Origin: Candidatus Cloacimonadales bacterium
GTDB taxonomy: Bacteria > Cloacimonadota > Cloacimonadia > Cloacimonadales > DAONDQ01
Assembly: GCA_963662275.1 (NCBI GenBank)
Contig: OY759316.1
Coordinates: forward strand, 2,406,177 to 2,470,176
Reading direction: 5' to 3'
DNA: 64,000 nt
Shown: piece after piece, positions 1 to 64,000 of the stretch
Layout of the letters: each line of letters opens with the position of its first letter
How positions within the stretch are numbered: the first letter of the stretch is position 1
Made by a program: the position numbers and the translations under genes
The notes under the pieces: generated by a model
What the model was told of the DNA's origin: nothing
The model's input: the letters and a program-made list of their open reading frames with translations, nothing else
The model's database searches: none

Positions 1-159
1 CTGAGCAATATAAATTTGAACTTCCATGGGGAGATACCCGAAGATTTCCTGAGCTTTGTGAAGTATCTCGATTAGAGGGTTCTGCAATTTCCGTTTTTCA
101 TCAATTATTACTTTCAATTCCTGGTATAAAGGATTGTCGTATGTACTCTTGTCCGACAT
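1..159 (-). CDS. NuoE/HydC-like thioredoxin-fold [2Fe-2S] electron-transfer subunit, 5' part only (gene runs off the window start)
   Basis: Own translation of the minus strand from the ATG at 159: MSDKSTYDNPLYQELKVIIDEKRKLQNPLIEILHKAQEIFGYLPMEVQIYIAQ. The LIEILHKAQ..GYLP block is the usual N-terminus of NuoE/24-kDa-type subunits. The start overlaps the PHP gene stop (TGATG). Confidence 0.55.
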   Translation of the reverse strand, partial: MSDKSTYDNPLYQELKVIIDEKRKLQNPLIEILHKAQEIFGYLPMEVQIYIAQ

Positions 160-929
160 CATTCCTCCTGCTTTATATTTATAGTATCTATTTCATTCCA
201 GATTCTTCTGCCTTGCATACCTTCACAAGCCATCCGTATTTCATTTACCGTTGGATGTTCAAGCCAGAACATCGTATAACCGGAGCCAATATCTGTCAAA
301 TAATGCGCATCTGAACTTCGGATCAAGGCATATTCTTTTAAATATGGATATTGCTTCAATAATTCATCTCGTTTCGCATGAGCTGTTATTCCAACAGCAT
401 CAAGTTCCAAGTCTGTTGGAATAAATCCCAATTGACCAATAATACTGAAAGTATGGGCATCTACATGTGCCGGAAAAACAAATCCGTGATAAGCATGAAT
501 CTTATCAATGGCTTCTTCCAATGTCCATATCGAAGAATTTAACAGGGCACGTTCTTCGCAGCGAATAATATTCTCGTCAGCATCGATCACTACCTGGTCA
601 CCAAAATACTCAGGATCATTAGGTATGTTCAATAGTGAATTATACAAGTCACTATCAAAACCTTGGACGTCTTCCCTATCATCAAACAAAGCAATCAAAT
701 GAATTTCCTCAGTTGTCTGAATCTCTACTCCACAAATGAAATTCACATCTTCTTTTTCAGCGACCCTATGATAAGCTGGACAGTTTGCCATGATATTATG
801 ATCAGTAATAGCAATTATATCCAGTCCTAATTCCTTCACTCTCCTGATGAGTGATGCAGGTGACATCTCGAGTCCACCGCATGGTGAGAGAACTGAATGA
901 ATATGCAAATCGGCTTTATACCACCGCAT
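159..929 (-). CDS. PHP-domain metal-dependent phosphoesterase
   Basis: 256-aa ORF. PHP His/Asp motifs are present: YKADLHIHSVLSPCG, AITDHN, PAHVDAH, SSDAHY. It is packed tightly in the operon with its neighbours. Confidence 0.8.
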   Translation of the reverse strand: MRWYKADLHIHSVLSPCGGLEMSPASLIRRVKELGLDIIAITDHNIMANCPAYHRVAEKEDVNFICGVEIQTTEEIHLIALFDDREDVQGFDSDLYNSLLNIPNDPEYFGDQVVIDADENIIRCEERALLNSSIWTLEEAIDKIHAYHGFVFPAHVDAHTFSIIGQLGFIPTDLELDAVGITAHAKRDELLKQYPYLKEYALIRSSDAHYLTDIGSGYTMFWLEHPTVNEIRMACEGMQGRRIWNEIDTINIKQEE

Positions 930-955
930 GCTTACCCACCTCCCTCATCAAGTGC

Positions 956-1306
956 TTATTTGTTCTGATGAAGGATCAAATAAAGAATGCCAGCAATTTC
1001 GAAGGCAGGCATATCACTACAAAACAAATATATTCCTTCTTCTATGGCTTTCTTTACGACGATATCATCAGGTTTGCTGTCTTTCGCAAAAATAATACAG
1101 GGTATTCCGGTCATGGAAGCGACAGCAATCACATTCAGGTGTTTCATGATCGTAATCCAGACCTGGCGTGGCTGAGCAGAACCCATAACATCACTTAGTA
1201 AATCTGAAACATAACCGCCTTCGATCATATAATGTGAGATATCAAGGCTAGGCGTCATTTTCGTTCCGGTTATCGAATCGAGGAATAAACTGAGTCTTAT
1301 GCCCAT
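956..1306 (-). CDS. DRTGG-domain protein (small regulatory-type domain)
   Basis: 116-aa ORF and a paralog of 3125..3472 (SDLLSDVM vs SDLISDIL blocks, then a conserved hydrophobic core). The start codon directly abuts the upstream gene stop at 1307. Confidence 0.5.
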   Translation of the reverse strand: MGIRLSLFLDSITGTKMTPSLDISHYMIEGGYVSDLLSDVMGSAQPRQVWITIMKHLNVIAVASMTGIPCIIFAKDSKPDDIVVKKAIEEGIYLFCSDMPAFEIAGILYLILHQNK

Positions 1307-2605
1307 TTATTCATCTCCTTTTTTATTTTCATCTTCTAAACTCATTTTACGTAATAGGACAATACAATCTTCCACTTCTGCCTTGCCTTGGACAATATCC
1401 TCTGCAAGCGCATAGCAAGTAGGTGAACCACATGCAGAACAATTTAATCCTGGTAACTTGATAAGAATTTCATTGAGTTTCTTCATTTTAGTAATAGCTT
1501 GTTTGAAATCTTTATCCAGTTCCATGATTGATCGTTGTTCCAAGGGCTGCACTGTAAAAGCTCCCTTCTGGTTCAGGGAAGTAAATTCTGAAAAATCTAT
1601 TTCTTTATGAGGAGCACTCTTCATCATTTTTTTTATACGGCTCATGGCTACAAAAGGATTCTCAACATTTAGCACGCCACCTACACAGCCATTTGTGCAG
1701 CTTCTAAGAACGATATAATCATATTGATCCAAGTAATGATCCTCTACTTTGGAGAGGATTTTGATGACATTGTCTATTCCATTAACTGATAGTGCACGAA
1801 TATCTTCTGCATCAACAAGATCTGCTTCTACACCGGATAATGCCCAGGATAGTCCATTCTCATAAGTATCAATATTACCATTAGGTAAGTTATTCCTCTT
1901 CAGCTTTTCCCGAACTTTTCCGTAAATCATGCCAATAGAGAAAGCCCCATCCTGGAGACGTTTGTATGTTCCTTCAGGCTGATGGACGGCAGTCACTTGC
2001 GCAATACAGGGAACAATCAGAAAAATACCAATATCCTGGTCTGGAAGATTTGTATTTCGTTTTGCTCTTTCCCTTAGATATTGCGTAAGAATACTCATAG
2101 GAGCTTCAACATGCAGTAAATTAGGCAGGAGTGAAGGAAATTTAACTTGGATGAGCCGTACGACAGCCGGACAATTGCTTGATAGAATGGGTCTCACTTC
2201 AGCACGATTCTCCCGTATGTATTCCCGAATCAGGGAGATCATGAAATCAGTAACGAAGGCTTCTTCTGCGACTTCATCAAAACCGAGGCTTAGAAGAGCT
2301 TTCTTTGCTGTGGGATAGGAAATATCTTCAGTAAATTGTCCTCCGTATGAGGATGAAATAATGGCGATTTTATGTTTGAATTTCTGAATGATATCCAGTG
2401 AATCGGAGTTAGGAATTATTGCATGGAAAGAACAACTGGCGACACATTGACCACAGTCGATACACCTATTGGGATCAATTTCTGCTATTCCATGACGAAC
2501 CCTAATGGCTTCTGTAGGACATACTCTCACACACGCTGTACAGCCGGTGCACAGTATCGGTGTGATGTGAATTGCATGAAAATATTTCTTAGGTGTTTCA
2601 CTCAT
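1307..2605 (-). CDS. [FeFe]-hydrogenase-like Fe-S protein (2x[4Fe-4S] ferredoxin N-terminus, hydrogenase large-subunit-like core, RnfB-type Fe-S C-terminus)
   Basis: 432 aa. Ferredoxin motifs CTGCTACVRVCP and CIDCGQCVASC. H-cluster-like motifs SSNCP, VPCIAQ and SCTNGCVGG (compare TSCCP, MPCxxK and CxxGCxxGG). C-terminal CSACGSPTCYALAEDIVQGKAEVEDC. Confidence 0.75.
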   Translation of the reverse strand: MSETPKKYFHAIHITPILCTGCTACVRVCPTEAIRVRHGIAEIDPNRCIDCGQCVASCSFHAIIPNSDSLDIIQKFKHKIAIISSSYGGQFTEDISYPTAKKALLSLGFDEVAEEAFVTDFMISLIREYIRENRAEVRPILSSNCPAVVRLIQVKFPSLLPNLLHVEAPMSILTQYLRERAKRNTNLPDQDIGIFLIVPCIAQVTAVHQPEGTYKRLQDGAFSIGMIYGKVREKLKRNNLPNGNIDTYENGLSWALSGVEADLVDAEDIRALSVNGIDNVIKILSKVEDHYLDQYDYIVLRSCTNGCVGGVLNVENPFVAMSRIKKMMKSAPHKEIDFSEFTSLNQKGAFTVQPLEQRSIMELDKDFKQAITKMKKLNEILIKLPGLNCSACGSPTCYALAEDIVQGKAEVEDCIVLLRKMSLEDENKKGDE

Positions 2606-2625
2606 TGATTATTCAGCTTCTTTAT

Positions 2626-3117
2626 TTAATAAAAATAAATAATGATTTCAAGTTTCGTAGGCTTACCTTTTTCAGATTTCAGATGCATCACATCTGAATT
2701 CTTTTTGATATTGGGTAATCCAAGACCTGCGCCAAATCCCATTTCTCTCACTAATTCATCTGCTGTAGAAAAACCAGGTGTCATCGCCTGGTCAATATCC
2801 TCAATACCCGGACCGGTATCATTAAAAGTAACATAAACAAATTCCGGATATATGTAACTCTTCATCGTCCCACCCACTGAATGAGCAGCAACATTAATCT
2901 CTGCTTCATAGGCAGCGATAGCGATTCGACGTAAAATTTCGGGGTTTACACCAATCCGTTTGAGAACATTCTTCAATTCCGCAGAACCCTTGCCCGCATT
3001 CGTGAAATCCTTTTCAGCAATTTCAAAATTCAGGCTCATCTCCGGTTCGGGAGCGTGCATAAAGAAAGTTCTTGCTTCTTCCTGGTGTTCTTCCTTGATA
3101 TTCCAGTATTCTGCCAT
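2626..3117 (-). CDS. GHKL/HATPase_c protein, anti-sigma-factor-type Ser/Thr kinase-like
   Basis: 163 aa. ATP-lid boxes FNDTGPGIEDI and GFGAGLGLPNIKK, as in SpoIIAB/RsbW-like ATPases. Confidence 0.7.
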   Translation of the reverse strand: MAEYWNIKEEHQEEARTFFMHAPEPEMSLNFEIAEKDFTNAGKGSAELKNVLKRIGVNPEILRRIAIAAYEAEINVAAHSVGGTMKSYIYPEFVYVTFNDTGPGIEDIDQAMTPGFSTADELVREMGFGAGLGLPNIKKNSDVMHLKSEKGKPTKLEIIIYFY

Positions 3118-3124
3118 ATACTAA

Positions 3125-3472
3125 CTAAATCTTACAGCTTCTTAAACCGGAATTATAAAGAAGACCACTGGAACGATACATGGTCATCTTCGTAGAAATG
3201 AGCGGTAAATCTCTTTCTTCAGCCATTTGAATCAATTCATCCGGAGGTATTTTACCACGTACGAAAACAACTGCCAGTAAATCGATCATATCCGCCAAAC
3301 GAATGACTTGTGGATTTGTTAAACCCGTTAACAGCAAAGTTGCTTCCTTCGTACACATCAGTATATCGCTTATCAAATCAGAACTGAAAGCGCAGGGAAT
3401 TTCCTTATCCAAATTCACATTTGTTGAAAGAACTTCACCCTCTAACAGCTCAACCAGTTCGCTGAGTTTCAT
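3125..3472 (-). CDS. DRTGG-domain protein
   Basis: The ORF track gives 3125..3550. I prefer the internal ATG at 3472 (MKLSELVELLEGEV...) because the upstream 26 codons are low-complexity leader. LLLTGLTNPQVIRLA...DLPLIS matches the DRTGG pattern. Confidence 0.55.
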   Translation of the reverse strand: MKLSELVELLEGEVLSTNVNLDKEIPCAFSSDLISDILMCTKEATLLLTGLTNPQVIRLADMIDLLAVVFVRGKIPPDELIQMAEERDLPLISTKMTMYRSSGLLYNSGLRSCKI

Positions 3473-3554
3473 ACACAATCCTTTTTTTGTATTTGTTTTA
3501 TGCACGAGATTCGGTTTGAAACAAATCGTCAAGGATTTTCGATGTTGCATCTAT

Positions 3555-3834
3555 CGTAGCGCTTACTTCAGGAGGTATTATTCGTAGCGCCTACTTCAGG
3601 AGGTATTATTCGTAGCGCCTACTTCAGGAGGTATTATTCGTAGCGCCTACTTCAGGAGGTATTATTCGTAGCGCCTACTTCAGGAGGTATTATTCGTAGC
3701 GCCTACTTCAGGAGGTATTATTCGTAGCGCCTACTTCAGGAGGTATTATTCGTAGCGCTTACTTCAGGAGGTATTATTCGTAGCGCCTACTTCAGGAGGT
3801 ATTATTCGTAGCGCCTACTTCAGGAGGTATTGTT
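3555..3834 (+). repeat. 10 contiguous head-to-tail copies of a 28-bp REP unit
   Basis: The unit is CGTAGCGC(C/T)TACTTCAGGAGGTATTATT. Copies start at 3555, 3583, 3611, 3639, 3667, 3695, 3723, 3751, 3779 and 3807. Copies 1 and 8 share the T variant, and the last copy ends in TTGTT. There are no spacers. Confidence 0.95.
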
Positions 3835-3858
3835 GTTTGTTAACGTACGATCGATATT

Positions 3859-3879
3859 ACCTCCTAAAGTAAGCGCTAC
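3859..3879 (-). repeat. Inverted REP copy (GTAGCGCTTACTTTAGGAGGT on the minus strand), 8 nt downstream of the RAYT stop
   Basis: The plus strand reads ACCTCCTAAAGTAAGCGCTAC. With the last unit of the tandem array it forms an imperfect inverted pair. Confidence 0.85.
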
Positions 3880-3886
3880 ATCGTCG

Positions 3887-4549
3887 TTACGATAAACTCT
3901 GCAGTAAATACGTAAACTCTTCCACTACCCAAGTCCACGTCCACATTTTGGGTTGATCAGCCAGTCCCGCTTTAACAGGATTCATAACGATATACTGAAC
4001 AATCCTATTCAACTCATCTTCATTTCTTACATAGTGGTCATAGTATTCTCTTTGCCACAATTTCCCTGCTCTATTCAGCTCTAAATTAATAAATCTGGAG
4101 CTTCGCCCTTTGATTAAATTCATAATCGTAGCAATTGAATTATACTCTCCTGCATCATTAGCAAGTGGTACGAAAAGGAAATGAACGTGATTAGGCAAGA
4201 TTGTGAAAGCTAATAGATCATATAATTGCTTATCATGGTAATGCAATTCATCAGCAACCAGTTGAGAACATTTAGGAAGTTGAAGTACGTTATCCGGATG
4301 CTGCAATCTGTCATAGTAGTTATCATGAATGGCAAATAGCTTTTTTTTGATTATCATCTCGTTCTCAGCATTTTTAGGCATATTTTTGTATGAATGATAC
4401 AACTCAGCTTCTTTAAGCTTAATATGGTCGAAATACTCTTTAGGCATTGATAAATTAAGTCTGAAGGTAATAAATATTGGCTTGTCTGTTGGTTGTAAAT
4501 GCGGAAGTCTTCTTCGATGAAAGTGCTGATATTGATTAGATGGCTGCAT
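3887..4549 (-). CDS. rayT: REP-associated tyrosine transposase (RAYT; IS200/IS605-like Y1 HUH enzyme)
   Basis: 220 aa. RRRLPH N-terminal motif, HUH motif NHVHFLF, and catalytic Tyr region LWQREYYDHYVRNEDE. It is a single ORF flanked on both sides by inverted GTAG-headed repeats, not by IS ends. Confidence 0.85.
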   Translation of the reverse strand: MQPSNQYQHFHRRRLPHLQPTDKPIFITFRLNLSMPKEYFDHIKLKEAELYHSYKNMPKNAENEMIIKKKLFAIHDNYYDRLQHPDNVLQLPKCSQLVADELHYHDKQLYDLLAFTILPNHVHFLFVPLANDAGEYNSIATIMNLIKGRSSRFINLELNRAGKLWQREYYDHYVRNEDELNRIVQYIVMNPVKAGLADQPKMWTWTWVVEEFTYLLQSLS

Positions 4550-4610
4550 TATCCCTCCATATTCTAATATTTAAATCTATTTATTCTCCTGAATTTAGTC
4601 AAGCAGTATT

Positions 4611-4733
4611 GTAGCGCTTACTTTAGGAGGTTGTAGCGCTTACTTTAGGAGGTCTTATTCTCAATCGTACGGTAAAAAAACATAGCCTCCTAAAGTAAGC
4701 GCTACGAATATTACCTCCTAAAGTAGGCGCTAC
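4611..4733. repeat. REP cluster (two direct plus two inverted copies; BIME-like)
   Basis: GTAGCGCTTACTTTAGGAGGT at 4611-4631 and 4633-4653. Inverted copies lie at 4685-4705 (GCCTCCTAAAGTAAGCGCTAC) and 4713-4733 (ACCTCCTAAAGTAGGCGCTAC). Confidence 0.85.
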
Positions 4734-4756
4734 GGTCGGTGCTACGGTCAGCGCTG

Positions 4757-4788
4757 CAAAAAAAGGGCTACCCGACTGGGCAACCCTT
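4757..4788 (-). terminator. Rho-independent terminator of the 4812..6398 gene
   Basis: The minus strand reads AAGGGTTGCCC-AGTC-GGGTAGCCCTTTTTTTG. This is a 10-bp stem (two G-U pairs) followed by a T7 run, about 25 nt after the stop codon. Confidence 0.6.
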
Positions 4789-4811
4789 GGTGTATAGTCT
4801 TAATTACGACG

Positions 4812-6398
4812 TTACTTCATCAGTATAACTTTCTTAGTTGCCAGGTAATCTGCAGTTTGCAGTCGATAGAAATAAACACCGCTTGAAACATGCTTACCAT
4901 TATTATCAGAGCCATCCCAAGTGCAGGTGTATGTTCCACCAACAGATTTACTGGTGTTTTCAAGAGTTCTGACTTTCTGTCCCTTCAAATTATAGACTTC
5001 AAGCTGCACATTTCCGGCAGACTTTAAATCATACGTAATCATGGTCGGTGTTTTAAATGGATTTGGGTACGCATTATACAGCATAGTTTCATGTACAACC
5101 ATTGGTGGCGTACTTGGACTGTCTATATTTACCAATACCGGTCCAAACATCTGGTTCGTACCATCTAAATCGACACTTTCCAACCAATAGTAGTATTGCG
5201 AATTGGTCTCTACTGTTTCATCCATATACGAATATGCTTGCGTTTGGGAAGTATTCGTTGCTCCAATAGCAGAGAAATTGACCATCTGTGCCAAACTGGC
5301 AATATTGCTCCCTCCACGATAGATATTGAACCCAAGAACATTCGTTTCAGATTGTGTTATCCATTTGATATTGCATAGGTTGTTGTCCGTTTGAAAAGCT
5401 GTGAAAGAGGAGAGTTCAACGGGACATTCAAGACCATGAATAGCAGGACTGTTTATTATTATCGTACCCCCAGGATCTGGAGGACCTGGTACATAAATGA
5501 CTGTTTGAGGAATTGATGATGATGTAAATATGACATTATACAAATCTTCCCAAAAAGCTCTCCATTGCTCCCAGCCCGGATCATTATAATGTTCATAAAT
5601 ATATTGAGAGAGCTCATATTCTTCGTAAATAACTAATGCAAAATCGGCATAAGGGTTTGCAATCACCATTACCTGCAAATGCATAAATACACAAACACCT
5701 ATTTTCTCGCCACTACCCTTGAGTGGAGGTTCATAATTTGTGTAATTACCTATGTCAAAGAACAAGTTATTTTCGCTGAACTTTAAAACAGTTCTATCAA
5801 AAGCAATAGCAGTGATACCATTAATCAAGTTAGGAGGGCAACATGATTCATTTTCGTTTGATGATTCTAGTTGCCAGTCACTGCCAAAATAATTGACAGC
5901 AAAAATAATGGATATAGAATTACCAGTAATCTGATAAACAATGATTTGATCTCCATTTTGGTTCAAGTCAAAAATTCCAGGATTATCTCCATAATTATCA
6001 ACTTCGGACCAGGCATGCTTAAACAATGTGTCATTTGCACAATATCCTTCAGGAAAATTTAACATTATTGGATGATATTTGAGAATTGAACCCGAAGGAA
6101 TACTTTCTGGAATAATGATTTTCACAGTTCCCTCATGACTAGTTTTATCATTAAATGTCCCATCGCTTTTAATGCCTCGATCGGTAAAATAAATTTCTGT
6201 CCCTTGAGATAATGGTGCAACATTCATGAAGGCAAATACTAATACATCATTTGGAGTATGATTCATATTAACTATTACAATATCCATCGGCTGTAAAACA
6301 GTCTGAGCGTGCAACGCAATAAACGACGCGAAAAAAAGTAGGATTAAAGATAGAAGTAATACGTGATTAAATGAGTGGATGAGTAGCTTTTTCTTCAT
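4812..6398 (-). CDS. Secreted protein with pre-CTD module and T9SS-type C-terminal sorting domain
   Basis: 528 aa. Signal peptide (MKKKLLIHSFNHVLLLSLILLFFASFIALHA) and GGGAGG RBS. It contains the PVELSSFTA...SETN..GFNIYR module. The C-terminus is YPNPF...VYNLKGQKV...WDGSDNNG..VSSGVYFYRL...KKVILMK. Confidence 0.8.
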   Translation of the reverse strand: MKKKLLIHSFNHVLLLSLILLFFASFIALHAQTVLQPMDIVIVNMNHTPNDVLVFAFMNVAPLSQGTEIYFTDRGIKSDGTFNDKTSHEGTVKIIIPESIPSGSILKYHPIMLNFPEGYCANDTLFKHAWSEVDNYGDNPGIFDLNQNGDQIIVYQITGNSISIIFAVNYFGSDWQLESSNENESCCPPNLINGITAIAFDRTVLKFSENNLFFDIGNYTNYEPPLKGSGEKIGVCVFMHLQVMVIANPYADFALVIYEEYELSQYIYEHYNDPGWEQWRAFWEDLYNVIFTSSSIPQTVIYVPGPPDPGGTIIINSPAIHGLECPVELSSFTAFQTDNNLCNIKWITQSETNVLGFNIYRGGSNIASLAQMVNFSAIGATNTSQTQAYSYMDETVETNSQYYYWLESVDLDGTNQMFGPVLVNIDSPSTPPMVVHETMLYNAYPNPFKTPTMITYDLKSAGNVQLEVYNLKGQKVRTLENTSKSVGGTYTCTWDGSDNNGKHVSSGVYFYRLQTADYLATKKVILMK

Positions 6399-6531
6399 TT
6401 TTCCTCCCTATTTATTTTTAACATTCTATACGCAGACACAATACAATAAATAGTTTCTTATATTGTTAAGGTTTTATTATCTAGGCAACTTTCAGGTATT
6501 GATGCAGATATTGGTAACATTCATTGTGGAT

Positions 6532-6904
6532 GTAAGATGTAAGACGGAAGATGGAAAATGGAAGATTTGCAGAGAAGACAACAGAGGCATAGTACTGAAC
6601 CTTTATTTTTGAAAAGTTGTCTTTAGACGGTTCTATGTAATCTTTAAAGGACGTATGCAGCAATGGATGTTAGGGGCTAGTTGTTACAACATTGGAATGT
6701 ATCTTATCCCACAGCTCACGCAGTGGGCTATCATCTTTCATAGTATGTGTTCAAATCCATCTTTCATTCTGCCAGTTCTGTCACTTTTAGTTTTTAGTTA
6801 CTAGTTTTTAGTTTCTGCGGTCTTCCATTTCCCCCCCATTCGTAATTCGTAATTGATTTCTCCCCACTACCAATTTTTAATTTTTAATTTTTAATTCTTA
6901 ATTT
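6532..6904. repeat. Cluster of degenerate 7-bp tandem arrays ('stutter' DNA)
   Basis: 6532-6566: GTAAGAT GTAAGAC GGAAGAT GGAAAAT GGAAGAT. 6785-6815: TTTTAGT x4, degenerate. 6840-6854: CGTAATT x2. 6872-6904: AATTTTT x3, then AATTCTT AATTT, running into the stop codon of 6903..7352. Confidence 0.85.
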
Positions 6905-7352
6905 AAATGACCTCCTTCCATCTCTCGTATCCCTCCACCTTCGGCAGCAGACCGGCATCGATAGCAGCTTTCAGTGAAATGCAAGGGAGATTCTGTTCAA
7001 AGATCTGTTCCCTGGTGATCGTGGAAAGGTCAACTGTATCCGGCATGGCAGTCTGCATTGCCCACATCAGCTTATTATAGACGTGGCACCAGGTGAAGAT
7101 AGGGAATCCGGCATTTTGCGGGAGGTTATTGTAAGATAGACAATAGTCTTTCAGATCGTACTTATAGAATTGACTGGGTTCAATGGCGTATATCTGCTTC
7201 TGCGCAGATTTGAACGGTTTCTGACCGGGATGGTTCTTGAATGTGAATGATGTCCTGGCTCGTGGCTTACCTGTGAATTTGTCTATATAGTAAATCAAGC
7301 CATCAAGTTTACCCGTAAATCCGTGGATCATGTGTTTGAAGTATGGTTTCAT
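6903..7352 (-). CDS. Hypothetical protein (149 aa), no family recognised
   Basis: The ORF track extends it to 7475, but those 41 extra codons translate the tandem repeats (QSRTRTEQEQNKNRTE). The ATG at 7352 has a good RBS (AGGAGATAAAATG), giving MKPYFKHMIHGFTGKLDG... Confidence 0.5.
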   Translation of the reverse strand: MKPYFKHMIHGFTGKLDGLIYYIDKFTGKPRARTSFTFKNHPGQKPFKSAQKQIYAIEPSQFYKYDLKDYCLSYNNLPQNAGFPIFTWCHVYNKLMWAMQTAMPDTVDLSTITREQIFEQNLPCISLKAAIDAGLLPKVEGYERWKEVI

Positions 7353-7407
7353 TTTATCTCCTATTTTTCTTTTCCCTCCCATTTGCAAAGGGAGGGTGGC
7401 TTTAGCC

Positions 7408-7490
7408 GGGAGAGCTAGTTCTGTTCTGTTCTTGTTCTGCTCTTGTTCTGTTCTTGTTCTGCTCTGAGCTAGCACCTAACACCTAGAACC
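7408..7490 (+). repeat. Left arm of an imperfect inverted repeat (contains a 22-bp x2 internal duplication)
   Basis: GGGAGAGCTAGTTCTG, then (TTCTGTTCTTGTTCTGCTCTTG)x2-like, then AGCTAGCACCTAACACCTAGAACC. Its reverse complement matches 7971-8027. Confidence 0.75.
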
Positions 7491-7681
7491 TAGAGCCTTC
7501 TGCAAAAACACCTCTCATATATATATAGGAGGGAGCATTTTGCCTAAATCGAGGGAGCATTTGAAAAAAGTTCGATTTTTTTTGTTTTATCTTCTATTTA
7601 TTTCAATTCTTCTTTCTTCATTTTTAATTCTTTTGAACTACTGTTCCACTGCTATACGATTACGGTACAAATACGGTTTTT

Positions 7682-7725
7682 TACCGTAATGCTACCGTAT
7701 TGCTACCGTATTGCTACCGTAATGC
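7682..7725. repeat. 11-bp tandem repeat x4 (TACCGTA(A/T)TGC)
   Basis: Units lie at 7682, 7693, 7704 and 7715. An inverted copy, ATTACGGTA at 7659-7667, pairs with 7682-7690. Confidence 0.9.
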
Positions 7726-7866
7726 TCTTATGGTGAAAAATGCCATTTGGCTGGAAGCATATTCGCAAGCTTCTAATTCGATTTGGAAGACTTCGCTATA
7801 GAAGGTAACCGCACGGTTCATATCGCTGACTGGGATTTCAATAAAACTGAAACGAAGAGTCTGCAT
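7714..7866 (-). pseudogene. Glyoxalase/VOC-family gene fragment (N-terminal ~45 codons only)
   Basis: Own translation gives MQTLRFSFIEIPVSDMNRAVTFYSEVFQIELEACEYASSQMAFFTIRALR*. The FIEIPVSDMNRAVTFYSEVF block is a typical VOC N-terminus. The frame ends inside the 11-bp repeat array, whereas family members are about 120 aa. Confidence 0.5.
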
Positions 7867-7970
7867 AATACTTCCTTGTAAGTTAATAGAAACCTATTGT
7901 CATTGGACGTTGAGACTCCTTTGACAATATGCAAGAACAATATGCAAACTGTCAGGATTGTCAAGAAGAA

Positions 7971-8027
7971 GGTTGTAGGTGGTAGGTTTTAGGTACTAGC
8001 CAGAGAAGAGACAGAACTAGCTCTCCC
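7971..8027 (-). repeat. Right arm of the inverted repeat paired with 7408-7490
   Basis: The reverse complement is GGGAGAGCTAGTTCTGTCTCTTCTCTGGCTAGTACCTAAAACCTACCACCTACAACC. The first 17 nt are identical to the left arm, followed by the shared CTCTG-GCTAG-ACCT..ACCT..AACC words. Confidence 0.7.
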
Positions 8028-8211
8028 CTGCCTCTCTTTTTGATATCTGTTGCACAATAGCATATTCCAAAACGAAATTTCTATTAGTAAAAATTACTTG
8101 ACTAAATCAATCTAATTCCATTAGTCAATGAATTGTGGAAATGATTTCATGCTAATTCCTGTTATTATTAATAACGTAATTGTGTTTTGCATCATCAAGG
8201 AGTATGATATA

Positions 8212-9105
8212 ATGCGTATATTTCTTTTTATCTTATGTGTCATCCCATTATTTTTATATTCTCAAACTCCGGTAGGACGCTGGGACTTTGATAATCCTGA
8301 CAATTTATTACAGGCTACAATCGGGAATAATTTGTCATTAGTGGGCTCTCATGTTCCTATAACGGGACCTTCTTTATCGAATGGGGCAGCAAGTATTGGC
8401 ATTGGGAGCTATTATAAGTGCAATCATGGTATGGCTGCCAATGGCGGAGGATCAAAAGTTAATGAATATACTGTCGTCATTGATTTTAAAATACCCCAGG
8501 ATAATTTATGGCATAGTCTTATGCAAACAAATTACCAAAATACGGATGATGGAGATATCTGGATTGCGACGGATCGGTCAATTGGCGTGTTTGCCACCGG
8601 CTATTCATTCAATACAATCAATCCTAATACATGGTACAGATTAGTTATTGCAGTTGATTTGGGATCAACATTTAAGTATTATATAAATGGAAGTTTGTTC
8701 TACGAAGGATCAAATCAAATGGTGGATGGACGGTTTTCACTGTATCCGTCTGACCCTCTCAAACCGCTATTGTTCTTTGCTGATTATAATGGACAAGATA
8801 ATACAGTGATGGTTTCCATGATATCGATTTATAGCTCCTGCCTTACAGCATCCCAAGTCAGCGCTTTAGGTGGAGTAGGCAGCATTATCACCCTCAGTAC
8901 ACCTACAAATCTAACAGTCTCAAAAGCTGGCAACCAAGTTCATTTGCAATGGGATCAGGTAAGTGGAGCTACTCTCTATCATATATATGAGACTGATATA
9001 CCTACAGCCGTGAATTGGGGTATGCCAGTTGTTAATACATACAACAAATATTATAACTTCAATGTACCTCTACAGAAGGCGTTTTATCGAGTAACAGCAG
9101 AATAA
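8212..9105 (+). CDS. Secreted LamG/concanavalin-like jelly-roll protein with C-terminal Fn3 module (no sorting domain)
   Basis: I prefer the ATG at 8212 (AAGGAG RBS; MRIFLFILCVIPLFLYSQTP signal peptide) over the track start at 8128. NTWYRLVIAVDLGSTFKYYINGSLFYEG is LamG-like. PTNLTVSKAGNQVHLQWDQVSGATLYHIYE is Fn3-like. Confidence 0.6.
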   Translation: MRIFLFILCVIPLFLYSQTPVGRWDFDNPDNLLQATIGNNLSLVGSHVPITGPSLSNGAASIGIGSYYKCNHGMAANGGGSKVNEYTVVIDFKIPQDNLWHSLMQTNYQNTDDGDIWIATDRSIGVFATGYSFNTINPNTWYRLVIAVDLGSTFKYYINGSLFYEGSNQMVDGRFSLYPSDPLKPLLFFADYNGQDNTVMVSMISIYSSCLTASQVSALGGVGSIITLSTPTNLTVSKAGNQVHLQWDQVSGATLYHIYETDIPTAVNWGMPVVNTYNKYYNFNVPLQKAFYRVTAE

Positions 9106-9185
9106 CAATCTCTTTTTTTCTATTTTAGTTTATTAGTATCAATTTACTCTGCGAAGTTGTTCGAACCCGGTGATCTGTTTTCGTT

Positions 9186-11684
9186 TTATTTTAAAAGCAA
9201 TACTTTTTGAGCAAACGTAGATCTACCAGCAACCATCCTGATAAAATATACACCTGATGATACAGATTTTCCATTCTCATCCATACCGTCCCAACTTGTT
9301 CTGTAATTGCCCATATCGCTATGTTTTGATATCAAATTGCAGACATATTCACCTTTCAGGTTATAAACGCTAATCGTAACATCTGCTGACTTTGTTAAGA
9401 AATATTGTATCATCGTCATGCTTACGAAAGGATTTGGGAATACATTCTTCAAGCCGGTGGTTACTGAAATAACTGGGGTTTCATGATCAGTAAAAGGATT
9501 TGTTACATAGATAGTGGAAGGTCCATAAAAAGAAAATTCGCCATTGACATCGAGATTCTGTAGCCAATAGTACCATGATCCAGTACCCACTTCAAGATCA
9601 GTATACGAGTAGTTTTCTTGAGAAGATGTATTAGTTGCAGGTATAATCGTATTAATTCGTTCGGCAGTATTGAGGTCATTTCTCGTGTTTCGGTAGATAT
9701 AATAACCTGCAACTCCTGTCTCGGATTGAGTTGACCAATCAAGACGAACAAAATAGTCACTTGTTAGAACTGTAGTAAAAGAAGAAAGTTCAACCGGAAG
9801 GGTTTCATCGTTCCCCGAGATTGTAAATTCGCCATTACTATCCTTCGTTCCGAGTGTTTTTGTAAAAGCAGCAGTTCTTGGATTTGTCAGGTTCACTGTA
9901 ATAGAATTAATGAATATCCAGTCAGAACCATTATAACTCCATAAATGGCAGCCTCTGCTAAGATCCATTCCATTATCAGCAGAAGAAGGCCAGCTCAAGG
10001 TAATCTGAATACTTCCCGAAGAACTACCTCCGATATACCATCTTCTACTGATGGAATGTGTTCCATCGTTATAATCGGCAGGAGCAGGATATTCTGTAAC
10101 AGAAAGAGCAGAAATGCTGTTCGCTCCGTCAAAGGCAATATCTTTTCCGCTTAGAGTTAAGGTTTTACTATTCAGATTGAGACTACCATTAGTAAAAATG
10201 AGATTATCAGTTGAAATACTAGTGGGTAATATAACAGTATTACCGACTCCGGGTTCCACTGTCAGGGTAGCAATTGAATTTGGTAACGAAATTGGTGAGA
10301 TTGTTGTGACCTTCAGTACCGGATTTGTTATCCCTGTTGCTACTCCCCTTCCATTATAGATCAGATTTGGTGTTCCTGTTAATGTTCCGGATACTGTCAA
10401 ATTATAATTACCAAGAGTCATTGTGCCGGATGTTGCCGTGAATGTACCACCAATACTCAAAGCTCCCTCCAAAGTAACTCCATTTGCTCTATCTAGTTTG
10501 AAATTCGTTAACGCTAATGCAGGTAGGCTTATATTTGATCCAGTCCCCTGAACCCATAGACTTCCTGAAGTTCCGCTAAGTAACGTACCACTATTCTGAG
10601 TTAAACTGCAACCGTTCAATACTAATGTTGTAGCCCCCAAACTCAGATCACCTCCATTGAGAACTAAAGAATTGTCCACATAAGTTGATGTATTCAGAGT
10701 TTTTGGACCGCCGTTTGAAACAATAAGATTGGAGTAGTTTGAATTTCCAAATCTATATACAGATGTCGCACCAGCCTTGGCATACTCTACGGTAGAACCG
10801 GAATTAATATTATATGTGTTACCGGTAGAACTGGGTACTGAAGTACAGGAATCAAGGATTCTGAGTATACCTCCACTGTTGATCGTTAATATATGCGTGG
10901 CAGCACTCGAGGCAGAACAGTTTATTTTCTTTGCCTCTACTACACCTCCGTTGTTAATAATAAGTGAGGTCGTATAATATCCATGAGGACATCGGTTATA
11001 AAGATAGAGGATATTGCCGACTTTTAGAGTTCCGTTTATCGTCAGTGAGCCTCCCACATATGAGGTATTGGGAGTTGCGCCATTGAGACAGACACATGAA
11101 TATGGGTTTACCGAACAATCCAATGTACATCCCGCATTGATAGTAACATCAAAATGTGTATATAATCCGTTGTTATAAAATGCAGTTTGACTGGTGAATG
11201 TGGATGTTCCATAAGTTAGTGTAACGTTCATGGCTATCGTAACGACCGGATACAAATTCGTGTTTGTAATTTTCCGAATCATACATGCCTTGAAAGTACC
11301 TGTACCGCCAATAGTTATTGCTACTCCTTCAAGATTGAAACTGATGGCATCATCTGTAGTACCGTTTCCAATAGTTCCATTACAGGTGATGCTACCCCAT
11401 ACGTTGACGAATTTCATATTAGTAGCATCTGGAACCAGGTTCGCATACAGCTTTCCTCCCGTATCGATAATCAGGTTTCTACAGTCTTGCGAAGGGTTGC
11501 TTGTAACGATAATATGACCATTTTGAATTGTAACATCATCACCGGTCCCAGGAGTACCATTAGGAGTCCAGATTGTTGGAGTCCCCCAATTACCCGAACC
11601 ATTACTCAAATATGAAGCAGCAAATAATGATCCAGTAGAAATAACCAATAGAATAATGAATATTGCACATATTGCTCTTCTCAT
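9186..11684 (-). CDS. Large secreted beta-helix-like protein with pre-CTD module and T9SS-type sorting domain; paralog of 40382 and 45193
   Basis: 832 aa with a signal peptide and a GGAGAGG RBS. It shares the blocks NGSGNWG...W, PGVGNTVILPTSISTDNLIFTNGSLNLNSKTLTLSGKDIAFDGANSISAL and LPVELSSFT...SETG. The CTD ends in FPNPF...VYNLKG...SGVYFIRM...KVLLLK. Confidence 0.8.
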   Translation of the reverse strand: MRRAICAIFIILLVISTGSLFAASYLSNGSGNWGTPTIWTPNGTPGTGDDVTIQNGHIIVTSNPSQDCRNLIIDTGGKLYANLVPDATNMKFVNVWGSITCNGTIGNGTTDDAISFNLEGVAITIGGTGTFKACMIRKITNTNLYPVVTIAMNVTLTYGTSTFTSQTAFYNNGLYTHFDVTINAGCTLDCSVNPYSCVCLNGATPNTSYVGGSLTINGTLKVGNILYLYNRCPHGYYTTSLIINNGGVVEAKKINCSASSAATHILTINSGGILRILDSCTSVPSSTGNTYNINSGSTVEYAKAGATSVYRFGNSNYSNLIVSNGGPKTLNTSTYVDNSLVLNGGDLSLGATTLVLNGCSLTQNSGTLLSGTSGSLWVQGTGSNISLPALALTNFKLDRANGVTLEGALSIGGTFTATSGTMTLGNYNLTVSGTLTGTPNLIYNGRGVATGITNPVLKVTTISPISLPNSIATLTVEPGVGNTVILPTSISTDNLIFTNGSLNLNSKTLTLSGKDIAFDGANSISALSVTEYPAPADYNDGTHSISRRWYIGGSSSGSIQITLSWPSSADNGMDLSRGCHLWSYNGSDWIFINSITVNLTNPRTAAFTKTLGTKDSNGEFTISGNDETLPVELSSFTTVLTSDYFVRLDWSTQSETGVAGYYIYRNTRNDLNTAERINTIIPATNTSSQENYSYTDLEVGTGSWYYWLQNLDVNGEFSFYGPSTIYVTNPFTDHETPVISVTTGLKNVFPNPFVSMTMIQYFLTKSADVTISVYNLKGEYVCNLISKHSDMGNYRTSWDGMDENGKSVSSGVYFIRMVAGRSTFAQKVLLLK

Positions 11685-12137
11685 TTCTCACCTCTCCATG
11701 TTTCATAGTCATTTGTCTAATTAATTATTTTATTAAATATTCGAATATAACATATAGAGCAGAGACACAATAAATAGTCAAGAAAAAATACTTTAATCTT
11801 TTCATTAGACAAATAGAGATAGTTGTATATGTTTCTGACATTCTAAACATACTCCTTACGATTAACTCGAGAATTCATGAGGAGCAGAGACGCTTTCAGA
11901 ATCGTATAAATTATACCTATATTCTATCTGCCATCTGCCAATAGTCTTGTTTCTATTGCTATAGGATTAAAAAGTAATGATTACCATCCTGAAATGTAAA
12001 TAATAATAATAAAACTTGATTGGAATTGATGTCTATTCTATTTTTGGATAATTGTTGTTTACTAATACTAAATAATACTTTAGGAAGATAAAAATGACAT
12101 ATAATGCATCTCAATTGCACGATAAGCTGTTAAGACT

Positions 12138-15100
12138 ATGTTAAACAACCTGAGTGCTTTACTCTCTCGTAAGGATATGTTTGAACCTTTAGGAAACAAT
12201 GTGCCTGTAGAAGTTCTGAAAGAAGGAGAAAACAGGTTTGTCAGCGTTCTATTTGCTGATGTAAAGGGATTCACAGCCATGTCAGAGAAACTGGAAGCAG
12301 AAATTGTGCAGCATCTTCTTGACCAATTGATGTTGAGCTTTTCTGAACGTATAGAAAGATATGGCGGGTATGTAGATAAATATGAAGGTGATAAAATCAT
12401 GGCACATTTCGGCTCACTTGCATATTTAGAACAAAACTCGCGCAGAGCCGTTTATGCAGGATTAGAACTAATCGATGTGATCAATAAATTCAATCAGATA
12501 AAAACATCAATCCCGGAATTATCAAGCCTGGATGTGGATCTGGCAATCAGGGTGGGTATCAATAGCGGTATGGTAGCTACCGGGAAAGTTGGTATCAAAA
12601 GAGAAGGTGACTTCACTATATACGGCGATGCCGTGAATCTAGCATCTCGTATGGAAGAAAATGGAGTTCCTCTAAGAGTTATGGTTCCTGCTTCTGTAAA
12701 AGAGGAGTTAGATGGATACTTTAATTTTACGTTTCATGGGGAAATAAGTGTCAAAGGTAAGAGTAAGCCAATTTCAACCTGGTTAGTTGATAGCATCAAC
12801 CATGACCATATAGCCCGAAAACTATCACAAAGTGCTATGATAGCCCGTGAAGTTGAGCTTGAGCAATTGAGAAGTATTTATCATCGCAATCAAGATGTTA
12901 TTCAGACCAATTCGGATCATCAGCCCATAGATGTAATAGGTATATCTGCTGGTGCTGGAATGGGCAAAACAAGACTGATCAGGGAGTTTTGTCGCAACTT
13001 GCCTCAGAATCATATTTTAATCTCTGAAGTATCACCTGTATGCCAATCTCCTTATGCCTCCTTCTCTATTTTGCTGCATAGTATATTTGGTTTAGAATCA
13101 GATATACATGCTGATGAAGCCAAATGCCTGATTACCCAAACAATGAATTCACTGATGGATTTAATTCCATTTGATCTAGTAGATGAGTACACTGACACAA
13201 TACCTTACCTTACCTATCTTGCCGGATTTTATACTTCAGATTCTTTTTCTTCTGAAAACAGGGAAGAACTAGTATCCCATTTGAATATGAGTTTACTCCT
13301 GCTCTTCAAGGCGTTAGCCCTGCGAAGTGCTGAAGCCGGACAGGCATTAGTACTGATTTTTGATGATCTGCATTATTGTGATGAAGCATCTCTTGCTGCC
13401 ATTGCATACCTGATGAAAAATATCCAGCGCTGGCAGATTGAAGAAGAAGATTCATCGGCAAGGATTATGTTCATCCTGGCTTGGCGTGATAACTATAAAC
13501 TAGGGAACATGATCCCACCACAAGTCAGTTTGAATACCATAATGTTGAAGGAACTCAACCAAGACCAGATTAAGCAATTTATTGTGCAGGCATTTCCCGA
13601 GCACAGTGTTCCGGAACACATTCAAGATTCTATTATCCAAAACTCTATTGGGAATCCGCTATTCCTGGAGGAATGGATAGGGATGCTGCGTTCCCAGGTT
13701 GCATCCGGCGAGGAACTGGATTTCAATAACATGAATGTTCCAAACAATATCAAATCGCTCCTTCTCTCTCGTTTGAGCTGCTTCGATAAAAACAGCATAC
13801 GCCTGGTGCAGGATGCTTCCATCATTGGTATGGTTTTCCAAAAGTCAATTCTCAACCAGCTCGAAGTCATTTTAAATGCTTCTTCTGATCCGGGAGCAAC
13901 ACTTCAGCGTCTCCTCGACATCGATTATATCGAATATGCTCAACAGGATAATGATGTGACCGAATATGCCTTTCGGCATCAAATGCTGCATCAGGCAGTG
14001 TATGATTCAATACTGACCACCAATAAGCGGATTCTGCACAGAATGATCGCAGAAATCATCGAAAATACCTATACTGATGTCATTTCGCAATGGTATTTTT
14101 TACTTGCAGATCACTATATGATAGCAAAAAATAGGGAAAAGAGTATCCATTATCTGAATAAAAGTGAAAAACTTGCCTGCTCCCTTTTCATGAATAAAAA
14201 AGCGTTATACTTTTGTGATAAATTACTTTCTCTCAGCGATCAGGAACATCATCAGGATATTCTTCTGAGGAAGGCTGCGCTATATCTAGATATGGGTAAC
14301 TACCTGAAAGCTAATGATATAATCGATAATCTGGACTTGGAAATCATTTCCAACCTTCAAAATAGGGATGCATTCATTTTAGCAAAAACAAGGATTCTAA
14401 TGGCTAGAGATGACTTGAATATTGCTCGTGAATATCTCGAAGAAAACATTCCTTTACTTACTTCCAAAACAGCCACAGATAAAGCAAAGATGTATCTCAT
14501 CGATTTACATCGTCAGTTGGCTGATGAACCTGATTTCATAACCACGTCTAATGACCTACTAGTTGAATTTAAAGACCTTCCTGAGATGATGGCAAGTATT
14601 GAAAATATCATTGGTCTCTATTACCAGAATCATAGCAATTATCATCAGGCAATCGAGTATTATGACCGTGCCATTCAACATGCAGAATCGCATAAAATCA
14701 TTCTTCGCCGTACATTTCACAATAAAGCGAATGCTCTTAATGCTCTGGGAAAGAAAACAGAAGCCATCGCTAATTTCCATTTGGATATGAATATTGCCCG
14801 ATTTCTCGACGATGATAGCGGTTGCGCCCAGGTTACCCTCGATTTAGGAATGTTGTTCTTGGATATGGATGATTTAGATCAAGTTCTGAAAATGCTGAAC
14901 GAGAGTAATGCCTTAGCCCACTTGACAGGGAATACAAAACTCCAAGGCCAGATAAATTACAATTTCGCTGTCTATCATTATAAAAATGAAGATCTGGTTC
15001 AAGCTCGGTATTATCTCAAAAAATGCCTCTCAATATGCAAAAAACTATCTGACATATCCAGTATATCGCGTGCTCATGATCTGCTGGGAGATATTCTCTA

Positions 15101-15473
15101 TAAGGAGGGAAATCTTGCCATAGCTAAGAGGGTTTATGAAAGAAACCTTGTCATCCAGCAAAGACTTGGTGACCAGGAAGGTATTGCTCATACGTATGGG
15201 AATCTTGGTAATATAGCTGCCGAGGAGGAAGATTGGACAACCGCTGTGTCCTTTTATGAAAAACAGCAGCAGATCTGCCATGAATGCGGAGATATTGAAG
15301 GTGAAGCCAAAGTCTGGTATAATTGGGGTATCCTGGACGCAGAATGCAATATGACGGAAGATGCCATTCAAAAGGTCAGCAATGCTCTCAACCTCTTCGA
15401 AAAAGGGGGATTTGATTTTTATATAGATATAGTTCGAGATTATTTGGATGAATTGACGAAGAGTTTGGAATAA
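12138..15473 (+). CDS. Class III adenylate/guanylate cyclase fused to an AAA/STAND NTPase and TPR repeats
   Basis: 1111 aa. Cyclase motifs: VSVLFADVKGFT, GDKIMAHFG, RVGINSGMVATG, YGDAVNLASRME. Walker A is GAGMGKTRL and Walker B is LVLIFDDLHYCDE. The C-terminal ~450 aa are TPR-like (for example AHTYGNLGNIAAEEEDWTTAVSFYEKQ). Confidence 0.85.
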   Translation: MLNNLSALLSRKDMFEPLGNNVPVEVLKEGENRFVSVLFADVKGFTAMSEKLEAEIVQHLLDQLMLSFSERIERYGGYVDKYEGDKIMAHFGSLAYLEQNSRRAVYAGLELIDVINKFNQIKTSIPELSSLDVDLAIRVGINSGMVATGKVGIKREGDFTIYGDAVNLASRMEENGVPLRVMVPASVKEELDGYFNFTFHGEISVKGKSKPISTWLVDSINHDHIARKLSQSAMIAREVELEQLRSIYHRNQDVIQTNSDHQPIDVIGISAGAGMGKTRLIREFCRNLPQNHILISEVSPVCQSPYASFSILLHSIFGLESDIHADEAKCLITQTMNSLMDLIPFDLVDEYTDTIPYLTYLAGFYTSDSFSSENREELVSHLNMSLLLLFKALALRSAEAGQALVLIFDDLHYCDEASLAAIAYLMKNIQRWQIEEEDSSARIMFILAWRDNYKLGNMIPPQVSLNTIMLKELNQDQIKQFIVQAFPEHSVPEHIQDSIIQNSIGNPLFLEEWIGMLRSQVASGEELDFNNMNVPNNIKSLLLSRLSCFDKNSIRLVQDASIIGMVFQKSILNQLEVILNASSDPGATLQRLLDIDYIEYAQQDNDVTEYAFRHQMLHQAVYDSILTTNKRILHRMIAEIIENTYTDVISQWYFLLADHYMIAKNREKSIHYLNKSEKLACSLFMNKKALYFCDKLLSLSDQEHHQDILLRKAALYLDMGNYLKANDIIDNLDLEIISNLQNRDAFILAKTRILMARDDLNIAREYLEENIPLLTSKTATDKAKMYLIDLHRQLADEPDFITTSNDLLVEFKDLPEMMASIENIIGLYYQNHSNYHQAIEYYDRAIQHAESHKIILRRTFHNKANALNALGKKTEAIANFHLDMNIARFLDDDSGCAQVTLDLGMLFLDMDDLDQVLKMLNESNALAHLTGNTKLQGQINYNFAVYHYKNEDLVQARYYLKKCLSICKKLSDISSISRAHDLLGDILYKEGNLAIAKRVYERNLVIQQRLGDQEGIAHTYGNLGNIAAEEEDWTTAVSFYEKQQQICHECGDIEGEAKVWYNWGILDAECNMTEDAIQKVSNALNLFEKGGFDFYIDIVRDYLDELTKSLE

Positions 15474-15475
15474 AG

Positions 15476-15612
15476 ATGAAAGCTAAGAGTTTGGAGTTCA
15501 AATGCCCTAAACAAATTATCATTGAATACCTGATTAAAAGGGCATTCGGACTTCAAACCCGACCTTTCATCATCGGTAGCGAAAACCTGTTTTCAGGGAA
15601 GTTCAAAACCGA
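15476..15612 (+). repeat. Intergenic repeat family F, copy a
   Basis: It starts ATGAAAGCTAAGAG, has a 15-bp stem (15493-15507 with 15540-15554), and ends TCGGTAGCGAAAACCTGTTTTCAGGGAAGTTCA. Homologous copies lie at 32632, 50028 and 57068(-). Confidence 0.8.
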
Positions 15613-15670
15613 GTAGTAAGCCCTTTCCTAGTAATTAACACAAAACAATATTTGGATAAACAGAGCAGAT

Positions 15671-15694
15671 GGGTTTACTACCGCAAACCCCTAC
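15671..15694 (-). repeat. GTAG-headed hairpin repeat (class C)
   Basis: The minus strand reads GTAGGGGTTTGCGGTAGTAAACCC (GGGTTT/AAACCC stem). The same element occurs at 56614(+) and 56666-56689(-). Confidence 0.75.
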
Positions 15695-16055
15695 GTAGTC
15701 CTCGTGGCATGTTGATCTCGACGAATGATATTTAACATATTTAACATAATAAGCATTTCCCATCATAGGCATGATTGGATATGCTGTTGAACAAGCTCAA
15801 GTAGCAGGGTGATTTTGAATATGTATTTGGAAATTGCTTTTTGAAGATTTCTTGGGTTGAATTGGATTTTTACAATTTTAGCAGAGTCTTTTACCAATGG
15901 AAGAGATGATTTTCTTTTCAGAAGTTATCAAATCACTTTGAGATCAGACTTTTTGTGTATGGGCTGATATTGTTTTCAAGTATTTTAGCAAATTGCCTGT
16001 AATATTTCGGTTGTTTCTATAATTTAGGCAAGACAATCCCGTCGGTAAAATTAAC

Positions 16056-17198
16056 TTACAGTTTACCGCCATCAAAGCAATTTGCCAAAAACAACAGCGA
16101 CCAAGGCGGTGATCTTGGTTTTCCGGTAATTGAAGCATGCTGTGTCATCTTTGATTTGCAATTAGGGCAGAGGTCTTTTTCAAATTTGGGAATTACAAAA
16201 GTTTTAGCTGTCTGATTCTTGTCATTAGAATCGGACTTTGCTGGGAAAAAGCTGTTGACCATCTCCCAGACAGATTTTGCCGCCGGACTGAGAAATCCGT
16301 AGTATCTGATTTTCTGAAATCCCTGCGGCAGAACATGCATCAGGAACTTATTGATAAACTCCACGGAGTCGACGCTTTTAAAGGCGAATTTAGCTGAACC
16401 TGCCGGCTTGTATTTAAAGGTTACCAGCCCGTCCTTTTCCCAAAGGATGCGATTGTTGGTGATGGCGGTCCGATACACATAATTGGCCAAATAAGTCAGA
16501 GCCTCCCGACCTTTTCCGACGGGTCGGGAGTCTGTGACAAACTCTTTTTGCTGCCAGACTAGCGGGGATATCCGACCAAACAGATGCTGATTTTCCAGTC
16601 GAAGCAAATCACGGAATTTTGCCCGGTAAATCACCGAAAGAGCTTTGACCGGAATCAGGAACTTATTGCCTGCTTTTTGCCATTCCTTTCGTTCTTTATT
16701 CCAAGCTCCGCCGGGGACTATATAATGAATATGAGGATGATATTCAAGCTGCCTTGTCCAGGTATGAAGTACCCCGGTAAAGCCTGAAACGCCACCGGCA
16801 TATTTGGGATCTGAAAGCAATGTCTTTAAGGCTTCAGATGATGCTTTGAACTGAAGATCATAAAGCAGTTTCTGATTTGACAGGCATGTTTTGTGCAGTT
16901 CCCGGGGTATGGTGAAAGTTACCATGAAGTACTTAACCGGCAGCAGTTTGGCAAGCTGCTTTTCCAGCCATTTCGCTGAATCATTACGGCCACACTTCGG
17001 GCAGTGACGGTTTTTGCAGGAATGATAGGAATAATGCAGTTCCGCACATTCCTGGCATAAATAGACTTCTCCGCCCAGTTCAGGTGTCCGGCAAAGGAGA
17101 ATATCTCTGATCGCTCTTAAATGGCTTTCCGGTGACTGGTTTCCATATTTTTCCAGATACTCGGACAGGTTGTTTTTGAGAATCCTGCTAAAATCCAT
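16056..17198 (-). CDS. IS91-family HUH Y2 rolling-circle transposase
   Basis: 380 aa. N-terminal zinc-binding motif CQECAELHYSYHSCKNRHCPKCG, HUH motif HPHIHYIVPGG, and two-Tyr motif YLANYVYRTAITNNRI. Confidence 0.85.
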   Translation of the reverse strand: MDFSRILKNNLSEYLEKYGNQSPESHLRAIRDILLCRTPELGGEVYLCQECAELHYSYHSCKNRHCPKCGRNDSAKWLEKQLAKLLPVKYFMVTFTIPRELHKTCLSNQKLLYDLQFKASSEALKTLLSDPKYAGGVSGFTGVLHTWTRQLEYHPHIHYIVPGGAWNKERKEWQKAGNKFLIPVKALSVIYRAKFRDLLRLENQHLFGRISPLVWQQKEFVTDSRPVGKGREALTYLANYVYRTAITNNRILWEKDGLVTFKYKPAGSAKFAFKSVDSVEFINKFLMHVLPQGFQKIRYYGFLSPAAKSVWEMVNSFFPAKSDSNDKNQTAKTFVIPKFEKDLCPNCKSKMTQHASITGKPRSPPWSLLFLANCFDGGKL

Positions 17199-18071
17199 TT
17201 ACATCTTATTCATCAGTTCATTGATGATTTTACATGACTGCTCTCGGGAAACGTTAGTCAAATGCACGTATACCATGGTCGCTCTAAGACTTTCGTGCCC
17301 GAGCAAGTCTTTGATGATGATGATACTGACACCTGCTTCCAATAAATGTGTGGCATAAGAATGTCTGAGTGTATGACAGGTTACATGCTTAGGGATGCGT
17401 GTCTCCTTTAAGGCTGACTTCAGAGCTGACCGAAGAGTTTGGACAGAAATCTGGTTCGAGGTTGTCATTCTGTTAATATCAGCCTGTCTGGTGCTTCTGC
17501 TCGGGAATAAAAGCTGTCTGTTCTGATGGGTTTTCCAATATTCCCGGAGTTCCTGATACAATTTTTCAGGCAGAGGTATTGACCTGTCTTTGTTGCCTTT
17601 GGATTGCCTTACCGTGATGGTCATCAATTCCCGGTTGATATCGGCTATTTTAATCTTGACTGCTTCCGAAATCCTTAATCCGCATTGATAGGTAAGAGTC
17701 AGTAAGAGTCGATAATCATAAGTATGAATGCGGGAGATAAGCATTCTAACTTCGTCTGTGGTCAGAATCACAGGAAGTTTGTGCTCAATCTTTGCCTTAA
17801 AAAAGGTAAAATCCTCTTGCCTGAAACCAACAACATGGATGAAAAAAAATCTGATGCCATAATAGGCTGATTTTAAACTCTGAGGACTATAATTCTTGAC
17901 GTTATGCAGGTAGACAAAATATGTTCTTACCTGTTCAATAGATAGTGTGCCGGGGTCTTGACCATAATATGATGCTAAAGAAGTGACTTGTCTGATGTAA
18001 TTGTATTTTGTCTCTCGGGACACGCCTCGAAGATCAAGGCACTCTAAAAAGCGAACTTCGTATGATTCCAT
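17199..18071 (-). CDS. Tyrosine recombinase (phage-integrase family) coupled to the IS91 transposase
   Basis: 290 aa. The R..HxxR..Y catalytic set is visible: GLRISEAV, HTLRHSYATHLL, LLGHESLRATMVYVHL. Confidence 0.85.
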   Translation of the reverse strand: MESYEVRFLECLDLRGVSRETKYNYIRQVTSLASYYGQDPGTLSIEQVRTYFVYLHNVKNYSPQSLKSAYYGIRFFFIHVVGFRQEDFTFFKAKIEHKLPVILTTDEVRMLISRIHTYDYRLLLTLTYQCGLRISEAVKIKIADINRELMTITVRQSKGNKDRSIPLPEKLYQELREYWKTHQNRQLLFPSRSTRQADINRMTTSNQISVQTLRSALKSALKETRIPKHVTCHTLRHSYATHLLEAGVSIIIIKDLLGHESLRATMVYVHLTNVSREQSCKIINELMNKM

Positions 18072-18448
18072 ACTTACCTCCAGTTAATTTTGGGGGTAAG
18101 TATGCTTTTAGTGAGGGTTCAGTATATCAATAGTTTAAATGCATGAAACACGAGTTTACTGCGAACGGTACTGCTGCTTGCAGCTTCGTTCAACAATGTG
18201 AAAATAATGAATTAAATTCATATTTAAATATTAATAATATACCTTGACTCAATAATAAAATCTACAATTATGCAGTTTGCTTGGTAGCTTATTGTTGCAC
18301 TATCAATGATAGTAAACTAGGTTACTTTAAACAAAAAAGGGCTTTCTTTCCTTAACCTGTTCGGTATCTCTGCCTGGAAATAGTTAAAACTGGAATTATC
18401 ATAGAAATCCTAATTCAATACATCAGTGATTTGATCATAAAGAGGTTG

Positions 18449-20542
18449 ATGATGAAAATGATGCTTCTCATTCCCTTGTTTTTTCTGATAACGATATCTG
18501 TCTTTGCAGTTAGAACTGACCCCTTGAAATTTCATATCAGCAATCTTTCATTAACTGATATGGTTAATGGACCATGGATGTATGATCTTGATGATCCTGG
18601 AACGGGTTTGACAACACACGATGGAAATTGCTATTCACTAAAACCAGGTGCAAGTAACACTCATTTGAATGCATTTAAAAATTTGGAATGGTCTACATCA
18701 GGTACTCTGACAACTTCCACATTATTGGAACATAGTATGCCGTCACTGATCAGTGGTGGAGATGTTGTCACGGTGACGATGAATCCATACGTACTTACTG
18801 GTTTTAACAAGGATAACACTGTTGATCCATCACTGGCATGGAACATATATGGACAGGCTGGTGATCGTCGTGATTATTCGGGAGGAATTTGTCATTTTTA
18901 TACGAATGGTGTTGAAAAAATGAGGATAGTTAATTGCACTATTGTTGCAAATAGTCCATATCAAAATGCCTCGCAGATACGTGCGCTTTTAGTAACAATG
19001 GGACCTCCCTATTCATTAGTAGCTGCTAACTGGCAGAAAGATGTCGGTTCCGGTGGGAATCACGATTTACGCGGGTGGGGTTATCTTGATTCCCCTAATA
19101 CTGATCCTGCTTGGGCAGCAGTATATGCCAATCCATATGGAAATCAAGTTTTTTTTGATATCACTAATGTTACATATACATACGGACCACCTAACGGTCA
19201 GTACTCTTTTGATTTAGCAGTTGATCCAGCAACTCATGAAGAAAATGTATCGATAGAGCAGGTCCCAATTGGCAATGATATTGATGTATCAACTCCTTCT
19301 TCAGAATTAGATACACATTTTATTACAGCTATTAGTGGTGGTGCGACAAGCAACCTTAGAGGGTATACCGTTACTGAAGTTTTAACCGCTCCGGGGGGTA
19401 TTTATCCTGCTGAAATATTAACTTATGCTTCAAAATACTGGCAACTGAGTACAACCCTTGCCTCTTTCAATGCTGATATCACATTCAATATTGCTGGTTT
19501 GAATTTAGGTAACCAAAACTCGTTAAGAATTTTATCTCGTCCTTTTTACAGTAATTTTTGGACGGTCTATCCTTTGGGTAGCATTTCAATTATCGATGCT
19601 ACTCATATCAAAGCACTCGGTGTCACCAGCTTCGTTGAATGGACAATCGCTTCAATTGATTACCCTCCTCCTCTTTCGTCCCCCATTGTAACCGCCAGTT
19701 TCACTAATAATAGCATACAACTTAATTGGGACGCTGTCTCAGGAGCTACTTCCTATAGGGTAGAAAGTTCAAATTATCCAGATGGAAATTACATTGCAAT
19801 CGGACAACCCACTATTAATTCATTTCATCCTACAAATTATACACTTCCCACTGGAGATAATACGACGTATGTATATTATCGGGTAACGACTTCATCACGA
19901 AGTAGGGTAGAATCGGCACCATCTGAAACAGTATCCATCGCTATTACACGATTAGGAGTTGTTGGTTTGAACCTGGTCGGTGTTCCTTTTACTGCTTCAT
20001 CGGCTTATGCATCATCTATAGCTTCAAATGGAAACGTTGATATGATAGCTAGCTGGGATGCATCTATGCAAAATTGGAATGTATCCACAAATTTGGAAGG
20101 ATTTTTCGATAATGACTTTGAGCTTACTCCCGGTATGGTATGCTTTGTAAACAATACAGTTGCTGGTTCTTACTGTGCATTTTTTGACATTGGTAGTAAT
20201 CCTACCTATTCTATCGATATTGTTCAAGGCTATAACTTCATCCGAATCCCATATTATACTCCTTATTCGGGATTTCTACTGAATTACTTTCCTGATAATC
20301 CTTATTGGGAGACAGATCCTGACCCTGATACTGATTCCCCTTATGAATTATATCTGATGATGAATTCTGCAATAGAATCTATCTCTCAGTGGGATGCAAA
20401 TGAACAGTACTGGCAGCAATATCTCCCCAATAGCTTCAGCAATGATTGGGGTACCATACTTCCAAATCATTGCTACTCTATTTATTCTCCCGTGGCGATA
20501 CCCAACTGGTTTACTCCCAGCCGTAATGGAGGTGTGAAATGA
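18449..20542 (+). CDS. Secreted protein with an internal Fn3 module, unknown function (no sorting domain)
   Basis: The track ORF starts at a TTG (18431). I prefer the ATG at 18449, after AAAGAGG. It has a signal peptide (MMKMMLLIPLFFLITISVFA) and an Fn3-like block (IQLNWDAVSGATSYRVESS). There is a 4-nt ATGA overlap with the next gene. Confidence 0.65.
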   Translation: MMKMMLLIPLFFLITISVFAVRTDPLKFHISNLSLTDMVNGPWMYDLDDPGTGLTTHDGNCYSLKPGASNTHLNAFKNLEWSTSGTLTTSTLLEHSMPSLISGGDVVTVTMNPYVLTGFNKDNTVDPSLAWNIYGQAGDRRDYSGGICHFYTNGVEKMRIVNCTIVANSPYQNASQIRALLVTMGPPYSLVAANWQKDVGSGGNHDLRGWGYLDSPNTDPAWAAVYANPYGNQVFFDITNVTYTYGPPNGQYSFDLAVDPATHEENVSIEQVPIGNDIDVSTPSSELDTHFITAISGGATSNLRGYTVTEVLTAPGGIYPAEILTYASKYWQLSTTLASFNADITFNIAGLNLGNQNSLRILSRPFYSNFWTVYPLGSISIIDATHIKALGVTSFVEWTIASIDYPPPLSSPIVTASFTNNSIQLNWDAVSGATSYRVESSNYPDGNYIAIGQPTINSFHPTNYTLPTGDNTTYVYYRVTTSSRSRVESAPSETVSIAITRLGVVGLNLVGVPFTASSAYASSIASNGNVDMIASWDASMQNWNVSTNLEGFFDNDFELTPGMVCFVNNTVAGSYCAFFDIGSNPTYSIDIVQGYNFIRIPYYTPYSGFLLNYFPDNPYWETDPDPDTDSPYELYLMMNSAIESISQWDANEQYWQQYLPNSFSNDWGTILPNHCYSIYSPVAIPNWFTPSRNGGVK

Positions 20543-23500
20543 GAAGGATATTAGCATTATTCATATTCATTTTCACATTATCGTTTTTATATGCAGCAGG
20601 TCTTCCCCATTTAGTGACAGGAACTGTTGTTAATTCCGGTACACTTACTCATCCCAGTTCTATTCAAGTAAAAATAAACTACCAGGGAAGTGACTATTAT
20701 TGGCAATGGACGGCACAAGCAAATACCCTGAAAGGTTCATTATACAATTCGGGGACTGGAGAGTTTTGCATCCAAGTCAGCGATGTAAATAGCTATAACA
20801 CAGGGAATGTAGCACAGCTTACAATCAAGGGTAATGATGGCTCACAAGCTACAGCCAGTCTGACCAAATCATCGACTTCCAGAACATCTATTGGTACGAT
20901 AGAAATTGGCACTAACACCAACCCAAATCTAGCCACAACCCCTATTCCTGCCAACGAAGCAACCAATGTATCTATATCCACAAGCCAAATATCATGGACA
21001 TACGCACATGATGCTCTTTATACTGATCCGACAGGTTTTAAGGTATATTTTGATACAATCAGTCCACCTATAAATCAACTGACAAGTGTTACTGGAACAA
21101 CGGGTACTTTTAGTTCACCGATTCCCCCTCTTCTGAACGGTACAACTTATTATTGGAAAGTAGTACCCTTTAATGGAGGTGGTGATGCCATAAACTGTCC
21201 CGTATGGAGTTTTACAACCATTCAAAGTACAGTTGCAAATATTGTCTTCAATCCACAAAGCGGAACATACCAGGCTGCCCAGTCTGTAATACTAACAACA
21301 ACCACTTTAGGGGCAGAGATACGATATACTCTTGACGGAAGCGAACCAAATGAAGCGTCAACTTTGTATAGTACACCAATCAACATTCCTTTGAATACTA
21401 CAGTAATGATCAAAGCGAAGGCTTATAAAACAAATTGGATTCCCAGTCTGACTTATTCAGCCTCCTATGTGGTTACAGGGCAAGTATCTTTAACCATGCC
21501 GGTATTCATTCCACCTTCCGGTACTTACTCAATGCCTCAGCTTGTAACATTGAATACGATTACAAATCCAGCAGGTGCTGAACTCAGATATACAGCCGAT
21601 GGTACAAATCCCATAACCTCGTCTCAACTATATTCATCTGCCATTCAGATTCCGGTAGGAACAACAGCATTAAAAGTGAAAGCCTTTCTAACAAATTGGC
21701 TGCCGAGCGATACAGAAACAGCATTCTATACCGTAACGGGCATAGACGTAAACCCTTACCTGGCAACTCTACCTATTCCTGAAAATGGCGCAAGCAATGT
21801 GCCACTATCGACAAACCAGATATCCTGGTCATATGCGCATAATACATCTTACTCAGACCCAACAGGCTTTAAAGTCTATTTTGGTATGGATGCACTTCCA
21901 GGAACATATACGTATGTTGCTGGAAGTGTGGGTACTTTTTCTTTACCAGTAACGCTGGTTTCAGGAGGTCATTATTATTGGAAAGTCGTCCCGACAACAA
22001 GTGGTAGAAAACACTCATCTAAACAAGAAGTTGAAACTCGAGGTGATGCTGTAGGAGCTGTTGTATGGGATTTTACAGCACATATTTTGAACCAGCCACC
22101 CACAATAGTTCTGCCAAACTCGTTTACGATCAACCAGAATGAAGTCACAACTATAGACTTTTCATCCTTCTTATCTGACCCCGATAGTGATCCTCTTACC
22201 TTAAGTGTGATTGGAAATAATCATATAAACGTAACCATTGATAACTTGATTGTCTCTTTCACACCTCAGACCAATTGGGTTGGGAATGAAAACTTAACAT
22301 TCACGGTCAATGATGGTGTGATGCAAAACTTAAGGAATACTGCTTCAGATGTGATTACGATACAAGTCAGGAATCCACTGATTGTAGATTTTATGACCAA
22401 CAGTACGTTAAATAACAATGTCGTTGCGAATGATCAGCAAACCATTTTAACCTTCAACACAAGCACTAATCTGCCATTAACTTCGTACCAATGGGATTTT
22501 AACAATGATGGCAATATTGATTCCACATTACCTACTCCCACTTGGCTCTATACTTCTCCCGGAACAATGTCTGTTGCTTTAACAGCCAGCGATGGTATTC
22601 ATGTTTCTACGATAATCAAATCAGATTACATCAATGTCTTACCAGGTGTGCTAGTTCCACCCACGATAGAAAATAACAACGTGGTCTGGACTGAGGAAGG
22701 CGGTCCTTATAACGTCACTGGTGAAATGCTGTTCAATTCAGGGGCTAATCTTACCATTATGCCCAATACGCAGGTGAATATGCTGGTTGATAGCCTGATT
22801 GTCATCAACGGCAATATCAATGCATCCAATGCCAACTTCACAGCCTATGGTGAAAACGGCTGGGGCGGATTGGTGTTGAATCCCTCCTCCACCAATAGTA
22901 CGATCAGCGGACTGACTCTACTCGGTGCAGCAACGGGAATCACGATCAATGGCTGTAATCCAATCTTGAGTAATTTGAATCTAACCGGTGCTAGTTCTTT
23001 ACGTACACCAACCACAGCAATTGTAATCAGTGGAGACGCTAATCCGGTCATTTCCAATATTCAAATAAATAATTTTGCTAGTGGCATTAAGGCAACGAAT
23101 TCATCTGCAACGAACGTTGCTTTGAACATGAACAATATAAGCATACAACAGAATAACCTGGCACCTTCAGTAACGGATATCGGGATTGAACTGACAGGTA
23201 ACTACTCAACTGAGATCGATTACATTGATATTATAGGGTATCATGATGGTATCACCATTACAGGTGTAGATGCAGCAGCACGGCAGGCAAGACTGACAAA
23301 TGTACGCGTCATTCGTACGGAAGCCAGTTCCCGTGATCTTGGAAAGGCGATCTTCATCAACAATATGAACAACATCTTTATAGAAAACGATTCTCTTTCA
23401 GGATTCAGCACGGGAATTGAAATCGCCAATAACACAACAACCCAGGCAATTGTAAATATTTCAAATACAGCAATCAATAAATCTCCAGCACAGACTCTCA

Positions 23501-25656
23501 CTGATATTGCCGTTAAAATTACCGGTCTGGCTTCAGGTACAATCGATTCTCTGCTCGTTCAAAACTATCATTTTGGAATTGAACTTTCAGGAAATCAGCA
23601 ACTTTCCATAGAAAATAGCGATTTTATTAATTGCAGCACTGTGCTTAAGGATAACCAAAACCAGTCAACTCATTCGCTTCGCAATAATTTGGTTTATCGA
23701 AATGGTATGTTTGGTGGAATTGTAGTGGCTCCTGCTCTTGAACTTACCTCTGCAGCAAACCTGGATGTCAGCAACAACACCATTCACAATTATCCAAATA
23801 TACTCAATGCTGCCAGTTCATCGAGTCTTTCCTTCTGGCAAAATATCGCCTGGTGTGTTAATCCGACTGCCAGTCCGATAACGTTAGCAGGTGGTTCCAC
23901 AATCAACGCCACATATAACGATATTGCTCTGCAAAATGGTATCTTTCCAGGAATAGGCAACATCAATGCCAATCCATTGTACGTAAATGCAAACTCAGCC
24001 AATTTCTACTTGGATGTCTATAGTCCCTGTATCAATACAGGAAATCCAGTAAATCCAACTGATCCTGATGGTTCTAGAGCAGATATGGGAGCAATACCGT
24101 ATGATCAGACAACAATGCCGTTAATTGCAGATTTCTATTGTGATTCAGTTTCCGGGCAGCATCCCCTCGCTGTACATTTTACAAATCACTCCACATTCAA
24201 TGCCAACACTTGGAACTGGGATTTCAATGGTGATAACATAACAGACAGCAATGTTGAAAATCCTTCATGGATCTATACTATACCCGGAATATATTCAGTT
24301 AAACTGACTGTTACGAGTAACGATAGTACAAAAACCAAGATTCTTTCAAACTACATAACTGTGCTCAACTCAGCTCCCATGATTACCTTGGATATACCGG
24401 ATCTGGTAGAATCAGAAGACTTCACAGAATTCCAGTTCGATTTAAACAATTACTTTGCTGACGCTAACGGAGACGCTCTGAGTTTCTCCTTCGTGAAAGA
24501 CTCTGAAATCGTCAATGCATCACTAGCTCAAGGTATTCTCACGATCAGCAGCGTTCCTACTTTGAACGGAACAGTTAATTTTACAGTAACTGCCAATGAT
24601 GGGTTGGCATCTTTATCAAAGCAAAAAAATGAACAGGGCATATTGCCATATGTCCCTACATTAAAAGAACAACCTCAAAAAGTATCTCTTACTTATAAGA
24701 CGGGTGTATTGCCATGCGTCCCTACTTCACCCAATCGGGCATCTGTTTCAAATTCCTTCATACTAACAGTCACACCTGTTAATAATCCTCCTGTGATTAC
24801 TGGGATGCCATCTTCTTTCACATTTGATGAGGATGGTTCGCTGCAAATCAACGTTGGACAATATGTTTCTGATATTGACAGCTCTGTCCTCAGTCTTTCC
24901 ATCAGTGATAATGAGCATATCACGGCTGAAGTTAATCAATTAAATGTTCTTTTACATGCACAAGCAAACTGGTCGGGTACTGAGCAACTCACATTTATAG
25001 TCAGCGATAATTCCACACTTGCGAAACTGAATCACCGTGCTGAAACATCAGTGATATGTACAATCATCGTGAATCCTGTCAATGACCCGCCCGTTATTAC
25101 TGTTCATAATCCGGCAGATTCACTTGTCAGTGTTATGAGTGGTACAACAGTGAATTTTTCGGTAACTGCGACTGATATCGATAGCCAGATCAGCTATGCC
25201 TGGTTTGTAGATAATATCAACCAGCATATATCCACAAACACATTCAGTCATCAGTTTATAGGTGCGAATTCACATACAGTTAAGTTAGTTCTGAACGACA
25301 ATGCAGGTGCTGTATTACAGTTAATCTGGCATGTGCAGGTAACTGTTGGAAACGACGATAACACGGCACCTCCGTTAGTTACACAATTATACCAGAACCA
25401 GCCGAATCCTTTCTCCGATAATACAGTCATTAACTACAGCATTAAGGAACCGGGAGTAGTCAAACTGTCAGTTTACAATATGCGTGGACAATTGGTGAAG
25501 GTTCTTTACGCTGCTGATAAAAAGAGCGGATTTTATTCTGTGAAATGGAACGGCAAGAATGAACTTGGTAATTCAGTCACAGAAGGTGTATATATTTTGA
25601 GATTTGAAACAAATGGTATAACCGATTCAAAGAAGGTATTAGTCCTTAGACGATGA
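20539..25656 (+). CDS. Giant multidomain surface protein with T9SS-type sorting domain (Fn3-like, chitobiase-C-like x3, PKD x2, parallel beta-helix, cadherin/Ig-like modules)
   Basis: 1705 aa with a signal peptide. Chitobiase-C-like repeats (for example FNPQSGTYQAAQSVILTT..EIRYTLDGSEPNEAS). PKD motifs (WDFNNDGNIDS...GTMSVALTASDG and WDFNGDNITDS..GIYSVKLTVTS). NN-rich beta-helix repeats. Modules are bounded by NQPPTIV, VNNPPVIT and VNDPPVIT. The CTD is QPNPF..VYNMRGQLV..WNGKNELG..EGVYILRF..KKVLVLRR. Confidence 0.85.
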   Translation: MRRILALFIFIFTLSFLYAAGLPHLVTGTVVNSGTLTHPSSIQVKINYQGSDYYWQWTAQANTLKGSLYNSGTGEFCIQVSDVNSYNTGNVAQLTIKGNDGSQATASLTKSSTSRTSIGTIEIGTNTNPNLATTPIPANEATNVSISTSQISWTYAHDALYTDPTGFKVYFDTISPPINQLTSVTGTTGTFSSPIPPLLNGTTYYWKVVPFNGGGDAINCPVWSFTTIQSTVANIVFNPQSGTYQAAQSVILTTTTLGAEIRYTLDGSEPNEASTLYSTPINIPLNTTVMIKAKAYKTNWIPSLTYSASYVVTGQVSLTMPVFIPPSGTYSMPQLVTLNTITNPAGAELRYTADGTNPITSSQLYSSAIQIPVGTTALKVKAFLTNWLPSDTETAFYTVTGIDVNPYLATLPIPENGASNVPLSTNQISWSYAHNTSYSDPTGFKVYFGMDALPGTYTYVAGSVGTFSLPVTLVSGGHYYWKVVPTTSGRKHSSKQEVETRGDAVGAVVWDFTAHILNQPPTIVLPNSFTINQNEVTTIDFSSFLSDPDSDPLTLSVIGNNHINVTIDNLIVSFTPQTNWVGNENLTFTVNDGVMQNLRNTASDVITIQVRNPLIVDFMTNSTLNNNVVANDQQTILTFNTSTNLPLTSYQWDFNNDGNIDSTLPTPTWLYTSPGTMSVALTASDGIHVSTIIKSDYINVLPGVLVPPTIENNNVVWTEEGGPYNVTGEMLFNSGANLTIMPNTQVNMLVDSLIVINGNINASNANFTAYGENGWGGLVLNPSSTNSTISGLTLLGAATGITINGCNPILSNLNLTGASSLRTPTTAIVISGDANPVISNIQINNFASGIKATNSSATNVALNMNNISIQQNNLAPSVTDIGIELTGNYSTEIDYIDIIGYHDGITITGVDAAARQARLTNVRVIRTEASSRDLGKAIFINNMNNIFIENDSLSGFSTGIEIANNTTTQAIVNISNTAINKSPAQTLTDIAVKITGLASGTIDSLLVQNYHFGIELSGNQQLSIENSDFINCSTVLKDNQNQSTHSLRNNLVYRNGMFGGIVVAPALELTSAANLDVSNNTIHNYPNILNAASSSSLSFWQNIAWCVNPTASPITLAGGSTINATYNDIALQNGIFPGIGNINANPLYVNANSANFYLDVYSPCINTGNPVNPTDPDGSRADMGAIPYDQTTMPLIADFYCDSVSGQHPLAVHFTNHSTFNANTWNWDFNGDNITDSNVENPSWIYTIPGIYSVKLTVTSNDSTKTKILSNYITVLNSAPMITLDIPDLVESEDFTEFQFDLNNYFADANGDALSFSFVKDSEIVNASLAQGILTISSVPTLNGTVNFTVTANDGLASLSKQKNEQGILPYVPTLKEQPQKVSLTYKTGVLPCVPTSPNRASVSNSFILTVTPVNNPPVITGMPSSFTFDEDGSLQINVGQYVSDIDSSVLSLSISDNEHITAEVNQLNVLLHAQANWSGTEQLTFIVSDNSTLAKLNHRAETSVICTIIVNPVNDPPVITVHNPADSLVSVMSGTTVNFSVTATDIDSQISYAWFVDNINQHISTNTFSHQFIGANSHTVKLVLNDNAGAVLQLIWHVQVTVGNDDNTAPPLVTQLYQNQPNPFSDNTVINYSIKEPGVVKLSVYNMRGQLVKVLYAADKKSGFYSVKWNGKNELGNSVTEGVYILRFETNGITDSKKVLVLRR
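24636..24725 (-). repeat. Two GTAG-headed hairpin-like repeats embedded in frame within the 20539..25656 CDS (class E)
   Basis: The plus strand reads GGGCATATTGCCATATGTCCCTAC (24636-24659) and GGGTGTATTGCCATGCGTCCCTAC (24702-24725), 66 nt apart. They are translated as GILPYVPT and GVLPCVPT. Confidence 0.55.
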
Positions 25657-26157
25657 CCCCGACTTTAACCCAAAATGAATATCATGATTTATAGCAAGCT
25701 CTAAGCAAGTTCGAGCCTAGCTAAAATATAGTTTATACCAAGCTCGCGAACTTGGAATAAATCATTGAGACTATGGAGATCGAGACTAAGCTATTCCCTT
25801 CTGCCAAATGTCTTATACAAGTTTCTCTTTTTTAAGGATATTCGTAAATCTCGTCATCGAAATATAGTGGTCTGCGAGAATTCTTCCGTTATATATCAAG
25901 CTGAAGCTTGTATTGGGAGTGGGCGCATTCTGTGCTTCAATAGGTGTCTTGAGTTCTGTTGTATTGATTGTAAGACCCTTAGTATGAACAAAAACATCCA
26001 TCTTTCGAGTCGCTGCATCCCTTAAAAAGCGACCTACCCACCTCTTCCTAAGAGGCGTTGCGTTTCTATTCCCTATTACCTAATCCGGTGCATCTCGATA
26101 CATCAGCTAAAGCAGACACTCGATGAACCGGTATCACCCGTTACCTGTCACCTGTTT

Positions 26158-28182
26158 TTACATCTCCAGATATTTAAACACAAATGACCAGACATCAGCA
26201 GTTAATTCCAATCTTTTAGTCATACTGCTTCCACCATGTGCAGATTCAATTTGTGTATAAAGAAGGAGAGGTAAATCCTGGTTTGCATGTTCCTGCAGAG
26301 TAGCAGCAAATTTGAAAGAATGTCCAGGAATCACACGATCATCATGATCGGCAGTAACAACCATAGTAGCAGGATATTTCACATCATCCCTAACATTATG
26401 AAGAGGTGAGTATTTGAGAAGATTGTGGAAATGTGCTTCTTCATCTGGATTTCCATATTCAACCATCCAACCCCAACCGCAGGTAAATTTGTGATATCTG
26501 AGCATATCCAGGACTCCCATCATGGGGAATGCTACTTTGAATAATTCGGGTCTCTGGAGCATACAGGCACCTACTAATAGACCTCCATTGGATCCGCCGG
26601 AAATGGCTATTTTATTTGGATTCGTGTAGCCTTCACTGATCAGATATTCTGCTGCACTAATAAAATCATCAAAAACATTTTACTTTTTAAACAGCATTCC
26701 CTGTTCATGCCAGGTTTCACCGTATTCTCCCCCACCCCGAAGATTGGCAACCACATAAATACCACCTTTCTCTAAATATAGGATGCGATCTTCACTAAAA
26801 TAGGGCAACATAGATACATTAAATCCGCCATATCCATATAAATAAACCGGATTATTCTTATTCTTTTCCATCCCCCGTTTATAGATAAGGGTCATAGGAA
26901 TATGAGTACCATCCTTTGAAGGAAAATAGATCTGTTCTGAAACAATGTCCTTCACATCAGCTTTTATTGGATAGGTATAATAAAAATCGAGTTTGTTATT
27001 TGGAATATCGTAGTGATACATTTCATCAGGACGAATATAGGAAGAGAAATACATAAATCCTTCCCTATCTTCCTTTTTTGCATAAACAATTTGAGCAGTC
27101 CCCTGGTAGGGCATTTTGATTTCATTCAGGAACTTGCCGTTTAAATCCAGCACTTCAATATGTGATTGTACATCCTTTATGAAAAAAGCAATGATCTTTT
27201 CACCTACAATTTCTACTGTATCCAATAAGTAATCTCTCTCAGGAATAACTTCAATCCAGTTATGTTCCTCCGGATTGGTTAAATTGACCATGAAAAGTTT
27301 ATAATTCTTCGCATTCTTGTTTGTGAAGAGGTAAAAGTTGTCTTTTTCATAAGCATCTATGATACCGGCATTATATTCAAAACCTTCAAATATGCATTGA
27401 ATTTCTGAATTATCGTCTTCCAGGTTCTTATAACTTAAACTGTTTCCCTGGGTTCCTTCTGATGTATGAATAATCAGATACTTTTCATCATCAGAAACAT
27501 GAGCGAAATTGTATCTTAATGGATGTTCGAGATCTTCGAAGATAAGAGTATCATTTTCTTTTACATCCCCTAATTTATGATAATAGATTTTCTGATTCTT
27601 ATTCTGCTTCTGGTAGTCTTCATCTTCATCATAACGACTATAAAAATACCCGCTTTTATACCAGGCTGCACCAGTTTGACGAATATTGAGAAGCTTGTCT
27701 TCATGGAATGTTTTTGTTTCAGTTTCCATAATCCAAAACTCACCGGCATCTGCACCAGCCTTGGATATCATATAGACAAAATACTGATTATCTTTGGAAC
27801 GTCCAACGACTTGAGCTGTTGTTGTGCCATCATCTGATAAAGTATTGGGATCAAAAAACAACTCAGCTTCACTGTCCAGCGTTCTTTTACGATAAGTCAC
27901 ATATTGGTTCTGCAAACCATCGTTCTTGGCAAAATAATACCAGTTTCCTCTTTTCAAAGGACAGCCTTGTCTTTCATAATCATAGAGTTCTTTAAATCTG
28001 TTCAAAATACTCTTTCTATCTGGATACTCATTCAGCATTGATTCCGTTAAGGCTTGCTGTTCCAGTACCCAAGCTTGTGTTTCTTCTGAATGATCATCTT
28101 CCAGCCAACGATAGGGATCGCTTATTTTAACACCAAAGATTTCTTCTGTGATTGATTCTTTTCTGGTGGATGGGTATTGCAT
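26158..28182 (-). pseudogene. Prolyl oligopeptidase (S9A) interrupted by a single in-frame TAA
   Basis: ORFs 26680..28182 and 26158..26562 are in the same frame. Reading through gives ...[57 protein letters not shown]..., which contains the catalytic GGSNGG. The stop at 26680-26682 sits where the family has Gln (KQNxFDDF). Confidence 0.8.
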
Positions 28183-28341
28183 GTTTTCTCCTCAATATTC
28201 AATGTACAAATTTCTGAATTAGTTACGGTATCTAGTGAGACATTGTCAAGCAGCTTTATCATTTTTTAATGGATACACTCCTTTTCCAGAAAAATCTTCC
28301 CTGTAAATTATCAGATTTATTGGAATTGGGAGATAACTCGC

Positions 28342-28372
28342 AAAAAAAGAGGGATAGATTAATCTATCCCTC
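28342..28372 (-). terminator. Rho-independent terminator of 28435..30549
   Basis: The minus strand reads GAGGGATAGAT-TA-ATCTATCCCTC. This is a perfect 11-bp stem followed by TTTTTTT. Confidence 0.75.
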
Positions 28373-28434
28373 GTAAACTGAAGTTATTTACAAATGATCA
28401 TTTTGTGGTCAAAACTAGCATAATATCAGGATTA

Positions 28435-30549
28435 CTATTTTACTAAGACGATCTTCTTTGTAGAATCGAACTTACCAGCAATCATGCGATAGAAATATAC
28501 TCCACTTCCAACCGGGTTTCCATTTTCATCAGAACCATTCCATACTAAATGATGGTGTCCTGCATACAAGTCTTGAGAAGTTAAGGTCATTATTTTCTGA
28601 CCTTTTACATTATAAATCGTAATATTCACAAAACTTTCTGTCTGGAGATCAAACGAGATATTTGTTTCCGGATTGAATGGATTCGGATAAGCATTATTCA
28701 ATTGGATAGCTTCTACGGGAATAACGGGAAGAGTACCCGGATCACCCTGTTCAAGAACATTCACTAACACTGGACCTCTAAATGTACTGGTTCCATTGTA
28801 ATCTACATTTTCCAACCAGTAATAGTATGTTCTAGAAGCTTCTATATTGTTATCATCATTAAAATTATACGTGTGATTTGAAGATGTATTCGTTCCCTGG
28901 ATAAGATGAGCATTTTGGTTGATGGCAGTAGCTAAACTCTCATTGTTTGAGCGTAGTATATTAAATCCAAGATTATTTGTCTCAGATTCCGTTACCCATT
29001 GTAAGTTTACTAATAATTGTGTGGTTGACGATGTAGCTGTGAAGGATGATAATTCGACCGGAAGATCGTAATCGGAACTCAGAATTAATTCAAAGGTCGC
29101 TTCGCCATTTGTCTCGAATCCTGGGATAGTTCTAATGGTTAATATTCCATTTGAATAGGAGGAACCTGTAAAAGGAGCCATTCCTAATGTGTAATTGTTT
29201 GATGATTGTCCGGTAGAACCCCCATTGAAAGCATAGCCTTGAGTAGGAACATAACCTGTATCCGGATGATTGACGGGATAAAAACCATTGTTGCTTCCCC
29301 CCCAATGAATTGCTACATACTTATAATTCAAGCTTGGATCATATGCAAAACTAATGGTTCCACCATTTAATATACTGCTGTCACTTACCCATGCCTGATA
29401 GACTGTAACAACATTTTGATAACCATGATAAGTAAAAACACTTCCAGTTGAAGGTGTGTATTCAGTGAAAACAATAACACCTCCATTTGAAACAGGTCCG
29501 GCGATTCCTGTAACAGCCACACTTCCAGTATTCGGAACAGAGATTGGACAACTAGCAGAATTGTCCATAATGAGAGTACTTCTGGCAGGACCACCACCCT
29601 CAGTGTAAACAGGATTTGTGTAATCGAATTCGTACGTACCTGATTCTGATATAATCATAGTCGAAGGTGTGACTTGAGTTTCAATATCCATGACTCCAAA
29701 AACATAGGAACCACAGGGTAAAGTAAATACGTGCTCAGTTGTGAAACCTGTATTAACTCCATCAATGTATATTTGCACTCCTGGAACATTAGATTTAACT
29801 AGTACTTCGATCATTGGAACAATAACTTCACCGCTAACAACTTTGCTAGTTGGAGCAACTGATGTACTGGTAAAGGAGATATTACCGTCAAATATGCCTT
29901 GGGTCTCACCTGTTAAACGGACAAATACATCACCATTGAAAGTTGGAGGAAGAGAGAGTGAAGATGTCCATGTACCTTCGCTGCTTGTAGAATATTCATA
30001 TCCATTTACAGCAGCGATATTGATATTCGAAATTAGATGTGATCCAGACACAACAACAGATTGGGGCGCTGAGGGTGTTCCAATATCGGTGGAAAAAGGA
30101 CTGAATGATCCTGTTACGTTTAGGACAGGTGTATTTACTGTACCGATAACTGCCCTATCAACTTCAGTTGCGTACATACTTGTAAATGCAACATTACCGT
30201 TATATGAACCTGCTGTTTCACCTGTCAGACGTACATACACTCTACCATTATAGGTTGTAGGAAGAGACAATGAAGAAGTCCACTGACCACCACCGGTTGT
30301 TGAATATTCAAACCCAGCAACAGCTCCAACATGGATACCTTCATACATATACGATCCTGAAACCTCGACAGATTGAACAGCAGAAGGTGTACCGACAATA
30401 GTTGAAAATGGGGTAAACGAACCGTTTACATTGATTACTGGTAAACGGACCATGTCACTGATTTGGGGTACAGCATCGATTGGATTAGAAGCTGATACTG
30501 TAACTGCCAATGAGAGATATAGTATTACAAAAAAAACAAATCTTTTCAT
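28435..30549 (-). CDS. Secreted protein with two tandem ~105-aa Ig-like repeats, a PEGA-like segment, the pre-CTD module and a T9SS-type sorting domain
   Basis: 704 aa with a signal peptide. Repeats are VINVNGSFTPFSTIVGTPSAVQSVEVSG... and VLNVTGSFSPFSTDIGTPSAPQSVVVSG.... The PEGA-like segment is SNVPGVQIYIDGVNTGFTTEH. It carries LPVELSSFTA..SETNNLGFNILR. The CTD is YPNPFNPETNISF..IYNVKGQKI..SGVYFYRMIAGKFDSTKKIVLVK. Confidence 0.8.
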   Translation of the reverse strand: MKRFVFFVILYLSLAVTVSASNPIDAVPQISDMVRLPVINVNGSFTPFSTIVGTPSAVQSVEVSGSYMYEGIHVGAVAGFEYSTTGGGQWTSSLSLPTTYNGRVYVRLTGETAGSYNGNVAFTSMYATEVDRAVIGTVNTPVLNVTGSFSPFSTDIGTPSAPQSVVVSGSHLISNINIAAVNGYEYSTSSEGTWTSSLSLPPTFNGDVFVRLTGETQGIFDGNISFTSTSVAPTSKVVSGEVIVPMIEVLVKSNVPGVQIYIDGVNTGFTTEHVFTLPCGSYVFGVMDIETQVTPSTMIISESGTYEFDYTNPVYTEGGGPARSTLIMDNSASCPISVPNTGSVAVTGIAGPVSNGGVIVFTEYTPSTGSVFTYHGYQNVVTVYQAWVSDSSILNGGTISFAYDPSLNYKYVAIHWGGSNNGFYPVNHPDTGYVPTQGYAFNGGSTGQSSNNYTLGMAPFTGSSYSNGILTIRTIPGFETNGEATFELILSSDYDLPVELSSFTATSSTTQLLVNLQWVTESETNNLGFNILRSNNESLATAINQNAHLIQGTNTSSNHTYNFNDDNNIEASRTYYYWLENVDYNGTSTFRGPVLVNVLEQGDPGTLPVIPVEAIQLNNAYPNPFNPETNISFDLQTESFVNITIYNVKGQKIMTLTSQDLYAGHHHLVWNGSDENGNPVGSGVYFYRMIAGKFDSTKKIVLVK

Positions 30550-30694
30550 TATAACTCCATATTATTTATTAGTTTTGGTGTCGTTAATTTTATAGTTTCG
30601 TACACAATATATATACTACGACACGCAGTGTCTAAAACTATATTACTACATTTATGTCAATATATTTAATGTTAATCTAATTCATGTAATAAAG

Positions 30695-32555
30695 GAGACT
30701 GTTCAAAATTAACCTCCATTTTACGCAGCCTTATTGGTAGTGACAGAGAAAAAGTGGTCTAAGTGCGACCAATCCACATTTTCTTGACATATGCGGGAGA
30801 TATTTAAACTTGCTAAAAGTGATTCCTGACGCATGATTGGTTGACCTTTATCGACCAGTTCTTTGAACCAAAGCGAAAACACAAGGTTGCGGGTGGTTTC
30901 TTCAGATTTTAGTCCAAATCTACCGGATGTCACCTTCTTGATTTTGCGGTTCCAGCGTTCAGAGACATTGGAAGTCAAACCTTTGCTGAGGTGTCTCCAA
31001 TCACTAATGATATTGCTTTTGATGTATTCGGCGGCGGTTGGGGGAGTAATAGCTGTCAGGCTTGCGATACCCTTTTTCCTTCCGCCCGCCGTTTCTCTTC
31101 GGAAAGCTTTCATAATCCTCTTCTTAAAGAACTTGTCCCTGTCTTCAGGGAGATGACATTGACTGATTCTTTTGAAGAGATTTCGTATCTTATGGAACTT
31201 ACAGAGTTGGTAATGGACTTTTGGAAACACTGTTTTTCTTGCAACTGCTAACGATTTACTGCCATCACTGACAATCAGGGTTGGATCTTTCCTGTAGAGC
31301 TGTCTGAAGGTTCTGAAACATGCTTCGAATGATTCTTTCTTTGTGTCAGGATACAACTCACAAAACAGAGGGATGTGAGTCACAAAATCAACAATACTGA
31401 TGACATAGTACGGAATACCTTTGATCTTCACATATTTCTCATCAATGCTGATCTTTCCGCTCCACTTACCGATTGAGTTCAGAATCAGGCTCTGCAGGTC
31501 AGCGATTTCATGCCAGAGATTTGAGACTGTAGCTTTACAGGTGTTGAGCAGCAAAGCTATCGTCTCGAAGTTCATACCGCTTCCAACCAGGTAATGTACC
31601 AGCAGACACAGGTTCTTGCGTTCCAGACTATGGAACGGCTTTGCATCGGCGGTTCTATGGGATGTATTGCCTTTAGCAGTCTTCATTTGTTCCAGGAGTC
31701 TGTCACAGATAACAGGTGTATTCTGCTGACCGGCAAGCAGTTTCAGCAGATGTACAGCATCACCGCCTACTGTCTTTTTCAGAAGAAGCTTCTGAGCTTG
31801 CTTAACTACAGACAGAGAATTGACCTGAGAAGCATATTTGCAGAAAGTGGTATAGGACATTTTAAAATCATGATGGCTGATGAACTCCTGATACATGACA
31901 TTTAAAGGTAAAAGCAGGTTATTGATAACAAAATTCTCGATCTGAGGAATACACTCCAGCAGGTCAACTTTCCGGCTTAAATATGCCAGGATATCATGAC
32001 CATGCTGCTCAAACTCTTGCCAGAAATTATGTACATTCCTGCGGTCTGCGTAGTTAAACAGATCAGCTATTTGCTGAAGTGTAAGGAGGTTGTCTCCGCC
32101 TATTCCTACTAATAAGCGTAGAAACGCTATTAAGAACTTGTGGTTTGATGTTGTCTCAGGCAAAGTGAATGAAAATGGTACGTTAATACTTACATGGTAT
32201 TGGTTACTTTCATGACTAACACTTACCGCTTCTTGAATTGGAGTGTTTTTTTGTCATAATATCCTCCCTTTTGTTACCAGGTAACAAATGCCATTGAAGC
32301 TATAGCAAAAAACTTGTAAAGAACTATTTTATATGATTTTAACTACACATTTAGTCAGAAACGGCTTCGAAACATTACTTATAATCGCGTGTTTTTCAAT
32401 TTTAGTCAAAAAGCTTAACTTGTGATTTGGTGTCCTTAGCAGAGCTTATCTGTCAATTCTGGAAGGTATGTTAAATTATGACCGTTTCGACCACTTTTTT
32501 CAACTTGCTACTTTCTAACTTATTGAATATTATGAATAACTTCATGAACAGTCTC
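30695..32555 (-). mobile_element. 1861-bp insertion sequence, copy A (IS6/IS26-like features), with 8-bp target duplication TAATAAAG
   Basis: The termini are GAGACTGTTCA (an 11-bp perfect inverted repeat). TAATAAAG occurs at 30687-30694 and at 32556-32563. Copy A matches copy B, except for a T at 30803 where the equivalent strand of copy B has G at 51913. Confidence 0.9.
30721..32163 (-). CDS. DDE transposase of IS copy A
   Basis: The 480-aa ORF as called begins at a TTG. D/D/E-type blocks are ISIDEKYVKIKGIPYYVISIVD, LIVSDGSKSLAVA and TSNVSERWNRKIKK. The N-terminal part is HTH-like (LTLQQIADLFNYADRRNVHNFW). Confidence 0.8.
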   Translation of the reverse strand: MPETTSNHKFLIAFLRLLVGIGGDNLLTLQQIADLFNYADRRNVHNFWQEFEQHGHDILAYLSRKVDLLECIPQIENFVINNLLLPLNVMYQEFISHHDFKMSYTTFCKYASQVNSLSVVKQAQKLLLKKTVGGDAVHLLKLLAGQQNTPVICDRLLEQMKTAKGNTSHRTADAKPFHSLERKNLCLLVHYLVGSGMNFETIALLLNTCKATVSNLWHEIADLQSLILNSIGKWSGKISIDEKYVKIKGIPYYVISIVDFVTHIPLFCELYPDTKKESFEACFRTFRQLYRKDPTLIVSDGSKSLAVARKTVFPKVHYQLCKFHKIRNLFKRISQCHLPEDRDKFFKKRIMKAFRRETAGGRKKGIASLTAITPPTAAEYIKSNIISDWRHLSKGLTSNVSERWNRKIKKVTSGRFGLKSEETTRNLVFSLWFKELVDKGQPIMRQESLLASLNISRICQENVDWSHLDHFFSVTTNKAA

Positions 32556-32631
32556 TAATAAAGTATGAGTATATTATATCAGCGCATTCAGTCGAACAAC
32601 GGGGTCAATCCTGACACTCTGTGGAAATTAC

Positions 32632-32765
32632 ATGAAAGCTAAGTATCTGGAGTTCATTTGCCCTAGATAAATTTCTATGAAAAAGTAGCCAAAAGGGCAA
32701 GTGGACTTCATGATACGACCTTTCATCCTCGGTAGCGAAAATCCTTTTCAGGGAAGTTCAAACCG
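32632..32765 (+). repeat. Intergenic repeat family F, copy b
   Basis: It starts ATGAAAGCTAAGTATCTGGAGTTCATTTGCCC, has a stem (32649-32663 with 32695-32709), and ends TCGGTAGCGAAAATCCTTTTCAGGGAAGTTCA. Confidence 0.8.
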
Positions 32766-32801
32766 TCAAACAAATAGCACATTAACGGCTCTTAATAGAT
32801 T

Positions 32802-32842
32802 ACCGAGACATGACCGAGACATGACCGAGACATGACCGAGAC
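32802..32842. repeat. 11-bp tandem repeat x3.7 (ACCGAGACATG)
   Basis: Units start at 32802, 32813 and 32824, with a partial unit at 32835-32842. Confidence 0.9.
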
Positions 32843-32960
32843 TTCTTTCGATAATGGCTTCGTTATGGTTCGTTCATTATTCCCTTCAATTTCCCTGATT
32901 TTTCAAGAGCCACTTTGGTGGATTAAGCGGTGAATTTATGAGTTCTATAAGCTACAATCA

Positions 32961-33404
32961 CTACGATACCCTGGTAAACACCGTAGTCTTCCCTAATAGT
33001 TTCACACCGAAATATATACGCAGTTCCAGTTCATTATGGTTCAGGAGTGTTGCTGAACATCGGTAGGTCTGTCCATTTGTTGGATAATACAGAATGCCGT
33101 TTTCGAACTTATTATCGCCTTGAAAAGTAAGCCCTGAAAGAGCTACAACATTGACCCGAGTACGATTACGAAACTTGGGATTAGGATGGTAGTTATCCAG
33201 CAAAGGCTTTCCTTCAGGATTCGTATTATTCTTCAGCCAGATGATTTTTCCATAATAGATACTTCCCACACGGTAAACCTGAACTTTCGCATCTTTCGCA
33301 TCCGTGAGCCAAACACCATTGATCTGATCAGGCACATATGTGTTACTTTCAATCGCAAAACACAATTGAGACAAAATAAATATTAGAATGAGCATAAACC
33401 TCAT
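32961..33404 (-). CDS. DUF2147-like exported protein
   Basis: 147 aa with a signal peptide (MRFMLILIFILSQLCFA). The GVWLTD..AKVQVY..YYGKIIWLK...LLD..NP....R block and the C-terminal L.LR.Y.G pattern are as I recall for DUF2147. Confidence 0.55.
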   Translation of the reverse strand: MRFMLILIFILSQLCFAIESNTYVPDQINGVWLTDAKDAKVQVYRVGSIYYGKIIWLKNNTNPEGKPLLDNYHPNPKFRNRTRVNVVALSGLTFQGDNKFENGILYYPTNGQTYRCSATLLNHNELELRIYFGVKLLGKTTVFTRVS

Positions 33405-33797
33405 ACATTCTCCATATTATTTATATTCTAGTATTTCTATTATATTTATTAGCAAGCAAATTTCATAAATGGACAACTTCCAAAAACAGATAACATGGTC
33501 AAGTAGTAATCATTGTAATTATCAATCTGCCTAACATATGGTACTTAACTCTCGAATTCGAATTAGATAATTACAGGCAAAAACTGATTTGTTTGAAAAT
33601 AATATGCTAGATTCCTTTAACATAATCTATAATAATAGCTGTTTACTCTTAGTTGTTGTTCTGACAGGAAAACGAATTAATATATATCATATGGGATTGA
33701 GAAAGCGCATATCAAGATCAATTCTCATGAACGCATTTGTATAAATTATATGTGATGTATCGTAGAAGATAGAATAATAGAAATTAGGAGTTAGAAA

Positions 33798-34451
33798 ATG
33801 AAACCATCTTTTGTAAAAATGATAAAAAGTAATTCGGGACTATGGCTTTTTGTATCCTTAACAATCCTGTTGTTGAGTATTCCCCTTTATGCAGTCCAGA
33901 ATACTACTTTACAGAATAGTATATCCGTGAATAATCTCCAGGCTGCCTATGCCAAAGAATTAAATGCACATACTTCATATCTTTTATATGCTCAAAAAGC
34001 TGATTCTGAAGGCTACGGAAAGCTGGCAGAACTCTTTCGTGTTCTGGCAAAATCAGAAAAAGTTCATGTAGAAAGATATGCCGGTATTTTGATTGATCTT
34101 GATATTACTCCAGTTGCAAATGATTCTGTAGTTGTTGTCCTGACGACCAAAGAAAATCTGCGACAGGCAATTGAGGAAGAAAATTATGAAAACACTGTTC
34201 TTTATCCCAGTTTTGCACAGCAAGCAAGAAAAGACAAAATAAAATTTGCAAAAGCGGCATTTAGAGCTACCGGTGATGTTGAAGGTGTTCACGCTGTGCT
34301 TCTCAAACAAGCACAGAATAACACAAAAAAATGGAAGAATCAAAATGTAACGTATTATGTCTGCCAAGTCTGTGGAGATGTATCCAAGTACAGACCAATG
34401 TTGTGTTCCGTCTGTTTATCCGCGGCAAAGAATATCAAGAAAGTGGACTGA
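33798..34451 (+). CDS. Rubrerythrin-family diiron protein with N-terminal signal/TM segment and C-terminal rubredoxin-like Cys4
   Basis: 217 aa. Ferritin-like helices carry E..E..H ligand spacing (AKSEKVHVERY, EEENYENTVLY, DVEGVHAVLL). The C-terminus is CQVCG...CSVC. The N-terminus LWLFVSLTILLLSIPLYA is hydrophobic. Confidence 0.7.
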   Translation: MKPSFVKMIKSNSGLWLFVSLTILLLSIPLYAVQNTTLQNSISVNNLQAAYAKELNAHTSYLLYAQKADSEGYGKLAELFRVLAKSEKVHVERYAGILIDLDITPVANDSVVVVLTTKENLRQAIEEENYENTVLYPSFAQQARKDKIKFAKAAFRATGDVEGVHAVLLKQAQNNTKKWKNQNVTYYVCQVCGDVSKYRPMLCSVCLSAAKNIKKVD

Positions 34452-34836
34452 TTCCAAGCGTATAATGAGCATTAATTCTTTTTATTAATACCTGTTTTTC
34501 TTAATATTATTTGCAACGCCTATTATCAAGTAATAAAAAAATATCTTGACTTGATTTGTAATAGAATTTAGAAATGATTTATAAAAATAATTAACGCTGA
34601 AAGAGGTAATACTAAGTAATCTTGCTCCCCCACAACATACAATTTATTCACGCTATTTTTAATTGAAATTCATAGTCCATCCATGTTTGATTTATAGGAG
34701 GAATACTGTTCCTGTTGGGTTATTGCCAGATTACTTCTCCAGGACAAAGAGATAATTACGTGCAAGATTTTTTCCAATTCACAGCGAATGTTTGCTGTTG
34801 GATTAGCACTATAACAAGATGCGATGAGGAGAAAAA

Positions 34837-37041
34837 ATGCGAAACACGACGTTACTAATATGCCTATTCTTAGCCCTATTCCCCATATTTTGCCAAGCCA
34901 TTTATCATGAAGATTGTCTGATACCGGATTTCACAAATGAGACAATTAATCGGGATAATCTACTATATTTCAGTGGCGGTATATTATTCAGGGACTTCAG
35001 AATCTACGATATGACAGATTTGAGCAATCCCGTTATGCTCTCTACGACAAATATCCCTTGTTTAAACGGTACTACATGGCGGATGGCATTGCAGGATAAT
35101 ATTATTTATACAACTTGTAATTCAGATAGTCTATATTTGACAATCCTGGATGTAGCGAATCCTATGCAACCACAGATTTTGAGCAGAAGATGTTTTAGTA
35201 TGGATCCTTACAATCTGATTGTGCAAGGTCATATTGTATATCTGACAAGCCATGATAATTATCTACATATCATTGATGTCTCTGATCTACAAAATCCAAT
35301 TCAAATTAACTCAATTGCTTTAGGAGACTCCACGCAACATATTGGTGAAATGAAACTCAAGGATCATTCTCTCTACATAGCGATGAACACCATTTTAAAG
35401 ATATACGATATCACAAATGCAGAGCAACCCGCATTTATTGGTGAATATCCAACAACTCCGTATAAGTATCATTTAACAATTGGAGACAGTAAGGCTTATC
35501 TGTCTGGATCATCATCAGATTCAACCGGTATCGAAATAATAGATGTAAGTAATTCAGAGAATATTCATCAAATTGGGACGATACAGAATGTTTCGGGAGA
35601 AATATTTTATTCTGATAATCATTTGTACACATGTCATGATACCAGAGTCTCAAATTTCGATGTCTCTGACCCAAACAACCCAATTCTGCTTGGTTTCTAT
35701 GAAAATCCCTTGGGATTGGGAATCAGCGATGTACGAAATGGATATGTGTATGCGCAAAGCTTGTATAATTTCCTACGTATCAATATGAATGATCCTTCAA
35801 ATCAAGTACTAATGGGTAAGTATGAATCGCCCATTGATCCTGCCAGCGTACAAATACAAGGAAATAAGGCAATTTTTAGATTACATTCACAATATGACAA
35901 TATTGTTGGAACAGAATATTCCCTGCAGATACTGGATATTACCCAAACCAATCAGATTCAACATACTAGCACAATTTCAAGTACAAATTATATCACACCT
36001 ATCAAAATTATAGGTCAATATGCTTACGTCATCAATTACAGTAATTCAGCGCTACTTATATATAATATCTCTGATCCTCATGAACCATTATTGGTACACT
36101 CCATGGGGATACTTCTTGAAGGAGCTGCTATTAGAAGAATGGAAGTAGTGGAAAATAGAGCTTACTTACTAAGTATGCATACTCTTTATGTTTTGGACAT
36201 AGCGGATGTAAGTAATCCCAGCATCCTTGGTCAGCTTCCTCAATATGATTATAATATGGTTGACCTGAGAATGAGCGATAATATAGCCTATGTCGCCACC
36301 GATGACGGAGGCATTAATCTGTATGACATCTCCAATCCAACTTCAATAAGCGCTTTGGGAAGGTTTACTAATCCTGTCGAAAATAGCGCATTGCGTTTTT
36401 TCGAGATGTCCGGAGAAATTGCCTATCTAGCTGCCAAAAATAATGGAGTTCAGGTTGTGAACCTGCAAGACCCAGCAAATCCAGTGCTGGTTCAAACAAT
36501 CAAACCCACAACCGACATATGTGTTACACCAATTGCCATATATAATCATTATCTGTTTTTTGGTGATGATTACCGGAATATTATCTATTCCTATGATATT
36601 AGCAACCCGTTGCAGCCCGTTTTTCATCATAGTTTGATATGGAATCAAATGACTGATGTCTTAAGTTCGAATAACAATAGAATCTACTCGATCAGCAGCA
36701 CAAGTATCAATGATTTATCCTTGTCAGAAGGATTCTCACCCATTCAAGATCAGACGATTCCCACAGAGTCAATGAGTTTGAGTAATTACCCGAACCCCTT
36801 TAACCCAGAAACGAAACTTTCATTTACATTGGCAAAACAGACTTTTGTCAAATTAGAGGTATATAATGTACGAGGACAAAAAATAAAAGCACTAGCTTCT
36901 GAATCTATGTCTGCCGGTAAACATCAGATTTCCTGGGATGGAAAAGACGATTTTGGGAAACCTGTAGCTTCAGGTATGTACTTCTCCCGCCTGGAGACAC
37001 CAAGTCAAAAGGTAACCCGGAAGATGTTGCTGCTCAAATAA
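34837..37041 (+). CDS. LVIVD-repeat beta-propeller protein with T9SS-type sorting domain
   Basis: 734 aa with a signal peptide. The recurring motif is (A/I)Y(V/L)....G(L/I).I(I/L)D(V/I)S(D/N)P..P (for example LHIIDVSDLQNP, IEIIDVSNSENI, LYVLDIADVSNP). The CTD is YPNPFNPETKLSF..VYNVRGQKI..SGMYFSRL..RKMLLLK. Confidence 0.8.
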   Translation: MRNTTLLICLFLALFPIFCQAIYHEDCLIPDFTNETINRDNLLYFSGGILFRDFRIYDMTDLSNPVMLSTTNIPCLNGTTWRMALQDNIIYTTCNSDSLYLTILDVANPMQPQILSRRCFSMDPYNLIVQGHIVYLTSHDNYLHIIDVSDLQNPIQINSIALGDSTQHIGEMKLKDHSLYIAMNTILKIYDITNAEQPAFIGEYPTTPYKYHLTIGDSKAYLSGSSSDSTGIEIIDVSNSENIHQIGTIQNVSGEIFYSDNHLYTCHDTRVSNFDVSDPNNPILLGFYENPLGLGISDVRNGYVYAQSLYNFLRINMNDPSNQVLMGKYESPIDPASVQIQGNKAIFRLHSQYDNIVGTEYSLQILDITQTNQIQHTSTISSTNYITPIKIIGQYAYVINYSNSALLIYNISDPHEPLLVHSMGILLEGAAIRRMEVVENRAYLLSMHTLYVLDIADVSNPSILGQLPQYDYNMVDLRMSDNIAYVATDDGGINLYDISNPTSISALGRFTNPVENSALRFFEMSGEIAYLAAKNNGVQVVNLQDPANPVLVQTIKPTTDICVTPIAIYNHYLFFGDDYRNIIYSYDISNPLQPVFHHSLIWNQMTDVLSSNNNRIYSISSTSINDLSLSEGFSPIQDQTIPTESMSLSNYPNPFNPETKLSFTLAKQTFVKLEVYNVRGQKIKALASESMSAGKHQISWDGKDDFGKPVASGMYFSRLETPSQKVTRKMLLLK

Positions 37042-37126
37042 CCTAGCATTGACTGGCAGTGGCAATCCCTAACATAAGTAGAATTCGACAATACCATTGT
37101 CTCATACTACAGTTTACCAAACTATG

Positions 37127-40099
37127 CTACTTAGCTTGTTTCAGGATTGTCACTGTCAAAGGATTCAATTCTATAGAATGACCAGAGATCATTCTTACTC
37201 CAGAAAGATTGGAAACCTTGCTGATACCTGCTTCATCATCATCTACAATAATCTCTGAACTTGATAAATCCAAATTCGTATTGAACTGTCTTTGCCTATT
37301 ATCTGCATTGACAAATACAAAGTACTTTGTCCCGTCAGTTGCCGTACACTGGTAGGCAATCGCCACGTCATTAGATTTGATATCAGGGCTTTGAATCATT
37401 TGAACATTAGAACGCACTAATGTCTCAGTTCCCAACCTGAAGGCATCTGTTGAACGTCTGAGTTTAATCAAACCGGAAGTATAATTCATCGTTAGTTGTG
37501 ATACTCCAGGTGTAGTTACTTTTTCCCAATCGAACTTATTCAGAGCATCTGAAGAATCGTAGGTATCCTGGATGAAATATGGATACTGCAAGCCTTGAAC
37601 CGTGGTATATTTATCCTGTGGTTTACCTTCAGCACGCCATTGCTTGGTTCTGCCATATTCCTGTCCTGCATGTAGGAAAGCAATTCCCTGGCTTGTTAGA
37701 ACTATAGCATTTCCGATGCGTAATCGTTTCTGGATTTCATTCTCATCAGCCTGGATATCAGGGTCTTTCTTCAGTGTAACGGCAATGATATCATGAACTG
37801 TCAGATTGTCATGCGCTTCGATGTACTGAACGACATCACCGGGGTCATCTTCTTTCATATTGACAGGTTTACCGATTAGATCATTGAAAATCATTTGAAT
37901 ATTACGAGCACCACCTGTAATAAAACGAGGCTGTCCTTCACTGCCAAAACCTGATTTGAGTTCATTACGGAATTCATCCGAAAAACAGGCGGCTGCATCG
38001 CTCTGGCTAACCCAATCCTGGTCAGCAGCTACACGTTTATCGCCATCATCACCGCTATAGGTTTTCCAACCTTCGCCAATAAAGACAATATTCGGATTTA
38101 ACTGGCTTGTTTTGTTATATGCAAGCTGAACTGTCTCTGCATCTAAATCCCCCATCAGGTCAAAACGGAAACCATCAACCTTATATTCACTCACCCAATA
38201 GATCATAGAATCTGTGATCAATTTGCGAGTCATGTAATGAGTCGTACCGGGTCTGCCACCGCCGTAACTTAATTTTGGCTTTCCATCCTTATCCATGAAA
38301 TGGTAATAATTGGGAACTATATCTTCCAGGATAGAAAGCTTGGCTGTGTGATTATAAACAGCATCCAGGATTACACCCATTCCTCTTTTATGGATTTCAT
38401 TAATCAATTCTTTCAATTCAGTAATACGTAATTGAGGATCAGAGGAATTGGTAGAGTACATACCTTCGGGAGTAAAGTAATTATGAGGATCATATCCCCA
38501 ATTGTAATTATTGTTTTGGGTTGAGTATTGTGTTTCACGAATACCATTCTTCATTTCAGTACCGAAATAGTAGTTCATAATAGGGAGTAATTGCACATGA
38601 GTCACACCCAGGGATTTAATATAGTCCAGTTTCTCAATAAATGCCTTATAAGTGCCGAATTGTGCTTTTGTTGTGATACTGGGGTCTGATGTGAAATCAC
38701 GGACATGTACTTCATAGATAATCGTATCTTCTCTCTTTGTGAAACCGTCGATATTTGCATACTGAAGCTTTACTCCAATTGCTGAAGGATTCACAATGGC
38801 AGCTTTTCCCGCAGTATCTTTGCTTTCACTGTTAAAGGCAGCCATGGATTTAGCATATGGATCCAGTACTTCTTTAGTAATACCCTGGTTTGTCACAGAA
38901 TAAGAGTAACATTGCTCAAGCAGATCTTCACTCAGTTTTGTACTCCAAACACCTTTATCCCCTTTTACCATAGTGACTCGCTTATAGGAATTAGCAGATT
39001 CTTCACCTTTATGGAAAAGATTCAATACAACGGCAGAAGCCAAAGGTGACCAGAGCTTGAATTCCGTGCTTGTTGGTGTATAGAAACATCCCAGTTCACC
39101 ATCATAGCTGAATAATGCATCGATGCTTTTCCAATCCGTACCTGAATTGGCAATCATCTCTCCACATTTGATTTGATACTTTTGAGCTATGTCTAATTTC
39201 TCCTTCATCTGAAGGACTACTTTTGTATCGTTAATTGGTATTTGTTTCAGGATTGTGATAGCTTTATCATTGAGTAAGACTTGCATGTTGCCTTGATACT
39301 TTGATCTGAACTCAACGGTAATCTCATTTTCAGAAGTAATCGTTGCCTTTTCAATCCGATTAGCTGTGTTTTTTTGCACATCATCATATTTCGTATAAAC
39401 AGCAGGATCAGTTGTAATAACATATGCTTCTTTATTGAGAGCTGGAAGAGGAAACTTACGGTCAGCTCCAACATCTTTCTGATCACCGTTATGTACGATA
39501 AAGTTCAATGTACCAGTGCCTTTGTAGAGAATATCCCAATAAACTCCTTTATCCGAAGTACCAGATGGCTTTAGAGCTGCATTCCAGTTTGCTGTGGTTC
39601 CATCATAGCCATCTCCCCAAACATGCAATCCCCAACCTGTGTATTGATTGTCAAAACGAATGTAATATAAACGTACTGATTTGTTCGCTTGCCCGGGAGC
39701 TATCTTCACCATATCAGAGGCATTTGCCTGCGCATCAGCAAGAGAAAGGTAAGTGCTGGCGTCTTCCGTAATTGTCCAGATCGCTTTATTGGTTTTTGGA
39801 TCTGGATATGTTCGGTCTCCATCAGGATCTTTCTGGTCACCTTTATGAATGATGAACTGTATATCACCGGTACCGGAATATGTTATCTCCCAAACAGCAC
39901 CATATTCAGAGATTGATTTTGGTTGAAGAGCTTTGCTCCATTCAACAGCTTCTCCGGCATAGCCACTACCCCATACATGCAAACCCCAACCGGTATATTG
40001 TTTATCATACCGATGATAATTGATTTGCAGGGTTTCAGCAAAGAGCACACTGCTTAAGAATACCAACAATAGTATTGAACATAAGATAGATATTTTCAT
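37127..40099 (-). CDS. pulA: Type I pullulanase (GH13) with two N-terminal CBM41/pullulanase-associated modules
   Basis: 990 aa with a signal peptide. The duplicated modules are YHRYDKQYTGWGLHVWG and YIRFDNQYTGWGLHVWG. GH13 regions: ILDAVYNHT, GFRFDLMGD, FIGEGW, YIEAHDN. Confidence 0.85.
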   Translation of the reverse strand: MKISILCSILLLVFLSSVLFAETLQINYHRYDKQYTGWGLHVWGSGYAGEAVEWSKALQPKSISEYGAVWEITYSGTGDIQFIIHKGDQKDPDGDRTYPDPKTNKAIWTITEDASTYLSLADAQANASDMVKIAPGQANKSVRLYYIRFDNQYTGWGLHVWGDGYDGTTANWNAALKPSGTSDKGVYWDILYKGTGTLNFIVHNGDQKDVGADRKFPLPALNKEAYVITTDPAVYTKYDDVQKNTANRIEKATITSENEITVEFRSKYQGNMQVLLNDKAITILKQIPINDTKVVLQMKEKLDIAQKYQIKCGEMIANSGTDWKSIDALFSYDGELGCFYTPTSTEFKLWSPLASAVVLNLFHKGEESANSYKRVTMVKGDKGVWSTKLSEDLLEQCYSYSVTNQGITKEVLDPYAKSMAAFNSESKDTAGKAAIVNPSAIGVKLQYANIDGFTKREDTIIYEVHVRDFTSDPSITTKAQFGTYKAFIEKLDYIKSLGVTHVQLLPIMNYYFGTEMKNGIRETQYSTQNNNYNWGYDPHNYFTPEGMYSTNSSDPQLRITELKELINEIHKRGMGVILDAVYNHTAKLSILEDIVPNYYHFMDKDGKPKLSYGGGRPGTTHYMTRKLITDSMIYWVSEYKVDGFRFDLMGDLDAETVQLAYNKTSQLNPNIVFIGEGWKTYSGDDGDKRVAADQDWVSQSDAAACFSDEFRNELKSGFGSEGQPRFITGGARNIQMIFNDLIGKPVNMKEDDPGDVVQYIEAHDNLTVHDIIAVTLKKDPDIQADENEIQKRLRIGNAIVLTSQGIAFLHAGQEYGRTKQWRAEGKPQDKYTTVQGLQYPYFIQDTYDSSDALNKFDWEKVTTPGVSQLTMNYTSGLIKLRRSTDAFRLGTETLVRSNVQMIQSPDIKSNDVAIAYQCTATDGTKYFVFVNADNRQRQFNTNLDLSSSEIIVDDDEAGISKVSNLSGVRMISGHSIELNPLTVTILKQAK

Positions 40100-40381
40100 A
40101 GTTCCTACTCCAACATACGTATTTGTTTATGATGCAAGATACTTATTATAATGATTGAATTAGCGTCCAGATAATAATTTACATTGATAGGAAATGGAAG
40201 AGAAAACTAATCCATTATAAGATAAATCAAAAGTATTAATATATTGACAGGATTTTATACATTTTGCATTTTAACCAATCTGGTTGTAGGAAATTAAAAA
40301 TTACTTAGACTAATATAGTGTGTAGTATAGACTTAACCCATTTTTCAATCATTTTACTGAAACAAATAAATAAATTGAAGG

Positions 40382-43300
40382 ATGTCTATTATGTTTTACA
40401 AATCTTTAATTCTACTTTTCCTATTAACAGTCCTCTCAACTTTATGCTATTCTACAGCGACAACTGACTATTTTCGATCAAATGGGTCTGGGTCATGGGC
40501 TAATGCAGGTACATGGCAATCTTCTTCTGATAATTCAAACTGGGTTCCATCCACATTAGCACCTACAACAGCAGCGAACACTATCACAATTCGTAGTGGA
40601 AACATAGTCACCGTTGATGCTACACTCTCTACTGATCAGACGACTGTAGATGCTGAAGGAGAAATTGATGTCAGTAGTGGTATAACCATGACAATTGCAA
40701 ATGGCAGTGGTACAGACATGACAGTCAATGGTATCTTCAGAAACAATGCAGGAACTATTACAACGACTGGAGCTACCTTATCTTTCGGTAGTGGCGGAAA
40801 ATATCAACATAATTATGTTACTGCTTCGGGTGCAATTCCTCTTGCAACTTGGAATGCTGCATCAACTTGTGAAATCATCGGTTATGCAACCTGGTCAAAT
40901 CCCCCTTCTAATCTAGGACAAAGCTTCGGTAATTTTACCTGGAATTGTCCTTCACAAAACGGAAATATCAGTGCTGGTGGTGCCTTAACTTCAATAGCTG
41001 GCAATTTAACTATTGCCAGTACCGGTGCATCTGCAAAGGAATTTCGATTAGCTGCAACAACGTCACCAACATTAAATATCGGTGGTAATTTAATCCTTTC
41101 GGGTGGAACGCTGAATCTGAGTTCCGGTACAGGGAGCCCGGTTATTAATGTTGCAGGTTACTTGATGATTTCAAATGGAATATTAAACATGAGTTCCAGT
41201 TCTGGAAGTAGTACTATTAATTTATCCGGGAATTATACAATGACAGGAGGTAATTTAACTGAGACAGGATCTGGTGCTGCCAATAGCTTCAATTTCGCAG
41301 GAACAATACCACAGATAATTTCGTTGACAGGTACACAGATCATCAGCAATACAATCAATTTTACTGTGAATAGCAGCGCAATAGTACAATTTGAAACATC
41401 TTCCACTGTTTTGGGTGGATCTGATGGTTCTTTTACTGCAGCCACGACATCAACATTAATGATAAAACATCCAAACGGTATCACTGCTTCTGGTACATCG
41501 GGGTGTATTCAGACCACTGGTACCCGAACATTTAATGTTGCTGCTAATTATACTTATAATGGCAACAGCATGCAATATACAGGAAATGGGTTACCAACAG
41601 CCGTCAATAATCTAACTATTAACAATATTGCAGGGGTAACCTTATCTGCTTCTTGTTCAGTAAGTGGTTTAATCTTATCAACACCACTAACAATTGGCTC
41701 CAATGTTTTAAGTATTGCCGGAAGTGTTTCCGGCACAGGCGGTTTAATTGGGGGCTCTACTTCAAATCTCAGTGTCAGTGGCAGTGGTTCTATTGTATTG
41801 CCTGTAATTTCTTCGGGATTGAATAATTTTAGTGTGACACGATCGAATGGCGTTACCCTCGGATGTTCAGTTACTGTAAGCGGGACATTTACTTTTACGA
41901 GCGGAACTTCATTAACCTTAGATGTAGGAATCTATACACTTACAATCAATGGAACTGCCAGATTTAATGCTACCAATTATATAACTGGAGCAGGTAGTTT
42001 CATTCTAACAAGCGGAGCTACGCTTCAAACGTCCAATTCGTTGGGAATTATTGGTGGTAGCAGTCCCCAAGGAAGTGTGCAAACTGTTACTCGTAATTTT
42101 GACACAAGTGCCAATTACACATTTAGTGCTACAAGTACAAACATTAATACTGGAGGGGGATTACCTTCTGCTGTCAACAATCTAACTATAAGTGGTCCGT
42201 ATGCAGTATATTTATCCACATGGGCATGTACAGTTAACGGAATATTAACTGTTACAAATAGTGTTTTCTATGTTGCAGGCGGGCAAGTACTTTCAGTACA
42301 TGGAACTGCTGTCTTTGATGCGACTAGTACTATATACAGTTTATCATCCGGAAGTGTTTTTCAATTAGAAAGTGGAGCTACACTTAAAACAGCTAATGTA
42401 GATGGAATTAGAGCTTCAGGGGCTTATGGGAGCATTCAAACTACAATACGTTCTTATGATACTGGAGCTAATTATACATATAATGGAACTTCAGCCCAAA
42501 CAACGGGAACTGGTTTACCTGCTAATGTACATGATCTAACAATTATTAATCCAGCCGGGGTTACATTAACCTATTCATGTGCTGTTGAAGGTACATTTAC
42601 TTTATCTTCAGGAAATATTGATTCTAATTCAAAAACACTTACGATTAACGGGACAGCCATTTTCAATGCTTCAAATTATGTGAGTGGTGCTGGAAGCTTT
42701 GTTTTAGCCAGTGGGGCAAACCTTCAAACAGCTAATCCACAAGGTATTACTTCGAGTGGATCTGGAAGCGTACGAACAACCACAAGTACTTTCAGTACAA
42801 GTGCCAATTATGTCTATAACGGCATTGCAACACAAGTTACTGGAAGCAGTTTACCGGCAACCGTTAACAATCTGACGATCAGTAATAATGCCGGAATATC
42901 ATTGTCTAACTCATGTTCTGTCAGCTCTGTTTTAACCTTAACCACACCATTGACTATTGGAGCTTATACTCTGACAATTGCCGGTTCAATTTCCGGTACA
43001 GGGGGATTAGTTGGCGGTAATTCATCCAATCTTTCTATAAATGGTACCGGTCCAATTGTTATACCTTCTGTAATATCTTTAAATAATCTAATTATCAATC
43101 GAACAGGCGTTGTTTCTCTGGTCTATTCACTTAGCGTGAACGGATCTCTAATATTATTAACAGATCTTACTATCGGTGCATACTCTTTAACAATTTCTGG
43201 TTCAATTCCAACTGTTATCGGTGGTCTCATCAGTGGAAGCAGTTCCGATCTAGTTATTGGTGGAAGTGGTGCCTTGATATTACCTGCCATTACTTCTGGT

Positions 43301-45133
43301 TTGCGGAATTTATCAATCAATAGAAGCGGTACTGTTACACTTGGAAGCTCGCTTTCAATAAGTAATACACTAACATTGACTTCCGACCTGTCGATAGGTT
43401 CAAACACACTGACAATCAACGGTACAATTCCATCCAGTACAGGTGGTCTTATAGGAGGAAGCTCTTCTAATATTGTTATTGATGGCAGCACTGTCATGAC
43501 AATGCCTTCTATTACTTCAGGATTGCATGATTTAACAATTAATAGAAGTGGTGGAGTTACACTTGCTAATTCCTTATCCATCGGAGGAGAACTTACTTTA
43601 ACAAATGGTACCTTGGCAGCAGGTTCTTTTCTGAACATGGCTACAGGATCGACAGTTTTAAGAAGTAACGGTTTGTTGACAGGAACGATACAAGGCAGCG
43701 GGATCTATTCAGTTGTTTATACAGGTACTGATAAATCAACAGGGTATGAATTGACTGGCAGCGGTCTTGGAAACCTGACAATTCATTTGGATAGTGGTAG
43801 TACTTTAACGCTTGATCGATCAGTTACTGTGGATAATGATGAATTATTGACCTTCATACAAGGTTCAATCACGCTAGCAAATTATAATCTTACTATTAAT
43901 GGAAGTTATGCAGGAACAAATCAATTTATCTATAATGGTACCGGCATATTGGGCGGAGGAAATATAGGCAGCAATGCTAACGTACAGATTTCATTATCTT
44001 CCCCTGCTTCTATCCCTGCTGTGGTTAACACTCTTGAAATCTCACCCGGTTCAGGAAATACAATTACTTTACCTGGGGATGTAACAACAACTTCGCTCAT
44101 CTTTACTAATGGCAGTTTAGCATTCAATAGCCATATTCTTTCACTGGCCGGGAAAGATTTTGCTGTTCAAGGATCGAATAGCATTTCTGCTTTGAACATC
44201 AGTATGTCACCAACATCACACACATTCTCCGGATATACAAGCATTCCTCATACCTGGCAAACCAATAGTATCTTCAATGGAACAGTGGATATTTTTCTCA
44301 CCTACCCTTCCTCTTTATCGATTTCACCGAAAATGAAAGTATATAACAGAAATCATTCGGATGGAGAAACAAACTGGAATTTCATCGCTCTATTGGATTC
44401 CAATGATCATGATACCTATAGGTCTGTTCATCTGACAGGAATTACTACTTTGAATGGTTCTGCTAAAGGTGATCTTGATTGGACTCTTGTTGAACCGGAT
44501 CAGGATTTACCTGTGGAATTAACTTCCTTTACTGCGATATCTTCTACTTCTCAGTTGTTGGTGACTTTACAATGGACTTCAGGATCTGAAACTAATAACC
44601 TGGGGTTCAATATTATAAGGTCGAATAACGCAGATCTTTCAAATGGTGTATGCCTGAATGCAAATATTATACAAGGTACTAATACATCTCAAAATCATAC
44701 ATATCATTTCTCTGATCTGACTGTTGAAGCTTCCAATACATATTACTACTGGCTCGAAAATATCGATTACAGCGGTATTAGTATGTACAACGGACCCGTT
44801 ATAGTTCAGGTACTTGAACAGGAAAATCCTGATAATCCTCCTGTAATACCGGTTGAATTCACTCTTTTAGATAAAGCATATCCAAATCCTTTCAACCCGG
44901 AAACCAATATTTCCTTTCAATTGAAAACACCAAGTTTTGTAAATATTACGATTTATGATATTAAGGGACAAAAAATACAGACACTTACTTCTAGGAATTG
45001 GGAATTGGGAAGGCATAATCTTGTTTGGTGTGGAACTGATGAAAAAGGAAATGCTGTTAGTAGCGGTATCTATTTCTATCGAATGATTGCGGGTAAGTAC
45101 TCTTCAACCAAGAAAGTCGTTCTAGTGAAGTAA
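40382..45133 (+). CDS. Giant secreted repeat protein (beta-helix/adhesin-like) with pre-CTD module and T9SS-type sorting domain
   Basis: 1583 aa. An alternative start at 40391 has better RBS spacing. It has a signal peptide and internal ~95-aa repeats (GAGSF.L.SGA.LQT.N..GI...GSV.T..R.F...ANY.YNG). It carries LPVELTSFTA..SETNNLGFNIIR. The CTD is YPNPFNPETNISF..IYDIKGQKI..SGIYFYRMIAGKYSSTKKVVLVK. Confidence 0.85.
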   Translation: MSIMFYKSLILLFLLTVLSTLCYSTATTDYFRSNGSGSWANAGTWQSSSDNSNWVPSTLAPTTAANTITIRSGNIVTVDATLSTDQTTVDAEGEIDVSSGITMTIANGSGTDMTVNGIFRNNAGTITTTGATLSFGSGGKYQHNYVTASGAIPLATWNAASTCEIIGYATWSNPPSNLGQSFGNFTWNCPSQNGNISAGGALTSIAGNLTIASTGASAKEFRLAATTSPTLNIGGNLILSGGTLNLSSGTGSPVINVAGYLMISNGILNMSSSSGSSTINLSGNYTMTGGNLTETGSGAANSFNFAGTIPQIISLTGTQIISNTINFTVNSSAIVQFETSSTVLGGSDGSFTAATTSTLMIKHPNGITASGTSGCIQTTGTRTFNVAANYTYNGNSMQYTGNGLPTAVNNLTINNIAGVTLSASCSVSGLILSTPLTIGSNVLSIAGSVSGTGGLIGGSTSNLSVSGSGSIVLPVISSGLNNFSVTRSNGVTLGCSVTVSGTFTFTSGTSLTLDVGIYTLTINGTARFNATNYITGAGSFILTSGATLQTSNSLGIIGGSSPQGSVQTVTRNFDTSANYTFSATSTNINTGGGLPSAVNNLTISGPYAVYLSTWACTVNGILTVTNSVFYVAGGQVLSVHGTAVFDATSTIYSLSSGSVFQLESGATLKTANVDGIRASGAYGSIQTTIRSYDTGANYTYNGTSAQTTGTGLPANVHDLTIINPAGVTLTYSCAVEGTFTLSSGNIDSNSKTLTINGTAIFNASNYVSGAGSFVLASGANLQTANPQGITSSGSGSVRTTTSTFSTSANYVYNGIATQVTGSSLPATVNNLTISNNAGISLSNSCSVSSVLTLTTPLTIGAYTLTIAGSISGTGGLVGGNSSNLSINGTGPIVIPSVISLNNLIINRTGVVSLVYSLSVNGSLILLTDLTIGAYSLTISGSIPTVIGGLISGSSSDLVIGGSGALILPAITSGLRNLSINRSGTVTLGSSLSISNTLTLTSDLSIGSNTLTINGTIPSSTGGLIGGSSSNIVIDGSTVMTMPSITSGLHDLTINRSGGVTLANSLSIGGELTLTNGTLAAGSFLNMATGSTVLRSNGLLTGTIQGSGIYSVVYTGTDKSTGYELTGSGLGNLTIHLDSGSTLTLDRSVTVDNDELLTFIQGSITLANYNLTINGSYAGTNQFIYNGTGILGGGNIGSNANVQISLSSPASIPAVVNTLEISPGSGNTITLPGDVTTTSLIFTNGSLAFNSHILSLAGKDFAVQGSNSISALNISMSPTSHTFSGYTSIPHTWQTNSIFNGTVDIFLTYPSSLSISPKMKVYNRNHSDGETNWNFIALLDSNDHDTYRSVHLTGITTLNGSAKGDLDWTLVEPDQDLPVELTSFTAISSTSQLLVTLQWTSGSETNNLGFNIIRSNNADLSNGVCLNANIIQGTNTSQNHTYHFSDLTVEASNTYYYWLENIDYSGISMYNGPVIVQVLEQENPDNPPVIPVEFTLLDKAYPNPFNPETNISFQLKTPSFVNITIYDIKGQKIQTLTSRNWELGRHNLVWCGTDEKGNAVSSGIYFYRMIAGKYSSTKKVVLVK

Positions 45134-45192
45134 GGGCAAATCTATGACTCAGATAATCGTCATAAGTGATTACTACAGATTGGAGTTTTAAA

Positions 45193-48100
45193 ATGAGTAA
45201 TAAATTGATTACAATTCTCTTTCTCTTTTTGGGAATAACAGCTCTTTGTTTTGCACAATCAGTAACTTTAAGTTCACCAGATCAAATAGCTGCAGGTAAT
45301 GCAACTCAAGGTAATGTAAAACAAGTTATCTTCCATTTTCACCTGAACCGGGATAATGTTGGTATCATAAATTTAACAGGAGTTAATTTTACTACCGGTG
45401 GGAATTATCAAGCCAGTGATTTAACCAGGTTTCAATTATGGTTCAGCGGAGCTGATAATATTTCTTCAGCAGTTCAAATCAGCTCTGATATTACCACGAA
45501 CATGGGACCTGGATCGCATACATTCTCCTCATTTTCAACCTTACTTGCTGCAAGTTATACTCGATATTTATTTGTAACAGCAGACATTGCACTCAATGCT
45601 ACCACTTCAAAATATGTGAATGTATCCGGATGGTCAACAAGCAACTTCATTGTTAGTTCTGGTGCAAAATCAGGCACAGCTCCGGCAGGAGGGGCGCAAA
45701 CCATCACTCCTTTTACTACTTTAGCAACAGACTACTTTCGTTCTAATTCAACAATCGGTAACTGGTCGTCTCCAGGATTCTGGCAATCGTCTCACGATAA
45801 TATTACCTGGGCAACTGCAACCTTATCTCCTTCAAGTACAGCGAATACGATTACTGTTCTCAGTGGTCATTCAGTTAATTTCGATACCAGTATTTCCATA
45901 GATCAAACTGTCATCAATGCTGGTGGGCAAGTAATGATAAGTAATGGCACAACACTTACAATTGCCGATGGTTCAGGCACAGATCTGACTGTGAATGGAA
46001 CTCTGAGAAATAATGAGGGAATCATCATTACATCGGGAATCCTTGCTTTTGGTAGCGGAGGTTTATACCAATGTAATTTTGCATCAATAGTAGGGGTAAT
46101 TCCAACTGCTACCTGGAACACAAATTCAACCTGTGAAATTATTGGTTATACTAACTTTTCTGGCATTCAAACCGGGTTAAGCCAGAATTTTGGTAATTTT
46201 AAATGGAATTGTCCAGACCAAACAGCAAACATCACAGCAAATTCAACACTTCTGACAGTGAAAGGGAATTTGGAAATCGCTGCTGGACAATTTCAATTAA
46301 CTGCAACAGGTACTCCTTCACTTGCCTTAGGTGGTGGATTGAATATTTCCGGCGGAACATTGGATATGAGTTCAGGCACTGGAAATGCAGTAATTAATCT
46401 TAAGGGTAATTTTACCATGTCTGGAGGTGTCCTTACTGAAACTGGTTCTGGAGCAGCAAATAATATAAACTTTAGTGGAACAACAGCGCAAGTGATTTCA
46501 ATCACAGGTCTATCAACCATCAGTAATACCATTAATTTTGCAGTAAATAGCAGTGCTATAGCGGAGTTTGAAACAGAATCGACAGTTTTAAATGGTTCAA
46601 TAGGTACTTTTACAGTAAACAGCGGTTCAACATTGATAATCAGGCATGAAAATGGTATTGCATCCACAGGGAACAACTCTGGTTGTATACAAATAACAGG
46701 TACCAGGACATTCAGTTCTACCGCAACATACTCATTCAAAGGTTATGCAAATCAAGCTACTGGAAATGGATTACCAACGACTATCAGCAACTTAATCGTG
46801 AATCATGATGGTGGTGGAGTCACTTTATCCGGTGCATGTACTGTTACGACTGCATTATCATTATATACTGCTCTTTCAATAGATGCAAACACATTGACAC
46901 TCAACGGAACGGTACCAGTTCGTACAGGTGGGATTATTGGTGGAAATTCTTCAAACTTGGTTATTGGTGGAACTGCCTCCTTAACGATACCTGAAATCAA
47001 TTCCGGTTTACAGAATTTGACAATCAATGGTAACGGCGCAATTACTTTGGGAAACTCAGTTACAATTTATAATATCTTTACCCTCGCTTCATCCGGCAAT
47101 GGATATTTGAGTGTGGGGAATTATACTTTAACGATTAACGGAACTGCCGTTTTCAATGCGTTAAGCTATGTAAGTGGAGCAGGCAGTTTTGTATTAGCGA
47201 GTGGAGCTACCCTTCAAACCCCTAATACTTCAGGAATTACATTAAGTGGAACAACAGGAAGCGTTCGAACTACCACGCGTATTTTCAACACAGATTCAAA
47301 TTATTCCTACAATGGTACTTCGGCACAGTTAACCGGAAATGGATTACCGGATACCGTCCATGATCTGACAACCACAAATCTTTATGGAGTTACCATATCT
47401 ACGTCTTGTATTGTAAATGGAACCTTTACTCCTTCCGGTGATTTATTTATAGGAAATAATAGTGTCATTACGGTAATGGGAGCAGCTGTTTTTAATACTT
47501 TATATTATGTTAGTGATGCTTCAAGCAGTGCCAGTACTTTTATTCTATCAAGTGGAGCTACCCTTCAAACAGCACATGCTGCAGGTATTACTTCGAGTGG
47601 TGCAACCGGCAGTGTACGGACAACCGTACGATCTTTCAATTCCAATGCCAATTACACTTATAATGGCACAGTAGCTCAGGTAACAGGTAGCGGATTACCA
47701 GCTTCTGTTTTGAATCTAACTGTCAGTAATGCTGCTGGAGTAACATTATCCGGCTCCTGTGCTGTCAATGGAGTTTTTACACCTTCAACAGGGTATCTAA
47801 ATGTTGGTAATTATTTACTGAATATTAATGGAACAGCCAGATTTAATGCTACAAATTATGTTATCGGTGCTGGTAGTTTTATTTTAGCCAATCATGCTAC
47901 ACTTGAAACAGCGAATGTGAATGGCATTACAACCAGCGGTGGTGGTAGTGTCCAGACAAATACTCGAATATTCAATACAAATGCTAATTATGTTTTTAAT
48001 GGCACGACGGCTCAAGTAACAGGAAATGGGTTACCGGGAACTGTTCGTGATTTGACTGCCAGTAATATTGCAGCGCTTACTTTATCAGGTTCCTGTAATG

Positions 48101-50004
48101 TTAATGGCACATTTACACAATCTGTTGGGAATTTGGATGTTAATATTTATGCCCTAACGATTAATAACACAGCAATATTCAATTCCAGCAATTATGTGTT
48201 TGGGGCAGGTAGTTTTGCTTTATCCAATGGAGCTATACTGCAGACTTCCAATGTTGATGGTATTAACATGCCACCGGCAAACACCGGTAGTGTACGAACA
48301 ACATCACGTTCTTTTGACATAGGGGCGAATTATACTTATAGTGGAAGTTCCACTCAGTACAGTGGAAATGGTTATCCGGATCTATGTACTGGAACATTAC
48401 AAGTTAGTAAATCGAATAGTGCTTCGTTCTATCTGAGTACATCACGCACAATTGGCACAAACGGTAAAATCAATTTAGCTTTAGGTACATTCGCTGCAAG
48501 TACTTCATTAACTATGGGTACAGGATCATCCATAATAAGGAATGCAGGTTATTTGAGCGGTACAATCCAAGGTAATAATGCATATTCAGTGACTTATATA
48601 GGAAACAGTAAAGCAACTGGAAATGAGCTTTCGGGTAGCGGACTTGGAAACATTACGATTGATTTGAATAGTGGAAATACAATAACACTAAATCGCAACT
48701 TAATTGTAGATGATTTGGAAGTGCTTAGTTTTTTGCAGGGATCCCTGGCTTTATCGAATTTCAACCTTACAATGAATGGAAGCTACAGTGGAGCGAATCA
48801 GTTCATCTATAACGGAACAGGATCATTGAATGGGAATAACGTAGGTTCCAATGCTTGCATTAGACTGACAGTTGTATCACCTTCTTCATTACCCGTTAAT
48901 GTAAATATTCTTGAAGTCAATCCTGGCGAAGGGAATACTATCACTCTTCCGGGAGATGTTTCAACAGCTACACTGCTGATTACCGATGGAAGTTTAGGAT
49001 TAAATAGTCATATTTTAACACTTGCAGGGAAAGATTTTGCGTTACAAGGCTCCAATAGCATTTCTGCTCTCGATGTTAATATGACCTCAACATCGCATAC
49101 ATATAATGGATATCCAAGCTTAGCACATACCTGGCAGACCAGTGGAATTTTTAGCGGAGCATTAAGCATCATCTTTTCATATCCTTCATCATTATCTACA
49201 TCTTCGGTAATGACAGTCTTGAATAGAGATCATGTAGTTGTAGAAAGCAACTGGAACAATGTCGTTACTTTAAGTTCAGTCTTATATGAATCTAATTATT
49301 CAATCACATTACATAATATAACTACCTTGAATGGAGCAAAAAAAGGTGACCTGGATTGGACACTTATAGAACCTGATCAGGATTTACCAGTCGAATTGAC
49401 TTCCTTTCAAGCACACATAACTCAGGATCTCTTTGTGAAACTGCAATGGATGACACAATCCGAAACAAATCTGACAGGCTATAACGTATTTCGTTCATTG
49501 AACGAAGACGTAAATTCAGCGATGCAGGTGAATTCATATCTTATACCTGCAACAAACACTTCTGTAACTCATACATATGATTTTCAGGATACGAATGTTA
49601 CCAGTGATAATACGTATTACTATTGGTTACAGCATATTGATCATGCTGGGATAGTTGGTTATTTCGGACCGGTATCAATTACGGTAAATAGCAATGAAAT
49701 TGAAAATCCATCTCCTATTATTCCTTTGACTACAGGTCTTAATGCGCTGTATCCAAATCCATTTACCGGAAACACAATCATTCGATATTATCTGAGCAAA
49801 GACATTTCGACTACAATCGATATTTATAATACGAAAGGTCAGTTGGTTCGTTCTTTCCCAAATACAGCCAAGACAGCAGGTAACCAATCACTGGCGTGGG
49901 ATGGATTTGATAATAACGGAAGGACTTGCAGTTCAGGTATCTATCTCGTCAGAATGTTAGCTGGTAAAGATCATTCCTATCTCAAGGCTACTCTTATTAA
50001 GTAA
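45193..50004 (+). CDS. Giant secreted repeat protein, tandem paralog of 40382..45133, with T9SS-type sorting domain
   Basis: The track ORF starts at a GTG (45166). I prefer the ATG at 45193 (GGAG 8 nt upstream; MSNKLITILFLFLGITALCFA). It has the same repeat architecture plus a ~190-aa N-terminal extension. The CTD is YPNPFTGNTIIRY..IYNTKGQLV..SGIYLVRMLAG..KATLIK. Confidence 0.85.
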   Translation: MSNKLITILFLFLGITALCFAQSVTLSSPDQIAAGNATQGNVKQVIFHFHLNRDNVGIINLTGVNFTTGGNYQASDLTRFQLWFSGADNISSAVQISSDITTNMGPGSHTFSSFSTLLAASYTRYLFVTADIALNATTSKYVNVSGWSTSNFIVSSGAKSGTAPAGGAQTITPFTTLATDYFRSNSTIGNWSSPGFWQSSHDNITWATATLSPSSTANTITVLSGHSVNFDTSISIDQTVINAGGQVMISNGTTLTIADGSGTDLTVNGTLRNNEGIIITSGILAFGSGGLYQCNFASIVGVIPTATWNTNSTCEIIGYTNFSGIQTGLSQNFGNFKWNCPDQTANITANSTLLTVKGNLEIAAGQFQLTATGTPSLALGGGLNISGGTLDMSSGTGNAVINLKGNFTMSGGVLTETGSGAANNINFSGTTAQVISITGLSTISNTINFAVNSSAIAEFETESTVLNGSIGTFTVNSGSTLIIRHENGIASTGNNSGCIQITGTRTFSSTATYSFKGYANQATGNGLPTTISNLIVNHDGGGVTLSGACTVTTALSLYTALSIDANTLTLNGTVPVRTGGIIGGNSSNLVIGGTASLTIPEINSGLQNLTINGNGAITLGNSVTIYNIFTLASSGNGYLSVGNYTLTINGTAVFNALSYVSGAGSFVLASGATLQTPNTSGITLSGTTGSVRTTTRIFNTDSNYSYNGTSAQLTGNGLPDTVHDLTTTNLYGVTISTSCIVNGTFTPSGDLFIGNNSVITVMGAAVFNTLYYVSDASSSASTFILSSGATLQTAHAAGITSSGATGSVRTTVRSFNSNANYTYNGTVAQVTGSGLPASVLNLTVSNAAGVTLSGSCAVNGVFTPSTGYLNVGNYLLNINGTARFNATNYVIGAGSFILANHATLETANVNGITTSGGGSVQTNTRIFNTNANYVFNGTTAQVTGNGLPGTVRDLTASNIAALTLSGSCNVNGTFTQSVGNLDVNIYALTINNTAIFNSSNYVFGAGSFALSNGAILQTSNVDGINMPPANTGSVRTTSRSFDIGANYTYSGSSTQYSGNGYPDLCTGTLQVSKSNSASFYLSTSRTIGTNGKINLALGTFAASTSLTMGTGSSIIRNAGYLSGTIQGNNAYSVTYIGNSKATGNELSGSGLGNITIDLNSGNTITLNRNLIVDDLEVLSFLQGSLALSNFNLTMNGSYSGANQFIYNGTGSLNGNNVGSNACIRLTVVSPSSLPVNVNILEVNPGEGNTITLPGDVSTATLLITDGSLGLNSHILTLAGKDFALQGSNSISALDVNMTSTSHTYNGYPSLAHTWQTSGIFSGALSIIFSYPSSLSTSSVMTVLNRDHVVVESNWNNVVTLSSVLYESNYSITLHNITTLNGAKKGDLDWTLIEPDQDLPVELTSFQAHITQDLFVKLQWMTQSETNLTGYNVFRSLNEDVNSAMQVNSYLIPATNTSVTHTYDFQDTNVTSDNTYYYWLQHIDHAGIVGYFGPVSITVNSNEIENPSPIIPLTTGLNALYPNPFTGNTIIRYYLSKDISTTIDIYNTKGQLVRSFPNTAKTAGNQSLAWDGFDNNGRTCSSGIYLVRMLAGKDHSYLKATLIK

Positions 50005-50027
50005 TGCAATTCAGATGTTGGATTTTC

Positions 50028-50143
50028 ATGAAAGCTTACCAAAAATTAGCAAATTACCGATACTGTTCATTGAGTTGTCATCCCCGATATGATCGGGGAT
50101 CCACACTATATGAAATTGTATCGAAAACCCGTTTTCTGGGAAC
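50028..50143 (+). repeat. Intergenic repeat family F, divergent copy d, directly abutted by IS copy B
   Basis: It starts ATGAAAGCTTA and shares GTTCATTGAGT and GAAATTGTATCGAAA with copy c. It contains a perfect hairpin, ATCCCCGAT-ATG-ATCGGGGAT, at 50080-50100. Confidence 0.6.
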
Positions 50144-50160
50144 AAAAAACCCATTATAAA

Positions 50161-52021
50161 GAGACTGTTCATGAAGTTATTCATAATATTCAATAAGTTA
50201 GAAAGTAGCAAGTTGAAAAAAGTGGTCGAAACGGTCATAATTTAACATACCTTCCAGAATTGACAGATAAGCTCTGCTAAGGACACCAAATCACAAGTTA
50301 AGCTTTTTGACTAAAATTGAAAAACACGCGATTATAAGTAATGTTTCGAAGCCGTTTCTGACTAAATGTGTAGTTAAAATCATATAAAATAGTTCTTTAC
50401 AAGTTTTTTGCTATAGCTTCAATGGCATTTGTTACCTGGTAACAAAAGGGAGGATATTATGACAAAAAAACACTCCAATTCAAGAAGCGGTAAGTGTTAG
50501 TCATGAAAGTAACCAATACCATGTAAGTATTAACGTACCATTTTCATTCACTTTGCCTGAGACAACATCAAACCACAAGTTCTTAATAGCGTTTCTACGC
50601 TTATTAGTAGGAATAGGCGGAGACAACCTCCTTACACTTCAGCAAATAGCTGATCTGTTTAACTACGCAGACCGCAGGAATGTACATAATTTCTGGCAAG
50701 AGTTTGAGCAGCATGGTCATGATATCCTGGCATATTTAAGCCGGAAAGTTGACCTGCTGGAGTGTATTCCTCAGATCGAGAATTTTGTTATCAATAACCT
50801 GCTTTTACCTTTAAATGTCATGTATCAGGAGTTCATCAGCCATCATGATTTTAAAATGTCCTATACCACTTTCTGCAAATATGCTTCTCAGGTCAATTCT
50901 CTGTCTGTAGTTAAGCAAGCTCAGAAGCTTCTTCTGAAAAAGACAGTAGGCGGTGATGCTGTACATCTGCTGAAACTGCTTGCCGGTCAGCAGAATACAC
51001 CTGTTATCTGTGACAGACTCCTGGAACAAATGAAGACTGCTAAAGGCAATACATCCCATAGAACCGCCGATGCAAAGCCGTTCCATAGTCTGGAACGCAA
51101 GAACCTGTGTCTGCTGGTACATTACCTGGTTGGAAGCGGTATGAACTTCGAGACGATAGCTTTGCTGCTCAACACCTGTAAAGCTACAGTCTCAAATCTC
51201 TGGCATGAAATCGCTGACCTGCAGAGCCTGATTCTGAACTCAATCGGTAAGTGGAGCGGAAAGATCAGCATTGATGAGAAATATGTGAAGATCAAAGGTA
51301 TTCCGTACTATGTCATCAGTATTGTTGATTTTGTGACTCACATCCCTCTGTTTTGTGAGTTGTATCCTGACACAAAGAAAGAATCATTCGAAGCATGTTT
51401 CAGAACCTTCAGACAGCTCTACAGGAAAGATCCAACCCTGATTGTCAGTGATGGCAGTAAATCGTTAGCAGTTGCAAGAAAAACAGTGTTTCCAAAAGTC
51501 CATTACCAACTCTGTAAGTTCCATAAGATACGAAATCTCTTCAAAAGAATCAGTCAATGTCATCTCCCTGAAGACAGGGACAAGTTCTTTAAGAAGAGGA
51601 TTATGAAAGCTTTCCGAAGAGAAACGGCGGGCGGAAGGAAAAAGGGTATCGCAAGCCTGACAGCTATTACTCCCCCAACCGCCGCCGAATACATCAAAAG
51701 CAATATCATTAGTGATTGGAGACACCTCAGCAAAGGTTTGACTTCCAATGTCTCTGAACGCTGGAACCGCAAAATCAAGAAGGTGACATCCGGTAGATTT
51801 GGACTAAAATCTGAAGAAACCACCCGCAACCTTGTGTTTTCGCTTTGGTTCAAAGAACTGGTCGATAAAGGTCAACCAATCATGCGTCAGGAATCACTTT
51901 TAGCAAGTTTAAGTATCTCCCGCATATGTCAAGAAAATGTGGATTGGTCGCACTTAGACCACTTTTTCTCTGTCACTACCAATAAGGCTGCGTAAAATGG
52001 AGGTTAATTTTGAACAGTCTC
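50161..52021 (+). mobile_element. 1861-bp insertion sequence, copy B, with 8-bp target duplication ATTATAAA
   Basis: It has the same GAGACTGTTCA termini. ATTATAAA occurs at 50153-50160 and at 52022-52029. It is inverted relative to copy A. Confidence 0.9.
50553..51995 (+). CDS. DDE transposase of IS copy B
   Basis: The 480-aa product is identical to copy A except S for N (ASLSISRIC vs ASLNISRIC). The frame is open back to 50463, with no ATG or GTG before the TTG at 50553. Confidence 0.8.
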   Translation: MPETTSNHKFLIAFLRLLVGIGGDNLLTLQQIADLFNYADRRNVHNFWQEFEQHGHDILAYLSRKVDLLECIPQIENFVINNLLLPLNVMYQEFISHHDFKMSYTTFCKYASQVNSLSVVKQAQKLLLKKTVGGDAVHLLKLLAGQQNTPVICDRLLEQMKTAKGNTSHRTADAKPFHSLERKNLCLLVHYLVGSGMNFETIALLLNTCKATVSNLWHEIADLQSLILNSIGKWSGKISIDEKYVKIKGIPYYVISIVDFVTHIPLFCELYPDTKKESFEACFRTFRQLYRKDPTLIVSDGSKSLAVARKTVFPKVHYQLCKFHKIRNLFKRISQCHLPEDRDKFFKKRIMKAFRRETAGGRKKGIASLTAITPPTAAEYIKSNIISDWRHLSKGLTSNVSERWNRKIKKVTSGRFGLKSEETTRNLVFSLWFKELVDKGQPIMRQESLLASLSISRICQENVDWSHLDHFFSVTTNKAA

Positions 52022-52112
52022 ATTATAAATATATATCTTTTCAGCAACAAACATCTTGACACCACATTACATCTTTGCTAAATCCTGTATTATATCAAAT
52101 TAGGAGGATAAT

Positions 52113-54857
52113 ATGAAAAGGTATATCTTTGTAATTCTATCTTTAATAGTATTGAGTAATCTTCTTTCAAATGACAATCACATGAATGTACCCGTTGGAC
52201 AGGCAATTTACCCAAATTTCATTTCCAATCATAATCGCGATAACGAACGCCTAGCTCCTGTTTGGACATTCAATAATCTACCGACCAGTATTCTGATGTC
52301 TTATAATGATTATATGATTGGTGGGTATAACAATTTACCTATGCAATTGATACCTGATGCAATGGGAGGAGGATATTTCCTGACTTTTCATGCAAAAAGA
52401 ACAGCTACTGGGACGAGAAGAGTGATTTATTCGTATATTGAACAAAACGGTACCGTACATAATACAAATGACTTAACTACTGATACATATGCTCAAGGAT
52501 ACTCAGCAATGGATATTGATCCTATATCAGGAAAACCAATTTATGCCTGGCATTCCCCTGTGGATACAGATACTAGTCAGGAAGTTATGGTTTCTTGGGA
52601 TAGATTACTTGAGGGTGTTCCAGGTTCCTTAACTACCCCTGCTTTAATTATTGATAATCCAATCACTATTACTTCACCAAGTGGAATCACTACGACTAAC
52701 AATGAGTTCAATTGGCCAATTGTCAAGATCGGACCATCACCTTCTGTTGGAATGCAGCGAGTATATGTTCTTACCCGCAATTATTCAATATATAATTTCA
52801 CTTCTGAGAATCCATTAATCGCCTGGGCTGATTTTACTTCTACCATGTTAGAAACAGGATCTCCCTTAGTCTGGAATCAAGTCCATATACCTGTATTAGA
52901 TGATTGGCATGTTGTCACTGATTGGAAACAACCTTCTTATGGTTTTACTGTTGGTAATGATGGCAGGATTTATCTGGCAGGTCACCATAAATCCCAAACT
53001 CCTGAAGCGGACATGGATGTGTTTGTCTGTGAAAATTATGGAGAAGGCACATGGCAGCATTACAGTGCTTTCAGTAATTTTCCCAGTTGGAATCCTCCCA
53101 CTCAAAATGGAGCTGGTCCTGGTTTTTTTATGAATCCAGTCAATGTTCCCTTTACCGATTCTCAAATGCGATGGAAAATACAAAATGCTCGTAATGTAAA
53201 CGCCGTCATAGATGATAATGGATTGATCCATGTTACTGCTATGTGGATGTTGAGCAATTCTAATAATGTCGATTATCCAAGCTTTAATACTATCAAAGAA
53301 TTCGTTTTTGATACCAATACCCACCAGTTCGACATCAGGGAAGTCTATCCAATTGCCGGTACGTCATCCGACAGTTTAAGATGGCAACCTTGGGATGCTG
53401 ATGGAAATGGAATCGTTGATCAATATGACCAGGCAACCGGTAATCCGCTTATGCGTGATGATTGGAATTTTTGCTATTGGGATGATAATGTTTCTTATAT
53501 GAGAGATGATTATAATTTTTACAAAATAACAGAACCCAATGCGCAAGGCTGGATGGCAAGTTTATGGCAGAATTCGTATAAAGCAAGAAGATGCAATTAT
53601 TATGGCGATTCTCAATATGCAGCTTATACAACGGTGCCTGAAATTTATATTTCCGTTTCTCCAGATAACGGTCTGAATTGGTCTGAACCGATTATCATCA
53701 ACTCCGTGGAAACAGCACAATTTAGCGGGAACAGACCTATGTGGGCTTATCCTTCAGATAAAATAAAATATGAGGGGATAATTAATGGGCACCCGGTTGG
53801 AAAACTGGGCTTGATGTATTATCATGACTTCACTTGGGGATCTTATAATGGTAGTTCAACAGGACCTGAAGATGGTGGAATTGTGAAGTTTATGACGATT
53901 AATATCGAATTCCCGATGCAGGGAATTTCTGGTATATCAGGTATTGTCAAGCGCATAGATAATCAGTTGCCAATAGCAAATGCCACGATCACTTCAGGAC
54001 TATATACGGCAATATCAAATGAACAGGGAACTTATGTTATGAACATGCCTGCCGGAAGTTATACTGTAACTGCTTCCGCAGAGGGTTATGTGCCCATGAT
54101 CGTAAATAATGTTGTAGTTACAAATAATCAATCGACCACACTAGATTTTAGCCTGAATGAGATTACGAATCCAGCCACGGAAGTTGTTGCTTCTATCCAA
54201 ACTGGTAATAGTGCGGTACTTATCCAATGGGATTCTCCAGTCAGTGGAAGTAATCTGAGCTTTGATTTGGAGAAAAAATTAAAAGACAGCCAGATGATAC
54301 CCAAATCAAGTGTTGTTAATCTCAGGGACCGTAACCTGACTGGTTTCAAGATTTGGCTTCTGATAAATGGACAGGAGAATAACGATGAAGCCTGGATATT
54401 GATTGGAACTGTACCTGCAACTGATAATTCGATAATAGATACAAGCTGGGAAAATCTCGCTGCGAACACCTACCGTTATGCAGTGAAAGCAGTTTATTCA
54501 GGGAGTATTCTATCCTCACCCAGTTTTTCCAATACTGTAATAAAGCCTGTCGTTAATTCAGATCCGAGCAATAGCCCAAGTATTACCAGGATTATATCAG
54601 CTTCCCCCAATCCATTTGTCTCAACAGTCAGTATAAGCTATGAATTAAAGTCGAATAGCCCAGCTAGACTTGATATTTTCAATATCAATGGACAGCATAT
54701 AAAGACATTGAATACTGCTCTATCTCAAAAAGGAATTAACCATATTGTATGGGATGGTACTAATGATAGAGGAGATAAAGTCGGAAGTGGTCTGTATCTC
54801 TATAGATTAGATGCTGAGGGTCAAATCTTTACAAAGAAAATGATGTTTTTGAAGTAG
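52113..54857 (+). CDS. Secreted protein with carboxypeptidase-regulatory-like domain, Fn3-like module and T9SS-type sorting domain
   Basis: 914 aa with an AGGAGG RBS and a signal peptide. One Asp-box-like SPDNGLNWS. The CarboxypepD_reg-like block is GISGIVKRIDNQLPIANATITSG...QGTYVMNMPAGSYTVTASAEGY. The CTD is SPNPF..IFNINGQHI..WDGTNDRGDKVGSGLYLYRL..KKMMFLK. Confidence 0.75.
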   Translation: MKRYIFVILSLIVLSNLLSNDNHMNVPVGQAIYPNFISNHNRDNERLAPVWTFNNLPTSILMSYNDYMIGGYNNLPMQLIPDAMGGGYFLTFHAKRTATGTRRVIYSYIEQNGTVHNTNDLTTDTYAQGYSAMDIDPISGKPIYAWHSPVDTDTSQEVMVSWDRLLEGVPGSLTTPALIIDNPITITSPSGITTTNNEFNWPIVKIGPSPSVGMQRVYVLTRNYSIYNFTSENPLIAWADFTSTMLETGSPLVWNQVHIPVLDDWHVVTDWKQPSYGFTVGNDGRIYLAGHHKSQTPEADMDVFVCENYGEGTWQHYSAFSNFPSWNPPTQNGAGPGFFMNPVNVPFTDSQMRWKIQNARNVNAVIDDNGLIHVTAMWMLSNSNNVDYPSFNTIKEFVFDTNTHQFDIREVYPIAGTSSDSLRWQPWDADGNGIVDQYDQATGNPLMRDDWNFCYWDDNVSYMRDDYNFYKITEPNAQGWMASLWQNSYKARRCNYYGDSQYAAYTTVPEIYISVSPDNGLNWSEPIIINSVETAQFSGNRPMWAYPSDKIKYEGIINGHPVGKLGLMYYHDFTWGSYNGSSTGPEDGGIVKFMTINIEFPMQGISGISGIVKRIDNQLPIANATITSGLYTAISNEQGTYVMNMPAGSYTVTASAEGYVPMIVNNVVVTNNQSTTLDFSLNEITNPATEVVASIQTGNSAVLIQWDSPVSGSNLSFDLEKKLKDSQMIPKSSVVNLRDRNLTGFKIWLLINGQENNDEAWILIGTVPATDNSIIDTSWENLAANTYRYAVKAVYSGSILSSPSFSNTVIKPVVNSDPSNSPSITRIISASPNPFVSTVSISYELKSNSPARLDIFNINGQHIKTLNTALSQKGINHIVWDGTNDRGDKVGSGLYLYRLDAEGQIFTKKMMFLK

Positions 54858-54877
54858 TCAAAAAGCAATTCATAAAA

Positions 54878-54920
54878 AGAACGGCTACCGTACAGGCAGC
54901 CGTTCTTTATTTTTTTTTGT
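54878..54920 (+). terminator. Rho-independent terminator after 52113..54857
   Basis: The AGAACGGCT ... AGCCGTTCT 9-bp stem is followed by TTATTTTTTTTTG. Confidence 0.7.
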
Positions 54921-54950
54921 TTTTCGTTTTACAGGTCTTTATTTTTGCCC

Positions 54951-54979
54951 TTGACAGTCCAGCAGGTATTTGATTTATA
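54951..54979 (+). promoter_or_regulatory. Candidate sigma70-type promoter upstream of speH-speE
   Basis: TTGACA (54951-54956), a 17-nt spacer ending in TGA (extended -10), then TTTATA (54974-54979). It would give a leader of about 270 nt. There is no experimental support. Confidence 0.3.
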
Positions 54980-55252
54980 GAAATACTTTACGATGGATTG
55001 AGGTATATGAAACAAAATTTAGCTACATTTATTCGATTTCACAGTCTTGAAGACCGGTTTTACCAGGTTTTCAGAAAGTATAATCCTGTAGCAAAAAGAG
55101 GGTACATACTGGTAGAAGTTTCCGCTTTTACCTCAACATTGACACCGCTCCACTAATCAATTTCACTTTTACGTCTGTTAATTTGTGTATCATTCCCCAG
55201 GCTTATTGCCTAAATTTAACACACCTAAGTTATTGATATGGAGACAAGAAAA

Positions 55253-55672
55253 ATGCAAGCTCTTGGAAGACAAATTCTGGTCGAATATTACGAATGCAAT
55301 CCTGATGCACTCAAAAATGTTCAACTCATCGAAAAAGCCATGGTCGATGCCTGTATTATGGCACAAGCAACTGTTGTAACCCAAACATTTCACGAATTCA
55401 GTCCCTTTGGTGTCAGTGGTGTTGTTGTTATTGCAGAATCTCATGTCGCCATTCACACCTGGCCTGAACACAACTATGCTGCGGTTGATATCTTCACATG
55501 TGGTGAAACTATCCAGCCTTGGATATTATATGAACACCTCAAGAAAATCCTTGAAAGCAAGCATTCCAGTAACATGGAACTAAAGCGTGGATTATTTGAT
55601 CTGGGTGATCAGAAATTATTGCACAAGCCGGAAGAAAAGACCGAAGTACTACTTCAAGCAACTGGTAATTAA
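55253..55672 (+). CDS. speH: S-adenosylmethionine decarboxylase proenzyme (small pyruvoyl type)
   Basis: The self-processing site is [17 protein letters not shown] prefer the start at 55253 (GGAG 8 nt upstream) over the track start at 55238. The stop directly abuts the speE start. Confidence 0.85.
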
Positions 55673-56518
55673 ATGAATCTCTGGTTTACTGAAAAGCATA
55701 CAGAATCAAGAGGTCTATCTTTTCGTATTGATAAGACTCTCTATCATGAAAAAAGTCCCTACCAAACCATGGATATTGTGGAAACACCTGATTTTGGAAA
55801 AGTCATGCTTCTTGATGATGTTGTTATGGTTACTGATGTTGATGAATTTGTTTATCACGAGATGATATCCCATGTATCTCTCTATTCCCATCCAAACCCG
55901 AGAAGAGTTCTGATCATTGGCGGTGGTGATGGTGGAACGCTACGTGAAGTGACCAAGCACCCGGAAGTAGAAACAGCCACTTTGGTAGAAATCGATGATA
56001 TGGTCATTCGCGGTGCAAAGCAGTTCTTTCCTCAACTCGCAATTGGTTTTAATTCACCGAAAGCAGAAGTGATTGTAGATGATGGGATCAAGTATATTGC
56101 TGATTGCAAAGAAAAGTATGATATCATATTAATCGATTCCACTGACCCGGTCGGTCCGGCAACAGGTTTATTTCGTAAGGATTTCTACCAGAGTTGTTTT
56201 GATTTACTGAATGATGATGGAATCCTCACAGTACAATCTGAAAGCCCCTATATCCCCCATCTTGTTCCAATTATCAGGGATATGAATATCAATTTGTCTT
56301 CGATATTTCCCAATGTTCATATGTACCTGGCAGCGATTCAAACCTACCAGGCTGGATTATGGTCATTCCAGTTAGCGAGTAAGAAATATCATCCAATTCA
56401 TGATTTTCAGGATGCCTTGTATAAACAACACCAGCTTAATCTGCAGTATTATACGGATGGAATCCATAAAGCCTGTTTTACATTACCAAGATTTGTAGAG
56501 AAGATAATTACCCTGTAG
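55673..56518 (+). CDS. speE: Spermidine synthase
   Basis: 281 aa. MNLWFTEKHT, VLIIGGGDGGTLREV, IDSTDPVGPA. It is coupled to speH. Confidence 0.9.
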   Translation: MNLWFTEKHTESRGLSFRIDKTLYHEKSPYQTMDIVETPDFGKVMLLDDVVMVTDVDEFVYHEMISHVSLYSHPNPRRVLIIGGGDGGTLREVTKHPEVETATLVEIDDMVIRGAKQFFPQLAIGFNSPKAEVIVDDGIKYIADCKEKYDIILIDSTDPVGPATGLFRKDFYQSCFDLLNDDGILTVQSESPYIPHLVPIIRDMNINLSSIFPNVHMYLAAIQTYQAGLWSFQLASKKYHPIHDFQDALYKQHQLNLQYYTDGIHKACFTLPRFVEKIITL

Positions 56519-56613
56519 GGGTCTGCGTCAGCAGACCCATCTGATTTGTAGGTGTCCTCGTCAGCAGACCCATCTGATTTGTAGGGGTCCGCGTCAGCAG
56601 ACCCGTCTGATAT
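56515..56613 (+). repeat. 33-bp tandem repeat x3 of a GTAG-headed hairpin (class B), starting inside the speE stop codon
   Basis: GTAGGGGTCTGCGTCAGCAGACCCATCTGATTT at 56515, with variants at 56548 and 56581. Unit 1 forms the perfect hairpin GGGTCTGC-GTCA-GCAGACCC. Confidence 0.9.
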
Positions 56614-56689
56614 GTAGGGGTTTGCGGTAGTACGCCCTTCCTGTATGCATTTTCACTCCATTCAAGGGTTTACTTCCGCAAACCCCTAC
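56614..56689. repeat. Inverted pair of class C GTAG-headed repeats
   Basis: GTAGGGGTTTGCGGTAGTA lies at 56614, and GGGTTTACTTCCGCAAACCCCTAC lies at 56666-56689. Confidence 0.8.
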
Positions 56690-56700
56690 GATTTCTCTGA

Positions 56701-57030
56701 ACCTGTTACCTGTACGCTGTTAGCTGTCACCTTCTGCAAGTTCTGCTCTGCTAATTTTTAACTTTTAATTGTTAATTTTTAATTCTCATATTTTCCACTG
56801 AAAATATGAGTTGGGTTTCATCTAGGCATCATCTAGGGATCATCTAGGGATCATCTAGACTTTTTTAGATTTTCCTTAGATTTTCTTTAGTTTTTGTTTC
56901 TTTTATGTATTTTTTATCTTCCATGAGACTTATTTGGAAGTTCGAAGTTCGAAGTTGCTTTCTGAGGCATTTTCTTCTGTGCTCTGAACCTGTTAGCTGA
57001 CACCTGAAACCTGGCACCTTCTGCGATATA
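56701..57030. repeat. Second cluster of degenerate 7/11-bp tandem arrays sharing modules with 6532-7500
   Basis: 56753-56787: AATTTTT AACTTTT AATTGTT AATTTTT AATTCTC. 56818-56858: TCATCTAGG(C/G)A x3.7. 56865-56897: TTAGATTTTCC x3, degenerate. 56937-56957: GAAGTTC x3. ACCT-word plus CCTTCTGC modules lie at 56701-56735 and 56985-57025. Confidence 0.85.
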
Positions 57031-57067
57031 CGGGGGAGGATTCCGAATTGCAGAATAGAAGATGTCA

Positions 57068-57251
57068 CTTCTGAACTTCCCTGATAATGATTTTCGCTAC
57101 CGAGAAAGAAAGCTGAGTTCTCCGAGTGAATAGATTTATCTATTTGTATCGAGGAGACGACATTTATTTAAACTTGAGTGTAGTATCGCTTCATTTCGAT
57201 ACAATTTCTCCTTCGTCGAAATCACTCAATGAACCGGCTCTTAGCTTTCAT
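57068..57251 (-). repeat. Intergenic repeat family F, copy c (reverse orientation)
   Basis: The reverse complement starts ATGAAAGCTAAGAGCCGGTTCATTGAGT and ends TCGGTAGCGAAAATCATTATCAGGGAAGTTCAGAAG. Confidence 0.75.
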
Positions 57252-57264
57252 ATAAAGTCCAACG

Positions 57265-57340
57265 GGTTGTAGAGTATGACGCCGATCATACTGATTAGTA
57301 GCTCCGCATTTACGCGGTTGTAGAGTATGACGCCGATCAT
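57265..57340 (+). repeat. Two direct copies (51-bp period) of a GTAG-headed hairpin repeat (class D)
   Basis: GGTTGTAGAGTATGACGCCGATCAT lies at 57265-57289 and at 57316-57340. The hairpin is GTATGA-CGCCGA-TCATAC. Confidence 0.85.
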
Positions 57341-57462
57341 GCTATTGTGCAACTCCGAGTCAGCTTCGGTAAAAAAATTGGGAGTATCCATGTAGGGTAG
57401 AAATGAATTGACAAGAATGAGCTTCATGGTTAATTTTATATGTTCTTATATTGCAGGAGGCT

Positions 57463-59613
57463 ATGATGAAGAAAGCATTGATAATTATGTTTTTAGTTTT
57501 TTCTTTGCTGCCCTTATTATCTGTATATCATAAACTTGGTGATTTTATTACACAGGGTACTGGATTCTCAATTGCAATCGTGGATAGTATTGCTTACATA
57601 GCTGAAGGTAATTCCGGTATACAAATTATCGATGTCTCTGATCCGCAAAATCCAACGCTGATGAGTTCGTACCCAACACAGCAAAGTGCAAATTTTATCA
57701 GAGTAATTGGTGATGTAGCGTATATAACATGTTATGATTATGGGTTGAAGATTCTTAATGTATCAAATCCTTTTAGTCCTGCATTACTTGGGGAGTATGA
57801 TTCACCTGGGCAAGCCAAGTCTGTCTGCGTTGTAAATAATATCGCCTACATAGCAGATGGTTATTCTGGTTTGCTAATGCTTGATGTGTCTGATCCTCTA
57901 GATATAACATTACTTGGTACTTATGTTACATCAGGCAGTGTTAATTCTGTTCAAGTTGTTGGCGATTTAGCTTATTTGGGTAAAGAGAATCATGACGGAT
58001 TTTTACAGATAGTCAATGTATCTAATCCGCAGAATCCAATTTTTCTGGGTTCATATTCAAGTTTGTTATCAACCGGGAATGAAACTTCAGTTGCAATCGA
58101 TGGTAACTATGCTTATTTGACTTTAGGTACTGAATTTGTTCCAATTAATATTTCAGATCCCCAGAATCCTACTGCGGGATGGATTCCTAATACTTGGGGT
58201 AATATAAATTATATAACTTCGCAGGATGGATTCATTTATGCGACAAATGATTATCAAGGACTTTATGTAAAAAATATCAATAGTGGTCAAATATATTACT
58301 ATGATACTTTTGGACAGACATTATCTGTGGCAATCGTTAACGAAATCGCTTATTTAGTTGGTAATTCTGGATTACAGATTATTGATATATCTAATGCAAA
58401 CAATTCCTCTTTAATTGGTTCCGCTTATAATTTTTATTATGCGCAGTCTATAGTTGTTAAATATGATGCTAGTTGGGGAGAGATTGCATTTATCATAAAT
58501 TCTGCATTCTTATCAACATTTAGTGTATCAAACCCTCAGAATCCAACACAGCTTGGAACACGCGTGTTTCCTTCTTGGGCTAATTCTGTCTCGGTCAATG
58601 GAAATACTGCTTACGTGGCAGCAACATCATCAGGATTGCAAGTAGTCGATATCTCCGATTTGACTAACCCAATTATCGCGGGATCTTACGATACACCAGG
58701 AAGTGCGCTATCTATAGCAGTTGTAGGCAATATTGCTTATGTAGCTGATGATGACTATGGTTTGCAGATTATCAATGTAGCTAACCCTAACGAACCCATG
58801 TTATTTCATTCTTATGATACTCCTGGAAATGCAACGTTTATCAGTGTAGTTGATTATGTTGCGTACATTGCAGATGGTAATTCAGGGTTACAGATTATTA
58901 ATGTCGCTAATCCCGAAAATCCTGTCCCACTTGGATCATACGATACACCAGGGAATGCAGCATGTGTTCAAATCGTCGGCAATATAGCCTATGTTGCTGA
59001 TGGTTCCAACGGTTTACTTGTTTTAGATATAAGCAATCCAGTTGTGCCAGTCTTATTACATACGTACAACTTACATCCCTCAAGCTACATTGGCTATTGT
59101 TACAAATTTGATAATCGGCTCTATGTACCTGATGATTACTGGAACGAAATCAATGTATTTGATATCAATATTCCTCAATCACCAGTTCTGGTTAATAGAT
59201 ATTCTTGGAATTTGGAAACAGACGGGATGTGTATTGACAATAATTTGCTATATACGGCAAATGGACGTTATGGTATGAACATACATGATATCACAACATT
59301 TCCCATTTCAGGAGATGATTCAGTTCAATATCCTGAAATGCCCTCCTTATTAAAGAACTTTCCAAACCCATTTAAATCTGCAACTATCATTAGTTTTGAA
59401 GTTAAAGAAGCATGTAAGACCATAATTGATGTATATAATGTCAAAGGTCAGATTGTCCGCACTTTAATCAATGAAACTAAGAGTATAGGGAATCATAAAG
59501 TTGTTTGGGATGGCAAAGACAAGCTAGGTAGAAGTCTGGCTACTGGTATATATTTTATTAATATGAAAGCTGGTAGTTACTCTACTACAAAGAAAGTAAT
59601 CTTGATTAGGTAG
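57463..59613 (+). CDS. LVIVD-repeat beta-propeller protein with T9SS-type sorting domain
   Basis: The track ORF starts at a TTG (57451) that contains the AGGAGG RBS. I prefer the ATG at 57463 or 57466. It has more than 10 repeats of the ..AY(I/V)A(D)...GLQI(I/V)(D/N)VS(D/N)P.NP.. type. The CTD is FPNPF..VYNVKGQIV..WDGKDKLG..TGIYFINM..KKVILIR. Confidence 0.85.
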   Translation: MMKKALIIMFLVFSLLPLLSVYHKLGDFITQGTGFSIAIVDSIAYIAEGNSGIQIIDVSDPQNPTLMSSYPTQQSANFIRVIGDVAYITCYDYGLKILNVSNPFSPALLGEYDSPGQAKSVCVVNNIAYIADGYSGLLMLDVSDPLDITLLGTYVTSGSVNSVQVVGDLAYLGKENHDGFLQIVNVSNPQNPIFLGSYSSLLSTGNETSVAIDGNYAYLTLGTEFVPINISDPQNPTAGWIPNTWGNINYITSQDGFIYATNDYQGLYVKNINSGQIYYYDTFGQTLSVAIVNEIAYLVGNSGLQIIDISNANNSSLIGSAYNFYYAQSIVVKYDASWGEIAFIINSAFLSTFSVSNPQNPTQLGTRVFPSWANSVSVNGNTAYVAATSSGLQVVDISDLTNPIIAGSYDTPGSALSIAVVGNIAYVADDDYGLQIINVANPNEPMLFHSYDTPGNATFISVVDYVAYIADGNSGLQIINVANPENPVPLGSYDTPGNAACVQIVGNIAYVADGSNGLLVLDISNPVVPVLLHTYNLHPSSYIGYCYKFDNRLYVPDDYWNEINVFDINIPQSPVLVNRYSWNLETDGMCIDNNLLYTANGRYGMNIHDITTFPISGDDSVQYPEMPSLLKNFPNPFKSATIISFEVKEACKTIIDVYNVKGQIVRTLINETKSIGNHKVVWDGKDKLGRSLATGIYFINMKAGSYSTTKKVILIR

Positions 59614-59726
59614 TAGTCGATTTATCCCTTTTTTCAAAAGATGATATTCATGCATCAACCATTTTCCATTTCTTCTCTCAACCTATAAGCTGTAAGCTGA
59701 TAGGTTGTAGCAATTGACAGGGAAAG

Positions 59727-59756
59727 CAAAACAGCAGGCTTTCACCTGCTGTTTAA
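59727..59756. terminator. Hairpin between convergent genes, likely a bidirectional terminator
   Basis: AAACAGCAGG-CTTTCA-CCTGCTGTTT is a 10-bp perfect stem. The minus-strand tail is TTTTGCTTTCC and the plus-strand tail is TTTAATATC. Confidence 0.5.
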
Positions 59757-59776
59757 TATCTAATGCAAAAATAGTA

Positions 59777-60874
59777 TTATTTGTTTTCACCTTGGAATTT
59801 GATCATAAATTCAGCAAGAGCATGGCAACTGGCAACAGGGCAGGCATTGTAAGTAGAGGCACGAACACCGCCGACACTACGATGACCTTTCAGTCCGATC
59901 ATACCGAGAGCTTTTGCTTCCTTGATGAATTTTTCTTCCAGTTCTTCGGTGGGAAGTCTGAAAGTGATATTCATGAGGGAGCGATCTTCCTTCGCGACTG
60001 TACCTTTATAGAAGCCTTCTGAATTGTCGATGGCATCATAGATATACTTTGCTTTCGCCTGGTTATTGATGGCAACCTGCTTCAAGCCACCGCATGATTC
60101 GATCCATTTCAAAATAAGACCAATGATATAGATGGCGAATGTAGGTGGTGTATTGAACATGGAGCCGTTACCGATGTGGGTCTTGTAGCTGAGCATTGTA
60201 GCTAAGCTGGGTTGAGCCTTCTCGATAGCAGCGAGGAGATCATTGCGAATAATAACCACAACGCATCCTGCTGGTCCGACGTTCTTCTGAGCACCTGCAT
60301 AGATCAGGGAATAGCGTTTGGCATCAATGGGTTTGCTCATAAAGTTGGAGGACATATCTGAAATTAAGGGAACATCAGCGGGTACTTCCGGGTCGAAATG
60401 ATATTCTGTTCCATAGATAGTATTGTTGTTCGTGATATGTAAGTAGGCTGGGTTTTCTGAAAGCGTATATTCTTTGGGTATAAAAGAGAATTTGCTTTCT
60501 TCTGAAGTTGCAGCCAGATGCGTCTTCTTTCCGATCTTCTTGGCTTCCTTATACGCTTTGGTTGCCCATTCACCGGTATTGATATAGTTTGCCACTTTAT
60601 CATCCGGACACAGGTTCAGCGGAACCATGAGGAATTGCAGGCTTGCTCCGCCCTGGAGAAAGAGAACATCATAATCATCACCCAGCTCGTACAGGGCTTT
60701 TACTCTCGCCATGGCATCGTCAATGATTGCCTGGTATTCTTTGGAACGGTGAGACATTTCCATGACAGATTGTCCGGTTCCTTTGTAGTTCAGAAGGTCG
60801 GCTTGAATTTCACGTAAGACTTCCTCTGGTAAAACAGCGGGTCCGGCATTAAAATTGTGGGCTCTTTTTTCCAT
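59777..60874 (-). CDS. serC: Phosphoserine aminotransferase, paralog 1
   Basis: HNFNAGPAVLP N-terminus and PLP-lysine motif YAGAQKNVGPAG. The start is set at the second ATG (60874; GGAG 7 nt upstream), which aligns with the paralog's N-terminus. Confidence 0.85.
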   Translation of the reverse strand: MEKRAHNFNAGPAVLPEEVLREIQADLLNYKGTGQSVMEMSHRSKEYQAIIDDAMARVKALYELGDDYDVLFLQGGASLQFLMVPLNLCPDDKVANYINTGEWATKAYKEAKKIGKKTHLAATSEESKFSFIPKEYTLSENPAYLHITNNNTIYGTEYHFDPEVPADVPLISDMSSNFMSKPIDAKRYSLIYAGAQKNVGPAGCVVVIIRNDLLAAIEKAQPSLATMLSYKTHIGNGSMFNTPPTFAIYIIGLILKWIESCGGLKQVAINNQAKAKYIYDAIDNSEGFYKGTVAKEDRSLMNITFRLPTEELEEKFIKEAKALGMIGLKGHRSVGGVRASTYNACPVASCHALAEFMIKFQGENK

Positions 60875-60938
60875 TTTTTTCTCCATATTATTATTTTTTC
60901 GAAAAATAAAAACTCAGATTAGTGTGGCAAGTTTTTTT

Positions 60939-62054
60939 TTATTTCTCATCCTTATCAGCAAATTGTTTAGGATTTGCGACACGGAATTTGTTCATAAATA
61001 TTGCAAGGGCATGGCAACTCACGACCGGGCAGGAATTATAGATTGAAGCACGAATTCCACCAACATTTCGATGCCCCTTTAATCCAATCATATTCAAAGC
61101 ATATGCTTCATTAATGAATTTTTCCTCCAGTTCCTCGCTGGGTAGTCTGAATGTGATATTCATGAATGATCGATCTTTTAACTGCACAGCTCCACGATAA
61201 TAGCCGTAAGAGCCATCAATGGCATCATAAATATACTTTGCCTTATGTTTATTATTAATTTCAACTTGCCTTAATCCACCGCTAATTTGGATCCACCTGA
61301 GCATCAGACCAGTGACATAGATGGAAAAAGTAGGTGGCGTATTAAACATAGAACTGCTATCAATATGTGTTTTATAACTGAGCATAGTCGGCAAGTCTGG
61401 TTGTAGTCTTTCAATAAGATCCTTGCGAATAATGACAATCGTACATCCGGCGATACCTATATTCTTTCCTGCACTAGCATAAATTAAGGAATAACGTTTG
61501 ACATCGATTGGTTTGCTCATGAAATCTGATGACATATCTGCAATAAGTGGAACATCATTGGGTATAACAGGATCGAAATGATATTCTGTTCCATAAATAG
61601 CATTGTTAGTTGTAATATGCAAATATGCTGGATTTTTGAATATCATAAAATCCTTAGGGATGTGGTTAAAATTGCTATCTTCCGAGGAAGCTGCCATGAA
61701 AGCTTTTTTTCCTATTTTCCTCGCTTCATCATGAGCTTTAATCGCTGATTCCCCCGTGCAAATGTAATTTGCAACTTGTCTGTCAGAACATAAATTTAAG
61801 GGAATCATTAAATATTGAAGACTTGCTCCTCCCTGGAGAAAGAGTACTTCATAGTCATCACCAAGGCGATATAAGCTCTTAACACTTTCCTGAGCATCAT
61901 CTATAATAGCTTGATAATCTTTTGAACGATGTGACATTTCCAACACAGATTGCCCTGTCTGATGATAATTTAACAGGTTAGCTTGTATTTCCATCAAGAC
62001 TTCATCGGGTAAAACAGCAGGACCGGCATTGAAGTTATGTGCTCTTTTTTTCAC
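60939..62054 (-). CDS. serC: Phosphoserine aminotransferase, paralog 2 (GTG start)
   Basis: 371 aa, colinear with paralog 1 over its full length. The PLP-lysine motif is YASAGKNIGIAG. The RBS is GGAGGA, 4 nt before the GTG. Confidence 0.85.
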   Translation of the reverse strand: MKKRAHNFNAGPAVLPDEVLMEIQANLLNYHQTGQSVLEMSHRSKDYQAIIDDAQESVKSLYRLGDDYEVLFLQGGASLQYLMIPLNLCSDRQVANYICTGESAIKAHDEARKIGKKAFMAASSEDSNFNHIPKDFMIFKNPAYLHITTNNAIYGTEYHFDPVIPNDVPLIADMSSDFMSKPIDVKRYSLIYASAGKNIGIAGCTIVIIRKDLIERLQPDLPTMLSYKTHIDSSSMFNTPPTFSIYVTGLMLRWIQISGGLRQVEINNKHKAKYIYDAIDGSYGYYRGAVQLKDRSFMNITFRLPSEELEEKFINEAYALNMIGLKGHRNVGGIRASIYNSCPVVSCHALAIFMNKFRVANPKQFADKDEK

Positions 62055-62225
62055 ATTTCCTCCATTCTTGTCTTTTATTCATAATATGAATAATCTGTTT
62101 AATAAGCAAGTTATTTTTATGAGTACTTATGTTTTTTACATAATTGAAGAACGTTAATCAATAATCATCGATTTTTTTCATTGACTCACACATAGATTAA
62201 CAAATTATCAGTCAGAGGAAAGTAC

Positions 62226-62810
62226 ATGATTCATACATTTCTAAAAGGTAAGAAAGTCGTCCTGGCATCAGAATCTCCCAGGCGAAAGAAAATCTTCAAT
62301 ATGATTGGAATTCATGCATTACAAATGCCAGCCCACTTGGAGGAACCAATTGAAGATATTCCACCGCATAAATACGTTATGAAATATGCCCGGAAGAAAG
62401 CAGAGTGCGTTTACCACAATGTCGATAGCGATTGTGTAGTAGTGGGAGCAGACACGATTGTCTATATGGATCATAAGATATTTGGAAAACCTGTAGATAT
62501 CTATCAAGCAACGGATTATCTTTCTCTTCTCTCCGGTAATCGGCATGACGTTTATACAGGAATTTGCATTGCCTATAAAAATCAGTATTATATTGATTAT
62601 GAGAAGACTTCTGTTGAATTCAAAGTGCTATCGATTAATGAGATTGAAGAATATGTCAAAACTAATGAACCCATGGATAAAGCAGGTGCATATGGTATCC
62701 AAGGGTATGGAAGCCAGTTTATTACGAAAGTGAGTGGCTGCTATTTCAATGTGATGGGATTCCCTGTTTCCTGTTTTCACGAACTACTGAAAAAGATCAT
62801 GCAATCATGA
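62226..62810 (+). CDS. maf: Maf-family nucleoside-triphosphate pyrophosphatase
   Basis: 194 aa. VVLASESPRRKKIF, GADTIVYMD, DKAGAYGIQGYG. Confidence 0.85.
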   Translation: MIHTFLKGKKVVLASESPRRKKIFNMIGIHALQMPAHLEEPIEDIPPHKYVMKYARKKAECVYHNVDSDCVVVGADTIVYMDHKIFGKPVDIYQATDYLSLLSGNRHDVYTGICIAYKNQYYIDYEKTSVEFKVLSINEIEEYVKTNEPMDKAGAYGIQGYGSQFITKVSGCYFNVMGFPVSCFHELLKKIMQS

Positions 62811-62817
62811 AGGAAAA

Positions 62818-64000
62818 ATGAAAACTCTCTTCACAAATGCTACGATTTATTCCCTGCGCTTTGAAAATGAATCATATAAATCAATGTTGGTTGAAGACGG
62901 TATTATTAAAGACGTCTTTCAGAATATACCAACAATGAATTCAGAAATTGTCGATTTACAAGGAGCATTTGTTTATCCGGGATTCATTGATACTCATACT
63001 CATTCCTTTGAAGGTGGTTTATATAGCTTGGGTGTTAACCTGGAAAAAGCGAAAACGATTTCTGAAACACTAGAACTTCTCAGAATGGCAAAACCACAGG
63101 GAAATCTTATTTTTGCTTATCATTTTGATGAAACAGAAATGAAAGAAAAACGCTTCCCTACCCTGGAAGAACTTGATTCAATATTTCCCTCAAATCCAGT
63201 ACTTTTAAGAAGAGTAGATGGACATTCCTGTGTCATTAATTCTGAAGCTGCCAAACGCATTCCTTGGGGACAAGCTCCTCCTCCTGGTTTTTATGGTTTA
63301 TTACGTAAAGAAGATAACGATCTGGCAGCACACTGGTTTCATGGAAATCTATCTGATGAAGCTGTTCTGCAGGCATATCAGCAAGCAGCTCAACTGGCAA
63401 TCAACGGTGGACACACGACGATTCATACGATGATTGGTGATTCTGTCAATAATCCAACCCACTATGCCCTTATAGAAAAGCATAAAGCTAAATTTCCCAT
63501 AGAATTCATCACTTATCCTCAGATGTTTGATATCAGGAAAGCTCTGGAGCTTGGTTCAAAACGAATTGGCGGATGTATATTAGCAGACGGTTCCTTTGGC
63601 TCACACACCGCTGCACTGACAGTTCCTTATACAGACGAGCCTGATAATTACGGTACACTTTACCATGATGATGAATTCTGGATGAATTTCGTTATGGAAG
63701 CTCATAATAACGATTTGCAAGTGGCAGTTCATTGTATAGGGGATAAAGCTGTGAATCAAATTCTGCAAGCTTATGAAATGGTTCAAAAGCAAAAACTAAA
63801 AGATTTGCGTCATGAGCTTATTCATTGTGAACTAATGACGGATGATATGTTAAAAAGAGCACGAAATGCAGGCGTTAGCTGTGTTATGCAACCGATGTTT
63901 GATCATTTATGGGGTGGAGATTCAGGCTTATATGCGAGAGTACTGGGAACTGATAGAGCTTTTTCCACCAATCGTTTCGCTTCTATAATGAAACAAGGTA
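62818..64000 (+). CDS. Amidohydrolase-family metal-dependent hydrolase (YtcJ/Amidohydro_3-like), 3' end beyond the window
   Basis: It is not in the ORF track because there is no stop before the window end. Own translation from the ATG at 62818 gives MKTLFTNATIYSL...GAFVYPGFIDTHTHSFEGG...VAVHCIGDKAV...VSCVMQPMF. The frame is open to 64000. Confidence 0.7.
   Translation, partial: MKTLFTNATIYSLRFENESYKSMLVEDGIIKDVFQNIPTMNSEIVDLQGAFVYPGFIDTHTHSFEGGLYSLGVNLEKAKTISETLELLRMAKPQGNLIFAYHFDETEMKEKRFPTLEELDSIFPSNPVLLRRVDGHSCVINSEAAKRIPWGQAPPPGFYGLLRKEDNDLAAHWFHGNLSDEAVLQAYQQAAQLAINGGHTTIHTMIGDSVNNPTHYALIEKHKAKFPIEFITYPQMFDIRKALELGSKRIGGCILADGSFGSHTAALTVPYTDEPDNYGTLYHDDEFWMNFVMEAHNNDLQVAVHCIGDKAVNQILQAYEMVQKQKLKDLRHELIHCELMTDDMLKRARNAGVSCVMQPMFDHLWGGDSGLYARVLGTDRAFSTNRFASIMKQG

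Follow-up and report, generated by a model that had tools for sequence, protein, structure and literature searches.

How REP and REPIN repeats multiply is still an open question (PMC8266576, PMC3333891). In Escherichia coli, the tnpA_REP gene (yafM) is bordered by tandem BIMEs (BIME-2) in an arrangement termed the REPtron (Ton-Hoang et al. 2012, PMC3333891); the BIMEs at one locus are near-identical, and their number is variable and differs between strains. In Pseudomonas fluorescens SBW25, a REPIN cluster lies beside each RAYT gene, and same-orientation tandem arrays of one REP type have been described as well (Bertels & Rainey 2011, PMC3116915). Some genomes hold their REPs near the rayt gene, as reported for the RAYTs of marine gammaproteobacteria and Thauera (Nunvar et al. 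2010, PMC2817692).

The locus analysed here lies in a 64-kb stretch of Cloacimonadota DNA, referred to below as the window; the assignment to this phylum is given by the neighbouring proteins. It belongs to the known REPtron/REPIN-cluster kind and adds a member from the Cloacimonadota. Read in the orientation of its RAYT gene, which is on the minus strand, the locus opens with a terminator (4788-4763), 12-nt repeats (4757-4734) and arms at 4733-4686. These are followed by a loop of ~33 nt containing CGTACG, the inverted arms 4652-4611 and the RAYT gene, and beyond the gene by one arm (3879-3860), a loop of ~32 nt that also contains CGTACG, and ten inverted arms (3834-3555). The features, in order of their coordinates, are as follows:

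3476 to 3554, minus strand: upstream region of the neighbouring operon, separating the DRTGG start codon from the array; most of it, ~3476-3545, is also conserved in a relative (TCCTTGACGA...TGCATAAAAC...AAAGGA)
3555 to 3834, plus strand: tandem array of ten 28-bp units, head to tail, each a GTAG-headed arm plus a TATTATTC tail
3808 to 3879, no strand assigned: downstream flanking hairpin (REPIN-like), in which array unit 10 pairs with the lone inverted arm 3860-3879(-)
3887 to 4549, minus strand: RAYT / TnpA_REP gene encoding 220 aa; HUH motif H121-V-H123, catalytic Tyr170
4574 to 4602, minus strand: weak match to a sigma-70-like promoter (TTGACT-17-TAGATT) in the stretch that separates the RAYT start codon from the upstream repeat cluster; such matches in the region are not above those in shuffles
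4611 to 4652, plus strand: two arms repeated head to tail (period 22 nt) that make up the inner half of the hairpin upstream of the gene
4686 to 4733, minus strand: two arms repeated head to tail (period 28 nt, linker TAATATTC) that make up the outer half of the same hairpin
4734 to 4757, minus strand: two degenerate repeats of 12 nt that consist of the head only (GCAGCGCTGACC, GTAGCACCGACC) and adjoin the outermost arm on its 5' side, recognized by sequence inspection
4763 to 4788, minus strand: terminator-like hairpin of the upstream secreted-protein gene, forming the outer boundary of the locus

With the E. coli REPtron, this locus shares a single Y1/HUH RAYT with inverted GTAG-headed flanks, as well as tandem units beside the gene, variable in number and near-identical per locus, for which a local-amplification model exists (PMC3333891). 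However, the E. coli unit is a BIME, that is, a REP plus an inverted REP, each an imperfect GC-rich palindrome, whereas here a single AT-rich arm is repeated head to tail. The hosts also differ, since E. coli belongs to the Proteobacteria and the window to the Cloacimonadota, and the similarity of the RAYT to the E. coli structure 4ER8 is low. The resemblance to SBW25 lies in the hairpin formed by two inverted arms (the REPIN), in same-orientation tandem REP arrays (GI, evenly spaced) and in the clusters next to several RAYT paralogues, each with its own repeat flavour (PMC3116915). In contrast, the REPINs of SBW25 exist as hundreds of dispersed copies, and spacing and flanking sequence form part of the tandem units in that genome, while the units found here are spacerless and confined to the locus within the 64 kb. 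The concentration of repeats around rayt is also a likeness to the marine gammaproteobacterial and Thauera cases, although the repeats spread over up to ~200 kb there (PMC2817692) and over at most 1.2 kb here (64 kb viewed). The locus extends the REPtron type of organization to the Cloacimonadota, with an AT-rich repeat that is not self-palindromic.

When the array was cut at 3555 + 28n, seven of its ten units were CGTAGCGCCTACTTCAGGAGGTATTATT. In units 1 and 8 the variable position (core position 8) is T, unit 10 ends in TTGTT, and the spacer between units is zero. Tandem Repeats Finder (TRF) reported the array at 3554-3831 with period 28, 9.9 copies, 98% matches, 0% indels and a score of 542. 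Both approaches thus agree with the first-pass annotation, which had described ten spacerless 28-bp copies with these same variants and had pointed to AGGAGGT on the plus strand, a motif found in every unit. A CRISPR array was ruled out, as the units abut without spacers. The 20-nt core of the repeat (GTAGCGCYTACTTYAGGAGG) is matched exactly 15 times across the window, where shuffles predict 0.01 matches; every one falls within 3556-4733, and no exact copy was found elsewhere in the 64 kb. A near-match at 48070, with three mismatches, lies inside a 1612-aa ORF and was taken as chance. At core position 14, C is present in ten of ten array units (ACTTCAGG) and T in five of five non-array copies (ACTTTAGG). 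Given that C14 occurs in all ten units and in none of the five other local copies, the array derives from one founder unit and not from repeated insertions. The same difference adds a nuance to the earlier statement that the unit is the GTAG element flanking the RAYT gene in inverted orientation, which otherwise holds. Searched as a pattern, the core gave four isolated matches in unrelated taxa in a species-representative genome collection, approximately the number expected by chance (hand estimate), and zero matches in JGI metagenomes and viral contigs. Considering its near-absence from these collections, the 28-bp repeat appears to be specific to this lineage.

The 28-nt unit falls within the 20-40 nt size of REPs, its GTAG head fits 5' GT(A/G)G, and it is intergenic and non-coding. 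It does not form a REP palindrome of its own, with a predicted fold of -2.4 kcal/mol (z -1.4) for the lone unit and -0.8 kcal/mol (z +0.2) for its complement. Nor does the array consist of BIMEs, since its ten units share one orientation and none contains an inverted partner. Folded as DNA, the downstream pair of arms (3808-3880) reaches -16.6 kcal/mol for the plus strand (z -5.8) and -18.3 kcal/mol for the minus strand (z -6.6), and the minus-strand fold includes both variable positions in one continuous predicted stem. The upstream pairs (4611-4733) reach -41.8 and -39.1 kcal/mol (z -11.3 and -9.9). Inverted arm pairs therefore outfold shuffles by far (z -5.8 to -11.3), as in the two-arm hairpin of a REPIN. 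Since the lone unit has no such fold and the inverted pairs do, the arrayed unit is a single arm of a REPIN-like hairpin rather than a palindrome in itself. The basic repeat is a hairpin of ~72 nt with a 5' foot GTAG and a 3' foot CTAC, one on each side of the gene. An E-value scan of 3000-5000 against Rfam returned only sub-threshold matches to miRNA precursors; these are accounted for by the long hairpins at the locus, and a known RNA family was rejected.

Judged by family models and catalytic residues, the gene at 3887-4549 is a bona fide REP-associated tyrosine transposase, a domesticated type of transposase that acts on repeats of this sort, in agreement with its initial designation as a RAYT gene. 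The protein matches Pfam Y1_Tnp (2.4e-9) and scores above the cut-off of the NCBIfam equivalog model NF047646 (REP_Tyr_transpos; 93.6 bits, cut-off 80), and it fails the IS200 model NF033573 (22.7 bits, cut-off 55). Residues H121, H123 and Y170 (in EYYDH) are invariant in an alignment of relatives, the top PDB match is E. coli TnpA_REP (4ER8, E 3.5e-5, low similarity), and many homologues carry the source name 'REP element-mobilizing transposase RayT'. The exact protein is on record in two contigs, and a 4.38-Mb contig that encodes it also contains two paralogues, only 54% identical. An IS200/IS605 insertion sequence was rejected, given the score under the IS200 cut-off, the lack of a second copy in the window and the low identity of the paralogues.

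The inverted repeats around the RAYT gene comprise inner arms at 3860-3879(-) and 4611-4652(+) and outer arms at 3556-3827(+) and 4686-4733(-). The closest RAYTs with retrievable DNA are P0010 (contig L012), 61% identical over 79% of the query, and P0005 (contig L008), 52% identical. Each of the two has its own tandem hairpin units on its flanks (52 nt, 2.1 and 3.2 copies; 103 nt, 2.5 copies), whose arms align ungapped to the array unit and keep the GT head and CTTYAGG (positions 11-17); the L012 repeat has the core CTTCAGG in common with the window's unit. The GT head and CTTYAGG recur, at the same ungapped spacing, in the repeats flanking RAYTs 52-64% identical to that of the window, while the remainder of the unit, AGGAGG included, is not kept in the repeats of related RAYTs. 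Upstream of the gene for one 54%-identical paralogue from this source genome lies a different repeat, made of GTAG plus a palindrome, which fits the RAYT/REP co-variation described by Nunvar et al. (PMC2817692). With 15 of the 15 core copies flanking the gene and with GT/CTTYAGG common to related RAYT repeats, the 28-bp unit is, as far as sequence can tell, the cognate repeat of the adjacent RAYT, the relationship that had been proposed for it from the outset. The conserved GT head and CTTYAGG suggest a recognition code unlike that of the proteobacterial models. In a check for copy-number polymorphism, the RAYT flanks of relatives were identical between samples.

The closest orthologues share a gene neighbourhood that differs from the one in the window. 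These RAYT orthologues, 61-64% identical (L012/L013 and the P0002 contig), lie upstream of ApbE, GTP cyclohydrolase and M16 peptidase genes, and the gene on the other side is Mfd/TRCF in L012/L013 and a 608-aa gene with no family match on record on the P0002 contig. In the window, the neighbours of the RAYT gene are a type IX secretion-tailed protein and the hydrogenase-like operon. Given these differing neighbours, the RAYT of this lineage occupies another locus than its closest orthologues.

It had been stated in the first-pass annotation that REPs normally occur singly or as inverted BIME pairs. Head-to-tail REP dimers are indeed reported to be rare (PMC3733652), and to that extent the statement stands; as a generality it goes too far, because tandem arrays beside RAYT genes are documented (PMC3116915, PMC2817692, PMC3333891) and were also found in our survey. 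We analysed 80 loci with RAYT homologues from metagenome contigs using TRF, 57 of them with usable flanks, and counted arrays with a period of 15-130 located within 200 bp of the RAYT gene. Arrays of at least two copies were detected at 27 of the 57 loci, of at least three copies at 16 and of at least five copies at 8, one of which (L046) is probably a coding repeat. Arrays of at least three copies occupy 11.8% of the bases up to 400 bp from the RAYT gene versus 0.75% beyond (~16-fold; 51 non-redundant loci), an enrichment that could merely reflect repeats being located there. At L030, L036, L033, L028 and L012, as in the window, 3 to >10 GTAG- or GTGG-headed tandem units directly abut the RAYT gene. 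L030 has 10.8 copies of 37 nt upstream and 5.7 copies of 38 nt downstream, both truncated by contig ends, and at L036 a classical REP of 26 nt, with head and palindrome, is present 10-13 times in one orientation. In those metagenomic RAYT relatives whose repeats were folded, each unit had a hairpin of its own, whereas the window's unit is half a hairpin. Tandem arrays adjoining RAYT genes are common, and the ten-copy array is a fairly ordinary local amplification; what is mildly unusual here is the strict head-to-tail, spacerless repetition of half a hairpin.

On its other side, the array faces an operon encoded on the minus strand, with its start codon at 3475 (not 3550), as backed by gene calls in L002 and relatives. 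It encodes a DRTGG protein, a HATPase, an Fe-hydrogenase-like sensor, a small protein with a weak, sub-threshold match to Hpr_kinase_N, and a PHP protein; for the first gene, neither start codon gave a database record on look-up. In an alignment, ~70-80 bp upstream of the operon start are conserved with relative L094 (hydrogenase-like protein 88% identical), and the homology ends ~10 nt short of the array. None of three relatives (hydrogenase-like protein 88-91% identical) has a RAYT upstream of the operon, which places the REPtron at a lineage-specific synteny break, directly upstream of a conserved leader/promoter region, which it adjoins without replacing. The earlier claim that the array region must contain the operon promoter is not borne out, since the conserved ~70-80 bp separate the array from the start codon at 3475; the array abuts the promoter and need not contain it. 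In the relatives L094-L097 (first ~450 bases), the region upstream of the same operon is AT-rich and contains many TTCCAAT/ATTGGAA motifs. The ends of four independent assemblies all fall inside the divergent upstream gene, no more than ~90 bp apart, and this suggests that another repeat is present there.

That the locus is a REPtron with local amplification of a hairpin arm is very probable. The 280-bp array would represent one 28-nt arm of the downstream hairpin, amplified head to tail in place, and the upstream hairpin, with its 2 + 2 arms, would be an earlier stage of the same process. The initial suggestion of a recent local amplification, either RAYT-mediated or by slippage, is a sensible reading that matches the amplification model for the REPtron (PMC3333891). 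In the mechanism we propose, the RAYT would nick single-stranded DNA beside the GTAG head, a host polymerase would extend the freed 3'-OH, and each cycle would gain one unit through a second nick and transfer of the strand to the first 5'-phosphotyrosine, with ordinary replication slippage altering the copy number afterwards. Strand transfer by TnpA_REP can build tandem copies in vitro, and explicit nick/extend/transfer models have been put forward (PMC3333891); the choice of site by TnpA_REP is guided by the GTAG head (PMC8266576). Taken as a whole, an explanation that combines a REPtron, amplification by the RAYT route followed by slippage, and an array left as a by-product seems to us reasonably probable, whereas on a RAYT-dependent origin of the array, taken separately, we consider the case to be evenly balanced. 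Against the combined explanation, the unit departs from the classical REP, which is a palindrome in itself and dispersed in many copies over the genome: it does not fold alone, and the 64 kb showed no dispersed copy. The array could instead stem from replication slippage alone, or from unequal recombination between sister strands, in which case the RAYT would play no catalytic part; we regard this alternative as possible without favouring it. A hairpin arm would then have been duplicated by chance and subsequently expanded and homogenised by slipped-strand events, perhaps aided by polymerase stalled at the hairpin. The near-perfect array with zero indels is what young slippage arrays look like, other short tandem repeats abound between the genes of the window (periods 7, 11, 22 and 33), and a different GTAG repeat forms a three-copy head-to-tail array with no RAYT nearby. 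Moreover, T and not C precedes GTAG in the 22-nt-period pair 4611-4652, so that the junctions are non-uniform. RAYT-dependent addition is favoured by the tandem repeats of three periods at the locus (28, 22 and 12), all of which include the GTAG head, by the ~16-fold enrichment of arrays near RAYT homologues and by the in vitro strand transfer products, although each of these is compatible with slippage too. If placed 5' of GTAG, the array junction reads C|G, which counts against a RAYT origin, given that known RAYTs cleave C|T or C|A (PMC8266576); as a perfect tandem array has no definable junction, cleavage sites are unreadable from its sequence. GC skew over the 64 kb gave no consistent signal regarding leading and lagging strands. 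We consider it unlikely that the array is a direct footprint of RAYT-catalysed unit addition in a 28-nt register with a C|GTAG junction. Should this be the case, the cleavage specificity would be unlike the C|T and C|A of proteobacterial TnpA_REP, the RAYT would be able to copy a single arm instead of a whole hairpin, and the array of the window, like those of many metagenomic RAYT loci, would be a record left in nature of the mechanism of REP proliferation, as well as a simple substrate for reconstituting it. RAYT loci with clean, young, single-orientation amplifications offer compact natural substrates for the nick-and-extend model.

Two further explanations, in which the array is inflated by the assembler or maintained by selection, were weighed against local amplification at a REPtron. 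It is highly improbable that the true locus has fewer units and that a short tandem repeat was inflated during assembly. The count of ten comes from the main assembly alone: in the Logan short-read assembly ERR12015701, contigs L001 and L002 stop inside the array, one at each edge, and an N-gap lies inside the RAYT-flanking repeats of a related MAG. However, the recovery of both edges in this independent assembly, with matching unit sequences, indicates that the tandem repeat is present there too. In addition, the internal T variant in unit 8 and the distinct first and last units are atypical of a collapsed or looped graph, the 4.38-Mb source contig suggests long reads, and comparable arrays of at least ten copies exist at other RAYT loci. 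Nor is the array readily seen as a selected regulatory element, whether as ten Shine-Dalgarno-like translation sites or as a spacer, promoter or attenuator that acts on the hydrogenase-like operon according to copy number, and we would give this reading hardly any credence. It draws on the AGGAGGT in every unit, on the short distances from the end of the array to the start of the conserved region (~10 nt) and to the TTGACG motif within it (~20 nt), on the lineage-specific arrangement relative to the three relatives that lack a RAYT upstream of the operon, and on the known effects of REP/BIME elements on mRNA stability, termination and supercoiling (PMC3333891). Yet neither strand of the 28-bp unit contains ATG, GTG or TTG, and all six reading frames are interrupted by stops, which also rules out a coding repeat or Shine-Dalgarno-driven small ORFs; the flanking genes, including the operon, are encoded on the minus strand, on which the unit appears as CCTCC; and AGGAGG is unconserved among related repeats. 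Given these three observations, the Shine-Dalgarno idea raised earlier for AGGAGGT is not supported. A scan limited to canonical promoters detected neither a sigma-70-like promoter nor an intrinsic terminator in the array, and the conserved ~70-80 bp can hold the operon's own promoter. We judge the array to be a by-product of RAYT/REP biology and infer that it lacks a regulatory function; a regulatory side effect through RAYT read-through, topology or mRNA stability is conceivable, but nothing here supports it.

Arrays beside RAYT genes break short-read assemblies exactly at such loci. In the public Cloacimonadota MAG GCA_035402645.1 (L010, 3244-3343), a run of N lies exactly in the tandem repeats downstream of the RAYT gene, and gaps in scaffolds appear to arise repeatedly from arrays that flank RAYT genes.

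Other repeats are present in the window. At 56514-56690, a second, unrelated GTAG repeat consists of three head-to-tail 33-bp units (GTAGGGGTCYGCGTCAGCAGACCC plus linker) followed by the inverted pair GTAGGGGTTTGCGG...CCGCAAACCCCTAC; it lies just past the stop codon of a spermidine synthase gene (55673-56518), with no RAYT nearby. A dispersed intergenic repeat, GTAGGGGTTTGCGGWAGTA, occurs at 15676(-), 56614(+) and 56671(-), and an element of ~41 nt (CTTTCATCMTCGGTAGCGAAAA...CAGGGAAGTTCA) is found at three loci, two of them close to GTAGGGGTTTGCGGWAGTA copies; together, the regions with dispersed repeats are 15560-15700, 32720-32760, 56611-56690 and 57072-57112. As these two repeats are scattered, other GTAG-type repeats of this genome are dispersed, unlike the RAYT-flanking one. 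Intergenic, microsatellite-like arrays with an 11-bp period and differing sequences (3.7-4.5 copies, 89-100% matches) are located at 7418-7465, 7682-7726, 32802-32842 and 56818-56858, and 7-bp arrays at 6529-6904 and 56701-56784. Two 1.9-kb copies (30655-32556 and 50160-52061), 99% identical, lie in inverted orientation 17.6 kb apart, and each appears to encode a 480-aa MULE/Mutator-type DDE transposase (ORF/Pfam check on the first copy only). This pair is probably an insertion sequence that brackets a segment with very large repetitive surface-protein genes.
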